A DNA stretch of 64,000 bases from Thecamonas trahens ATCC 50062 (taxonomy: Eukaryota; Protista; Apusomonadida), in NCBI RefSeq assembly GCF_000142905.1, contig NW_013657652.1:248001-312000 (forward strand), written 5' to 3'. Shown piece by piece: positions 1 to 64,000 of this stretch (its first letter is position 1; every line of letters begins with the position of its first letter). The notes under the pieces were generated by a model. The model did not search any database. It was not told where the DNA came from and saw nothing but the letters and a program-made list of their open reading frames with translations. Made by a program: the position numbers and the translations under genes.

Positions 1-20
1 TACTGCCGTTTGCTTTACGT

Positions 21-1814
21 TTACCGGGAGAACTGGCGGCCCTTGGTGTTCTTCATCTTGAACCGGGAGGCCGTGCTGGTGGACGGGGCAACAGAGCGAT
101 GGCCGGACGAGCCGTAGGGGTCGTCGGCGGAGAAGCCGAGCTTGCGACGCTTGGCCTCCTGCTTAGCCCATCCCGAGCCAAAGCCGCCACCGCCGCCGCG
201 GCGCTCGATGCGAGTGCCCTTGGACGACTGAACGTTGAGGTGAACCTTGGGCGGGGTGCGGAAGCCAAAAGAGAGGGCAACCTCGAGGAGGTCGAGCTGG
301 TGGACGTTAAAGATGTCCTTGAGCGAGTGCGAGGCGTAGGCCTGCAGGTAGGAGCGGTAGCCGTCCCGGGCGGCCTTGTTGAGGTAGTAGTTCTTCTCGA
401 TGAGGGCCTCGAGCTGCGACTGGATGTTGGCAATCTTGCCCTTGGCCAGCTCAAACTCGTTGAGCGGGACGCGAGCCTGGCGAAGGAAGCGGAGGAAGCC
501 CAGCTCCTCGGGCAAGAGGAAGAGCAGGGCACGGCCGCGGGCGCCGGCACGGGCGGTACGGCCCACGCGGTGGATGTACTCCTTGGGGTCGTCCGGCGGG
601 TCGTACTGGACGATCCAGTCGACGTCCGGAATGTCGAGGCCTCGGGCGGCGACGTCTGTGGAGATGAGGATGCCGGCCTTGGCCTCGATAAACTTCATGA
701 ACGTCGTCGTCCGCTTGTTCTGCTTCTGGCGGCCGTGAAGGTCGAGGCACGGCACATCGACGTAGGTCAGCAGCTCGGCGTAGAACTTGACGGCGTTGCA
801 AGACGACATAAAGACGATGATCTTCTTCTTGCGGTTCTTCTTGAGGAAGGTGAACAGGAGGCGGAAGCGGTCGGCTGACGGGCACACCACGTAGCCCTGT
901 TCGAGCCCGGCGGCGGTCGACGCTGCCAGCTCGTCGTGGACACCCACGTACGTCGGCGACTTGAGCGAGAGCCGCGCGAGGTCCTGAATGTTCTTGGTCT
1001 GCGTCGCCGAGAACAGCATCGTCTGCCGCTCCTTGGGCAGCAGGTACAGGATCTGCCTCAGCTCCTCCTCGAAGCCAATGTCGAGCATGCGATCGGCCTC
1101 GTCAAGGACAAGGACCTGCACGTTGCGGTAGATAAAGTCGGTCGTGTTCTGCAAGTGGTCCAGCAGCCGCCCGGGCGTTGCCACAAGCAGGTTCTGGCCC
1201 TTGGCCAGCTTCTCCACCTCGGTCCGCCGGTTGGCGCCTCCGATGATCAGCGCCCGCGACTGTGACTGGAACTGCATCAGCTCCTCGGCCACGTTCATGA
1301 TCTGGATGGCCAGCTCGCGCGTCGGCGTGATCACAATCGCGCCTGTTCCGTTCCGCGGCTTGAACCGGAGCTTGTGCAGCAGCTCAACCGTCGGAATGAG
1401 GAACGCGAGCGTCTTGCCCGATCCCGTCCGCGCCGCGCCGAGCACGTCGTTGCCGTCGAGCAGCAGCGGAATAGTCCGCCACTGCACCTCCATCATGTGC
1501 GTCATCCCCATCTCCGCCAGCGCGTTCTGCGTCGGCTCACTCAAGTCCAGCGAGGTGAACGCCTTGCTCGACGGCTTGCTCTCGCCCGGCAGCGGCTCGT
1601 TCTCGCCGTGTCCCGCAGACGCAGCCGCAGCCTCGGCCTCAGCCTCAGCCTCAGCCTCAGCCTCAACCTCAGTCTCGGTCTCGGTCTCCTTGCCCTTCTT
1701 GGCCTTGCCCTTCTTGGCCTTGCCCTTCTTGGCCTTGCCCTTCTTGGCCTTGCCCTTGGCCCCGCCCTCGACGTACTTGCTCACCTCGTCGTCCGACCCG
1801 TCCGAAGCAGCCAT
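21..1814 (-). CDS. DDX18: DEAD-box RNA helicase Has1/DDX18 (ribosome biogenesis)
   Basis: [28 protein letters not shown] and HRVGRTAR motifs plus the Has1-type tail ([25 protein letters not shown]). Start placed at ATG 1814 (MAASDGS). Confidence 0.95.
1627..1760. repeat. Coding tandem repeats in the helicase N-terminus: 6-bp (EA/ET)n followed by a 15-bp unit encoding GKAKK
   Basis: gcctca repeats at about 1627-1680, then (tgcccttcttggcct) about 4 times at about 1690-1760. Confidence 0.85.
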
Positions 1815-2249
1815 GTCCTCCTCTGTCCACACCACACAGCCCCGCCCACCCCTATGAGTCCCACTCGCATGACCTGCCCACCTCCACACGCCTGTCACCT
1901 ACCCCCCATACTCCTCCTGGCCCCTCTACAGCTCCTGTCCGCAATCCATTCCCCCCCCCCTCCCCCCCATCCGGCCGTCCCCATCCCGGTCCCCGCCTAT
2001 CGGGTGGTGGTCTTCGAGATGGTTCGCTTTGGCCCATCCATCCATCCGCCGACTCCACCACACACCACATCACACCATCACGCCATCGATGTGCAGTGGC
2101 TGGCCATATCCACAAGTGGAATGCTCAGTCTCCTCTGCGCTTGCCGATGACGAAAGCTCCTCAAAAGCGGGCTCCGGCTCGGGCTCGCGGCGGCGCTTGC
2201 GGCAACACACCTGTCTGTCCCTCCACACCCCTCCCCATCCACACCCTCG

Positions 2250-2699
2250 ATGGCCTTGCATTCCCTGCTTATATCCACCCTCGGCGGAAAGGTCCTTGCA
2301 GGCGTGTATTGGACAGAGACCGAGCCAGAGGCCCGTGGCGAGTGGCAGGCCGCCGTGGCCAGCGCCACCGCCAGCGAGTGGCGCGACCTCGAGCCGGGCG
2401 TCAATCTCGTTGCTGCGCTCGCCTTTCCGGGCACAGGCGCCGACATGGCTGTGGTCTACACCGTCCTCGGCTCGCTCATGCTTTTTGTCTCGGGCGAGCT
2501 GGCCCAGACCGACGAGCTCGAGCTGGCGGCCGCGCTCGGCCTCATCAGCGACGCCGTCGACGGCGCCATTAAGAAGCCGACCGAGGAGGCCTTCATTGCC
2601 AGCTACGACAAGGTTGTGCTCGCTCTCGACTTGCTGGTGTGGGACGGCGTGCTGCAGTCGGCCGACCGTGCCGTGCTCAAGCGAATGGCCAAGGTGTAA
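2250..2699 (+). CDS. TSPOON: TSET/TPLATE complex small longin subunit (TSPOON/LOLITA; sigma-adaptin/zeta-COP-like)
   Basis: 149-aa longin-fold size. VVYTVLG...DELELA...KKPTEEAFIASYDKVVLALDLLVWDGVL aligns by eye with plant LOLITA as recalled (IVYTMLG...DELALA...KPPTERVFLDKYGRICLCLDEIVWNGLL). Confidence 0.8.
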   Translation: MALHSLLISTLGGKVLAGVYWTETEPEARGEWQAAVASATASEWRDLEPGVNLVAALAFPGTGADMAVVYTVLGSLMLFVSGELAQTDELELAAALGLISDAVDGAIKKPTEEAFIASYDKVVLALDLLVWDGVLQSADRAVLKRMAKV

Positions 2700-2704
2700 T
2701 GTCC

Positions 2705-5700
2705 TCAGCGCGCGGTGGCGAGGATCGCGTCGAGCTTGGCCCGCGCCGCCCGCACATCGCGCTCGGCTGTGTCCAGCTCGGCGGCCACCGACGATTCGAG
2801 GACCTCGTTCACCGGGCGCAGCTGCGAGCGCGGAATGTCGGCGGCAATCTGGCCGGGCGACGCCACATCGACCGCCTCCAGCGTCGCCGCCATCGCCATC
2901 GACGCCTTGGCCTCGTGCAGCACCCGCTTAGCGCGCTCGACGGCCGCAAAGTGCTTTGGTCTGCCACTCGCCCGCTCGCCGGTGTTGGGCGACGTATGCG
3001 TCGCCGCCAGCGCCGGGGCATGCTCTGGATCAAGTGTCGAGAGCAGCTGTGCAACCCGGGCCTTGGTCGCCGCCACCTTGCGCGGCGAGATCGAGCGCCG
3101 ACTCGCTGTCTGCCGCACCGCCGTACCGCCGCCACCTATGCTTGCCGCCGAGTTCTGCAGGTTTGCCGCGTACGCCGCGTTCTCCTTAGCAGTCGCCGCC
3201 GCCGAGCGGAATGCCGCCCGCGACGACTTGACCGCCCGCGAGAGCCGCTCCTCCTCGGTGGCGAGCGCGAGCTTCTTCTCTTGCTCTACCTCGAGCTGCA
3301 GGGCCGACCGCTCCTTGGCTGCGAGTGCGACCAGCCGCGACTCGCGCTCCAGCTCGACCGCCTCCTCAAGCTTGGCCTTGGCCGACATGGCCACCCGCCG
3401 CGCCTCTTGCTCGGTCTCGAGCTCGCGCTGTGCCTTATTGCGAGCCTCCAGCGCGGCCTGCGCCTCAGCCTGCGCCTCGGCCAGCTCGGCCTGCAGCGTG
3501 TGGACCTCCTTCTCCATCGTCACCCGCGCAGCCTTGGTCTCCGAGAGCTGGTCGAGCGTCGAGTCGCGGAGCGCCGATGCGCGGGCAAACACACCACGCT
3601 CGCGCTCGAGCGTCTCCTTTGCCGTCGCTGTGTCGGCCTCAGCGTGCGCAATGGCCTCGCGGACCCGGGTCGTCTCGCCGCGGATCGTGTCGAGCTCGGC
3701 TGCCTTGGCCTTAAACTCAGACTGCAACGCAGTGTATCCGCCCTGTGCCTCGCCGAGCTGCTTTGCGAGCGAGGCAACTTGCGCCTCAACGCTCGCCCGC
3801 CGCGCTTCGGCCTCCTCGACCTGCGCCGCAAGCGTGAGCACCCGCGCGTCGGCCGACGCCTTGCGATCGGCCAGTTCGGCAAGCTCTGTCCCCAGCCGGC
3901 CCTCGTCGCCCACCAGCTTGGCTAGCGACGCGTTGTGGTCGTGGATGGCCGCGGTCTTGGCGTCGATGGACGCGCTCGCTTCGTTAATGGCCGTCACAAG
4001 CTCGTCCTCTTCGCCCGCCTTCTCCGCCAGCTCGCTCTGCAAGCCATCGCGTCGCGTCTTGAGCGCCGTCAGCGCCGAGTCGGCTTGGTCCAGCGCCGCA
4101 GAGAGGCGGGTGCACTGCTCGCGGACTCGCGCGAGCTCGACTCGCAGCGTCGAAGCCGCGGCCTCGAGCGCGTCCTCATCTCGAGCTCATTGGCCAGTGC
4201 TGCCTTGAGCTGCGCCGACTCGACCTCGACCTCGTTCTTCGACAGGAGCTGCGCCTCCACGGCCTGTGCCAGCCGAGCGTGGTGAGCGACAGCAGACTCC
4301 GAGTCAGCGTGGGCAAGTGCGAGCTCGCGCTCTAGCGCCTCGATTTGGTGAGAGACCACGGTGTGCTCTTCCGCCACCGACGACCGCAGTGCCTCCAGCG
4401 ACGCCCGCGAGTCAGACAGCGCTGCTGTCGAGTCCTGCATCACCTCAGTCTCGGTCTGCAGCGCCTCCACCTCGTCGGCCATGCGGACAAAGGCATCGAT
4501 CGAGGCGTCGCGGGTGACGCGCGCGCTCTCGTGCTCGTGCTCTATCGATGACGTCGACGCCCGCAGGGACGCCGAGAGCTCGGTCGTCGACCGTGCCAAC
4601 CGCGCACGCTGCGCTGCGAGCGCGTCCATGTCACGCCGCAGCCGCTCAGACGTCCGCTTCGTCGCCTCCAGCGATGCCCGCGAGTTGGCCAGCTCATCAG
4701 CGAGGGCATGCGACTCGCGGTGCCGGGCCGACAGCGCCCCACGCGACCGCGCTGCACTCGCTCCGAGCTCGGCATTGGCAAGCTCCTGCAGCGTCGCCGC
4801 CACCGACCGCACAGGCGGAGATCGGCTCGCACCACCCAGCGGCAAGGTCTGCAGCGGCGAGCTTCGCAATGGCGTTCGCGATGGTCGCACCGCCGCTGTT
4901 GACGAGTGGTTTGGCGAGTTCCAGAAGACAGCCGAGGCCTGTGACGGCGCGGCGACGCGCGGCGACCCGCGGCTTGACTGCCGCGCCGCGTACCGCTGAA
5001 ACTCATGCGTCCGCGCAAGTGACGAGGTCGCGGCCGCAACCGAGCGGCTTGCCCGGGCCGGTGTGCTTCCCCCATTGGACTTGCCAGAGAGCATCGCCGA
5101 CAGCCGAGCCATTCGCTCGGCCTTGGATGGCGCGGCACGGTGCGACGCGGAGGCCTGGCGGAGCGAGGGCCGTCCGCCGCTGCTTCGCGGCGAACTCGCC
5201 GGCGCGCCGACAATGACCACCAACGAGTGTGCGCCGCCAGCGGCAAGAGCACGAACTCGCGCCGTGGCCAGGCCCGGAACAAGCGCTGGGACACCCGGCG
5301 AGGCGCATCCGGGCTCGTCTCCGGCGGTCGGCCGGCCGAGGCGGCCGTACATGTCGTTGCCCCACGAGTAGAGGGAGCCGTCGGCGGCAAGCGCCAGAGT
5401 GTGGTCATCGCCAGCGGCGACGTCAACAAAGGAAAGCTGCGGGAGCGGCTGGACAAGAGCGAGCGCCGACTTTCCCACCGCCAAGTGTAAAGCGCGCCGT
5501 TGGCGGCAACCGCGGCGCCGTGATACTGGCCGGCAGCGACTGCCGTGATACCGAGATCCATGAGCTGGTCCATAGGCGTCGGGCTCAGCTTGCCAAAGCC
5601 CCATGCATAGACTGCGCCCGTCGACTGCGAGAGCGCCATCCCGCAGTGAGTCCCGGCCGCGACATGGGTGATGCTCGCTCCGTCGAGCTTGGCGAGCCGC

Positions 5701-6521
5701 ACTGGCGAGAGCGCCGAGAGCGTCGAGCCTGTCCCGAGCCGGCCATACATACCCGATCCGGTGGCCAGGACGCCGCCGGCCGACGTAAGAAAGAGCGTAA
5801 AGTCTGAGCCGGCCGCAATGTCGACAATCCGCTCGCCAGCGTCGAGCACGTCGACAAACGAGACAGCGACGGGCGAGCACTCGGAGCCGGTCCCGCCGGT
5901 CCCGAGCTGGCCGGACGAGCCGCGACCCCAGGCAAAGACATTCCCAGCAGCATCAAGTGCCACAGTGTGTGCGCCACCGGCCGAGACGCTCGCAATGCGA
6001 ATGCCGTCCAGTGCCACCACCTGAGTCGGCAGAACGGCCTGCCCAGTGGCGCCGAGGCCCAGTTGGCCGTCGTCTGCGAAAAAGCGCGCCAAAGTGGTGG
6101 AGGAGGCGGGGGGGGGGGGGGGGGGGGAGGCACGGTGAGTGGCACAGGAGGGGGGGAAGAGGGGAGAGGGGGAGGAGGGAGGGAAGGAGGGAAAGAGGAG
6201 GGAAAGGGCGACATAGGCGGTGGATGGCGGGGCGTATGGGCCCGTGCAGGGGGGCGCGGCAGAGGGGACAGGCACGGCCGCAGAGAGGGACAGGATCATG
6301 ATCGGGATCGGTGGCGTACCTCCCTTGCCCCAGGTGTAGACGGCACCGTCTGCAGAGAGGGCAGCAGAGTGGTACTCGCCGGCAGTGACAGCAGCGATGC
6401 AAACGCCATCGAGGGCAGCGAGTAAGCGAGGCGAGCGGATGGACGAGGTGGCGCCGGTCCCGCACTGGCCGTACATGGAAAAGCCAAAGGCCGCCACCCG
6501 GCCTGCCGAGTGCGCGTTCAT
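2705..6521 (-). CDS. RCC1-repeat beta-propeller protein with Ser/Arg-rich linker and long C-terminal coiled coil
   Basis: Repeated AGxxH(S/T)xxL...VYxWG...GQLG RCC1 units. Intron 6319-6074 (GTACGC...CGCAG) joins WGKG|DDGQLG. Two apparent single-base frameshifts at about 5485 and 4180 link the three ORF segments. Confidence 0.75.
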
Positions 6522-6692
6522 GGCCAAGCGGGCGACAGGTCTTGCCTCGTCCGCTCGCCTGCCCGCTCGGCAGACGCGGTGATGATGTTGTTGCTGCACC
6601 GATGGGGGAAAATGGATTTACGGCTGGCTAGCATGGGATGCCATGGCAATGCCCATGGATATAACCATCGGCCGACGGGGGGCGGGGTGGTC

Positions 6693-8036
6693 TTAGGCGG
6701 GGTACCCTGATCGAGTCGGGCATTGGCCATCGTCGCAGTACCGCGGCGCCGCACGTGGGAGTGAGTGAGGGGGAAACAGGGAAAAAAGCCGTGAGGAAAA
6801 GGCAGAAAGATAGGCAACTTACAGTTGATGTCGTACGACGCGCCACACTTGCTGCCAGCGTCGGAGAATTGCTTGATAGCGGGATGGGACCAGCCGTTGA
6901 AGGGCCGAAAGTCGTCAAACGACGGGACGCCGTCGTAGTCGGCGTACCAGAGCGGAAGATCCGAGGCAAAGGTGCCAGAGCCAACGATGCCCGGGTACTG
7001 CGAGAGCGAAGTGTACATGCCCAGGTGGAAGCCGACAGCGCGGGCCTCGGAGATGAGGTCCTGGATGAACTGGGCGTTGGCGTCGAGATCGTGGCCCCAG
7101 TACAGGCCCGGGCCCTCGATGTCGAGCCAGACCATACCGAAGCGGACATTGTGCTCGCTGAGGAATGTGTGCAGGTCCTGAACCTGACCCTGCGGGTTGC
7201 CGCAGCTAGAGCAGGCTGTGTGTGTGTGTGGGTGAGTGGGAGGGGAGGGAGGGTAGCGCCGGGAGGAGGGGTGGCAGGAGATGGAGCACGTACGCTGTAG
7301 ACGAGGCGAATGGAGGCAGGAAAGGTGTGAGCATGAGTCATGAGTAAGTGAAGAAAGAGGGTATGATGGCGATGGGGGGAGGGGGGAGTAGCGTACACTG
7401 TGGTCGAGATGCGCGCGCGCGGATACAGGTGGCGAGACGGGCTGGTGGTGTGAGTTGGGGGAAGAGGGAGGAGGGGGGGGGGGATGGATGGATGGATGGG
7501 ACGTACAACATGTACACGTCGACATCGTGCATGCCGCCTGCCCATGCGGCGGCGACGGTGCCCGGGGCGTTGGTGTCGGGCCTGCCGGTCGAGTGCCAGG
7601 CCTGTCGTGTCGCAGCGGGAGGGGGGAGGAGGAGGAGGAGTGAGTGCGAAAGGAAAAAGGAGGAGGAGGAGGAGGGGGGAGGGGGGAGGGGGGGTATGCA
7701 ATGGATACCCATGGCATGGCACTGGGTCCGTGTGGCTGCATGTGCCCGTGGTTGTACCCGTGGCGGCCTGTGTGCATCCAGCTGGCGGCAGGCACTGTTG
7801 CATGGCGCGACTGAGATCAGGTGCGGCGGAGCCGATGGGGAGGGGGGGGGGAGGAGGGGTGGGGTACATACACGGACAACGGTGTAGGTCAGGTTGAGGT
7901 TCACAAGGCAGCGCATCGAGTCGGTGGAGACCGGCTGGGAGACGTCGATGCCATAGACCCGCGAGGGGAAGGCAAGAGTAGAGCCGGCAAGAGCAAGGAT
8001 GACAGCAGCCGCAAGAACCAGCGGGAGCAGGTGCAT
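6693..8036 (-). CDS. Secreted GH25-like (protist/nematode-type) lysozyme; 6 exons including two 1-nt exons
   Basis: Signal peptide, GIDVS, VVR|AW, DVYMFPC, WLDIE, LWYADYDG, FxxFNGW, KQF, DINWYP*. Exons 8036-7872, 7601-7507, 7397, 7294, 7215-6823, 6706-6693. Confidence 0.88.
7294..7294 (-). other. Putative single-nucleotide exon (C) of the lysozyme gene
   Basis: Minus strand reads CTACAG-C-GTACGT, with branch point GCTCAC upstream at about 7332-7327. Supplies the first base of the CCC (Pro) codon. Confidence 0.8.
7397..7397 (-). other. Putative single-nucleotide exon (T) of the lysozyme gene
   Basis: Minus strand reads CCACAG-T-GTACGC, with branch point AACTCAC upstream at about 7456-7450. 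Completes the TTT (Phe) codon. Confidence 0.8.
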
Positions 8037-8340
8037 GGCGGGAGAGCGAGGGAGGTATGTCCGCTCTCCGCTCTCCGCCCGCCACTCGCTGGGGATGTCA
8101 CTTTTGGCGTGCGAACCTTCTCCGAGCCACCGCTTACAATGCCATCCATCACAAAAGGGCACTCCGGTTGGAGCAGGAATGGGACAGAGAGGCACTGGCA
8201 GCCATCATTAACGTATCTTCATGTCCACCTCATCGTCTGCACTGCCGTCTCTGTCTGTGTCTCCGGCTCCGGTTGCATTGCCACTGTCCGAGGCGGCAGA
8301 GGCTGCGTCAGCGACAGCACACCCCACTCGCACTCGGTTC

Positions 8341-9607
8341 ATGTCCGACGCCACCAACCTGCCCAACGCGCCCGAAGTCGCCCGCTCGTCGGTCCTCTCG
8401 CCGTCGTCATCGACGCCCGAGACGGCCGAGGTCAAGGGCTACGACTTTAACAACGGCATCGACTACGAGGCCATGCTCAAGGCGTACGCCACCACCGGCT
8501 TCCAGGCCACCAACCTGGCCAAGGCCATCGACCAGGTCAACGCCATGCTCAAGTGGCGGCTCTCGGACGAGCCTGTCGACGACGACGAGACCGAGGACTA
8601 CACCGACCCCGAGGTCCGCGCCCGCACCCGCTGCAAGATCTTCCTCGGCTACACCTCCAACCTCGTCTCCTCGGGCCTCCGCGAGACCCTCCGCTATCTG
8701 GTCGAGGTACGTGCTCACTCGCAGGCACACCCATCCATCCATCCCCCGCAGCCATGCCCCTCCCCCTCCCCGTACCCGCCCCCCTCCCCGCACCTGCCCC
8801 CCTCCTCCCTGACTCACCCTCCTCCCCCCCCTCGCCCCGCCGCGCCAGCACCGCATGGTCGACGTCGTCGTCTCCACCGCCGGCGGCATTGAAGAGGACT
8901 TTATCTCGTGCCTCGCGCCGTCTTACCTCGGCGACTTTGCGCTCAAGGGCAAGACGCTCCGCGACGCCGGGCTTAACCGCATCGGCAACCTGCTGGTGCC
9001 GAACAACAACTACTGCGCCTTCCAGGACTGGATCTTCCCCATTCTTGACGCCATGGTGGAGGAGCAGAAGACCCACGGCGTGGTCTGGTCGCCGTCCAAG
9101 ATGATCCACCGCCTCGGCAAGGAGATCAACGACGAGCGCTCCATCTACTACTGGGCGTACAAGAACAACATCCCGGTCTTCTCGCCAGCCCTCACCGACG
9201 GCTCCATCGGCGACATGATTTACTTCCACTCGTACGAGAACCCCGGCCTTGTCCTCGACATCGCCTCAGACATCCGCCGCATGAACAACCAGGCCGTGTT
9301 TGCCAAGAAGACTGGCGCGGTCATCTTTGGCGGTGGCCTCATCAAGCACCATATCCTCAACGCCAACCTCATGCGCAACGGCCTCGACTACTGCGTCCTG
9401 GTCAACACTGCCGCAGAGTTTGACGGCTCCGACGCCGGCGCCCGCCCCGACGAGTCCATCTCCTGGGGCAAGATCCGCGCAAACGCCGATCCTGTCAAGG
9501 TCTACGCCGAGGCCACCCTCGTTGTTCCGCTCCTCGTCGCAGAGACCTTTGCCAAGAACTTTGAGCCCAAGACCGAGCCCATTCCCGAGGACGACGAGGA
9601 CTTTTGA
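8341..9607 (+). CDS. DHPS: Deoxyhypusine synthase
   Basis: [52 protein letters not shown]. Intron 8707-8848 joins YLVE|HRMVD. An upstream ATG at 8221 is possible. Confidence 0.95.
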
Positions 9608-10203
9608 AGCGGTTCCTCTCCGCCGCCTGGGGCCTGCCATCCTCAGGCGGGAGCGCTACTCTCCACGCCACCTGCCCGCCCGTCTCAACTCTGCCGTCTC
9701 CTTATGGTCGCCCGTAGATCGCTGCCATTGCCTTTCGCCGTGTTGTGTAAAGTATGTCTTCCATCCGTATCAGCATGGGTCATGTTGCGTATGGCCCAGT
9801 TTTGTGATCACCGAATTCGCCACAGCCTCGCCTCGTCCCGCCTCGCCGCGCTCCCCGCCCCATTCCGACTCTGGCACGCACTGGCCTCGATCGCCTGTGC
9901 ACCCCAGCTCTTCACCCCAAGCAGTATGACTACCAGGCTAATCTCTTTATGTCATCGTCTCTTACGGGCATGCAGCTTGCCGATTGGCCCACCCCGTGCC
10001 AGCCACGCTCCTGGCGCGGCGCTGCTGTGCAGCGCAGCGCAGCTGCGCAGCGTCCGGCAAGGCCTTGGCCCCATCGCGAGCACATCGCCACGACACCTCG
10101 TGCTCCTGACGACTTCTCAAGCTGACTCTTGTCGCGGCAGGCGCATCAGGCGCCACAGCCTCAGCCAACCGGGGAGAGACTCGCCTCCTTCCGTGGGCGC
10201 CGT

Positions 10204-10473
10204 CTAGCCGTCCTCAGCGGGCGGCATGGTGTTTGCGGACGGCGGAGGGGCGCTGTGCGGGGCAGGCAGCCTGCGCAGCAGGTCGTAGCGGACCCGTGCC
10301 ACCGAGTCGTTGCGTGCGACCGCAAGGTAGAGGCCCAGCGGCGGGTGTGCCAGGAACGAGGCCGTCGTGTCGCGGGCCTGCTCCTTTGCCCACGTCTCGC
10401 GGTCGGTCTCGGCCGACCCGGTCCCCGTATACCGCGCGTGCATATGGTCAAGCTTGTCCTGCACCGTGGCCAT
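10204..10473 (-). CDS. SF3B5: Splicing factor 3B subunit 5 (Ysf3)
   Basis: 89 aa. LDHMHARYTGTG...W...RDTTASF...YLAVARNDSVARVRYDLL matches the SF3b10 pattern. Confidence 0.88.
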   Translation of the reverse strand: MATVQDKLDHMHARYTGTGSAETDRETWAKEQARDTTASFLAHPPLGLYLAVARNDSVARVRYDLLRRLPAPHSAPPPSANTMPPAEDG

Positions 10474-10590
10474 GATGTCCTCTCACTCTTACTCTCTCTC
10501 TTTGCGTGTGTGTGTGTGTGTGGGGGGGGGGTGGGGGGTGGGAGTGGAGTGCTAGGCTTTGCGGTCGTCGGTCGACGGCCGGCCGGCAGG

Positions 10591-12384
10591 CTAGGACGAC
10601 ATGGGCCTTGCGACGCAGACGCCAAACGGGTCAGGCATCGAGTACGGTTTGTCGCGCATCCACGGCTCGTTGGCCATGCCAAGTTCGCGGTCTTCGCCGA
10701 CGTGCTCGAACCGATCTGGCCGCCCGACACGGTGCGGGAGTGGAAAGCGGATCACCTTGGCGGCTCCGATGGCAGGCCCGTCCTCGCCATCGCTCGAATC
10801 CGAGTCCGAGCCGGGCGGGTCGATCGGCGGCGGCGGCGGCTCAAAACACGCCTCAAACACCTCGCCGACTTGCGGGAGAAAGACAACACCAAGCTCGTAC
10901 GACTCTATCCGGAGCGAGGCCGACGGTGTGCCTGCCCGCTCGATGACGCCCCACGCCGGTTTGGAGAGGTTGGCCGAGGTGAGGAGCACCCACCAGAGGC
11001 GGCGCGGATCATTGCCGCTCACCCGCGCGTAGCTCTTAATGTGCGGGACGTGGCGGACAAGGCCGGATGCTGCTGCGTCCCATCTTGCCATGGCCACGCC
11101 AGCCTTCACCGCTCGCCGCACCTTGGCCGACAAGATCGGCAGTGAACCGCCGCCTGCATAGCCCTGGACGGAGCTGCGCACGGTCTCGGCGCTTGGAACG
11201 TACAGCGTTGCGCCGGCCCCAGCTCGCCCGCGCCCGCCCGGCAGCGCCTCCATCGACGCCAGCAGCTGGTCAGCATACCACTTCTTGGTCATCGAGCCGA
11301 GTGACGAGCATTGGAGTGCAATCGAGTCGGACGTCTCGGGGCCACTCGCAAGGGCAGCGCACTCGTCGAGTGCGCAGCGCAGCGCCAAGTGCCCGAACGC
11401 CGTCCACGGTGTGGCCGACGTCATCCGCCGCCCTTGGCCGCCTGTAGGTGGAAGATATCCAGGGCTGGGATACGAGCCGGGCACCGAGGCGATGAGCCTC
11501 ACATGCGAGTCGGCGGGTCCAAACTCATACCTTGGCAGACGATCGAGGACAAACGCACGGAGGCGTGGCAGCGCGCAAGGATCGGCAAACGAGTGGTGCT
11601 CAAAGTAGCGAATGAGATCAGCCTCAAACCGTGAGGTCGGCGACGAAGACCTGGTAGCCTTGCGTTCAAAGTCGGCGCTCCACACACCCTGGCTCTTGCT
11701 CTCCCAGTCGCCGGGCTCCATGTTGGCAGTGTGGATGACGACGCGCACGCGATCGGGCGAGAAGAACAGCATGGCCTTGGTGTGGTGGGTGCCATAGCCA
11801 AGGACCCGCGGATAAATGACGTGGACATGCGGCTCGCTTTCGTGCCCGCTCAGCGCCTTGGCCCACACTTGCGCTGCCGACGGAAGCAGCGCCCGCGCCT
11901 CCGCAAGCACCAGCGTCGGCACGGCCATCAGCGCCGGTATCGCGCTTGCCAGCCACTCGAGATCAAAGGTGTACGAGGTGAGAACCATCGCCTCGAGCTC
12001 GTCGGCTGGCGGGACTAGCTCCTCCAGCCGCACCCATCCCCCGTCGTGACTCGCCGGCTCGAATCTCCTCGGGCGGATGAGCCGGAACCCGTAACGCGCG
12101 CCACCGTCGCCACCGTCACCAGCCGCTCCCGCTTCCGCCGCCGTCCGCCGCCGCTTGGCCTCCACTCCCGACTCGTCTCCCGATTCCGAGCGCTGCCGCT
12201 TCCGCGTCGCGGCAGAAGCAGGCGCACTGCCAGCAGCAGGCGCACTTGGCTCGTCGTCCTCGGACGAGAGGCCGGTCAGGTCGATAGTCAGCGGTGGCGG
12301 GCGCCTGATCACCGCAGCCTGAGCGTACTCGTCGTCGCCGCTTCCCACGTCCTCTATCCATACCACCGAGCGGGAAGAGTCCAT
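10591..12384 (-). CDS. TDP1: Tyrosyl-DNA phosphodiesterase 1
   Basis: Two HxK motifs (GTHHTK...HTAN; PHIKSY...TSANLSKPAWG), plus KSQGVW, LIASVPG, QCSSLG and SYELGV. Confidence 0.92.
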   Translation of the reverse strand: MDSSRSVVWIEDVGSGDDEYAQAAVIRRPPPLTIDLTGLSSEDDEPSAPAAGSAPASAATRKRQRSESGDESGVEAKRRRTAAEAGAAGDGGDGGARYGFRLIRPRRFEPASHDGGWVRLEELVPPADELEAMVLTSYTFDLEWLASAIPALMAVPTLVLAEARALLPSAAQVWAKALSGHESEPHVHVIYPRVLGYGTHHTKAMLFFSPDRVRVVIHTANMEPGDWESKSQGVWSADFERKATRSSSPTSRFEADLIRYFEHHSFADPCALPRLRAFVLDRLPRYEFGPADSHVRLIASVPGSYPSPGYLPPTGGQGRRMTSATPWTAFGHLALRCALDECAALASGPETSDSIALQCSSLGSMTKKWYADQLLASMEALPGGRGRAGAGATLYVPSAETVRSSVQGYAGGGSLPILSAKVRRAVKAGVAMARWDAAASGLVRHVPHIKSYARVSGNDPRRLWWVLLTSANLSKPAWGVIERAGTPSASLRIESYELGVVFLPQVGEVFEACFEPPPPPIDPPGSDSDSSDGEDGPAIGAAKVIRFPLPHRVGRPDRFEHVGEDRELGMANEPWMRDKPYSMPDPFGVCVARPMSS

Positions 12385-12585
12385 GCCCAATCTCTATGGT
12401 TGGCTACAACACCTTTGCACGTGGGCGCCGGGACAAGACAAGTGCTCGCCCCTTTCGGCCGGTCGCCGACCGCGCGGCCGCGCAGCAGCAGTCCAACTCC
12501 AAATGGCGTGGCGGCGGGTGCATGGCATCATCACCAGCGATCATGTCATTACAGTTGTAGTCTACATTTACTTGTCCCCGCCCGC

Positions 12586-14012
12586 TTATGCATCTACAGG
12601 CTGCGGCCCAGCAGCGCGTGCGGCGTCGAGAGCAGCGAGCTTGGCGGCGTAGCCGTCGGCGGCGCGTGCTGCAGCGGCGACGGCCTTGGCGGCCATGCGC
12701 TCAGCGCGATTGACGGTCATGCGAAGCTTCTTGAACTCCTTGAGCGCCTCAATCTTGGCCTCGGTCTTGGGCCCGGCGCGTTGGCGGCAGCCTTGGCTGC
12801 GTCGCGCTTGGCGATCTGGTCCTGCAGCTTATCGGCCATCGAGTTTGCGGCCTCTTGGCGCTTGCACATCATCGACTTGGCCTGCTCGGCGGCAGCCTCG
12901 AGTTCATCGAGCCTCTCTTTGAACACCCGTTCACATTCAAGCTGGGCAATGGCGGCCTTGTGCTCGAGCTCGCGGGCCTCGAGCTCGGAGATGTGGCGCG
13001 CGTTCTCGGCAAGATTGACCTCGATCTTGTGCTTGAGCTCGTGCTCGGTAGCGAGCCGACTTTGCCGCTCGGCCTCGAGGTTCTTCTCGAGTACCGTCTT
13101 TTCCTCATTCATCTGGACGGCAAAGAGCGACGAGGCGTGCGCAAAGTCCTCGGTCCCGCCGCCGCCGGCAGCGCGCAGCTCGGCGTTCTCCTCGCGCAGT
13201 GACGCCGCGCTGGCCTGCATCTCCATGACCTTGTTTTTGAGTTCGGCCATCTGCTCCCGTGTAAAGTCAAGCTGCTCCTTGAGACCGGCATGCGCAGCCG
13301 CCAGCGGGGCGGCCGCATCTAGCTTGGCCTCGAGGTCTGCGAGCGCTTCGCGGAGCGCGACGTTTGTAGCCACCACCTTTTCGTGCTCGCGCTCGAGCTT
13401 GATCAGTGCAGCCGTCGTCTCGTTGCCCTGCCGGATAGACTCGGCAGCAGCTTCTAGCTCGAGCTGAAGCTTGGCGCGGATCTTGTTTGCCTTCTCTGCA
13501 TCGGCGTGGGCCGAGGCGAGCTCGGCGGCGGCGGCGGCGGCGTCGTTGGCAGCGACCGCAAGCTCGGCACGGGTGTCGTCGAGCGCGCGAGCGAGCTGCT
13601 CCTTCTCGCGAGCGGCGGCAGCCAGCTCTCCATCCTTAGCAGCTAGTGCGGCGTAGGCCTCGTCGACCTGGGCCTGGAACTCGTCGATGAGGGCGGTGTT
13701 GACCCTCGCGCCGCCTCCGCCTGCGCCGGCCTTGGCCTCGAGCTCGGCGATGCGGGCCTCGAGCTCGCGCTCGCGGGCAGCGGCGCGGGTAGCAAGCGCA
13801 TTCTTCTCCTGCAGCAGGTTGAAGCCGGCCTCTGCAGCGAGGACCAGGTCCGAGTCCTTGGCGGCGAGGCGGGCCTCGGCCTCAGCGAGGCGGGCTTCCA
13901 GGGCGCGGAGGCGCGGGTCGGGCGAAGCCTCGGGCTCAGCGAGCAGGTACTCGGCGTACTTGGACGGCGGCGTGGCCGGTGGCGGCCCGTTTGTGATGTC
14001 ACACAGCGGCAT
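12586..14012 (-). CDS. Coiled-coil protein with CC1 box and Spindly-like motif (candidate dynein activating adaptor)
   Basis: DLVLAAEAGFNLLQEK and SSLFAV within a continuous heptad-rich sequence. Apparent frameshift at about 12772; the corrected C-terminus ends PQPVDA* at 12586. Confidence 0.65.
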
Positions 14013-14178
14013 GGGATTGTGGTTCCCCTTCTCAGCGACGGGTGTGTCGTGTGGCCGTGTGGCGAGTTGCTTGGCGCCAACTCCACGCCAACAACGACGA
14101 CTCGAAATTGTTGAATGTCCCGCCCCCACGCCCCCACGCCTCCGCACCACAGCCTCGCCCTTTTGTACGGCGCAACGT

Positions 14179-15600
14179 TTACGTGCCAGCTGCTGGTGCT
14201 CCATCGGTCGCAATGGGGGCCTCGAGAACGGAAAAGTTGATGTAGTCGGCGAGGAGCGGATTGTAGCCCGATCGGGTGGTGGTGGCGGACAGATCGTCGG
14301 CGGCAAAGACCTTGAGCCACGCGGCCTGCTTGCAGTACTCGGTCCGTGGAGCACCGAGGCCATTGTTGAGGGCGGCCATGAGGGAAAAGTCGGTGGGGTG
14401 GAAGATGTCGGCAGTGCCGGGCGCCGGGTCGAGGACCGAGTCAAAGCGGACGGTGGCATGCCCGCGCGAAGGGTCGCGCCGCTGGACCACCGGAGCAAGG
14501 TGGCCCTGGAACGGAACCGCACCTGCAAGCGCGTCAAAGTCGGTCATGAGAAGGCCCAGCCGCGGAAATAGGTCGTGGGCGTGGGAGAGGAAGCGGTAGC
14601 CCACAGTGGGCACCCACTCCTCGGCATGCTCGCGGGACGGTCGCAGCTGCTCGACCATCCACTGCCGACCGGCCTCGATGGAAGCACCGAGCCACGAGCC
14701 ACGCGACGGCGCGTACCTTGGGAGCTCACCGACAGCCTCACGCGCGTCGAGGAGGTCGAGCAGGCCTGGCGGTGCGACGGCGGGGGTGAGTGGGACCCAA
14801 TCGATGGTCACGTCGCCGCGCCGCCATCCCGCACGCCGCTCCGGATCGAGCACGCCGCCATCAACCATTGCCAGCTGCGGCGAGTCGTCAACCCAACGGA
14901 TAAGGTCGTGCGGGCAGTTGTCGAGCACCTCGTGGGCCATGACCACCGTCGGCTTGGCCACCACCGTGGCACTTGTCGGCCGCCATTCCTGAAAGGCGGA
15001 CTGAACGAGCTCGACGCGCTCGCCATGCGCCGGCGTTAGCCGCACAGCCTGCAACGCATGCAACACAGGCGAGATCTCGACAACGGTGTACGTCAAGCGT
15101 TCGTAGAGCTCCGAATGTGCGACGGCGAGGTAGTCCAGGACGTTTCCGGCGAGCGTCCCGTTCCCGCCACCAATCTCGACAACCGCCACGGGCTCGTCGG
15201 AACGAGCGCCGGCAGCCAGCTCGGCGGCTAGCCAGCGCGCAACAGCGCGCCCGTACCACGGTGCCCAGATCTCTGCGGGCGTCGACCACGACCGCTCGAC
15301 CGCTCCGCGCGCACCCTCGAGCTGCGCCGCATACAGCCGCGCCACTGCAGCGCGGTACTCGCCCTCGTTACCCATGGCGCCCAGATCCAGCGGCTCGCCG
15401 CCGCCAGCAATTAGCTCCTCGCCCACAAAGTACGCCTCGTCCCCAGAATACAGCGCACCATGGACAAAGGCCGAGAGCGGCATGGTGCCCGCCGCCCGTC
15501 TCGGCCCTGCGCCCCGCCCCATACCCACGACCTCGCACGCCGCCAGTCCCGCCCACGCCCCCCGCGCACCACGCACCCCCACAGCTGTAGCCCGCAGCAT
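14179..15600 (-). CDS. Mitochondrial SAM-dependent methyltransferase, MidA/NDUFAF7 family
   Basis: Arg/Ala-rich presequence-like N-terminus, WSTPAE, VVEIGGGNGTLA, YTVVEISP, AHEVLDN, DIFHPTDF. Confidence 0.8.
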   Translation of the reverse strand: MLRATAVGVRGARGAWAGLAACEVVGMGRGAGPRRAAGTMPLSAFVHGALYSGDEAYFVGEELIAGGGEPLDLGAMGNEGEYRAAVARLYAAQLEGARGAVERSWSTPAEIWAPWYGRAVARWLAAELAAGARSDEPVAVVEIGGGNGTLAGNVLDYLAVAHSELYERLTYTVVEISPVLHALQAVRLTPAHGERVELVQSAFQEWRPTSATVVAKPTVVMAHEVLDNCPHDLIRWVDDSPQLAMVDGGVLDPERRAGWRRGDVTIDWVPLTPAVAPPGLLDLLDAREAVGELPRYAPSRGSWLGASIEAGRQWMVEQLRPSREHAEEWVPTVGYRFLSHAHDLFPRLGLLMTDFDALAGAVPFQGHLAPVVQRRDPSRGHATVRFDSVLDPAPGTADIFHPTDFSLMAALNNGLGAPRTEYCKQAAWLKVFAADDLSATTTRSGYNPLLADYINFSVLEAPIATDGAPAAGT

Positions 15601-15912
15601 ACTTGGTACACCTCACAACACTGTAGAGCTGTGTGTGTGTGTTTGTGTATGTGTGTGTATGTGTGAGGAAGCGAGCGGCATGCTCGCCGCGCCAGGCGGG
15701 CTTGTCCGACCTACGGACGAGGACCACAGCAGAGGAGGACGGCGGCGGCGGCAAGAGCAGCCACGACTGCAGCCACAGCCACACTCGGAGGGACAGTGTC
15801 GATCCATCGAGGGCCGGGACCAGGCTGAGCGCGACAGCCCCAGCCACAATCCATCTGCGCGCTCGCCGGGTGCTCGGGAGAGGTGTGGCCTTCATTGCGT
15901 TGTGGCCGATCA

Positions 15913-17785
15913 TCAGTAGCGGCCAGGCTGGGTGACAAAGGTGCTTGCCGCCGGCTGGGCCGTGGCCGAGGCGGACATACCGCCGGGCGGATACGCGTCA
16001 GGCGGCGGGCCGTAGGGCTGAAACTGGTGCTGCGGTGGCGGCGGGCCGCGGCGCATGTGCTGCGGCGACGGCATCATGTGTGGGGCGGTCATCATGTGCG
16101 CCGGCGGGCCGCGAGTGGGCGGATACGCCGGCGAGCCCTGCTGCATCGGCGGGAGCATGCCCGACGGGTGGGTCGGCGACCGCTGGTGGCCCGGACTCGG
16201 CGACGGCCCGGTGCGATACGATGCAGAGAGGGCGAGCGAGGTCGAGGCCCGCCCTGATGGCGAGCGAGAGTGCGAGATCGGCTTGCGCGGCGCCCGATGC
16301 GTCGCCCGCAACTCCGAGTCCATTTCGCGGAGAGTGAACTCGAGCTCGGTCCGTCGCTTGCGCTCCTGGGCGAGCTTGGCGGCGAGGACGGTCGACGACT
16401 TGACCTGACTCGGCACGCCGTCGATGTCGAGGGTCAGGTCCTCGGCGTCGACAAGTTCGTCAGGTGAGCCAAAGAGCATGAGCTTCTCGCGGAGCTTGAC
16501 ATTCTGGGCCTTGGTCGCGGTCAGCCGCTTGCGCATGCGCGCCAGCTGGTGGTCAAGATTGCGTCGCGACTTGAGCTCCGAGTCAATCTTGGCCTTGAGC
16601 CTGGCAATTTCGTTGTCCTTGCGCTCGGCGGCGGCGCGTGCCTCGGGCAGCGAGCGCATCGCACCATCAAGCGCCGACCGCATCGAGCTTATTTGTGTGT
16701 TGTATCGCGAGGCCTGCTTTGACTTGGACTCGCGCTCGGTCCGAAGCTTGGCCACCACGGTCTCCTTCTCGCGAGTGAGGAGGACGATCCGCTGGTCAAC
16801 GTCGCGCCGCCGCGCACGCTCGGTCTTCAGCTGACGCCGCCGGACCCGGAACGCGCGAACCTTGGACTCGTACAGCTGCTTGAGCTCGTCCACGGCAGTG
16901 CGGAGCTCGTTGCGGCTCATGCGGTCGTATTCGTCGTCGCTCCGTACCACGCCGCGCCCTGTGAGCGAGGCCACCGAGGCCTCAGTCGGCGCGTCTGACG
17001 AGCCCGACTCGGCGCCGCCGCTCGCACCCGTCCTCCGCCTTCTGCCTTCACGCTCGCCATCATCTGACGAGTCCGACGCTGCTGTCGACGCCGCCGGCGA
17101 GCTACGCATACTCGAAGTACGACGCAGATTGCGCGACGTCGACCGCGGGATGCCACGACGCCCGCCACCGCGCAGACTGCTGCTGCTGCCGCCGACGCTC
17201 CGCTCGCGCTTCATAGCCTCGACCTGCGCCTCAAGTTCTGCAATGCGCTTGCGATCGCGATCCCGCGCCCGTTCCTGTCGTTCCTGGTCCGCCTGCACCG
17301 ACGACGGCGCCCGCTCCTTCTGCCCGCTCACCCGCGCCTTGAGCTCGGCGTTCTTGTCCTCCAGCTCGGACGTGTACTCGCGCTCGTCCTTCAGCTCGTC
17401 CTTCAGCTCCTCCAACTTGGCCTCTGCTCGCTTCCGCTTTGCCTCCTCCCTGTCGCCGATCTATCGCAGTGAGTTCCTTGCCTAGGCGCCTCGTCCCTCT
17501 GCACTGTCTCCCTTCCCTCGCCCAAGTCACCTACGCCTCGAGCTTGGCAGTCAGCTCGCGGACTTTGTCCGAGTCCTTCCCGCCGTCCCCGTCGCTCGCA
17601 TTCTCACGGCCAGACTTTGCCTCTGCCCGGCGGGCGCGCTCCTCAGCGGCCTTCAGATCTCTGCGCAGCTGGTCGGCGTCGGCTGCCGACTCGTCGACCA
17701 CCGCCACCAGTTCCTCGTTCTCGACCTCGAGCTCTGCGATTATAGCCTCCAGTTCTTTCACCTCATTGTCCCTCCTCGAACTCAT
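15913..17785 (-). CDS. Coiled-coil protein with Pro/Gln-rich C-terminus, function unknown
   Basis: Intron 17534-17450 (GTAGGT...AACTCAC...GACAG) joins the 84-aa and 500-aa ORFs in frame (KLEA|EEAKRK). Confidence 0.75.
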
Positions 17786-18105
17786 GGCGGCCTAGCCTCT
17801 CCAAGCCCAAGAAAAGTGTACCGCACCAACCGGCCTGCTCCATACAGGCCGCCTCCCTCCTCGCCGCCACCTGCTGCCGAGTGCAGCCAGCCGCAACTGC
17901 CACCCGACCCGGCCTCTCGACCCGACCATGAATGCCACTCGGAACACGAGGTGAACATCCACCGACGATCTTCGATGCTGCCGGCTGCCGAGTCGCCGCC
18001 GCACGCACCCTTCGCTCGCTACGGCCGTCCGTCCGCACGCACGCACGCCCACACCCCACGCCGACTCGTCACCAGCCGTCCCTCCCCGCCCACCCATATC
18101 TCGCC

Positions 18106-18840
18106 ATGCTCCCGGCATCCCTTGTACTCGTTCTTGCGTCCCTGCTCCTCGCGGAACTGGCAGCTTCCCCGGCGTTGGCGTTTGACCCGCCGACGTACAA
18201 CGCAACGGTGTGGAAGGCGTTTGCGGCCAAGACTCTGCTGACGCCGTTCCCGGAGCTCCACACTGATCCGTACGAGGCTTCACCGCCGATCAACACTACC
18301 TGGCCAGCGGTTCCAGTCTGTGCCGTCGTCTATCCCAATGAGCCCGACCGGTCGTCGTACAAGCTCGCGACGTTTCCTACCCGGGCGGCGGCCGAGGCAG
18401 CGCCGGCCACCTTTGTCACTCATCTACATCCGTGCGGTCTGTGCTCAACGACCCAGGATCTGGCGGTGTACATGGCCAAGCCGGATTTGACCGACCCGGT
18501 CCGTAAGTGCGGGCTCGAGACCGCCTTTGATAAGAAGCTCGCTCTCGACTGCCTCCTCGACATCGGCTTCTCCAAGCCGTGCGCCCAGATCTGGATGTAC
18601 GACGCCATCAACTCGTTCAAGCACTGCCTCGAGCCTTGCATCAAGGCCTGGATCGAGCACACGCCCAACAACGTCCCGCCGAACTCGTACAACATGAATC
18701 CTTGCCTCGCGTGTGACCAGGAGAAGAGCGGGCCGGTCTTTGGTGTCGTCGCCGCCCGCATCCGCCGCGACTCGGGTCTCCGCTCCTCCATCAATCGTCC
18801 GCCGTCATCGATCGCCAACATCACCCACTACTACTACTGA
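18106..18840 (+). CDS. Secreted cysteine-rich protein of unknown function
   Basis: Signal peptide MLPASLVLVLASLLLAE, HxHPCGLCS..QDL.VY, numerous Cys, strong coding codon bias. Confidence 0.75.
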   Translation: MLPASLVLVLASLLLAELAASPALAFDPPTYNATVWKAFAAKTLLTPFPELHTDPYEASPPINTTWPAVPVCAVVYPNEPDRSSYKLATFPTRAAAEAAPATFVTHLHPCGLCSTTQDLAVYMAKPDLTDPVRKCGLETAFDKKLALDCLLDIGFSKPCAQIWMYDAINSFKHCLEPCIKAWIEHTPNNVPPNSYNMNPCLACDQEKSGPVFGVVAARIRRDSGLRSSINRPPSSIANITHYYY

Positions 18841-18901
18841 CGTGGATGACAGCCCGTCGCGAACGCCTTGCTTGAACGCGTTTATCTCTCACCTGGCTCT
18901 G

Positions 18902-20710
18902 CTACATCACAAGGCAGAGGCCCTTCTGCTTCTTGGCGGCGCCCTCGTCGGCGTTGGCGTCTGCGTCGCGGCGCTTGCGCTTGCGCGAGGCCTCTGCAGC
19001 GCCAGCCGGGGTGTAGATCGAGGTAAAGGTGGCGCGCTCTTCGCCGAGGTTGACATGTGCGACGTGGGTGAAAGGCGCGTTAGCAACGGTGTACATGTGG
19101 CGGACAGCGTCGTAGAGACTGTGACCCTCGGCCGGGCTCAGCTGAACAAGAACTCGCTCGTCGTCGAGCCACTTGTGGCCGCCGATTGAGTGCGGTGCGA
19201 CAGCTTCGCGGAGCTGCTTGATCCGCACCGAGGCGGTGAGGCCTGCAAGCTCAAACACGTTGTTGGGGACCGGCTCAAACGGGCCGTCGAGGTCGAGCCA
19301 CGGCACCGCGCACCGCATGACGTTGATCTTGTTGCGCCACGGCGAGACAGTGGCAGCAAGGGCATCAAACGAGCTGCTACTGGCAGTCACGTCCTCAACC
19401 GACGCACTGGCCGACATTGAGGTCATGAGCGCAAAGGCCATGCCAGTGACGAGCGCGTCAAAGCCGGCGTCATGGAACTCGGCCCCACCGGCTCCACTGC
19501 GGACGGGCGAGGCGTCAAAGCCCGCACCAAAGCTAGCGCGCTGCTTGGCCAGATCACCGAGCTGCGCGACGAGCTCGCTCAGTGCCGTCGACGTCACCAG
19601 CGGCTTGACTGCCGGTGCCTTGGACGCGATGAGCTTGGTGTCGTAGATCGGACCAAAAGTATCGCGGAGCGCGGCCTTGTACTCGGCCACCGACTCGGTG
19701 CGGAGGCCGTAGAACTGCGCCATGGTGTACGCGAGGTCGTAGGTAAGGTTGTGGCCGACAAGTGGGACCTTGGCGTCGCGGATGGCGTCGAGGACGTGGC
19801 GGAAGCCGATGGCCGCCTCGAGCTTATCACGCGCCGCCTGCGCCCGCGCGGCGGCGGCAGCGGCCTTGGCCTCCGCGTCTGACCGGGTAATGCGCACATA
19901 CTTGCGCCAGTGCGGCGCGCCCTCAACCTGCAACGACTCGGTTGCCACGTCGTCGCCAAATGCGGCCTCGATCTCTTGATGGATAAGCCGCCGGATAAAG
20001 CCCGACGCCGGGAGCGTGTCAAAGTACTCGTAGTGGAGCGCTTCGGCCGTGGAGAGCGAGTACAGCGGCTTGTCCGACGATCCGGGATCGCCAGCCCCGG
20101 AATCCTCGCCGGCGACTGTGGCCGGCTGCTCGGCCTCGTCGAGCCATGCGCGGACAGCAGCAATGAGCGCGTTCATCTTGATCAACGTCTCGGGCTTGAG
20201 CACAATGGGCTCGCGCGACTCGCCCTCGGACGCGATGCGCTTGGCCTTGATCGCTTCCTGCTCCGGCGTCAGGTAGCCGATGCCGCCAATAAAGGCCTTG
20301 TTAAAGTCAAAGCCGTTGTCGGCCAGAAAGTTGATCGACTCGGCCTGCATGGTCTGCAGCGCGTCCCACGAACCGCCGTCGCCGGTCCGCGGGAAGACGT
20401 AGAATGCCCAGGCCGAGACGGCGTAGCGGCCGGTGGCCGGATCAAGCTTGAACGTCGCCACGCCGTACTGGATGATGCAGAACGACTTGGCCGACTTAAG
20501 CACCTTGGCGTGTCGTGCCGCAAGCGAGTCGAGAGAGTGACCCTTGGTCGCCCGCCCCGCAAACAGGCCCGTGAACTCGCCGTCAATGGCCACATAGTCG
20601 GCCTCGGCCACCGCAGCCCGCAATGTCGGCAGCACCTCGGCAAAGTTATCCTTGGTCACCTCCTGCACAAACTCAGCCGAAGGAAAGACGCTTGCTCCAT
20701 GCCCCTCCAT
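18902..20710 (-). CDS. PARN: Poly(A)-specific ribonuclease PARN-like (CAF1/DEDD family with R3H insert)
   Basis: AIDGEFTG, FLADNGFDFNK, RRLIHQ (R3H), VGHN, DTK, HDAGFDA; C-terminal NLS-like RKRKR. Confidence 0.85.
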   Translation of the reverse strand: MEGHGASVFPSAEFVQEVTKDNFAEVLPTLRAAVAEADYVAIDGEFTGLFAGRATKGHSLDSLAARHAKVLKSAKSFCIIQYGVATFKLDPATGRYAVSAWAFYVFPRTGDGGSWDALQTMQAESINFLADNGFDFNKAFIGGIGYLTPEQEAIKAKRIASEGESREPIVLKPETLIKMNALIAAVRAWLDEAEQPATVAGEDSGAGDPGSSDKPLYSLSTAEALHYEYFDTLPASGFIRRLIHQEIEAAFGDDVATESLQVEGAPHWRKYVRITRSDAEAKAAAAAARAQAARDKLEAAIGFRHVLDAIRDAKVPLVGHNLTYDLAYTMAQFYGLRTESVAEYKAALRDTFGPIYDTKLIASKAPAVKPLVTSTALSELVAQLGDLAKQRASFGAGFDASPVRSGAGGAEFHDAGFDALVTGMAFALMTSMSASASVEDVTASSSSFDALAATVSPWRNKINVMRCAVPWLDLDGPFEPVPNNVFELAGLTASVRIKQLREAVAPHSIGGHKWLDDERVLVQLSPAEGHSLYDAVRHMYTVANAPFTHVAHVNLGEERATFTSIYTPAGAAEASRKRKRRDADANADEGAAKKQKGLCLVM

Positions 20711-20825
20711 CCTTGCCCTGTCCGAGTCAAGTGTCTGTCGCTAGTCGCCTCTTCCCTGTCCCCCCGCAGTGCACTCGGCAATGTCGAGTCGACTTGGCGA
20801 CTTGTCGGGGTCGGGGCCATCCTGG

Positions 20826-20891
20826 ACCGGCCACCGGCCACCGGCCACCGGCCACCGGCCACCGGCCACCGGCCACCGGCCACCGGCCACC
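20826..20891. repeat. 7-bp tandem repeat (accggcc) about 9 copies between divergent genes
   Basis: Directly visible perfect array between the PARN and HECT ligase starts. Confidence 0.9.
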
Positions 20892-20987
20892 TGAGCACCA
20901 CGACCGCGACCACGACCACCTCACGCCCACTCGACCTCGCAGCTCACCACACCACACACAGCCTTTGCCCCTCCTCCATCTATCCAA

Positions 20988-23900
20988 ATGAGCTTCTTCT
21001 CGCTCGATCCGGGCCTCGGCCGTGGAGGCAAGGACAAGCTGCTCGCCTCCAAGCGCCAGTACGTCGCGACCTTCCATTCTCTAACCCCCCCCCCCTCCCC
21101 CCCCTCCCCCCCNNNNNNNNNNNNNNNNNNNNNNNNNNNNNNNNNNNNNNNNNNNNNNNNNNNNNNNNNNNNNNNNNNNNNNNNNNNNNNNNNNNNNNNN
21201 NNNNNNNNNNNNAACCCCCGTCCTCCCCTTAGCTCACCATCACCACGACCCGGACCCGGTGTGTCTACAGAGCTCGCAAGGAACGGGCCCAGAAGCGCAG
21301 AGAGCACGAGGCTGCCACGCGCATTGTCGCCTTTCTGCGGCTGACGGCCGAGCTCGGCGCCGCACGCGACGCCGCCGCTGCCGAGCTGGCCCACACGCTC
21401 GCCGAGCTGGCCGAGAGCTCGATGCCGCCCCCGCAGGTGCTCTTCCGGGCGCTGGGCGCATTTGCTTTGGCGGCAGGCGCGTCAGGCGAACGCGTGGCGC
21501 CGTACGCCCACATCCTTGCCCTCAAGGTCGTCAAGTCTATGACCCTTCCCCGACCCGAGGTCTCGCTCGCGAGCTACGCGCTCGATGACACCACGCGCGA
21601 CCTGCTCTTTGCCCGCCTCGCCTGTCTCGCGCGTTGGGTGGTAGCTACGTTGCATAGTCTTGATCCGAAGTGTTCGGGTGTCCAGGCCATCCTCACCCTC
21701 GCACGGCTCTGCGAGAGCGCGCCGCTGCTCGCTGACACCTCGGCTGATTTGCGCGCGGCCTGTGGCCGCCTCGCTGCCGCTTTTGTAGCTGCGCCAGCCT
21801 TTCCGGCGCTTGTTGGCAAGTCGCTGGCAGAGCTGACTGAGCTGCACCCGGCGGGGCTTCTTGCCAGCGACGAGCTTTCGCTGGAGGCTGTGTTGGCGGC
21901 GCCAGTGACATCGCTCTACACCCCAGTGTCGGCCGTTCAACTGCCGCTCTCCATCGGGCTCGGTGTTCTCGCCTGGTCGTGGGCCTACCCACTCTCAGCG
22001 GCAGATCAAGAGGCTGGGGCCGTCCTGCTTGCCACACACGTGCTCGCGGTGCCTGCGCTGACCGCGCGGCTCCCACCGGCACTCACCAACCACATCTCGA
22101 GCCTTGTCGCCGCCGACGGTGGGGCCAAATTGGCAGTCCTAGGCTCGCCGACTTGCCGAGATGCGCTGCATGCTGCGCTGGCGCGCGCCCCGGCCTCGGC
22201 TGGTGCGCAGCATCTCGTCGCCAACTTGGCGGCTCTGCTCTCGGCCGAGACGCTGGCGGGCCTATCGGCTGATGGCCTCGGTGGCTACCTCACACTCACA
22301 CACGGTCTTGTTGCCAGCGTCCGTGCCGACCTCTTCCCGACCGCCCGAACGCTCAAGCCTCTCCGCCCACGCACCCGTGGGACCAGCTCTAACTCTGATT
22401 CCGACTCTGACTCAGACAACGGCGCGGGGCCGTCCGAGCTGGCACCGATGGAGGTGATCAGCGGTAGCGAGTCGACACTGGCAGCGCTGGCGCCGGTCGA
22501 TCTTCTCGACGCAGCCGTCCTCCACGCACTCCTCTCCCCAGCGCACGTCCAGGCACTCATTGAGGCCGCTGGTGCAGCCAAGACCATGTCGCAGCTGGCA
22601 GTGTGGATTGTGGCGTTTGTTCGCCTCTGGCCTGACGACCGCATCGCGCTCCTGCACACGCTCTGCTTCTCGGCGCCGCTCATCCCGCAGCTGTGGGAGC
22701 TCATCACCCACGCCACGCCGGCTGTGCCAGCGACGCTGGCTGACTACGCGGCACAGGTGTGCGGTGGCGCGGCTGTTGGCGATGCGTTCCAGCCGCTCTT
22801 CCCGCTCCTCTTGTTTCTTTGCGAGCTTGTGCACTTTGCGCTGCTGAGCGTCGACGATGAGGCTTTTGCGGACGAGCGCTTTGCGGCAACGCTGTTGTCG
22901 ACTCGGCAGACACTGGAGCTTGCAGGCAGTCTCAAACTTGTCCTCTTCCATAAGCTGCTCAACTCGAGCGGGAAGCCCAGCAGTGACGCCGAGGTGGCGG
23001 CTCTCGAGGTCGGTTCCAAGGTGCTGGACGACCTTGTGCGGCGCGACTCGCGGATCCACTTTACGTCGAGCGACGGCGGATTCTGGACGGCGGACACGCT
23101 CTCTCGCGGCGCGTTTGCGGCCCAGTTTGTACAGGAGCACGCCTCAGCCGACGAAGCCGAGCCATGGGCGCGTCTGTTTCGCACAAGCGCCAGCACTAGC
23201 ACTGCGCTCGACTATGTCAAACGGCCGGTCCGCGAGGTGCTGAGCAACCCACGAGTCGGCGCCACCGAGGCACTGCTGTCGGTTATGCCGTACGCAGTCT
23301 CATTTGATGACCGGGTCGTCGTTTTCCGACACCTCGTCCACGCCGACGCGATGTCACGGATTCCGCAACGGCACACGTTCTCCGTTCGACGCGACCATCT
23401 TGTGCAGGACGGCTACGACGGGTTTGCGCGGCTCGGAGATGGCGTCCGCGACGCGCTCAAGATCCAGTTTGTTGATGTCAACGGCGAGCTGGAGGCCGGA
23501 GTCGACGGCGGCGGCCTGTTCAAGGAGTTTATGAACCACCTGGTCAAGGCGGCGTTTGATCCCAACTATGGGCTCTTCTGTGAGACGCCGACCTCGCATC
23601 GGCTCTACCCGAACCCGCACTCGTCGTACTTTGCCGCCAACCACCTGGACCTGTTTTCATTCCTTGGCGCCGTTGTCGGCAAGGCGTTGTACGACGGGGT
23701 CCTTGTCGAGCTCCCGCTCGCCGACTTTTTCGTCCGCAAGATGCTGGGCTTTTCCAACCACGTCTACGACCTCGCCTCGCTCGATGCCGAGCTCCATGCT
23801 TCGCTGATGAAGCTCAAGTACCATGAGCCGGCGTCAGAAGTCGCCGACTGGGGCATCACTTTTGAGCTCACCGACGCTGTCCCGCAGCTCGAGCTCAACA

Positions 23901-24460
23901 CTTCGATCGAGCTTGTGCCCAACGGAGCTAGTGTGGCGGTCGACGGCTCGAACCGGAGCAAGTATGTGTACCTTGTGGCGCAGTACAAGCTCAACAGCTC
24001 GATCGCGCGGCAAAGTGCGGCATTCATGGCTGGTATGGCCTCGGTCGTCCCGCAGACGTGGCTCACCATGTTTGCACCGCACGAGGTCCAGATGCTGCTC
24101 TCGGGCTCCGAGGCTGGCGTCGACGTCGCCGACTGGGCGGCCCACACCCAGTACTCGGGCGGGTACACACCGTCTTCGCCAACGGTCCTGGCCTTTTGGA
24201 TGGTTGTTGCCGACATGACGCCCGAAGAGCAGTCAGACCTCCTCATGTTCGCCACCTCGTGCTCGCGGCCGCCTCTTCTCGGCTTTGGCGAGCTCCGGCC
24301 CAAGTTTTGCATTCACCGCGCAGGCACCGATACCTCGCGCCTGCCGACGGCGGCAACCTGCATGCACCTACTCAAGCTCCCCGACTACGGTGACGTCGAG
24401 CTGCTCCGCGCCAAGCTCTCGTACGCGGTCTCGACCAAGGCTGGCTTTGACCTCAGCTAA
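20988..24460 (+). CDS. HECT E3 ubiquitin ligase, UBE3B/UBE3C (Hul5)-like
   Basis: Intron 21059-21270 spans the N gap. IQ-like AATRIVAFLR, EAGVDGGGLFKEF, LYPNP, RLPTAATC (catalytic Cys), C-terminal GFDLS. Confidence 0.9.
21113..21212. other. Assembly gap (100 N) inside an intron
   Basis: Run of N flanked by poly-C tracts. Confidence 0.99.
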
Positions 24461-24470
24461 ACGCCGCGCA

Positions 24471-26225
24471 TCAGCCGACCAGCCGAGGCCACTCTGAATC
24501 CCATTGGCTCCCGACCTCACCCCACGACATGAGCGTCTGCGGATTGCCCTCGCAATCGGTCTCGTGGTAAAAGATGATCCGCAGGGGCGGGTACGCTGCA
24601 AAGGTGGCCACCAGCTCGCGCATCTCGTCGTCGAGCACGTAGTCGCACCAGGAGACATCGAGCGCGACGAGGTCCTGCCAGCCTGTGCGGAGCGACGGGC
24701 CCATGCCGGCGAGCGTAACCTGCTTGCAGCCCTGCAGCGAGATAATGCGCATGCCCTGGCACCGCTGAACAAGCGCCGCGACGCCGACATCAGTCACCTC
24801 GTTTGCCCACGAGACGTCGAGCCGGGTGCATGACGGCGCTATCGAGGCGAGCACCTCGTCGGTCACGGCGCTCATCCGCGCCAGATCGAGGACAACAAGC
24901 TCTTGCGCTGCCGCCACCAGTGCAGTCAGTGCCGGCGATGTCACCTCTTCACAGCATCGCAGTCGCAGCATGCTAAGGTGCGGACAGCCGTGCGCGAGCG
25001 CGTCGAGCGCGGCGTCGTCGACCTCGCTCCATCCGAGATCAAGTTTCTCTAGCCGCGGCGAGACCGCAGCGATGGCTGCGACACCTTCCGAACATACGCT
25101 AGTGTTGGCCAGGCCGAGTGTTGTGAGGCAACCGCCGGCGGCAGCCATCTCGTCCGCCCAAGCCACCAGCCAGGCATCGTCGATCCATGCGATAGCGCGG
25201 AGCTCGAGAGCAGTGAGATGGGCGAGGGAGCTTGAAGCGAGTGGCGAGTCCGGCAAGAGCTGGACAAACGATGACGCCAGCGAGAGCGAGGAGAGCGGAG
25301 CGTGTGTGGCGGCGACAATGGCAGACGCACCGGCGACGTCAAGATAGCGAATGCCACCGAGCGAGAGCGAGGTGAGCGCCGGGGCGCGCTGCACCAGCTT
25401 GACGATGGTGGCCACGTCACCGACAGGCTCGTCACAAACACAGTTGATGGCGTCGGTCAGTTCGAGGCCGCACAGTGAGAGGCACTCCAGCTGGCGGACG
25501 ACACGGGCGATTGCACTGTCGGGCGCGCGCTCCAGCCGCGACACCAGTAGCGAGGCCAGACTTACATCGGCCGAATATCCGAGATCGAGTGCCACGAGAT
25601 GGGGCGCGAGCTTGAGGAGCGCTGCCAGCTGGTCTTCGGCTAAATCCGAGCAGTAGTACAAGCGGAGCGAGCGGAGTGCCGTCAGCGGCGTGTCAGTAGC
25701 AGCAGCAGCAGCAGCAGCATGAAAGAGAGCGGGACCCAAGTCTGAGAACGAGATGTCGAGCGAGACGAGGCCTGGCGCAGCCGGCGACGCCAGAATCGCG
25801 GCTAAAACACGGCCAACACCGCCATGAGTCGCGTCAATGTTGGCGAGCGAGAGATGCGCGACGCTGCGGAGCGAGAGCAGCGCATCGGCGAGGCGCGGCG
25901 CAGCGGCCGTCGCAGGGTTCGGCGACGGCGCGCCCGAGTACATCCACGTTGTTGTGGCGGCGTGCGAAGCTGCAGTGAGTGGCGCATCAAGAAGGTGCGG
26001 CGTTATGACCAGAGACTGCAGCGGGAGCGCGGTGGCGATCACAGCCTCGAGCAGCGGCAGAGAGAGCACGCGGCGCGCGGCAGCCCACTCGACAAGACGG
26101 GCGGCGACGTCCGCGGTGAGCGCCCCGGGGACGGCCATAGCGGTAGCCATAGACCGCGAAGCTGGGCCACCCTCCCGAAAGGTGGCGGCGATGGCAGCCA
26201 TAGCTGCGTCCTGGAGGCATGCCAT
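24471..26225 (-). CDS. Cys-containing leucine-rich repeat protein (F-box/LRR, AMN1-like repeats)
   Basis: Repeated LxxLxLxxC/WxxVTD units. Start at ATG 26225 (MACLQ). Confidence 0.8.
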   Translation of the reverse strand: MACLQDAAMAAIAATFREGGPASRSMATAMAVPGALTADVAARLVEWAAARRVLSLPLLEAVIATALPLQSLVITPHLLDAPLTAASHAATTTWMYSGAPSPNPATAAAPRLADALLSLRSVAHLSLANIDATHGGVGRVLAAILASPAAPGLVSLDISFSDLGPALFHAAAAAAATDTPLTALRSLRLYYCSDLAEDQLAALLKLAPHLVALDLGYSADVSLASLLVSRLERAPDSAIARVVRQLECLSLCGLELTDAINCVCDEPVGDVATIVKLVQRAPALTSLSLGGIRYLDVAGASAIVAATHAPLSSLSLASSFVQLLPDSPLASSSLAHLTALELRAIAWIDDAWLVAWADEMAAAGGCLTTLGLANTSVCSEGVAAIAAVSPRLEKLDLGWSEVDDAALDALAHGCPHLSMLRLRCCEEVTSPALTALVAAAQELVVLDLARMSAVTDEVLASIAPSCTRLDVSWANEVTDVGVAALVQRCQGMRIISLQGCKQVTLAGMGPSLRTGWQDLVALDVSWCDYVLDDEMRELVATFAAYPPLRIIFYHETDCEGNPQTLMSWGEVGSQWDSEWPRLVG

Positions 26226-26445
26226 GTGTCCGGAGGAGTGGTGAGGGGTGTGGGCAGGAGGGCTGGAGGGGTGGGCTGGAAGGAATGGAGGAAGGAATGG
26301 CTGTCGGAGGACAGGCGGCCGACACTTGCGCGACACAGCGTCGTACCCGCACCGACCACATTACACCGTACCGCACCGCACCCACACTCCGGGCTCCACC
26401 GTCTCCTCCTCTCCTCCCCCTCCCCCCCTCCCCCCTCCTCCACAC

Positions 26446-27762
26446 ATGCCCAGAGTGGTCGACAAGGCGCGCCAGGCGCACAAGCTGGCGAGCCATTACG
26501 CGGCACTGGCTGGGAAGGCAAAGACAGAGGGCGAAGAGGTGGCTGGTCAGGTGGCGGCACGCAACGCTCCGCTCCACGATGTCTTCTCCCGGCTCTCTCA
26601 AGGCACACAGGCCGTGCTCCACGTCATGATCCACTACGGGCACTCGGTCGGCGACATGGAGGCGACGCTGGCCACCTTTGCCGAACTCGTCACCACCATC
26701 CGTGGCGAGTTGGAGACCGTACTGCAGGATCTGGCGGCGACCAAGCTGGAGGACGGCCACACAGCCGGGCCTGGCCTCGCCTCGCTCTTCGACTTTGTCG
26801 ACTCGGACTCGGTCTATGGCTTGCTCGGCGATCTGGACGTTCACTTTGCACACTTGCGCCGGCTGTATGTCTTTCTCAAGCAGAACCTGCGGGTGGTGCA
26901 GGGCAAGCACGTCTCGTGCGTCCGAGCCCTGGAGGATTCGTACACGCGCTGGGCCACCGAGTACCCGCGCAAGACCGGGCCCGAGATGCGGACGCTGCTG
27001 GCCGCCATGGACGCGGCTGCGGCGACGCTTGCGGCCGGCGAGCTCACCGTCAACGAGCACCTCGCCGCCGTCTCTGCGCCCGATGCCCCGCTGACCGGCG
27101 ACGCCGCCAAGGCCTCGCACGCCAAGGTCTCCGAAACCGTTCTTGCCATGTACGAGGCCCACCACACGGTGCTCTCAGCCAAGGCCTCGCTTGAGCGCAT
27201 TCACGCTTCACAGGCCTCGGTCTTCACTGCAGGGGTCGAGCTCGCCGCCGCCCTGGTCGACCTCGAGCCTGAGCTCGCCTCCAAAATCGCGCTGCTCGAC
27301 AATCTCGAGTTTCAGTTCTCGGACGGTCTGCAGAAGCTCATCGCCACTTACTCTGAGCTGCACCATCTCACGGCATGGTACACCGCCTTTGCCGAGGCCT
27401 ACGCCGAGCTCGGGACCGAGGCGCTACGAAGGCACGCTGCGCACACCCGCCTTCACGACTACATCGCCTCTGTCAACACCACCCTCGCTGCCATGGCCAC
27501 CGAGGAGCGGGAAGCGCGCGCGCTATTTTTCGAGAACTACGGCCGCTTCCTTCCTTCGGCGCTCTACACCCACACCGATGAGCCGCAGTGGGGCGTGGTC
27601 CAGCTCACCGCGCCTTTGCCGAACCCCGGAGCCGCCAGCGTCACCGAGCCAAGCGATCAGATCGCCAGTGAGCCTGGCAAGGGTGGTCTTGCACTCGCGT
27701 CTGCACTCGACCCCGCCGCTGCCGCTGCGACTCTCGTTGCTGCACCAGCATTGTCCGAGTGA
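26446..27762 (+). CDS. ATG17: Autophagy scaffold Atg17-like protein
   Basis: Helical protein with L..WY..F..AY..L..E..RR and E...R..F...YG.FLP..L, the Atg17-domain C-terminal signature. Confidence 0.7.
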   Translation: MPRVVDKARQAHKLASHYAALAGKAKTEGEEVAGQVAARNAPLHDVFSRLSQGTQAVLHVMIHYGHSVGDMEATLATFAELVTTIRGELETVLQDLAATKLEDGHTAGPGLASLFDFVDSDSVYGLLGDLDVHFAHLRRLYVFLKQNLRVVQGKHVSCVRALEDSYTRWATEYPRKTGPEMRTLLAAMDAAAATLAAGELTVNEHLAAVSAPDAPLTGDAAKASHAKVSETVLAMYEAHHTVLSAKASLERIHASQASVFTAGVELAAALVDLEPELASKIALLDNLEFQFSDGLQKLIATYSELHHLTAWYTAFAEAYAELGTEALRRHAAHTRLHDYIASVNTTLAAMATEEREARALFFENYGRFLPSALYTHTDEPQWGVVQLTAPLPNPGAASVTEPSDQIASEPGKGGLALASALDPAAAAATLVAAPALSE

Positions 27763-27892
27763 ATAAAGTGATTTCTGCATCGTGGCGCGGCAGACGGCCG
27801 AGTGCGGGTGGAGAGAGCCACCGAGAGCCGAGTGCGGACGGGAGTCGGCGACCGGGCGACGGCGGAACGGCACATTTGTCGCTGAGACCAAC

Positions 27893-28522
27893 ATGAACGC
27901 CTTGAGCATTGCGCGCAACATGCTCCGCAAGGGGCTGCCCCGCTCGCTCAAGGAGCTGTACTACTCAGGCACGGTCAAGGGAGGACGCTTTGTGGGCAAG
28001 GACCAGTTCGGTAACGAGTACTACGAGGACCTGGAGGACTTGTATGGTAGGTACCACCGCAGCGCGAGGGCACTTGCCGCCCTGCCCACCCATGGCCTCC
28101 CCTCCACCCCCGCCTCGACCCGCAGCCACCGCCCCTCCCCCCTCCCCTCCGCTCTCTCCCCTCCGCTCTCTCCCCACGGGCGAAGCATGCCCGCCAAAGA
28201 TGTCGACTCACTGCGTGTACCGAGTGTGGGTGTAGGCAAGAACCGCTACGTGCTGTACGGCAACCCGGCCGAGATGGAGGCGACAGCGGTGCCGGCCGAG
28301 TGGCACTCGTGGATGTGCCAGATGAAGGACACGCCGCCGTCGGCTGGCGCGGTTGTCGAGCGCAAGTTCTTCGAGGCCGAGCACACGCCCAACGGGACTG
28401 GCACTGCCACCTCGTACACGGCCACCAACTCGCTCGATGGCGTCAAGAACGACACCGTCGAGGTCTGGCGCAAGGACTCTCCCACCGAGATCAAGCCGCG
28501 CGAGTACCCGGCCCACTTCTGA
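27893..28522 (+). CDS. NDUFA12: NADH dehydrogenase 1 alpha subcomplex subunit 12 (B17.2)
   Basis: GRFVGKDQFGNEYYE, RYVLY, VPAEWHSW, NGTGT. Intron 28047-28235. Confidence 0.9.
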   Translation: MNALSIARNMLRKGLPRSLKELYYSGTVKGGRFVGKDQFGNEYYEDLEDLYGRYHRSARALAALPTHGLPSTPASTRSHRPSPLPSALSPPLSPHGRSMPAKDVDSLRVPSVGVGKNRYVLYGNPAEMEATAVPAEWHSWMCQMKDTPPSAGAVVERKFFEAEHTPNGTGTATSYTATNSLDGVKNDTVEVWRKDSPTEIKPREYPAHF

Positions 28523-28635
28523 CTTGCCCCCCGAGCTCCATCGCGTCTCGTCCGCCTCGTCTGTCACCCGCCTCTATGATGGATGATCATAAAGTTGCTT
28601 CCGCTGCGGGGATCTGGCCTGTCTACATTTGTGTT

Positions 28636-29718
28636 CTATCTATCCCCCTTGCGGTTTGCCGCCTTGAGCTTGGCCTTTGCTGCCTTGGGCTTGGCCTGTG
28701 CCGTCTTGGGCTTGGACTTGGCTTTGCTCCGCGACTCGATGCCGCGGACCCTGCCCTTGCCCAGCGTGGCGCGCATCGCGCTCGGCACCTTGTGTTGGGT
28801 GGCGTCAAACCAGACGGTGCGTGCAGCCTTGTCACGTACGCTCTCCAGCTTACCGTAGGCCGTCAGCCACGCAGCAAACGCGCCTTCTTTCGCCTTGGCC
28901 GGCTCGTACGCCTCGGCAAGCTGCATGACCTCGTGCGGGATAGAGGCGACGAGCTTGAGCATCTGCCCGCCCTGCGGCAGCTCCAGCGCTTCGTCGAGGG
29001 TGATGAACGGCGAGAGACCGGCGCGGTGCATGATCTCGGCGCGCAAGTAGTTGCCGATGCCGTTAAAGTACCGCTGGTTGAGCAGCGCGTCGCAGAGCAT
29101 CTTGCCAAATGCTGCGGTCCCGCGGCCGCGCTCTATGTTCGCCGCAAAGGCGGCGGGCTCGCGAAGCGGATCAGGCCCGCGCCCGGCGGTCCATGTGGCC
29201 TTGGCCTCACCGGCGGCGTGGCACCGCCACCGCGACAGCCGGCGCATATCCTCGAACACCAGGACCGAGCCATCGTCCCCCTCGAAACGCAGGTGCGCAT
29301 GGCGCGGCATCTCCTCGCCCGGCTCAACAACCTTCCACGTCCCGGTCATGCCCATGCCGACCACCAGCACCAGACCATCCTTGCCGGATGCGGCGGCCAG
29401 TGCGGCAATCAGCTCGTCGCGCACACCCGCAGCGGCCAGCGCAGCCGTCGACGGTGCCGGCCCCAGCTCCGCCTCGGCTGCCGCCGTCGCCGCCACTACC
29501 TTGCCTAGCAGCGAGCGCGTCGGTGCGGCAGCAAGCAGCAGTTCCTTGCCGCGTGAGACAGCGGCTACGACGCAGCCGGACGCCGTGCCCGGCCGCAGCG
29601 GCAAGAGCGGCGCAGGCGACTTGTGGACCGGCGACTTGGTCAGCGCCACCACTCGGGTCCGCACCGCCCACCGGTTGATGGTCTGCGACATGGCGTAGAT
29701 CTCGGCATGCTCCGGCAT
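28636..29718 (-). CDS. NEIL1: Fpg/Nei DNA glycosylase, NEIL1-like
   Basis: N-terminal MPE, SRGKEL, GMGMTG, HAHLRF, FEDMRR, H2TH LLNQRYFNGIGNYLRAEI; Lys-rich tail. Confidence 0.88.
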   Translation of the reverse strand: MPEHAEIYAMSQTINRWAVRTRVVALTKSPVHKSPAPLLPLRPGTASGCVVAAVSRGKELLLAAAPTRSLLGKVVAATAAAEAELGPAPSTAALAAAGVRDELIAALAAASGKDGLVLVVGMGMTGTWKVVEPGEEMPRHAHLRFEGDDGSVLVFEDMRRLSRWRCHAAGEAKATWTAGRGPDPLREPAAFAANIERGRGTAAFGKMLCDALLNQRYFNGIGNYLRAEIMHRAGLSPFITLDEALELPQGGQMLKLVASIPHEVMQLAEAYEPAKAKEGAFAAWLTAYGKLESVRDKAARTVWFDATQHKVPSAMRATLGKGRVRGIESRSKAKSKPKTAQAKPKAAKAKLKAANRKGDR

Positions 29719-30297
29719 GGCTCGGTGCGGCGACTCGTATCCCTCTTGCGGCGACTCGTGCCTACGACAGATGCTGGACACGATGGCTGTTCTCAGCCTT
29801 TGCCACTGGTGGAGCAAAGCTGCTGGCAGCCGAGTCGGCGGACCTGTTGCTCTCGTCGTTCCGGCTCAAGTGCGGGCATAGATGCTCCGCCTTCCGCGGA
29901 CGATGGTCACTCTGCACCGGCTACCCGGCGCCGACATGGGATAACTATTCGCTGGCGGTGTGCTTGCGGACAAGCGACCCGTCGGCTGATGTGGCGGCCT
30001 TTGGCTACGATTCGCGGGCAGGCGTGCTCACCCAGCCCGCGCTGTGGTGGCGATCGACGGTCTGGTGCTGGTGGCGGCGGCGGCCGATGTTGCGGCCGTG
30101 CTGCCAGACTACCGCATCTTCATTGTCCCTGCTGGTAGTGACCAGCGACATGAGCTGGTTCAACCCGATCCTGATGCGGCCTCCCGACGCCCAGCCGCAT
30201 GGCAGCCCCATGGCCGGCCACAACCTTCGCCTAGTTCCGGCTCGACATCATGGAGGACGTCACCGAGTCCCTCGCCCAGCACAGCGGTTGAGAGGGC

Positions 30298-31035
30298 TCA
30301 CGGCGCGAGACCACGGAGGGTTACATGCAGCGCCTCGGTCGGCATCCATGTGTAGGCGTCCGGCATGGCGGCGTCGACCTCGTCGCGGAACGCGTCGATG
30401 ATGGCCAGCAGGACGCTGACGGCATCGGGCGGGCCCATGGCCGCCACATCGGCCACCAGCGTGGCACCTACCGCCGAGCCGGTGTAGTGACTCGCCCGGT
30501 TGCCAGCTCGGCTAGCGTTGTCCAGGTACTCGGCGGCCGGCGCCGTCGCCTCGGCCACCACGCTTGCCACATGCGCCGCGTGCGCCTCGTCGCTGCACAC
30601 CATCATAGCATCGGTGCCGTCGGCAGCTTCACCACGCCCCAGCGGCATCCGAAGGCTCGCCAGCCGGGCCTCGGGGGCCAGCGCCCGGTTGCCGTACGTC
30701 ACCGCCGCCAGCTCGGTCACCTCGAGCTTGAGCTCGGCTAGCGCCTCTGCGGCAGCCGCACCGGCCTCAGTCAGCGCCTCCAGCTGGGCCTCACTCAGTG
30801 TCGCATCGTCAGCCAGCGCCGCCAGTGTCGTCTTGGGCCAGCTCGAGCCCGGCGACTCGCGTGGTAGGCCTGGGACAGCGTCGCTCAGGCGCTCCTTGAG
30901 CCCCAGTGCCGCGTCCGGGAACGGCGCATACGCAAGGACGAGCACGCCCGACCACGCCACAATGATGTGCTGAGGGGAGAGGACAAACGCTGGCGTCGCC
31001 TCGGCTAGCTCGACAAGCACACCGCTTCCAGCCAT
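30298..31035 (-). CDS. Uncharacterised protein, possible 2H-phosphoesterase-like fold
   Basis: Clear coding bias. C-terminal LHVTL (HxT motif) and an N-terminal counterpart WPKTTL. Confidence 0.6.
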   Translation of the reverse strand: MAGSGVLVELAEATPAFVLSPQHIIVAWSGVLVLAYAPFPDAALGLKERLSDAVPGLPRESPGSSWPKTTLAALADDATLSEAQLEALTEAGAAAAEALAELKLEVTELAAVTYGNRALAPEARLASLRMPLGRGEAADGTDAMMVCSDEAHAAHVASVVAEATAPAAEYLDNASRAGNRASHYTGSAVGATLVADVAAMGPPDAVSVLLAIIDAFRDEVDAAMPDAYTWMPTEALHVTLRGLAP

Positions 31036-31353
31036 CGCGCCGTAGCGTGTAGTGTGGCACCTTGACGGTTCAATACATCCCATCCCTCCGTCCAACTCTA
31101 CCAGAATTGGTCGCACGATGTTCGTCGCCAAATTTGTTTGTTCCCGTGCCACTAATCTCCACTTCTCCTTCACCGCTTTTTCACCACCTCTCCCGCCCCC
31201 CCGCCCCCCACCCCCCCACCCCCTACCCCCACCCCCGTCCCTCTCCCTCGCTTCCTCCCTTCTCCCCTTACCCTCCACTGCCCCCCACCCGTGACCCTCC
31301 TTCCTTCGTCAACCTCCTCCTCTTTCTCCCCTTTCTCCCCTTTCTCCCAACCC

Positions 31354-34300
31354 ATGTCGCGTGTCTTGGCCTGTTTGGCGTCATTGGCGTTGCTGGTTGC
31401 CACTGTTCGGCTGGCAGCCGCCGCCACGTGCTTCGACCTTCCGCCCGTCCTGCAGAACGACCCTGTGCAGAACGAGGCTGCAACAACGCCGTCGGTCGCT
31501 GCCATGTCATGGACGCCCAACTTGGTTGCTGGTGGGTGCAATGAGGCGTTGGAGGGCTACATCATTGACCTGGTGTTGCCCTCGCCTATGTCTCCTCTCG
31601 CTGCGCTGACCTCCTCGGCTCTCAACAGCTACACTATCACTGAGCTGGACCCTGGCCAGACTGCAGCCGGCTTCTTTCGGCCGTACGGCCAGTGGCCGTC
31701 AGACCAGGATGAAGGCAGCGACTTTGACCGCTTTTCTCGGTGCGGAGTTCTTGTCTCGCCGGATCGTACTACGACACAGGAACAACATCGTGCCTGCCGT
31801 GTGATGGCGATACCTATCGGGACAACTCTCAGTTTGGCACGCCATGTGTGGCATGTCCGCATGTTGGGAGCGGCGCCACGACGTCAGGCTCTGGAGCAGA
31901 CGAGCTCGACGACTGCATGTGCCCAGCCGGCTTTGGCCGAACCACGCCCACCGAACCGTGCGTCCAGTGCGCCGCCGGCACCTACCGCAGCGGCTTTGGT
32001 AATGAGATCTGCACCGAGTGCCCGGCCGGCACCGACTCTCCTGCTGGCGCCACCTCGCTCGCGCAGTGCGTCTGTCCTGCCGGTGATTACCTCGACGACC
32101 CTGGACCACCGAGCAAGATCTGCACCGCCTGTCCGATCGGGACATGGAAGGCTGCGCTGTCGGACGCAACGTCGTGCAACGAGTGCGATCTTGTGACAGA
32201 GACAACTGTCGGCAACAGTTCGACGTCTGCAGCTGCCTGCGTGTGCAAGGATGGCTATTTTCGCAACGCCACCTCGGGCGAGTGTGAGCTCTGTCCGCTT
32301 GGCAGCTACTCGGACTCGCTCAATGCCGGAAGCTGCACGGCGTGTCCAGAAGGCTTTACCACGCTTGACGAGGGCGCAACCTCGGCTGCTGCGTGTGCGG
32401 TGTGTGCGCCTGGGCGGTTTGGTGCCGACTGCAGCGGCCTGTGTGCATGCGCCGACGGGACCCTGTGCATCGACGGCTTGACAGGTTCCGGCAACTGTAC
32501 CTGCTCGTCCGGCTCGGGACTCTCGGGACCTAGTTGCGACCAATGCGAGGTTACTACCTACTACGGCCCGCACTGCAACATGACGGTCGAGTGCTTCTTT
32601 GGCCTGCCCTCGTTTGGCTTTTTGGGCACCGGCACATGCGTGGCGTGCCACGCCGACCGCTACGACCACTCGGCTGACAATCGATGCACGACCTGCGCGC
32701 CGAACAACTCTGGGGTCGACTGTCGGACGTGTCTCGCCGGCTCGGGCGTGAATCCGGCCGACGTCGGCGGTTTGTGCACGCCGTGCTCGCCCGGGCGGTT
32801 CAACCCAAGCGCACGCATGGGCGCGCCATGCCAGCAGTGCGCGCCGGGCTCGTTCTCAACTCAGCCACGTGCAACAGGGTGCGAGCTTTGCGCCCGCGGC
32901 GAGTACCAGCCGTCGCCTGGTGCGGTGGGATGCCTGCCGTGCGGCCTCGGAATGACGACGGGAGCCGCCGGTGCGGCAGATATCTTTGCGTGCAGCCCGT
33001 GCCCGGAGAACACGTTCAAGGACGTGGTCGGCGCCGGTGTCTGCCTCCAGTGTCCGGGCAACCAGACGACGGACGGCGAGACCGGCGCAAGCGTGCCCAC
33101 CGCCTGCGGGTGCCCGCCCGGCGAGGGTGGCGGCGAGCTTGCCGGCGTTCCGACGTGTCTCCCGTGCACACCCGGATATGTCTCGCAGTCGCACGGGACT
33201 CAGCCGTGCACGATCTGCCCGCGTGGTACTACGTGGGCGTCGGCGTCGGCCGGATGCCTCCCGTGTCCGTTTGGTGGCTACTGCACCGGCGGCGCGGCGC
33301 GCCCTGTTCCGGACAACGGGTTCCATCCTGTGCCTGGTCTCCCGCTATCGGCGGCGGTCTTTGAGCCGTGCACACCGGCCCGTGTTTGCCTCCGCGGCGG
33401 GCTCTGCCGGGACGGCCACGGCGGTACACGGTGTGCGTTCTGCCTCGACGGCTGGGTCAAGAATCCGCAAACAGGCGTGTGCGAAAAGTGCCCGTCGTCG
33501 ATTCCGTACATCTTTGTCGGCATTGCGCTCCTTGGCGGCATTCTCTGCCTGCTCCTGGTCAAGCTTGCCCGGAAGAACACGGCGTTCTTTACCGCGGCCT
33601 CGGTCGGGTTCAACTACTTGCAACTCATTGCCATTCTCTCGTCGTTCAACATCAAGTGGCCAAGCTGGACGCAGCGATTCTTTGAGGTGCTCTCGGCGGC
33701 CAACATTGACCTGCAGCTGTTCAAGCCCGAGTGTCTGGTCTCCAACTCGTCGGAAGCGTACACCACCATTTGGATCATCAAGCTCTGCGCGCCGTGGTTT
33801 TTGCTTTCTTTGTTCCTCATCGGCTTTGGAGCATACAAGCTGTACGCGCAACTCCGGGGCGTGGCGCCGATTGTGCAGGCGTCGATGAAGTACGCGTTCA
33901 CCAACGCGGCGGTCATGGCCATGTTTGTCATGTACCTGCTGGTGACCAACACCGCGTTGGAGATCTTCCCTTGCACCAAGCAGGTCGATGGCAAGCACAC
34001 GATGAACCGCGAGCCATCGATTCGGTGTTACGAGGGCAGGTGGAACAAGCTCCTTGCCGGCTCGCTCGTCACCATGATCATGTTCTCGCTCTTTATGCCG
34101 GCAGCTGTTGCGTTTGTCCTCTACCGGCGGCGGTTCAACCTGTGGAAGCGAAAGAACCTCTCGCGGTTCGGCCTCCTCTACCTCCGCTACCGGCCGCAGT
34201 TTTACTTTTTCGAGATTGCTGTCCTCTGCCGCAAGTTTGGCGTCGTCTTTGGCAAAGTGGTGTTTTCGTTCTCGGTGGTGGGCCAGGTGGTGACCGCCAT

Positions 34301-35312
34301 GTTGGTCGTTTCTGCCTCGCTGATTCTTCAGCTCAAGAGCCACCCGTACGCCACGATGCGGATCAACCGGCTGGAAGTGCTCATGCTCTCGTGCGCCACG
34401 CTTGTTCTCACGGTGGCGTTTGGCTACGCGCTCGCCGATGGCGACCTGTCGACGGCGACGGCGACGTTGCTTGGCGTCGTTCTTATTGTAGTTGTCTGCG
34501 CCACGGTCTTGGTCATTGTCATCTGCATCATCCTCGAGATCCGCAAGACGTACCGGCTCATTCAGCATGGGCTCGTCGGGCGGTACGTGGTCGATCGGCT
34601 AGATGTATGGCAGCCGTTCTTTGATGCCGAGCTGCACTTGCTCTCGCACACACAGAAGCCGGACGAAGGTGGCTCGCAGGTTGCGGGCTCGTCGATTGTG
34701 ATGACGTTTGCGTCGGAAAAGCCGGTCCAGCTGGTGTGCGAGATCTTCCTCGAGTCTGTAATTACTCGGCGCACAGATGCGTCCAAGGACCGCTTGGCGG
34801 CCGACCTGTCGCCGCTGTGGCAGCCCAAGGCACAGCGCGTCGACGTCTCGGCCGACCTTCGGCTGCACACAGTGGTAATGCGTGCGCCGCGGCCCGGGCA
34901 CTATGTGGCGACATTTGCCGTGGTCGACTGCAGCGATGGCGTTGACGCCAGAGCGCGCCGGGTGTCGAACACGGACATGGAGCGACAGTCGCGCTGGCAC
35001 AAATGGTGGTCATCGTTTGTGGCGTTTGTGGACGGGTCGGTGACCGACCAGGCACACGCACCGTCGATGGTGCGGGCTATGATGATCGACGGCGCCGAGC
35101 GGGTGATCCGGTTCCGGGTCACTGCATCGCCAGAGTGGGAGGCAACCGATGCTATGGTCGGGTCGAAGGTTGACCTCTCGCGCGGCGGCTCGTCGGGCGA
35201 GCTTGTCTCGGAGCAGCCGTGGGTCGAGGCCAGCGAGATGCATTCGATCACGACGATGGACGAAGCACAGCTCGACGCCCAGTTTGGCGGCCAGCTCGAG
35301 ACGTTTGCATGA
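31354..35312 (+). CDS. Large surface receptor-like protein: signal peptide, CxxCPxG(T/S)Y (GCC2/GCC3-like) and EGF-like repeats, multi-pass membrane C-terminus
   Basis: Many Cys repeats and at least 7 hydrophobic helices (YLQLIA, WP, FGLLYLRYRP..YFFE..RK, HPY..NRLE). Frameshift at about 31733 joins the two ORFs. Confidence 0.8.
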
Positions 35313-35437
35313 GTGCGTCACAGGCTGATGTGACTATTAAACCATTTCGGTGTTGCTCGGCAATCGTGGGACGCTGTGGCTGTGTGCGTGTGTGTGTGTG
35401 TGTCCACTCTGCACCGTCCAAGACATTTTCGTTCCAT

Positions 35438-36319
35438 TCATTCTGCTGTGACGACGACGGGCGGCTCGGGCGGCGCCTCGTGGTCCTTGTCGTGGTGGTG
35501 GTCGGCGTCGATGAAAAGCAGCGGGAACATACCGATGGCGCATCCGATGACGATGCCGACCATGGATGCTAGCATTTGTGTGGTGCGGGTGACGCGGAGG
35601 CGGAGCTGGGCAACCGAGAGGTGCGGGTCCTTGAGGCCCATCGAGTAGGCGACCGACTCGATGAAGCCGCCTGAGGCGATGCCCGAGACATCGGCAACCA
35701 TGTTGCCGAGGGCAGCCGAGGCGAGGGTGGAGATGCCGAGCGACTGGCCGATGGTGAGGTCAACAACTTCGCCCAGCGTGATCATCAGTGAGTTGTCGAC
35801 AATGCCAAAGCCGACAAACGGAATGGAAGAGCGAAGCGCATGCTGGATGAGCTGCTGGCGGGTGGGCGGTGGGACCGAGGCGTCGCGCGAGGCTGCGCCG
35901 CCAGCCGCCGGCTTGGATCCCATGCCGTCGCGTGGGAGAAACTTGCCGCGCGCCTCCCACCAGACTAGGAACTCGTCGCGGCTGATCGAGGCCGACGCGT
36001 TGACGTCGGCCTTGTTGAACTCGCGGACAGCCTGCGAGAGAGCCTCGGGCGCCGCGCCGGCGTTGAGCTCCGAGTAGAGCGCCTTAGTCAGGCGCGAGAG
36101 CACGGCCGGTGACAACGAGGCAACCAGCGTCGACATGAGCTCCGGATGCGCCTCCAGCTCGCGGGCAACCCGGGCCATCTCGTCGCGCGAGCCCGCGCTC
36201 TGTCCGCCAACAGCTGCCGTGCTTGCGCGTCGTCGGGCAGCCGAGGGGCAAGACACGGCGCCGGCGCGGACGAGGGCGAGGGTGCTCCGCAGGCCCGTTG
36301 CCCACCGTATGCCAAGCAT
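35438..36319 (-). CDS. TMEM65: TMEM65-like mitochondrial membrane protein with an EF-hand
   Basis: IPFVGFGIVDNSLMI..GE..D...ISTLASAALGNMVADV, GCAIGMFPL; EF-hand-like DVNASASISRDEF. Confidence 0.85.
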   Translation of the reverse strand: MLGIRWATGLRSTLALVRAGAVSCPSAARRRASTAAVGGQSAGSRDEMARVARELEAHPELMSTLVASLSPAVLSRLTKALYSELNAGAAPEALSQAVREFNKADVNASASISRDEFLVWWEARGKFLPRDGMGSKPAAGGAASRDASVPPPTRQQLIQHALRSSIPFVGFGIVDNSLMITLGEVVDLTIGQSLGISTLASAALGNMVADVSGIASGGFIESVAYSMGLKDPHLSVAQLRLRVTRTTQMLASMVGIVIGCAIGMFPLLFIDADHHHDKDHEAPPEPPVVVTAE

Positions 36320-36477
36320 TGCGGGTGTGGTGAGCGAGTGAGAGAGAGAAGGGGTGGTGGTTCGTGGAGGCTGCAGTGGTGGCAGCCGCAGCAGGGGTGG
36401 CTGGTTGGCTGGCTTGTCTCGTGAGGTGGCTTTGACCGTGTGGGACGAGGACAAAGGGTACACGTCTCACGCGGACC

Positions 36478-37537
36478 ATGACTGCGAGTTACGGGTCGTT
36501 TGAGCTGCAGGGAGTGCGCTTCTGTATGTTTGTTGGGAAGGAGGAGAGGGTGTGGGGTTGTTTGGGGAGGTTGTTGGGAGGGGAGGTTGTTGGGAGGGGA
36601 GGGGGGGGAGGGGGAGGGGGGTCAAGGGTTGTGATCACGATCAGGAACGACAGGGTAGCGGTTGCGGGGAGGGACGGGGGGACGGGGAGGGGAGGAGGAG
36701 TTGCCGGGAGGAGAGGAGGAGTGGAGGTGGAGTGCAACGGTAGAAGTAGGCTCCCAGGTGTGGCTGTGGTGTGATGCGGGAGGTGGGGGGAGCAAGGCGA
36801 GGGTGCGGGTAGTCCGAAAAAGGTCGTCATCTGGTGCCGTGTAGTCAGCATTCTACTGGTGGTGCAGGGCGGGGGTGGGGTGCTGGGGTGGGGAGATAGG
36901 GGCATTGCGGCATAGCGAGAGACTCACTAGAGCTTTGTACGTGTGCGTGGTTGTGCCTGCTTGCTTGTGGTGTGTGATAGTTGTGGGCGATGTTCTGGTG
37001 GCGCGTGCGTCGGATGACGGGTCGACACTGCCGTACCTGGGCAAGCTCGTGGCCATCGAGCTCGACGAGACCGGGTCTGTGGCGCTGGACATGCGGTGGT
37101 ACTACCGGCCAGAGGAGACGCAAGAGGGGCGGCAGTTCCACCACGGCAAAAAGGAGGTTTTCTCGTCGAACCACTACGACCGGGTGTACGTAGAGTCGAT
37201 CGAGTGCAAGGCGCTGGTTCTTGGCCTTGATCACTACCACGAGCTGCACCAGCGGCTGGCGGCACACTCGCGCGAGCTGGTGCAGGAGGGCGTGTCTGCG
37301 GACCATGTGTACTTTTGCAGACAACACTACCGAACGGATACCAACACCTTTGCGCCTGCACTCGACGTGTACTGCTCGTGCAAGCGGCCGTGTAACCCGG
37401 ACAAGCTGATGATTGCTTGCGACGCGTGTGACGACTGGATCCATGGCGAGTGCGCCGGCCTTGACGACAAGGGTATTGCGGCGCTTGACAACTATGTGTG
37501 CGACGCGTGCAAGAGCAAGAAAGCCAATGCTAGCTAG
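36478..37537 (+). CDS. BAH-PHD chromatin reader (EBS/SHL/EPR-1-like)
   Basis: BAH: VGD, PYLGK, RWYYRPEE, KEVFSSNHYD. PHD: YCSCKRPCNPDKLMIACDACDDWIHGEC...YVCDAC. Intron 36524-36980. Confidence 0.85.
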
Positions 37538-37566
37538 GTGCTGGCAGCATAAACAGGTTTGGAACT

Positions 37567-40481
37567 TCACTCGTTGTCGTCGTTGTCGTCGTCGCTGTCA
37601 TTGCCGGCGAGTGAGCAGCAGAACGCACCGCGCGGGCCGATGAACCGCAGCACGACCGGGAGAAGGACAAGACCATGGAGGAGGGCGAGGCAGAGGAGGC
37701 CAAAGTACATGTTGAAAAAGTGCGGAAAATGGCCGACTTGGAGAGCGCGAGTGGGAGGATGCCGATGATGGACGAGACAGCGCCAAAGAAGACCGACTTG
37801 CCGATGTGAGTGAGGGCAAACGTGGTCCGCTGCAGCCGGTCGACGTTACCTGGGAGGACCATGAAGGCGTGACCAACATGGGCCGAGTAGTCGACGGCAG
37901 CGCCGATGGAGACGACAAGATTGATGAGCGAGACTGAGTTGACCTGGATGTCGGCAATGTACATGACGGCAAAGAGACCGATGTCGACGAGGCCGACCAT
38001 GACAAGGACGACGGCGGCGGTGATCGGGTGCTTGACCATGATCGGGAGGACAATGGCGACGGCGACGGCGGCGAGAATGAGGTTGAGGACGACGCCTGGC
38101 ACCACAACCTCGTACTGCTCGGTAAAGATGTGTCGCGGGTGGTACGGCAGGATGCCGAGGCTGGCGTCGTCGCAGGCGCGGCGCATGGCGCGCATCGACG
38201 CCTTGTCGTCGGCAGTGTCAAAAACGGAGCGTGCCGTGAGCGCAAAGCGGAAAGAGTGGAGCGATGCGTTGTTGGTGGTGAGCAGGATGTCGCGCTCCAG
38301 CGAGTTGGTGTCCACAAAGTCGGCGAGCGCGGCGTAGAATGCGCCTTGCGGGATAGGAATGCCCGTTGCCGGATCGAGCGAGCCCGAGTACAGCGGCGAC
38401 GATGCAGCAAAGGCCTCAAATCGTGGCATCCACGAGCCGTAGTCGCCGAGGATCCATGGCGACGCAAGGAGGCTCGCGCGGAGCGCCATCAGTTGGCGCC
38501 ACACGCTCGGATCATGCCAAGGGCGCGGCTCGGTGGCGTAGAACTCGACGCGGAAGCCATCAGCGAAAAAGGCCTCATCGGCGTCAAACGCCTCGAGCAT
38601 GTACGAGCCGTCGGGCACAAGGAGCCGAAAGTCGAGTCCTTCCTTGACTTGGGTGGCGGCAAAGACTGAGAAGATGAACCAGCCGAGGAAGATGAGCAAA
38701 ATTGCGACGCCGATAGTACGCGAGGTGATAGCCGGCGTGTACACGCGGTCCATAAACTTGGAGATGAGGCCCGGATCGTCGGCGGCAGACGAGTCGTCAG
38801 ATGCATGGTCAAACTCAGCCTTGTCGGTGGCCGGGAGAGAAGGAAGCGGCGATAGGCCTGTCGCGGGCGGGTTCAGCGGCGAGATGCCCGACGAGGCCGA
38901 GGCCGAGGAAGATGAGGTAGACGATGCAGCCGGCGAGTCGTCCGAGCTGCTCACTGGCGGGCTCGACTCTTGTTGTTGTTTGCCGGCGCTCGACGACGAG
39001 GAGGACGGCGGACGCGGCAAGGACGACGACGACGACGACGAAGATGGCGACGACGATGACGACGAGGACGACGACGAGGTCGACTCTTGCTGCTCTGAGA
39101 GCGCGAGCGAGTGCATACCAATGCCTGGGTCGCCATGAGCAGCGAGCTCGTCCACGGGATCGTTGTAACCGTCGTGAGCGACTTGAGCCGACGGAGTCCG
39201 GGCGCACGGGCACCAGTCCCAGCGGCCTGCGTCGATGCGCCGCTCGTCGAGAGCAATGCAGGCGACGAAAAAGGTGATCTGCAGGACCCAGTCAAAGGCA
39301 ATGGCGACGCAGGCGTAGGAGCAAAAGATGGAGATGGCCGGGATGGGTGAGATGGAGCCGAGGGCAAAGGCAAGGAGGTCGGTGAGCGAGGTGGTGGTGA
39401 TGGTGATGCCTGCTGTGCGAAGGGCGCGGGCGACGCGCTCGGTGGGCGAGAGGCGGATGCCGCGGACTTGGGCGGCACGGCGCACATCGTCGACCGCACC
39501 GACAAGAATAAAGGCGTCATCGACGCCAATGCCGGCAAGGAGGAAGATGAGCATGTTGTTGATGGTGGCGTACTTGATGCCGAGTAGGAGGCAGGCACCA
39601 AAGCCCGAGACCATCGAGAGGATGACGTTGAAGACGGCGGCGAGGCCGAGCAGGCCGCGCGAGCGGATCTTAGACAGCTTGCCAAGCGCCAAAAGAGTAA
39701 ACGCAATCATGAGGAAGATGCCGACGGCAACGAGGACGATGTCACCCGAGACGGCGGACTCGACCTCAAACGAGACCGAGCGGTCGGTTCTACGGGTGAC
39801 AACAAAGTCGAGGCCAGCCGGAGTCGGCGCGTTGATAAAGGTCTTGAACGTGGCATCGGGCGTCGACTCGTAAACGGCATAAGTGATCTTGAGTGCGCGG
39901 GCCGAGAGGATGGTGCCATTGGCGGCGCGGACGACGCCGCCGAGGAGGGTGCTCAGCGCCGGTGCGCCGCCGAGGCTCTGCTCGATGGAGGTGAGCCGGG
40001 CGAGCCGGGCCGGCTCGCTGAGGGCCAGCAGCGCATCATACGCCGACGGCAACGGAGAGCCAAACAACGATCCGACCGAGATGGCATCGCAGGGCGCCGA
40101 GGGCGACGCCCGCGAGCACGTGGCCTGGAACGAGCCCGACTCGTAGGTGGCGGTGTAGAGCCGCCGGACAGCCTGCAGCCGGGCGGTAGTCAGAATCGAT
40201 TGACCGGCAGGAACATACAACAAGTACATCATGCGCTCCGGCTGGCGATAGTTGGCCTCAATGTACGCCTTGATGTCCTGTGCCCGCGAGTCGGGCGGCG
40301 CGTACAGCTTGGCGCCGTCCGACTCAAACTCGAATGAGGTGATCCACCCCACGATGAAGATGCCGAAGAAGATGACGGCTGCAGCGAGCGTAGCGCACGG
40401 CCGAGTCGCCACACGCCGACCGAGACCATAGAAGCCAGCAGCGAGCTTGCGCTCTACCGCTCGGGTGAACCGGAAGAACAT
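37567..40481 (-). CDS. Patched/NPC1-family RND protein with sterol-sensing domain
   Basis: GIGVDDAF, TSLTD..AF, GAAVDYSAH; two luminal domains each followed by TM clusters. Frameshift at about 37716; the corrected tail reads FFNMYFGLLCLALLHGLVLLPV. Confidence 0.88.
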
Positions 40482-41125
40482 GGGAGGTGACAAAGCAAGT
40501 CGAGGGTGTTAGGCCTCAGACAGTGACTGCTGACGAGACCAAAGCCGACGCGGTTTTGTGCAGAAATTGGTGCGGGACTTCTTTTCCCGTGGCGTCGGCA
40601 TATTGGATGGGGGTGACACATCAAGTCGACCTGTAAAGGCTGCAGTGAGGAGCCGAGGAGTGTGTATAGGCAAGCAAAAGGTCCGCTTTCTAACGCCATG
40701 GGTGGTGGGCTCAGATCTGGAGTATGCCGTACAGGAGCAAGCCCCGCAGGTAAAAGCCTCTCTCCAGGCTGCCGCGTCAGCCTCGTTCACTCGCACGCGC
40801 ACCGGGCCGCGACTCGCTTTCGTCCGGCAAGCGACGGCTGGCCACCCGCAGTCTGATCACTGCCTGCACAAAGGGCGACGAGGGGGCGATGATGGGCCTC
40901 AAGATCGGATTACTCTCGAAAGCCGACAGCTTGGCGATGCGGCTCGGCCGACGACGGCTTGGCGACTTGGCCGTGGTCAGCCGAGCCCGCGGTGCCCACA
41001 GTTGCCCGCGCCGGCCAGTGTGACCTCAGTAGCAGCAAGGTCGAGCGGGCGCGCCCAGGGGAGGCTGACCGAGCGTGGCGCACCGCACTCCTCCCGCCGC
41101 TGCTGCGGGCCGTGATAACGGCGGG

Positions 41126-42571
41126 ATGGACGAGCAGAGCACCACGGGCGAGATGCGTGGTATGGACGACTTTAACGCGAGCGCGCGGCGGTACACGAGT
41201 GTGCTCATGGCCTCGGCGGCGGCCATGGGTGCCGTCCACGCGTTGCTCCAGGCGCGGATGCGGGCCATGGCCGCCGCCCTTGGCGCCCCGCGGCTACAGG
41301 CGCCGTTCTCGCTGCCGTACGCCCTGCTGGTTGTTGTCCTCGCCGGTGCCGTCACAGGCTTTGCCGTCGGTCCCGCCAGGCAGGTCGTCGTGGCGCTGGC
41401 CGGTGGCCGGGCCAGTGGCGCCGCGGCGGCGCTGGCCGACGTCGTCGCCGCCGAGGCTGCGCTGGCGTCGGCGGTGGCCATGGCCGGCGCCGGCGCTCTG
41501 CTGCCGTTTGCCTACGTCTACGTCGAGGCCGACGGGTGCTGTGTGCGGTCGGCCGGATCGCGCGGGACGGCCGGACGCATCTACGAGGCGTCAGCAGTAA
41601 TGGTCCTTGCCGCCGCCGCCGCCCTCTCGCTGGCCTTTATGGCTGCCGACGGCGCCACTTCATCCGAGGCCTGGCTCGCGTCGGCGCTACGCGGGTGGAC
41701 TCTGGCCGGCTCGGCGCTGTTGCTGGTTGCGCTCTCGCGGGGCCTTTGGATGGCTCTGGTCGAGAGTTTGCGCGCGCTCACGACCGCGCTGGTCACGCTC
41801 TCGTCGCGACGTGCTCCGGTGGCTCCAGCCGCCGCCCGCGACATGGAGCGTGAGGCGTTGCTGCTTCGCGCAGAGCGAGCGCGGGCGCACGGTGATGAGG
41901 CTGCTGCTGTGGTTGCCGAAGCAGAAGCGGCAGCCCTGGCGGCGCCTGCCCGTCTACCGCCATCAGCGGCGGCGGCGGTCTGGGACGGCGCCCTCGCTTT
42001 AGGTCACATTGCACTTGTTCTCGGAACCCTTGCTGTGCCGGGTTTGTATGTGGCCCAACTCTCGCTCTACCTCGCCGCGCCCGACATTGACGATCACACG
42101 CCGGGCTACATCGAGGCACCGCGACCGGCACTGGCCGACTCGCTGCCGGCACCAATGACCGCGGTTGCTATGCTGTACATGAGCTGGCGGGCTTGGCTCG
42201 GGTGCTTTGAGCTCCCGGGCGTGCGGCAGGTACTCGGTGCAGGGCTCGCGCCGGGCTCTGCCGGCCGTGACGAGCTGGACCACGCTCTGGCGCGCGGCCA
42301 CTCGCGAACGGCAGTCGCCGTCTTTGACGCGGCATACATCAAGCACACTGTGTGCGTGGCGTACGCTGCGGTGCTCCTTTCGTCGGCGTCGATGCGGGTT
42401 CCGGCGCTCCTCGGCTTTGTCCCGCTGCCTGCCGCGAGCTCCGCTGGCGAACCGGACGTGCTCTCGGCCGCGGTAACAGCGTGGATCTTCAACCTCGGCT
42501 TTCTTGCGTCGATCGTCCCCAACGGCGTCTCGCTTTTCATGCGCTGGCTTCGTGACGTTGTCGACGAGTGA
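41126..42571 (+). CDS. Multi-pass membrane protein, possibly divergent LMBR1-like
   Basis: Several TM segments. LPFAYVYVE and LLSSA..V..LLG resemble LMBR1 motifs. Start uncertain. Confidence 0.5.
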   Translation: MDEQSTTGEMRGMDDFNASARRYTSVLMASAAAMGAVHALLQARMRAMAAALGAPRLQAPFSLPYALLVVVLAGAVTGFAVGPARQVVVALAGGRASGAAAALADVVAAEAALASAVAMAGAGALLPFAYVYVEADGCCVRSAGSRGTAGRIYEASAVMVLAAAAALSLAFMAADGATSSEAWLASALRGWTLAGSALLLVALSRGLWMALVESLRALTTALVTLSSRRAPVAPAAARDMEREALLLRAERARAHGDEAAAVVAEAEAAALAAPARLPPSAAAAVWDGALALGHIALVLGTLAVPGLYVAQLSLYLAAPDIDDHTPGYIEAPRPALADSLPAPMTAVAMLYMSWRAWLGCFELPGVRQVLGAGLAPGSAGRDELDHALARGHSRTAVAVFDAAYIKHTVCVAYAAVLLSSASMRVPALLGFVPLPAASSAGEPDVLSAAVTAWIFNLGFLASIVPNGVSLFMRWLRDVVDE

Positions 42572-42587
42572 CCTAGCAATCCTGTAA

Positions 42588-43263
42588 CCCTTAGCGGGGC
42601 GGTCTTTCGGACGCGTTGTCGCGCGTCTCAACGTGAACAACTTTATGATGCTTGACTTTCCGGTGGGAGGCGCGTCTCAACGTGAACAACTTTATGATGC
42701 TTGACTTTCCGGTAGGAGGCGCGCCTGCACATGATGGCGGCCAACACGTAGACGCCCGCCTGAAGGATGCCCGAGCTGCCGTCGCGGTGACGACCCCGAC
42801 GACCGGGAAGGAGAGCATGCCAGAGTTGAACACAGCGGCCAGACGGGAGAGCGCGAGGACGTCTTGCGACGAACGAGTTTGCCGGTCGGCATGGCCGCGC
42901 AAGTGGTGGCACACCATCTTGTACGGGATTGTGGACGCCGCGCTCATCAACGCGTACGCGCTCTACGCCGACGCGAGCCCATGCCCCGCCATGACTCGCG
43001 TGGCTTTTCTCTACGACATCATCGACGCCGTCGGCTCCGCGCCGTCGCGCAAGTGGAAGCGTCCCTCTGCAGCGGCTGCTCGTCATCACCACTTTTCCCC
43101 AACAAGCCGCCGTGGATCGCGACTTCCTCGCCTGCCGGATGAAACAAGCCCACCACTGCCCCTTGGCGACGACATATATGTAGTCGCCTTTTGTTTTCTG
43201 TTGTGGCCCACCAGTGGCCACAGCAGCCATCAACACATCGTACTACTCTTCTACGGCGATTGA
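42588..43263 (+). mobile_element. Degenerate piggyBac-like transposon fragment (transposase C-terminal part)
   Basis: RKWWHTILYGIVDAALINAYALY...MTRVAF is the typical piggyBac (DDE_Tnp_1_7) C-terminal motif. Possible left end GTAA|CCCTTAG at 42584-42594. Catalytic core missing. Confidence 0.7.
42621..42722. repeat. 49-bp direct tandem duplication
   Basis: gcgcgtctcaacgtgaacaactttatgatgcttgactttccggt(g/a)ggag occurs twice with one mismatch. Confidence 0.92.
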
Positions 43264-43524
43264 TGGGCGTCGCGACGTCTGTTGAGCATTCCGCACTGTA
43301 CAGGCCTAACCGCAGGTGCTCACCGCGCCCCGAGCCCGGCTGCCCGTACTACCGCTCTCCGCCGCTGCCACTATCCACCATGGCCATACCCGTTGCCAAA
43401 CTGGGTGGTGAGCTGGTGCTGGATGCTGAGCAAGTCCTTTAAAATACGGAGCGAGTCGGTAGCGCGCAGGCGTGTAATCGACTCGTCCTCATGCGATGAC
43501 CAGGGCTCCGCTTGTGGACGCTGG

Positions 43525-46500
43525 CTAAAGGCCCGGGTTCACCCACTGCGCCGCCTCCTCGACTGGAATGCCCTTGGCGGCTGCGTAGGCGGCGACCTGG
43601 TCGTCGCCGACCCGGCCGACGGCAAAGTACTTGGCGTCACGATGCGCAAAGACAATGGCCGAGACCGAGGCAGCCGGGATCATGGCGTACGACTCGGAGA
43701 GCGAGGTGCCGATGAGAGCCTCGACGTCGAGGAGCGACCAGAGCGTGGCCTTCTCAGTGTGGTCCGGCTGTGATGGATAGCCCGGCGCAGGACGGATGCC
43801 CTCGTAAGCGACCTTGTGGAGGCCATCGGCATCGAGGTCCTCGGTCTCTGCAGCAAAGCCCCAGACGCTGACGTCGGTCCGGATCGACTTGTGCAGCCAC
43901 TCGGCGCCGGCCTCGGCGAGCCGGTCGGCGACGGCCTGCATGAGGATCTTGAGGTAGTCGTCGCCGTCGGCGGCGTAAGCGGTGGCGGCTTCGTCGGCAC
44001 CGACAACCGACACCACCATGGCACCGAGGTGATCGCGCGGGCAGCCGTCGTCGCCGGCGGGCGCGATATAGTCACCGAGCGACGCGTACTCACTGGCGCC
44101 CTCGGTCTGCTGGCGGAGCATGTGGAAGGTCGCGGTCGGGCTCGCGGCGTCGGTGGCATTGGCGTAGACATCAACGGCCGAGCCGTCGAGCCGCGCGGCG
44201 GCGGCGTAGACACCAACGACACCACGGACGGCGACAGGCGTCGGCGTCGAGCCGTCAACAATGTTCTGCAGCAGCGCGACCGCGTCGTCGTGGAGCTTCT
44301 TGGCTTCGGCACCGACGCGGTCGTCGTTGAAGATCTTGGGGTACCGCCGGTTCGGGTACTGGCCCTTGAGCTGGAACGAGGAGAACAGCGGATTCCAGTC
44401 GATGAGCTCGACGAGCTCGGCGACGGGGATGTCGACCGCCGTGGCGCCGAGCGCCGGCGGCGCCCGCGCGAGCGCGGCGTCAGAAAAGTCGAGCACCGGC
44501 CGCTTGCTCACTGCCGTCTCGAGCGAGACGAGCGAGACGTCATCGAGCGACGCCTCGTAGTCCTCCTTGATCTCTTGGTACAGGTCAAACAGATCCTCCA
44601 CAAAGTCGGGCTTGGACTTGGGGTCCAACAGCGATGAGACAACCGTGACGGCGATCGACGCGTCGAGGCAGTGCACAACCGGCGACGCCGGGCTAGCGTA
44701 GTGGCGCGCAATCTTGACCGCCGTGTGGATGCGCGACGTCGTGGCACCGCCAATGAGCAGAGGAATCTCCAGACCCTGGCGCTTCATCTCCATCGCGATC
44801 TTCTCCATGTGGGTGAGCGAGGGCGTGATGAGGCCCGAGACGCCCACGACGTCGACCTTGTGCTCGATGGCAGCCTTGACAATGACGTCGGTAGGAACCA
44901 TGACGCCGAGGTCGATGACCCGGTAGTTGTTGCAGCCGAGGACAACGGCCACAATGCCCTTGCCGATGTCGTGGACGTCACCAGCGACGGTGGCCAGAAG
45001 AACGGTACCGGCGTACGACTCGGCGTCGGCGTCGTCGCCATCGCCGGCGGCAGCGGCGGCCTGCGCCGCCGACGCGGTGCCGTCGGCCACCGCTGCCACC
45101 GCCGCGGCCTTCACGGCCGCCTTCTCCTCCTCAATAAACGGCGTGAGCCACGCAACGGCCTTCTTCATCACCCGCGCAGACTTGATAACCTGCGGGAGGA
45201 AGAGCTTGCCCGAGCCGAACATGTCACCGACGACAGACATGCCGTCCATGAGGTGCGTCTCGATGACCTCGAGTGCCGACGATGCGCCGAGGCGTGCCTC
45301 TTCGGTATCGGCCTCGATGTACTCGGTCGTGCCATGGACGAGGGCGTACTTGAGACGCTCAGCGACTGAGAAATCACGCCACGCGGCCTTGGCGGCAGCC
45401 GCCGCCGCGCCGCCGCCCGCCTCCTTGTTGGCGCGCTCGGCCTCGGCACGCTCGAGGAGCTTGGCGGTGGCGTCGTCGATGCCGACCTTGGCGCCGTTGT
45501 TGAGCACAACCGCCGAGACCAGGTCGCGGAGCTCGGGCTCGATGTCGTCGTACACAGCGAGGTGGGTCGGGTTCACAATGCCCATGTCCATGCCGGCGTC
45601 GATGGCGTGGTAGAGAAAGACCGAGTGCATGGCCTCACGGACAACGTTCACACCACGGTAGCCAAACGAGAGGTTCGAGACACCACCGGAGATCTTGGCG
45701 CCTGGGCACTGGGCCTTGATCTCGCGAGTAGCCTTGATAAAGTCGGCGGCGTATGAGTCGTGCTCGGCCATGCCAGTGGCGATGGTCAGAATGTTCGGGT
45801 CGAAAATGATGAGGTTTGGCGGGAAGGAGAGCGGCGGCGCGGTGAGCAGGTTGTACGAGCGGACGCAGATCTCGACCTTGCGCTCGGCCGACGCGGCCTG
45901 GCCCTCTTCGTCAAAGGCCATGACAACGACGGCAGCGCCAAAGCGCTTGACAATCTTGGCCTTGGCGAGGAACTCGGCCTCGCCCTCCTTGAGCGAGATC
46001 GAGTTGACGACTGACTTGCCCTGGCAGACTTTGAGGCCGGCAAGGATGACGTCCCAGTCCGACGAGTCGATCATGAACGGGACCTTGGCAATGGCCGGCT
46101 CGGTGACGGCAATGCGGAGGAGCTTGGTCATGGCCTTGACGCCGTCAATGAGTCCGTCGTCGACGTTAAAGTCGAGGACCATGGCACCGGCCTCGACCTG
46201 TGAGGCGGCAATATCCATGGCCTCCTGGTACTGGCCGTTGGCAATGAGCCGCTTAAACTTGCGCGAGCCGGCAATGTTGCAACGCTCGCCGACGTTAAGA
46301 AAGGCAAAGCGCGACTTGTCAACCACCAGCGGCTCGAGGCCCGAGAGCATCATCATCGAGTCCTCGGGAATCGGCTGTCGAGTGCGCGGCGCACCGTTGG
46401 CAGCGACCTCGGCAATTGCCTTGATGTGCGCCGGCGTCGAGCCGCAGCAACCGCCAACAAAGTTGACAAGCCCAGCGTCAACAAACTCCTTGAGGTCGCC

Positions 46501-47724
46501 CGCCATCTTGGCCGGCGAGTCGTCGTACCCGCCCATGGCGTTGGGCAGGCCGGCGTTCGGGTAGCATGAGACAAAGCACGGCGCCACGTCTGACATTCGC
46601 TGGATAAACGGCCGCATCTGCTCGCAGCCGAGCGCGCAGTTGAGGCCGACGGCGAACGGCTTGGCGTGCGCCACAGAGGCGTAAAAGGCCTCGGTCGTCT
46701 GGCCAGACAGCGTCCGGCCCGAGAGGTCCGTGATCGTGCCCGAGATGATGAGCGGAAGCCGGCTGACACGCCCGCCCCAGTCGTCCTCGAACAGCTCGTC
46801 AATAGCGTAGAGCGCGGCGCGCGCGTTGAGCGTGTCAAAGATCGTCTCGACCATGAGGATGTCGACGCCGCCGAGAACCAGCCCACGGACCTGCTCCTTG
46901 TACGCCTTGACGAGCTCGTCAAAAGTCACATTCCGCGCCGACGGGTCCTCCACCGACGGCGAGATCGACGCCGTGCGGTTCGTCGGCCCGCACGCACCGG
47001 CCACAAACCGCGGCCGCGACGGGTCGGCAGCCATCACCTTCTCGGCCTCCTGTCGCGCGAGCACGGCGGACTGGTAGTTGAGCTCAAAGGCCAGTGCCTC
47101 GAGCCCGTAGTCGGCCTGGGCGATCGACGTTCCCGAGAACGTGTTCGTCTCGATGATGTCTGATCCGGCCTCAAAGTACTGCCGGTAGATGTTGCCGATG
47201 ACCGCCGGCGCCGTCAGCGAGAGAAGATCGTTGTTCCCGCCCAGCTCACTCGGGTGGTCCTTGAACCGGTCTCCGCGAAAGTCGGCCTCTACAAGGTTGG
47301 CCTTCTGGACCATGGTGCCCATGGCTCCGTCGAGAATCTACATGCTCCCCACCGCCAACCAAGTCCCCATCCCGCATCGACCCCCCCCCCCCCCCCCCCC
47401 CCCAGTCACCAACACAAACATTTCCATAAAGCACTCTGTGAGTGTTGGTCTCCTCTCCCCCTCCCCCCCCTCCCTCCCTCCCTCCCTCCCTCCCTCTCGT
47501 CAAGCCCCGCAACTGCCACGTCGCTGGATGGGGATCGGCCACGTGCTGCCGCTGACGCCACCACTCCCACCTACCATGATTCGCTTCTTCAGCTGGGCAG
47601 TCAGATACTCGGCCAGATCAGTCTCGCCACGCACGTAGCCATTGCACACAGTGGCTGATGGGACAGGCCCCGCAGGCAGATGGGTCGGCTCGACCGTCCG
47701 CACCGAGTCATCAAAGGACGCCAT
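43525..47724 (-). CDS. MTR: Cobalamin-dependent methionine synthase (MetH/MTR)
   Basis: RIM|ILDGAMGT (intron 47574-47338), GGCCG, GERCN, DVHDIG B12 ligand motif, [14 protein letters not shown]. Confidence 0.97.
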
Positions 47725-47925
47725 GGAGAGGAGGAGAGAGAGAGAGAGAGAGAAGTGGCGCCTTTGTGCGACTCGCCCCGCCACATAGCCACTCGCCCCA
47801 CCCACGCCACCCGCCCGGTCGGCCGGCCGGCCGGCCGGCCGCCCAACCACCCGCCTGCCTGCCTACCCACCCACCCACCCACCCACCGGCTATCACACTG
47901 CACCCCCTCCCCCCTCCTCCCTACC

Positions 47926-49065
47926 ATGGCCGAAGCGCATGTTGGTCCTGTTCGCAAGGCCCATCGCCTGCCGCTCGACAAACTCGCAGCATACATGGCA
48001 AGCGAGGAGGCGCTGGTCAGCGAGGGCTACACAGGCACGCCACTCGACGTGGCCCAGTTTGCAGGTGGGCAGAGCAACCCGACGTACCTCATCCGCAACC
48101 CGACAGGCAAGGCCGGATACAGCTGGGTCCTCCGCAAGAAGCCACCGGGCAAGCTGCTGCCTTCGGCCCACGCCGTGGAACGGGAGTACGCCATCATCGC
48201 CGCCCTCGCCCCGACAGCTGTCCCGGTCCCGCGCCCGCTGCTCCTCTGCACCGATCCGGACGTCATCGGCACCCCTTTCTACCTCATGGATGCCGTCGAC
48301 GGGCGCATCTTCCGCGACCCTAAGCTGCCAAGCCTGAGCCGGGCCGATCGCAGTGCTGTCTTTGCCGACATGGCCACCACCCTTGCTGCGCTGCACTCGC
48401 TCGATCCCGACGCCGTCGGCCTCGGCAGCTACCGACGCGGCTCGGGCGGCTACATCTCCCGCCAGCTCAAGCGGTGGTGGGGCAACTACTCGCTGGCGGT
48501 GGTGGAGGAGACGAACACAGAGCCGATGACCCGCCTCCACACCTGGCTCCGCGCCTCGGCACCGGTCGCCGAGCGCTCAGCCATTGTCCACGGTGACTAC
48601 AAGCTCGACAACATGGTCTTTCACGCTACCGAGCCGCGAGTCATTGCCCTACTCGATTTTGAGCTGTGGACCATCGGCGATCCGTACTCGGACCTTGCTT
48701 ACTGTCTCCTACCGTACATCATCGGCGCCGGCGCGCCGTCGCTGCCGGGCCTCGGCGGCGTCGACCTTGCCAAACTCGGCATTCCCTCGCTCGCCGAGTT
48801 TGTCGCCACCTACGCTGCCGCCGCTTCGTTTGATGTCGACATCGACCTCCCGTTCTACATCGCCTTTTCGCTCTTTCGCCTCGCCGCCATTGCCCAGGGC
48901 GTATACAAGCGATCGCTGACCGGAAACGCGTCGTCGGCCTCGGCCTCGTCATTTGCCGGCGTCTCGGCCCTCCTCGCCGGACTCGCCCTCGCCGTCGCCG
49001 ACGGCGCCATCCCAGCCGTCACCAACGCCATCGGAGCACCTTCCAACCCGCGCTCACGCTTGTAG
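47926..49065 (+). CDS. Stand-alone ACAD10/ACAD11-type phosphotransferase (APH/ChoK fold)
   Basis: GGQSNPTY, LRKKPPGKLLPSAHAVEREY, HGDYKLDN, LDFE, IAQGVYKR. No acyl-CoA dehydrogenase domain; ends SRL (PTS1-like). Confidence 0.85.
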   Translation: MAEAHVGPVRKAHRLPLDKLAAYMASEEALVSEGYTGTPLDVAQFAGGQSNPTYLIRNPTGKAGYSWVLRKKPPGKLLPSAHAVEREYAIIAALAPTAVPVPRPLLLCTDPDVIGTPFYLMDAVDGRIFRDPKLPSLSRADRSAVFADMATTLAALHSLDPDAVGLGSYRRGSGGYISRQLKRWWGNYSLAVVEETNTEPMTRLHTWLRASAPVAERSAIVHGDYKLDNMVFHATEPRVIALLDFELWTIGDPYSDLAYCLLPYIIGAGAPSLPGLGGVDLAKLGIPSLAEFVATYAAAASFDVDIDLPFYIAFSLFRLAAIAQGVYKRSLTGNASSASASSFAGVSALLAGLALAVADGAIPAVTNAIGAPSNPRSRL

Positions 49066-49267
49066 CGAGCCAGCACACAGAGTGCTACATGTTGCGCCTG
49101 TGGCGCCCTTGCGCGGCCTCATTGCGTGGCCCTCCAAAAAAACCCGCTCAGCCAAACCCCTTCTTCACTCATGCCGGCGGAGAAACAAAACACTCTGCGG
49201 TCACTGGCGGCGCCGCCTCCGCCGCCGCCACCTGCACCAACACAGGCACACTCGTCCGCGCGCAGCC

Positions 49268-51637
49268 ATGGCAACCATTGAGAGCCTCACTGCCGAAAAG
49301 ACCCGGCTCAAGGACGAGGTCAAGCAGCTCAAGGTACAGCCCCCGTCCCGTGCATGCCCCCCCCCTTCCTCCCAGCCCGTCCCCCCTGCCTGTCCCCCTC
49401 CCATGGAGGCGTGACCGCACCGAACAGTCGTCCTCTCCCTCCCCTCCTCCCCCTCCCCCGCCCCGCCACTCACCAACACTGCACAAACACAGGCTGGAGG
49501 CGCTCCACCAGAGGAGATCAACCCGGTGTATGTGGCATACAAGGCGGTCTCGTCCGAGCTGGCCTTTCTTCTTGCCCACCCTACCCACGACCTGCGCGGC
49601 TCGTCGGCAGCCACGCCGCCGCCTGAGACAACGCCGCCGCCGACGCCGCCAGGCCTTTCGGACGAAGCCGTTCGTGTTCACGCGCTCAACGTGCTCTCGG
49701 AGGAGAAAAACTCACTCAAGGCCGAGATCAAGTTGCTGAAGGGATCGGGCGCGCCAGACAACGTCATCGCTCCGGTCTTTACCCGCTACACCACAGTCAA
49801 GAACTGGCTCGCCGCGCCGTCGTCAGGCCCGCCGCCTCTTCTTGATCACCAGATGCCCGAACCTGAGGCTGTAGCTGAGGCTAGGACACACCCAGCGCTG
49901 CCGAGTGTGCCTGTGGCCGGCGACTCGGTCGCATCGCTCGCCGCCAACTCGGAGGCCGGCGACTCGCTTGGCGAACTGCACTCGGTTGCGTCACGGTCGC
50001 TCCCGCCGAGTGCCGACGAGGTTGCTGCGATGAAGGCAGAGGTCAAGGCGCAGATTCGTGCTGCCACCGGCATGGGCCGCTCAGACGAGTACATTGCCCC
50101 GCTCTACGCCCGCTATCAGGAGCTCAAGGCACTCTCGGCCAACTACTCGAGCGAGGCTGCGACCCAGTTTGCGCGGACGCACCTCCGCCAAGGCCGCCGC
50201 GCCTCGGTCGTCCTCCCCTCGCGTGAGCGGCGAAACTCGATTCTGCCGGCTGCCACAGGCGAGACCGATGTTGCCGTCGCTGCCGCGCTCGCCGCGTCGC
50301 CGTCGTCGGACTTTCTTCCACACGCCGGCGAGACGCAGGTCGACTCGCCGGTTGCCGAGGTGCCCGACGCAGCACCCGCGGCGCCGGACGAGCCGCCTTC
50401 AACAGAGCCTGCGCCTGCGCCGGGAGCGCCGAGCAGCTCGCCACCAGTGCCAACCATCACGCTCGCACCCGAGCTCGGCGATGACGATGACGAGCCTTTG
50501 GCGCCAGTGGCAACTGCCACGGTTGTGGCCCTCGACGACTTTACTGACTCGGATGACGACAACGACGACGACGACGACCGGACGCCCAACGATGACGTGG
50601 TGGTCAAGGCTGGTGTGCTCAAAATCCGGGTCTCTGGTGGTCTGCTCGGCCGCAAGTGGGCGTCGCGGTGGTGCTCGATGACCCGCGCCGCGTTCCGCAT
50701 CCACTCGGGCAAGGACGCCAGCTCGAGCGTCGAGACCCGCCTCTCGCTCGCCGGCACGTACACCTCGTTCCGCTCGTCCAAGACCAACAACGAGTTTGCC
50801 ATCACATACGGCGAGAACCTCGAGAACTCGATCGAGGTTGTTGCACCCGACCGCAAGACCCGCAAGTCGTGGACTACCTTTATCCTCGACGGCATGCTCG
50901 CATGGACCAAGATCGTGGTCAAGCGGCTGCAAGTTCCCTCGGCAGCTGCGCCGTTTACCGGAGCCGCCGTCCACATGGGCTGGATGAACGTTCTTGTCCC
51001 GCACGGCAAGCGGTGGGCGTGGTCGTGGAAACTCGCGCTCCTCTCCGACGGCGCGCTTTGGCTTCTCAATGCCTTCCCGCTCACCATCGACGAACTCGAC
51101 GAGGCCGAGGCCGGTGCGCTCAAGTTTGAGCTTGTCGGCGCCAAGTTTGCCCACGTCACCGAGGCGACCAAGCTGACCAAGCTCGGGCGCCAGCACGTTG
51201 TCCGTTTTGACGCCGGCGCGTCCGGCCTCTCGCTCCCGCTTGCGCTCTCGACCGAGTCGGAACTCACACTGTGGGGCAAAATCCTGCGGCGGACGTGCGG
51301 TGAAGCTCTCGAGGCTGCCCTCTCCACCGCCCCTTACACTGTTTCCGGTACTTGCAACGGCACCGACGGCAGCTCACTTGCCATTGCGCTCGACGGCGTC
51401 ACCATCGCCGGAACGGCCGTTCCCTGGCGCGCCATTGTCCGCTACGCCGAGTCGCTCGCCACCATCACCATCACGGTCGTCCTTGACATGTCTAATCCGG
51501 ACGATCGCACCGACTTTATCTTTGAGGGCGACGAGGCCTCGCTCAACGCTGCCTTTAACGTCCTCACCTCGGTCGTCCACCTCGTTGTGGTCCCACGCCA
51601 GCGCGCCGCTCGCGCCGCCGCCACCCGCTCGTCGTAA
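49268..51637 (+). CDS. Protein with three N-terminal helical-hairpin repeats and a syntrophin-like PH-PH-SU C-terminus
   Basis: Intron 49334-49492. PH: VKAGVLK...KWASRW...KSW. Second PH: HMGWM...W..ALL...LWL...P...W. Confidence 0.65.
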
Positions 51638-51673
51638 ACTTGACCTCTCTCCATCTCCACACGCTTCCATACG

Positions 51674-52255
51674 ATGGACCTTCCCAAGATTGTGCTCTGT
51701 GGGGTGGGCAGTGCAGCGATGGCCGAGCTGGCTGAGAGTGCAGGACTTGGCACGGACGCCGTCCACGACGTCGGCGTAGACGCCTGCGCGGTCGAGCTGC
51801 CGGCGCTCGCCGAGGTGTGGAACGCGCCCGAGGGCGAGGCGCTCGCAGCGCTTGCAGGCGGCGCCGCCGCCGTCGTCCTCACGTACACGGTCGACGACAG
51901 AACGAGCTTCAACGGGTTGAGGCGCTGGCTCTCGCTGCTGGATGCGCTCGGCTACGGCAGTCTCCGCTTCGTCCTTGGCCTCGGCACGGCAGCCGACGTG
52001 CCGGCCCACCACGCGGCGCAGCGGGAGGCCTTTCTCGCGCGACGCGGCCTCGCCCACTGTCTCGTGCACGAGAGCCAGGCTGTAGTCGACGGTATTGCCA
52101 GAGTGGTTGCAGCCGTCGAGGAGGTGCGGCCGATCAAACGGGCCCGCGGAAGCAGCGGAAGCGTCATGAGCGAGGACGGCGGCGGGGTAAGCGGCGACAC
52201 GGGCTGTGAGGTCATGCTACGTTTGGGCTTTGCAGGCGATAGACACAGGCGGTGA
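51674..52255 (+). CDS. Degenerate Ras/Rab-like protein lacking P-loop and NKxD (pseudo-GTPase)
   Basis: KIVLCG, VGVD, EVWNAP, GAAAVVLTYTVDDRTSFNGLRRWL follow the small-GTPase secondary-structure pattern. Confidence 0.55.
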   Translation: MDLPKIVLCGVGSAAMAELAESAGLGTDAVHDVGVDACAVELPALAEVWNAPEGEALAALAGGAAAVVLTYTVDDRTSFNGLRRWLSLLDALGYGSLRFVLGLGTAADVPAHHAAQREAFLARRGLAHCLVHESQAVVDGIARVVAAVEEVRPIKRARGSSGSVMSEDGGGVSGDTGCEVMLRLGFAGDRHRR

Positions 52256-52265
52256 GACAGTAGAT

Positions 52266-53936
52266 TTACTTCCTTCTCTTCTGCGGCGGACGTGGTGACA
52301 TCGACGAGGTGACCGACTGGCCGAGGTGTGAAGTGCCTGTGGCGACCGAGGAGGTCGACGAGACGCCCGAGGAGCTTGTGGACGTTGACGTTGACGCGGC
52401 TGTCGATGAGCTGGACGACGAGGCTGAAGTTGCTGTGGCGGTGACGATAGAAACGGTGCGTTGGCGAGTCTGACCAGCGACTGGAGAGAGATCGATATCG
52501 TCAGAGGCGAGGTCGACGACGTCCGGGTTGGGTGGGCGGCGGGAGCGGCTGCCGGACGACCTGCCAGCACGGCGCGACGAGTTTGCAGATGAGCGGCCGT
52601 TGGAGGAGTGCTGGCGGGCGCGGTTTGCCTGACGGGCGGCGGCCTGGCGCTGGCGGAACTCCCAGGCCTCGAGGGCGCGGCGGCGCTCCTCTTCGGCGGC
52701 GAGACGGGCAGCCTCGCGCATACGCTGCTCGTGGGCGCGGATGGCTTCTTCGGTGGGAGGATAGTGCGGGGCGTGGGGTTGATGGACGTGCTGGGCGAGC
52801 GAAATGCGGCCGACGAGCTCGCCAGGCGCCGGCGGGCCGACCAAGGCAAACATGGGCACCTTGATGTCGTCGCAAGCCTCGGGCACCACAGTGGGAAAGG
52901 GGACACATGGAGTGGAGCCGTCATCAGCGAGCATGACATAGTAGACCGGGATGTTGGCCATGGGCCGCAGTTCGCCCTCGCGCAGCACAAAGCGCGGGTC
53001 GGCAAACCGGTGCCGTGATCGGAGGAGGATGGCGACGAGGATGACTACAAAGACAAGGAAAAAAGCGACCAGGAGCGGGAGGAGGAGCTGGAACGTGGCT
53101 GGCGGCTTGTCTTCGTCAAACAGGCCGGGGCAAAAATGGAGAGTCCAGAACGCCTCGCGGGTCGGGCAGCGCGGGCACGAGATGTTGCGTGGCGGGAGAG
53201 CCCCGGGCTCATCGTACAGCGACATGTCACATACAGCACCGGCGTCGAGCTTGGAAAAGGCGTGGACGACGCCGCCAATGATCGGGTCGCCGGCGAGTGC
53301 AAATTGGAGCAGAAAGGCCTCGGGATCGACGCCCTGCTCGGCAGAGCAAGTGCAGAGCGACGAGGCGCAGGTGGCGGGCGTGTCGGGCTCGAGACAGTAC
53401 GGCCCGGCACCCGAGTCGCACTGGCACGTCCCGGCCTGGCATAGCCCGTTAAAGTTGCATGCGTAGCGGCAGCGGGTGGCCTTGTAGTGGATGCGGAAGC
53501 CCGGAGCGGTGATGAACTGGTCCGAGTGAAAGAAGAGAGTCAAATACGGGCCCGATGACTGCAGCAGCGGCATGGCCTTGGTCCCCGAGTATGCGCCGAG
53601 AAGTGGGGCATGGGCAGCAAGCTCGGTTGCGTTGCCATCGCGCACAAATAGAATGTCCCATCCACACTCGGTCTCAAACTCGATCGACTCGACCACGATG
53701 GTCGCCAGCGGGTCGTTGGCCGCGAGCACCCAGGTGCAGTTCTTGTTCTCGGTGTAGTTGCTGTTGGGCCCCGACCCGTCAGTCAGCACACCCTCAACAT
53801 CGGTCTGAAGGTACCGCGTCTGCAGACCAGAGCACTGCTGGCCCAAGCACGGCCCTGCCGTTGCCAGGAGCACCAGGAGTACCGTGGTCGCCAACGCCAC
53901 CAGACCGGGCAATGTTAGCGGAAGGCGGACCGGCAT
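52266..53936 (-). CDS. Type I membrane protein with CUB and EGF domains, attractin/MEGF8-like
   Basis: Signal peptide, LTDG..NY....CTW, FETECGWDIL, LFFHSD, EGF CNFNGLC..CQC, TM, cytosolic MANIP. Confidence 0.75.
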   Translation of the reverse strand: MPVRLPLTLPGLVALATTVLLVLLATAGPCLGQQCSGLQTRYLQTDVEGVLTDGSGPNSNYTENKNCTWVLAANDPLATIVVESIEFETECGWDILFVRDGNATELAAHAPLLGAYSGTKAMPLLQSSGPYLTLFFHSDQFITAPGFRIHYKATRCRYACNFNGLCQAGTCQCDSGAGPYCLEPDTPATCASSLCTCSAEQGVDPEAFLLQFALAGDPIIGGVVHAFSKLDAGAVCDMSLYDEPGALPPRNISCPRCPTREAFWTLHFCPGLFDEDKPPATFQLLLPLLVAFFLVFVVILVAILLRSRHRFADPRFVLREGELRPMANIPVYYVMLADDGSTPCVPFPTVVPEACDDIKVPMFALVGPPAPGELVGRISLAQHVHQPHAPHYPPTEEAIRAHEQRMREAARLAAEEERRRALEAWEFRQRQAAARQANRARQHSSNGRSSANSSRRAGRSSGSRSRRPPNPDVVDLASDDIDLSPVAGQTRQRTVSIVTATATSASSSSSSTAASTSTSTSSSGVSSTSSVATGTSHLGQSVTSSMSPRPPQKRRK

Positions 53937-54227
53937 GGAGGGGGGGAGGGGGGAGGGGGTGGAAGGGGGTGGGAGGGGGTGGTGGTGGTGATTGAAAGGA
54001 GGTGGGTGACCTTGGGGAGTGGTGGTGAGTTGTGAGAGCAAAAGGGAGGAGGGAGTGCGGGAGGCAGGTGGGTGGGCGAGGTGGGGTGGGAAGGAGGGAA
54101 GGGGGGGGGGCCGCAAATTACGAGGTCGAGAACAATTTAGGACTTGCTGGGGTAGTAAGGGGCAAAGGCGTTGCTTGCGTAGCCACTGTTCATTGGGGGG
54201 AGGACAATGGTGGGAGGGGATGAGGAC

Positions 54228-55785
54228 TCATGCATAGTACTCAAGCTCGGCCTTCTTGCGGGCCTGGACGACTGCGATGGCCTCGACAAAGTCCTCATGG
54301 ACGATCTCGGTGCCCTCGCGGCGGAGGGCAAGCATGCCGGCCTCGACGGCGACGGCCTTGAGCTGTGCCGAGTTGAAGCCCTCGGTGGAGCGGGAGAGCT
54401 CGTCGTAGTTGACATCGCCGCGAACGTTCATCTTGCGCGAGTGGATCTGCAGGATGGAAGCGCGGGCCTGGGCGTCCGGGTGCGGGAACTCGATCTTGCG
54501 GTCGAAGCGGCCGGAGCGGAGGAGGGCCGGGTCAAGAATGTCAATGCGGTTGGTGGCGGCAATGACTTTGATGTCATCAGCGGCGGAAAAGCCGTCCATC
54601 TGGTTAAGGAGCTCGAGCATTGTCCGCTGGACCTCGCGGTCGCCAGAGAGCTCCGAGTCCTGGCGCTTCATACCGACGGCGTCGAGCTCGTCGATGAAGA
54701 TGATGGTGGGCGCCTTTTCCTTGGCAAGGGCAAAGGCGTCGCGGACAAGCTTGGCGCCGTCACCGATGAACATCTGGACGAGCTGCGGACCTGCGAGCTT
54801 GAGGAAGGCGGCATTGGCCATGTTGGCGCACGCCTTGGCGAGCAGGGTCTTACCAGTGCCCGGCGGGCCGTAGAAGAGCACTCCCTTGGGCGGTTGAATG
54901 CCGAGGGCAAGGAACTTGGCCTTCTTGTCCTCGTGGAACGGCCAGACCACGGCCTCGCGCATCTCGTCGATCTGGGTGTTGAGGCCGCCAACGTCGGCGA
55001 GTGTCTCCGACGGCGCCTCGTCGAGCTCCATGGCCTTGACCCGCGAGTCGTACTCGGCAGGCAGCTTCTCCAGAATGAGGTACGAGTCTTTGTTGACGCC
55101 GACAAGGTCACCCGGCCGCATCTCGGCTGGCGGCACAAGGCCAGCAATCGGGAGGAAGACAGTCTGCCGGGTCGATGTCTTGATCACCGCGCACTTGCCC
55201 TTGCGCTGCGAGTCCAGGTCCTGGTTCGCCCCATCCTCCTCCTCCATCTCCTCGGGGTCGACGTCGAGCAGCTCCACAACCGTCGAGACCAGGTACGGCA
55301 GCGCCTTGTTGCGCTTCACCTTGGCCACGTTGTCCTCCAGCTGAGCCTTCATCCGCTCCAGCTCAAACCGCAACCGGTTGGCGTCGGTCTCCATGATCTG
55401 CACCTCGCGGTCGAGCATCCGCGTCCGCGACTGCACCTCCTCCGCCGACATGGTCAGGATCTCCGGGTCGACCTCGAGCGCCGACTGCACCCCGCGCCCA
55501 CCACCGCAAGCCACAGCCACACAACCAGCCGAGCACATCCCGTGAGTTGTGCACTACTTCTTGCTCACCGCCAAGGCAAGAGCTTCTGCCGACACACTCT
55601 CTCTGCACCACTACAGAGCTGGCTCTCCACCAGAGCGACCGGCGCAAGGCCAGCGGAAAAACCGAGGACCAAGGCGACCTTCTACCCAGCGGCGCGACCA
55701 AGGGGGGGGGGGGGGGGGGGGGGCGGCCTCCACCACTCGGGACACAACGTACAAAGGTGGCATCTGCCTCTGCAAGCGTCGACAT
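54228..55785 (-). CDS. PSMC3: 26S proteasome AAA-ATPase Rpt5 (regulatory subunit 6A)
   Basis: [36 protein letters not shown]-terminal YYA (HbYX). 33-nt first exon; intron 55752-55485. Confidence 0.96.
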
Positions 55786-56138
55786 GCGGGGCAGTGTCGT
55801 GCAGAGTGTGCGAGAGAGAGATGGCTGGCGACGAGGATACAGGCCTGGCTCGACAACGAGGGCGGCCGAGAGCGCGCTGTCGACAGGCGAGCAAGTTCGG
55901 CGGTCAGCGAGCGGGCGACCAGCCGCCGGCAGGCAGTCGGCGGTGTGTTGGTTGCCCGCTGTTTGGCTTCAAAAAAATAATAGGAACGTTGGACGAAGGC
56001 GACCGATTCAGGAAAGAGTGGCTGGTGGCGGGCGGGAAGATGAGGGAGAGCGCGACTCGAGGCAATCCTTGCGAAATATTGGGCAGGAAGCGGGCAACGG
56101 GCAGAGGCACGGGAGGACGGACCACACAACTACCGAAC

Positions 56139-56316
56139 ATGAGCGAGGAGACAGTGACCAACGGAGCGGGTGCGGGTGCCGAGGCAGGGGCGGTGAAGAG
56201 CGAGGCTGGGGCTGCGGGCGCGGTGGAGGCTGGTGTGGTTGAGGCAGGAGCGGGTGCAGCAGGAGCGGCAGTTTCGGATGGTGGCGCCCAGGTCGCCGAG
56301 GGCGCAGCAGAGAGCA

Positions 56317-56358
<42 letters not shown>

Positions 56359-57350
56359 AGGGCGAGGGCGAGAGCTTGAAGCGCAAGCGCGACGACGACG
56401 CTTCGGCGACGACGGCGGCGGCGGCGGCGGTGGCGGCTCCGGCCGAGGCAGCGGCTGTTGAGGATGACGGCTACGGCGACGAGCCTGCGCCAAAGCGGGC
56501 GCGCGGCCTCGAGGCTCCGGCTGCGGTGGCGGCTCCTGTGACGGCGGCAGCTCCGGCTCCTGCGGCAGCGGCAGCTCCGGCTCCTGCGGTGGCGGCGGCT
56601 CCTGCAGCGGCGGCGGCTCCTGCGGCGGCGGCTCCTGCGGCGGCGGCTCCTGCGGCGGCGGCTCCGGCGCCGGGTGCTCCGGTGCAGCAGCCTGCGTATG
56701 GGTACGCGCAGCCTGTGGCTGCGGCGCCGATGGCGCCCGTGGGCGGCCCGAACGCGCACGTGCGGTGCTACTCGTGCGGCGGTTACGGACATTACGCACG
56801 CGAGTGCCCCGCACAGCAGCCGCAGGCCGCCGGCGGGTACGGCGCCCAGGGCTACGGCGCGCCGGCGGCTGCCGGCGGGTACGGCGCCCAGGGCTACGAC
56901 CAGTCGGGCTACGGCCAGCAGGCGGCCGGTGGTTACGGCCAGCAGGCGGCCGGCGGTTACGGCCAGCAGGCAGCTGGTGGTTACCAGCAGGGCGGTTACC
57001 AGCAGGGCGGATACGGCGGCGGGTACCAGCAGGGCGGTTACGGCGGCGGGTACCAGCAGGGCGGCTACGGTGGTGGGTACCAGCAGGGCGGTTACGGTGG
57101 ACAGGGCGGATACGCCGCTCGTAACCCGCATCTTCCGCCCGACCGTGGCTGCTTCCGCTGTGGCGGCCCGCACCTGGCCCGCAACTGCCCTCAGTCGGCC
57201 GCGCCCGGCATGGACACTTGCTTCCGCTGCGGTCAGCCCGGCCACCGCGCCCGCGAGTGCGGCGCGCCTGACTCGCGCACCTGCTACCTGTGCAAGCAGG
57301 TCGGCCACATCTCGTCGCAGTGCCCGAACGGTGGCGCCGCTGCCTACTAG
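56139..57350 (+). CDS. CCHC zinc-knuckle RNA-binding protein (CNBP/Gis2-like) with Ala/Pro and Gly/Tyr/Gln low-complexity regions
   Basis: Four knuckles: CYSCGGYGHYAREC, CFRCGGPHLARNC, CFRCGQPGHRAREC, CYLCKQVGHISSQC. Confidence 0.88.
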
Positions 57351-57589
57351 AGCTGTTGCGCTGTTGCATCGTTGTCGCACTTTTGCTCTCCCTGCCACTC
57401 CCCTCACTTTGCAGAGGGAGGCGGGAGAGGGAAGAAAGTAGAAGAGGTTAGAAAGTATTGAAGTCGCTATTTGATGTGTACACTCTTGACAATAGTGGTG
57501 GAGACTCGGCGAAGGCTCGCCCCCCTCCCCCCATTCTCACTTTGCTGAATGACTACCTCATTCGGCCACACCCGACTTAGACCACTCAA

Positions 57590-59475
57590 ATGGCAGACGA
57601 CAAGACGCCGGCTGCCGGCGGTATTGGCGAGGCCTTCCAGGAGATTTCATTGGCCGATCACACACCCGAGCCGCTCCCGGAGCAGTCTCTGGACAACCTG
57701 GACATTGTACGTGACCAAGAGTGCCTGTTGCTTCCTGTAGCACGCCGTGTGCCTCCCGCAGCGAGTCGGCAGTGTTCGAAGAGCCGGCTCGCCTCGCCGA
57801 GGCAGCGCTTGTCCGCTCGGCTGCTGTTCATCCTCATCCACCAACTCACCGCCCCCCCACCCCCACCCCGGCTGCTGCACCGGTACCGCACAGGAGTCGC
57901 TGACGCCGCTCACCCCGGACATCATTGCCCGCCAGGCCACCATCAACATCGGTACGTGCTCTTACCCTCGGCGCCTTGCCATGGCACACCTTGGGCCGCC
58001 ACCAACTCCAATTTTTGTGTGACTGCCTCTGCCTCGCAGCCCCGCCGTCATCGTGCCCATGGAGCTTGGCGAGCCAGGCCCTGGTGGGACAGAAGCGACC
58101 AGAGAGCCTTGCTGCATGGGCTTGTCCGCGGCAGGATGGCGAGGGGGAGAGGGGGAGGGCGCGGGGGCTCGAATGCAGCGGACACTCACAGCGGCGCGGC
58201 GCGAGGACAGGAACGATTGGGCATGTGGCCCACGGCAAGTCGACGCTCGTCAAGGCCATTTCGGGCGTGCAGACTGTGCGGTTCAAGAACGAGCTCGAGC
58301 GCAATATTACGATCAAGCTTGGCTACGCCAACGCCAAGATCTACAAGTGCGAGAACCCCGAGTGCCCGCCGCCCGGCTGCTACCGGTCGTACAAGTCGTC
58401 GCACGAGATCTCGCCGCCGTGCCGCCGCCCCGGGTGCGGCGGGCGGATGGAGCTGCAGCGGCATGTCAGTTTCGTCGACTGCCCCGGCCACGACATTCTC
58501 ATGGCGACGATGCTCAACGGCGCGGCGGTGATGGACGCAGCGCTCCTTCTGGTGGCGGCCAACGAGTCGTGCCCGCAGCCGCAGACCTCGGAGCACCTTG
58601 CCGCCATCGAGATCATGCGCCTCCAGCACATCCTGATTATGCAGAACAAGGTCGATCTGATCAAGCAGTCGCAAGCCGAGGAGCAGCACAAGCAGATCCA
58701 GGCCTTTGTGAAGGGCACCGTCGCTGACGGCGCGCCGGTCGTCCCGATCTCGGCGCAGCTCAAGTACAACATTGACGTGGTGTGCGAGTACATCTGCACG
58801 CGCATCCCGGTCCCAGCGCGCGACTTTACCTCTGCTCCGCTCCTCATCGTTATCCGCTCGTTCGACATCAACAAGCCCGGATGCGCCGTCGACGAGCTCA
58901 AGGGTGGCGTCGCCGGTGGCTCAATCCTCAAGGGTGTGCTCAAGGTCGGCGACGAGATCGAGGTCCGTCCGGGCATCGTCTCGAAGAACGCCGAGGGCCA
59001 GGTCCAGGTCCAGCCCATCCTCTCGCGCATTGTCTCGCTCTTTGCCGAGCACAACGACCTGCAGTACGCCGTGCCCGGTGGCCTCATCGGTGTCGGCACC
59101 CTCATCGACCCCATGCACTGCCGCGCCGATCGCCTCGTCGGTAAGATGCTCGGCGCCGTCGACCAGCTGCCGGCCTGCTACGTCGAGCTCGAGATCTCGT
59201 TCTTCCTCCTCCGCCGCCTCCTCGGCGTCCGCACCGAGGGCAAGGCCAAGGGCTCCAAGGTCTCCAAGCTTGTCAAGGGCGAGGTCCTCATGCTCAACAT
59301 CGGCTCGCTCTCCACCGGCGGCCGCGTCACCGCCCTCCACGCTGATCTGGCCAAGGTTGTCCTCTCGGCGCCCACCTGCGCCCGCATCGGCGACAAGATC
59401 GCCCTCTCCCGCCGCCTTGCCTCGTCCTGGCGTCTCATCGGCTGGGGCACGGTCAAGCGTGGCAAGGAGCTGTGA
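57590..59475 (+). CDS. EIF2S3: Translation initiation factor 2 subunit gamma
   Basis: RQATINI|[28 protein letters not shown]. Introns 57707-57893 and 57952-58210. Confidence 0.97.
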
Positions 59476-59521
59476 GGCATGGCAAATAACAACAACAACA
59501 ACCAACAGCTCCAACAGCATC

Positions 59522-61109
59522 ATGCGCTCGTACCTGAGGCTCAAGTCGGGCTGCGGTACACTACTCAGCCGACAAGGCCACACGCGACTCTCACATCATT
59601 CTCACCCCCACCGCAGCCCGGGACGCCGAGGTCGCCCGGGCCCGGGCCCGCACACGAGCCCGGGCCCGGGAAGCCGGGTGGGCGTCGTGGGCCGACGCTA
59701 CGCTGGCGCCGCGGCTACAAGCCTGGTGCGGTCGCAAGGCGTGCGGGGTGCTCGCAGTCGCCTTTGCACTCGCGGTGCTGGTAGCGGCCGCAACGAGCGT
59801 GCTGGCGCCTGCTCTGGCACGGAGCGTGGCTGCCGCGGGCGTCGGGCACACCCACATGTTCCTTCCGCGGGTGCTTGGCAAGGCGCCAGCCTATCTCGGG
59901 CCATCGGTCGAGGCGCTGGCGGCGCAGACTAGCCTGCCTGCGTCTGCGCTGGTGGAGCCGATCCGAGTCGTTCGGGTTCGGTCGCGGTGGGACCTGCATC
60001 CGCCGGCGATGTGGCTCGGGTGGGGCGAGAGCGCGGCCAACTCATGGGTGAGCGGGCGGCACGGCGAGCGCCGGCGCGGCGTCTTCCTTCCGTGGCTCTC
60101 CGCAGAGCTCACCCGTGCACCTTGTCCAGTGATGTGCGAGGTGACGAGCAACGGCTCGGCGATCGACGACGCCGACGCTCTAGTGTACGAGCCGTCGAAC
60201 GCACAGCTTTGGTTCGGCCGCCACTGGCGAAGGTATCCGCTCGACTTTCCTCAGACGCGGGGCACCAAGCCGTGGCGCAAGACCGTCGCCGTTGTCTACG
60301 AGGTGCCGTCGTCGTTCGACTCGGTCGCCAACGTCTCAGCCGAGTACGACTGGCTGGCAACGTATGCGCTCGACGCGCAGCTCCCGATCTCGCTCTTTTG
60401 TGGCTTTGGCTACGCGTGGCAGGACTTGTTTGCGCCGACAGCCGGGACGGTGACCGGCGCGCGCCCGCTGCCGGCGCTGCGCCCGCTGCGGGCCAAGATT
60501 CCTGCGGCAGTCTACATTGCGTCGAGGTGCTCAAGCGCTGATGCTCGAGCGCGCGACGCGTACGTGGCGCAGCTAGCGCGCTGGTTTCCGGTCGTCTCGT
60601 TTGGTGAGTGCCTACACAACGCAGATATGCCGGGCGAGCTTGCCGGCGGAGGGCAGTGGCCGCGCCCGTGGCATTCGAAGATTGCAGTCCTCTCGCGGTA
60701 CGCCTTCTACCTCGCCTTTGAGAATGCCAACGTCACCGACTGGATCACCGAGAAGCCGATGCACGGTTGGCTCGCCGGGACCGTCCCGGTCGTCATGGGC
60801 GCCCGCCTCGAGCCGCACTGGTCACCCGGCGCCGGCTCACACATCCACGTCGCCGACTTTGACTCGCCGGCCGCGCTCGGGCTCCGTCTCGCCGCCATCT
60901 CCCGCAGCGAGGCAGCTTACAACGATCACTTTGCCTGGCGGCAGCGCCCGCCGCCACCTGCCTTTGTTGACCGTGTCTCTCAGTGCGCCTTCTACGCCGA
61001 TTGTCGCCTCTGCCTCCAGCTGGCGCAGGCGCGGCACGAGTATCGCCTCGCTGCCACCCGCACTCGACCGCCCAACGCTGGGAGTGGGCGCGGGCCGAAG
61101 TTGACGTGA
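59522..61109 (+). CDS. Alpha-1,3/4-fucosyltransferase (GT10)
   Basis: YAFYLAFENANVTDWITEK and GTVPVVMG motifs; type II TM. A predicted 61-bp intron at 59556-59616 supplies an in-frame ATG. Confidence 0.82.
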
Positions 61110-61148
61110 CCTGGCCGGACGTGGCCACACCTCTCCCACAAATCTACA

Positions 61149-61773
61149 ATGGCGATCCAGCGCGACAACACCATGGTTGACACCGTCAAGGCCTCCAAGG
61201 GCTTCCTCAAGGACAACAAGTCTCGCGGCCGCACCCGCCAGCACGACCGCCGTCGCCGCAAGCCGACCCAGTCGTACTCGTCGTACATCTACAAGGTAGG
61301 CCCTTCCCATCCCCCGTGTGCCTGCCCGTGCCTGGCGGTAGATTCCTCGGGCACTGTCCCCCGCAAAAAAACGCGCCAACGGTGGCGCCACAACCGGCAA
61401 CCCTCGAACCGTCCAGCATGCGTCCCCTCTCTTCCTGCACCCACTTTCTCTTCCTGCACCCACGTGTGTGGACTAACACTCTCCCTCCTTCCCTCTGCCC
61501 TTCCATCTCTCGCTTGCACAGGTGCTCAAGCAGGTGCACCCCGACACCGGCATGTCCCGCCGCGCCATGTCGATCATGAACTCGTTCGTCAACGACACCT
61601 TTGAGAAGATCGCCCTCGAGGCCTCGCGCCTTGCCAAGTTCTCGGGCAAGCAGACCATCACCTCCCGCGAAATCCAGACCGCTGCCCGTCTCATCCTCCC
61701 CGGTGAGCTCGCCAAGCACGCCGTGTCCGAGGGCACGAAGGCTGTCACCAAGTACACCACCTCGACCGCCTAA
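61149..61773 (+). CDS. H2B: Histone H2B (divergent N-terminal tail)
   Basis: YIYK|[10 protein letters not shown]...[30 protein letters not shown]. Intron 61296-61521. Confidence 0.95.
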
Positions 61774-61931
61774 GCGCAGTTCGATGTCCGGCGTACGGTT
61801 TTGCTCCCCCCCCCCATCCTTCTCATGCAGCTGTAAAGTACTCTCGCTGCGTCTTCCTGCGCCCTATGCCTGCCCTACATGCGCCTTGCCTCTGCCCGTC
61901 CACATGTTCTGCAACTGAATGGCGACCGACC

Positions 61932-62136
61932 TCCAACCCAAACCCAAACCCAAACCCAAACCCAGACCGAAACCCAAACCGAAACCCAAACCAAGGTACC
62001 ACCACCACCACCCAACCTCAGCCCCACACCCACACCACACCCACACCACACCCACACCCCACACCACACATCCCACACCACACCCACACCACACCCACAC
62101 CACACCACACCACACCACACCACACACACACACACG
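61932..62136. repeat. Simple repeats (ccaaac)n followed by (cacac/cac)n
   Basis: About 10 hexamer units, then CA-rich pentamers, between H2B and TAF11. Confidence 0.85.
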
Positions 62137-62137
62137 T

Positions 62138-62361
62138 ATGAGCAAGCGCGAGAGAGAGTCGGACGACGACGCGACAAGCCCTCCGTCCAAGCGGGCACGG
62201 CCACTGGAGGACGGCCCACCTCTCGGCTCGGACGACGACGACGACGGTGACGATGACACCGCGCTGAACCCAAGCCTTGATGACGACGACGACAACAACG
62301 ATGATGATGACGATGATGACGACGACGACGACGACGACGATGACGACGACGACGACGATGA

Positions 62362-62396
<35 letters not shown>

Positions 62397-63076
62397 CAGC
62401 GACTAGGCCGTCGGCCCGGCAGGTCCGCTTTGAGGCGCGCGAGGCACACGAAGACCGGAGGAGTAAGAAGAAGAAGAAGAAAAAGAAGAAGAAGAAGAAA
62501 AAGAAGAAGCGCAAGAACCGCTGGGGCTCGGACGACGACGACGACGCTGCGCTCTCGGCCGTCCAGTCGCGGCCGAGACGCCAGGCACGGCGGAACGTGT
62601 CATATGCCGGAAACTCGGGCTCCGACTCGGACCAAGACGAGGACGAAGACATGGAGGCGCGGATGGCGGAATGGAGCCGACAGGCCGACGAGAACACCGA
62701 GCGGTTCATGCTCCTGCAGCAGTTCTCCGACTCTCAGCTCGCCCGCTACGAGGCCTTCCGCCGCTCCAAGCTGCACCAGTCCAAAGTCAAGCGCATCATG
62801 GGTTCGGTCTACTCGTCAACCATCCCTCCGGCGGCCTCGATCATTGTCGCAGGTATCACCAAGGTCTTTGTGGGCGAGCTCATCGAGACCGCGCTGCACA
62901 TCCAGAACGAGCTCGGTCAGGGCACCAACTTTGACGACAACTCTCCGGGCATCCCGCTCCTTCCCTCGCACGTTCGCGCCGCCTATCGCCGCCTTCGCGC
63001 CAAGGGCGCAGTCCCGCCGTCGACACTCGCCGTCACTGCGCCCGCTGCCCGCGCCCGCGCCAAGCTCCTCGACTAA
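62138..63076 (+). CDS. TAF11: TFIID subunit TAF11 with poly-Asp and poly-Lys tracts
   Basis: QLARYEAFRRS, AGITKVFVGELIE, PLLPSHVRAAYRRL histone-fold signature. Confidence 0.88.
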
Positions 63077-63236
63077 CCCCCTACCCCCCCCCCCCCCCCC
63101 CCCCGCCCCCCCTCACTGCCGCTAAACAAACGTTGTCAACAAATGGGAGTGCCACCTGGTCGGTTCTTGCCACTGCGGCCTGCCTCAGCCACAGCCGCAC
63201 TGCCACGCCAGCCACCCCACTGCGTAGCCGCCTGCC

Positions 63237-64000
63237 ATGTCGTCCTCCGGCCTGCTCTACGCAGACGACTCGTACGACGAGTCGTACTCGTGGATGTACT
63301 TTGCCGAAGACCCCATGCTTGCCTCCTTCTCTGCGTACGCGCCCTTGTCCAGCCTGCTCCTCCCGTGCCCCTGACCCCCCTCCCTTCACCCTCTTCGTCT
63401 CCCCCCTGACCCTTCGGTTTCTGCTGTTGTTCGCTGCCATTTTTTCACTGTTCCTGCCGCCTCCCCTCCCCCCGCCCCTCCCCCTCTCTTTCCACCTGCT
63501 CCCCACCTCCGCACAGCAGTACACCCTCACACCCCATCTCATCCCCTGACTCTTGCCTATAGCTCGCATAACGAGTCCAAGAAAAAGAAGAAGAAGAAGC
63601 GCCGGAAGCACAGCTCGTCCACTGCCGCCGCCGGCTCGTCGGACGCTGACTCTGCCGCAGGCGCATCTTCGGTTGACGCGGCTGCCGTGGCTGCTGCGAC
63701 CGGTGCGTCGCCGTCTTCGCAGCACTCGGTCCACAAGGTCACCACCGTAACCACCGTTACCGAGACCGTCGAGAGCCATGCCGAGTCTGGATCTCGCAAG
63801 CACCGCAAGAAGAAGAAGCACCGCGCTGATCCGAAGCCGGAGGCCGAGCCGGTCGATGACGTCCCGCGTGCCACGTCGCCCAAGCGCATGCGCAAGCGCA
63901 AGAAGCGACCGGAGGAGAAGGCCACCGCTCTCGCTGCTACCGCTCTCGCTCCCGAGCCTGAGAATGAGACTGAGGCTGAAGCCGAAGACTCGGCGCCAAC
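63237..64000 (+). CDS. 5' part of a Lys-rich protein of unknown function (runs off the window)
   Basis: Exon 63237-63334, intron 63335-63562 (GTACGC...TATAG), then an open frame SHNESKKKKKKKRR... to the window end. Confidence 0.65.

Follow-up and report, generated by a model that had tools for sequence, protein, structure and literature searches.

Two exons of a single nucleotide each, the second following directly on the first, occur in a lysozyme gene of Thecamonas trahens ATCC 50062. These tandem exons are real; single one-nucleotide exons were already known in plants and fungi, and a tandem pair was not found in the literature searched. The gene is very probably an expressed gene for a secreted lysozyme of the glycoside hydrolase family 25 (GH25) type, in which the F-P-C-x-x-C motif is put together from four exon pieces, two of them one nucleotide long, with three complete spliceosomal introns between them. 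It lies on the minus strand of the window, by which we mean the whole stretch of 64,000 nucleotides that was analysed (contig NW_013657652.1, positions 248,001 to 312,000). Unless stated otherwise, positions are those of the window and sequences are given in the reading direction of the gene.

Anatomy of the lysozyme gene

Exon 1 (7872-8036) starts with ATG at 8036-8034, encodes a signal-peptide-like N-terminus and ends with TYTVVR, its translation being the N-terminus of the deposited protein P0001. It is followed by a phase 0 intron of 270 nt (7602-7871, GTATGT...GACAG), exactly the length that is skipped by an RNA contig of sequencing run X4. Exon 2 (7507-7601, 95 nt) is translated as AWHSTGRP...DVDVYM and ends with ATG (7511-7509) plus two further bases, TT (7508-7507); the matches of two RNA contigs (X4 record 10 and X7 record 16) stop exactly at 7507.

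The next three introns are read from the sequence, and no RNA contig covers the first two. Intron a (7398-7506, 109 nt) runs from GTACGT (7506-7501) to CCACAG, with a CTCAC element, a branch-type motif that recurs in the next two introns, at 7454-7450. After it a lone T at 7397 supplies the third base of a Phe codon (TT|T), in the context CAG|T|GTACGC (7400-7391). Intron b (7295-7396, 102 nt) extends from GTACGC (7396-7391) to CTACAG, with CTCAC at 7331-7327, and leads to a lone C at 7294, the first base of a Pro codon (C|CC), in the context CTACAG|C|GTACGT (CAG|C|GTACGT occupying 7297-7288). Intron c (7216-7293, 78 nt) begins with GTACGT (7293-7288) and ends with CACACAG, with CTCAC at 7236-7232. 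Both lone bases are supported by the conserved residue that they complete and by the number of letters in the RNA contigs (see below).

The large exon (6823-7215, 393 nt) opens at 7215 with CC TGC TCT AGC TGC GGC AAC, that is CC followed by CSSCGNPQGQ, and continues to GASYDIN plus a T. It holds the core of the GH25 domain including WLDIEG, as seen from its translation, its match to Pfam PF01183 and 35 homologues, and RNA contigs of four runs match it with 0 mismatches. The gene ends with a phase 1 intron of 116 nt (6707-6822, GTAAGT...GATCAG), again exactly the length skipped by an RNA contig (run X2), and a last coding exon (6693-6706) reading GG TAC CCC GCC TAA, or W-Y-P-A-stop, where P0001 ends with NWYPA. 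The 3' UTR extends at least to 6606 (X2 record 7).

Introns a, b and c thus interrupt the message at three consecutive nucleotide positions, in phases 2, 0 and 1, and the joined sequence is ...ATGTT|T|C|CCTGC... At both 7397 and 7294 a YAG stands upstream and a GT downstream, the flanking introns are complete, and the base is needed for the frame and for a conserved residue. One base separates AG from GT at both sites, so that they do not qualify as zero-nucleotide recursive splice sites. When T and C are both left out the reading becomes TTC CTG CTC TAG, an immediate stop as the original prediction had said, and retention of all three introns adds 289 nt (1 mod 3), which breaks the frame.

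On the minus strand the lengths of the introns and the positions of the lone bases all agree with that prediction. The CTCAC that it had assigned to each intron is present as well, 53, 33 and 17 nt upstream of the AG of introns a, b and c respectively; in intron a another AG (7443-7442) lies between this element and the acceptor. The three introns consist of 72-75% pyrimidines, resemble the other T. trahens introns examined and are built like the two introns of the gene that RNA confirms. Their donors had been described as those of the other introns in the window. This holds for GTACG[TC] in introns a, b and c, but the other two introns of the gene start with GTATGT and GTAAGT, so that the consensus has to be widened to GTA[ACT]G[TC]. 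An attempt to derive an intron consensus for the window from composition gave a result too noisy for use. Several T. trahens introns are preceded by an exon that ends in T (GAGT|GTACGC, CGT|GTATGT, AACT|GTAAGT) rather than in the usual G.

The F-P-C motif and the deposited gene model

The large exon is 100% identical to P0001, deposited as 'lysozyme [Thecamonas trahens ATCC 50062]', and has 34 further relatives, many of them with Pfam PF01183 (glycoside hydrolase family 25). Among the 24 homologues in alignment A1 the F-P-C site reads F in 23, P in 19 and C in 21, after which x-x-C-G-N follows. The T. trahens sequence encodes C-S-S-C-G-N directly after the CACAG acceptor of intron c, upstream of the acceptor chosen in the public model and preceded by CC. 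Exactly two bases are wanting: one to complete TT[T/C] for Phe and one to start CCC for Pro, and the lone bases follow this order, T first and then C. The motif was predicted to be rebuilt by these two bases, and the homologues together with the position of CSSCGN bear this out.

The public model instead assumes one intron of 301 nt (7506-7206) that ends at a CTCTAG acceptor, whose AG (7207-7206) lies inside the large exon. P0001 therefore reads DVYMFCGNPQ, with DVDVYMFCGNPQGQ around the joint, and it alone among the 25 aligned sequences has a gap of four residues (P-C-x-x, here P-C-S-S): the single long intron deletes them. That gene predictors would mis-model the locus has therefore come true, and the deposited T. 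trahens lysozyme protein is wrong by four residues, one of which is a conserved cysteine. Scanned against PF01183, the public model (which is to say the protein without P-C-S-S) scores 22.4 bits against a gathering cut-off of 27, compared to 37.1 bits for its 59%-identical relative P0002.

The closest parallels in protein architecture are found in protist-type GH25 lysozymes. Those of Dictyostelium purpureum and Polysphondylium (P0006 and P0007, with PF01183) have the same length and signal peptide as the T. trahens protein, and the blocks G-x-D-x-S, F-P-C-x-x-C-G-N, W-L-D-I-E-G, P-L-W-Y and N-W-Y-P are common to all. Gene structure, however, is unlike that of T. trahens.

Evidence from RNA

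Parts of the lysozyme gene were found in eight sequencing runs from five studies, and four runs from four studies (X1, X2, X4 and X7) were aligned to 6500-8300. The RNA stems from environmental or mixed samples rather than from a defined culture, and is 100% identical to the reference. In these alignments 7209-7256 is masked as a repeat, so that the evidence on the junction is a count of letters and not their identity.

Two contigs bridge the region. In X4 record 10 (262 nt, from a seawater metatranscriptome) letters 1-76 match 7133-7208, letters 86-179 match 7507-7600 and letters 180-262 match 7871-7953; in X7 record 16 (206 nt, from another study) letters 1-40 match 7507-7546 and letters 50-206 match 7052-7208. 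All matches have 0 mismatches. Between 7208 and 7507 both contigs have 9 letters, no more and no fewer: the 7 bases of 7209-7215 plus 2, the number being known and the letters masked. The two lone bases are thus present by count in mature RNA in contigs of two studies. We enumerated the GT-AG routes through 7520-7198 that use no more than three introns, each 40 nt or longer: only the route with the two microexons keeps exon 2 up to 7507 and adds 7+2 bases. The modelled introns 7871-7602 and 6822-6707 are missing from the RNA with exact borders, and 7232-7475 is covered by no RNA contig in the four runs.

The count as such fits a second reading too, namely one non-canonical intron that ends two bases early (...CACAC|AGCCTGC) and leaves the AG at 7217-7216 in the message. 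There would again be 9 letters (7209-7217) between 7208 and 7507, in frame and under the mask indistinguishable from 7+2, and the acceptor would stand at the end of a (CA)n run. We nevertheless consider this very unlikely. The message would read ATG TTA GCC TGC, or M-L-A-C, in which the nearly invariant Phe and the conserved Pro are both replaced. The intron would moreover have to be of the GT...AC type, which to our knowledge is not a known splice class. Two perfect AG-N-GTACG sites carrying the right letters in the right order would be left without explanation, and likewise the same arrangement in the LC8 gene described below.

Contig pieces in all four runs pass through 7206-7208. Since they retain the AG of the public acceptor (7207-7206), that acceptor is not used in them. 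It is conceivable that some, at least, of the transcripts do follow the public model: it is in frame, uses a GT-AG intron and is the deposited annotation, and contigs drop rare isoforms, so that a minor form could escape notice. The chance of this seems slim, however, given that two of the contigs reach exon 2 with 9 extra letters and that the model removes a Cys found in 21 of the 24 homologues. The annotated acceptor is, in any case, unused in the contigs seen.

The sub-threshold Pfam score of the public protein could also be read as a sign of a decaying or unspliced gene that makes no working mRNA and in which the splice-like sites are leftovers. The probability of this is practically negligible. 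Spliced RNA free of mismatches is found in several runs, with the other two introns correctly removed and no contig over the introns. The gene retains a complete full-length frame, which shares 59-61% identity with homologues above the Pfam cut-off, and keeping all three introns would, as stated, destroy that frame.

Two further observations concern the RNA itself. X1 record 2 and X2 record 9 both end exactly 16 letters past 7208, i.e. 7 bases into exon 2, where the X4 and X7 contigs continue; at 7513/7514 the assembly graph may have been split by a polymorphism (at 7514), or there may be a second isoform. Furthermore, metatranscriptomes from seawater and the subsurface, as well as two runs that carry the names of other organisms, contain transcript pieces 100% identical to 6606-7953, which means either that the strain is widespread or that there was carry-over between libraries.

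A second, predicted pair in the LC8 dynein light chain gene

A gene for the LC8 dynein light chain was found by means of Pfam PF01221 at L012:1495-2485 on the minus strand (G000 contig C17, about 401,936-402,926). Its first exon ends with AAG AAG GAG (KKE), after which the sequence reads GTACGT...GTGTAG|T|GTACGT...ATCTAG|T|GTAAGT...TTCACAG|C GAC CGC AAG, the downstream part reading DRK. The layout is hence KKE, an intron of 399 nt, T (L012:1951), an intron of 236 nt, T (L012:1714), an intron of 86 nt, and C-GAC. Exon 1 matches positions 2-43 of the Pfam model with 43.9 bits and the last exon positions 45-86 with 75.4 bits (cut-off 29.1); the two matches are colinear. Exactly one Pfam position is absent between the exons, a Phe, and T+T+C provides a codon for it. 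By its sequence and its Pfam matches LC8 is confirmed as a gene with a second, predicted tandem pair of one-nucleotide exons.

This locus bears on the possibility that the lysozyme arrangement is an artefact of the genome sequence. If the assembly had shortened an original TTT to TT where exon 2 ends, and an original CCC to CC where the next exon begins, a single phase 0 intron would be enough and the AG-N-GT sites would be coincidental. RNA would then also give 9 letters, both sites are short homopolymers, and the genomic sequence considered is that of the assembly. Even so, two independent errors would be needed, one precisely at each exon border, and two AG-N-GTACG sites would have to carry T and then C by chance. 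In LC8 the missing TT adjoins no homopolymer (the borders are GAG|GTACGT and CAG|CGAC), and there the explanation fails. We therefore hold an assembly error to be highly improbable, and two one-nucleotide exons to be very probably the proper reading of the lysozyme gene.

Genome scans

The pattern AGNGTACG has 5 matches in the window against 4.3 expected (128 kb of strand, about 3e-5 per base), and the three matches elsewhere in the window lie in ordinary sequence that is not intron-like. What is far beyond chance is the combination: two sites about 100 nt apart, in a gap where exactly two bases are missing, with the right letters.

Genome-wide, YAGNGTAMGT shows no enrichment: it occurs 284 times, and its reversed control 489 times. 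Tandem pairs of AGNGTAMGY that are 31-271 nt apart number 24 against 40 in controls, and are intron-like only at lysozyme and LC8. Screening 100 of the 284 single YAGNGTAMGT sites by flanking composition gave no further one-nucleotide exon; this screen is crude (the first site of LC8 would fail it), and the scans are partial and cover one donor class. As far as such partial screens go, one-nucleotide exons are rare in T. trahens and the four known ones form two pairs.

A third tandem candidate, at C1:386430, was rejected: it consists of an ordinary donor of the MED31 gene and a match in coding sequence. That gene, for a Mediator subunit, lies at L034:1230-1815 on the minus strand (G000 contig C1, about 386,160-386,745) and has one GTACGC intron of 121 nt. 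The pattern scan also showed that at least four contigs (C5:404984-405081, C14:458527-458624, C21:57265-57362 and C67:62953-63050) share an almost identical stretch of some 100 nt (AGCGTACGCCTCGACTTGTCCCCCC...), which is a multi-copy gene or a mobile element.

Comparison with known splicing systems

There is experimental or RNA-seq confirmation of single one-nucleotide exons in Arabidopsis APC11 (Guo & Liu 2015, PMC4674806), where removal of the introns one after another was also proposed, in plant VPS55 (PMC8831610) and in Fusarium CYP621A (PMC12940212), and 13 cases are reported for Coprinopsis cinerea (PMC12230235). They resemble the lysozyme exons in that a base between canonical AG and GT is needed for the frame and for a conserved motif, was missed by annotation and is supported by RNA. 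T. trahens differs in that two such exons are directly consecutive, with three introns at three consecutive positions, and that this occurs twice in one genome. It is also the first case of one-nucleotide exons in an apusomonad. In the literature that we searched for consecutive, tandem or adjacent microexons, whose coverage is incomplete, a tandem pair of one-nucleotide exons was not found; the shortest neighbours are a 5-nt and a 12-nt microexon of rice (PMC8831610). The original prediction had said that no back-to-back pair was known to it, which agrees with the literature searched; the T. trahens genome itself, however, has a second pair in LC8.

Recursive splicing at ratchet points, or zero-nucleotide exons, has been described for Drosophila Ubx and in work by Duff 2015 and Sibley 2015 (as cited in PMC4674806). 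There, too, an acceptor adjoins a donor and one site is used twice in succession, the first ligation setting the upstream exon beside a fresh donor. Ratchet points, however, leave no base behind and belong to very long introns, whereas the lysozyme gene retains one coding base per step between introns of 78-109 nt, their stepwise removal being presumed. Stwintrons, the spliceosomal twin introns of fungi, consist of one intron nested in a splice signal of another, with no exon base in between. They share with the lysozyme gene the packing of splice sites that forces an order of excision; unlike stwintrons, the lysozyme introns lie side by side and each of them is complete.

Proposed splicing of the intron triplet

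In a tandem pair three pairs of splice sites have to work within a span of 4 nt of mRNA. Exon definition cannot account for this, so neighbouring introns would have to go one after another. Given introns of 78-109 nt and exons of one base, recognition would have to be across the introns, and introns a, b and c would thus each be defined as a unit by the splicing machinery (intron definition). With a single base between an acceptor AG and the donor GT that follows, neighbours would not be engaged at once and would be removed in succession, much as in a recursive ratchet in which one base stays behind every time. The simplest order would be a and c first and then b: introns a and c have no crowded site in common and could go first, after which b would stand between exon ends of normal appearance. 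Neither lariats nor partly spliced intermediates were seen, and we therefore infer both the order and the mode of recognition.

Origin of the triplet

Compared to each other, introns a, b and c are no more alike than shuffled sequence (z = -0.02, 0.54 and -0.8), and the 291-nt stretch is present only once in the genome. A recent duplication or an introner family is accordingly not supported. Folding of 7196-7526 gives no notable RNA structure (z = -0.68), so that nothing of this kind brings the splice sites together.

A second, divergent GH25-type lysozyme gene in T. trahens, a paralogue (L002:1003-1899, plus strand; G000 contig C2, about 677,300-678,200) is 35% identical and apparently intronless across the domain, reading Y-A-F-I-C-P-N-G-G without interruption at the equivalent site, and a metagenome homologue (L004) is uninterrupted there as well. 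Metagenome contig VFQP010007266.1 from an unknown eukaryote (L006:340-1240, plus strand) has one intron, ATG TTC CCG|GTACGC, two bases downstream of the position of intron c. These homologues suggest an old intron near the F-P-C site in some lineage, by which the triplet is left unexplained. Further on, the L006 gene has an 18-nt microexon (G TAC GCT CAC TAC GAT GG) between two introns. A search of metagenomes for close relatives yielded distant homologues only, at most 51% identical.

Implications

Sites such as these will defeat standard gene predictors and spliced aligners. The splicing order and the minimal spacing of splice signals, on the other side, become directly testable in a natural gene.

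That the same layout is present in the highly conserved LC8 gene of the same genome suggests that the lysozyme triplet is no isolated accident, and poses a concrete question on intron gain. Intron triplets at three consecutive nucleotide positions might be created in T. trahens in some specific way, or be kept there for some specific reason. The triplets occur in two unrelated genes, both across a Phe codon, and the sample of sites that was screened contained no isolated one-nucleotide exons; these observations would fit the idea, which we regard as tentative and rather doubtful at present. If it is true, either a single mutational event would have made three introns at once, or the arrangement would be a selected checkpoint of splicing in which any error leads to a frameshift. 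The two loci would then be a natural substrate for studying how the spliceosome handles an acceptor and a donor that are one base apart, twice running.
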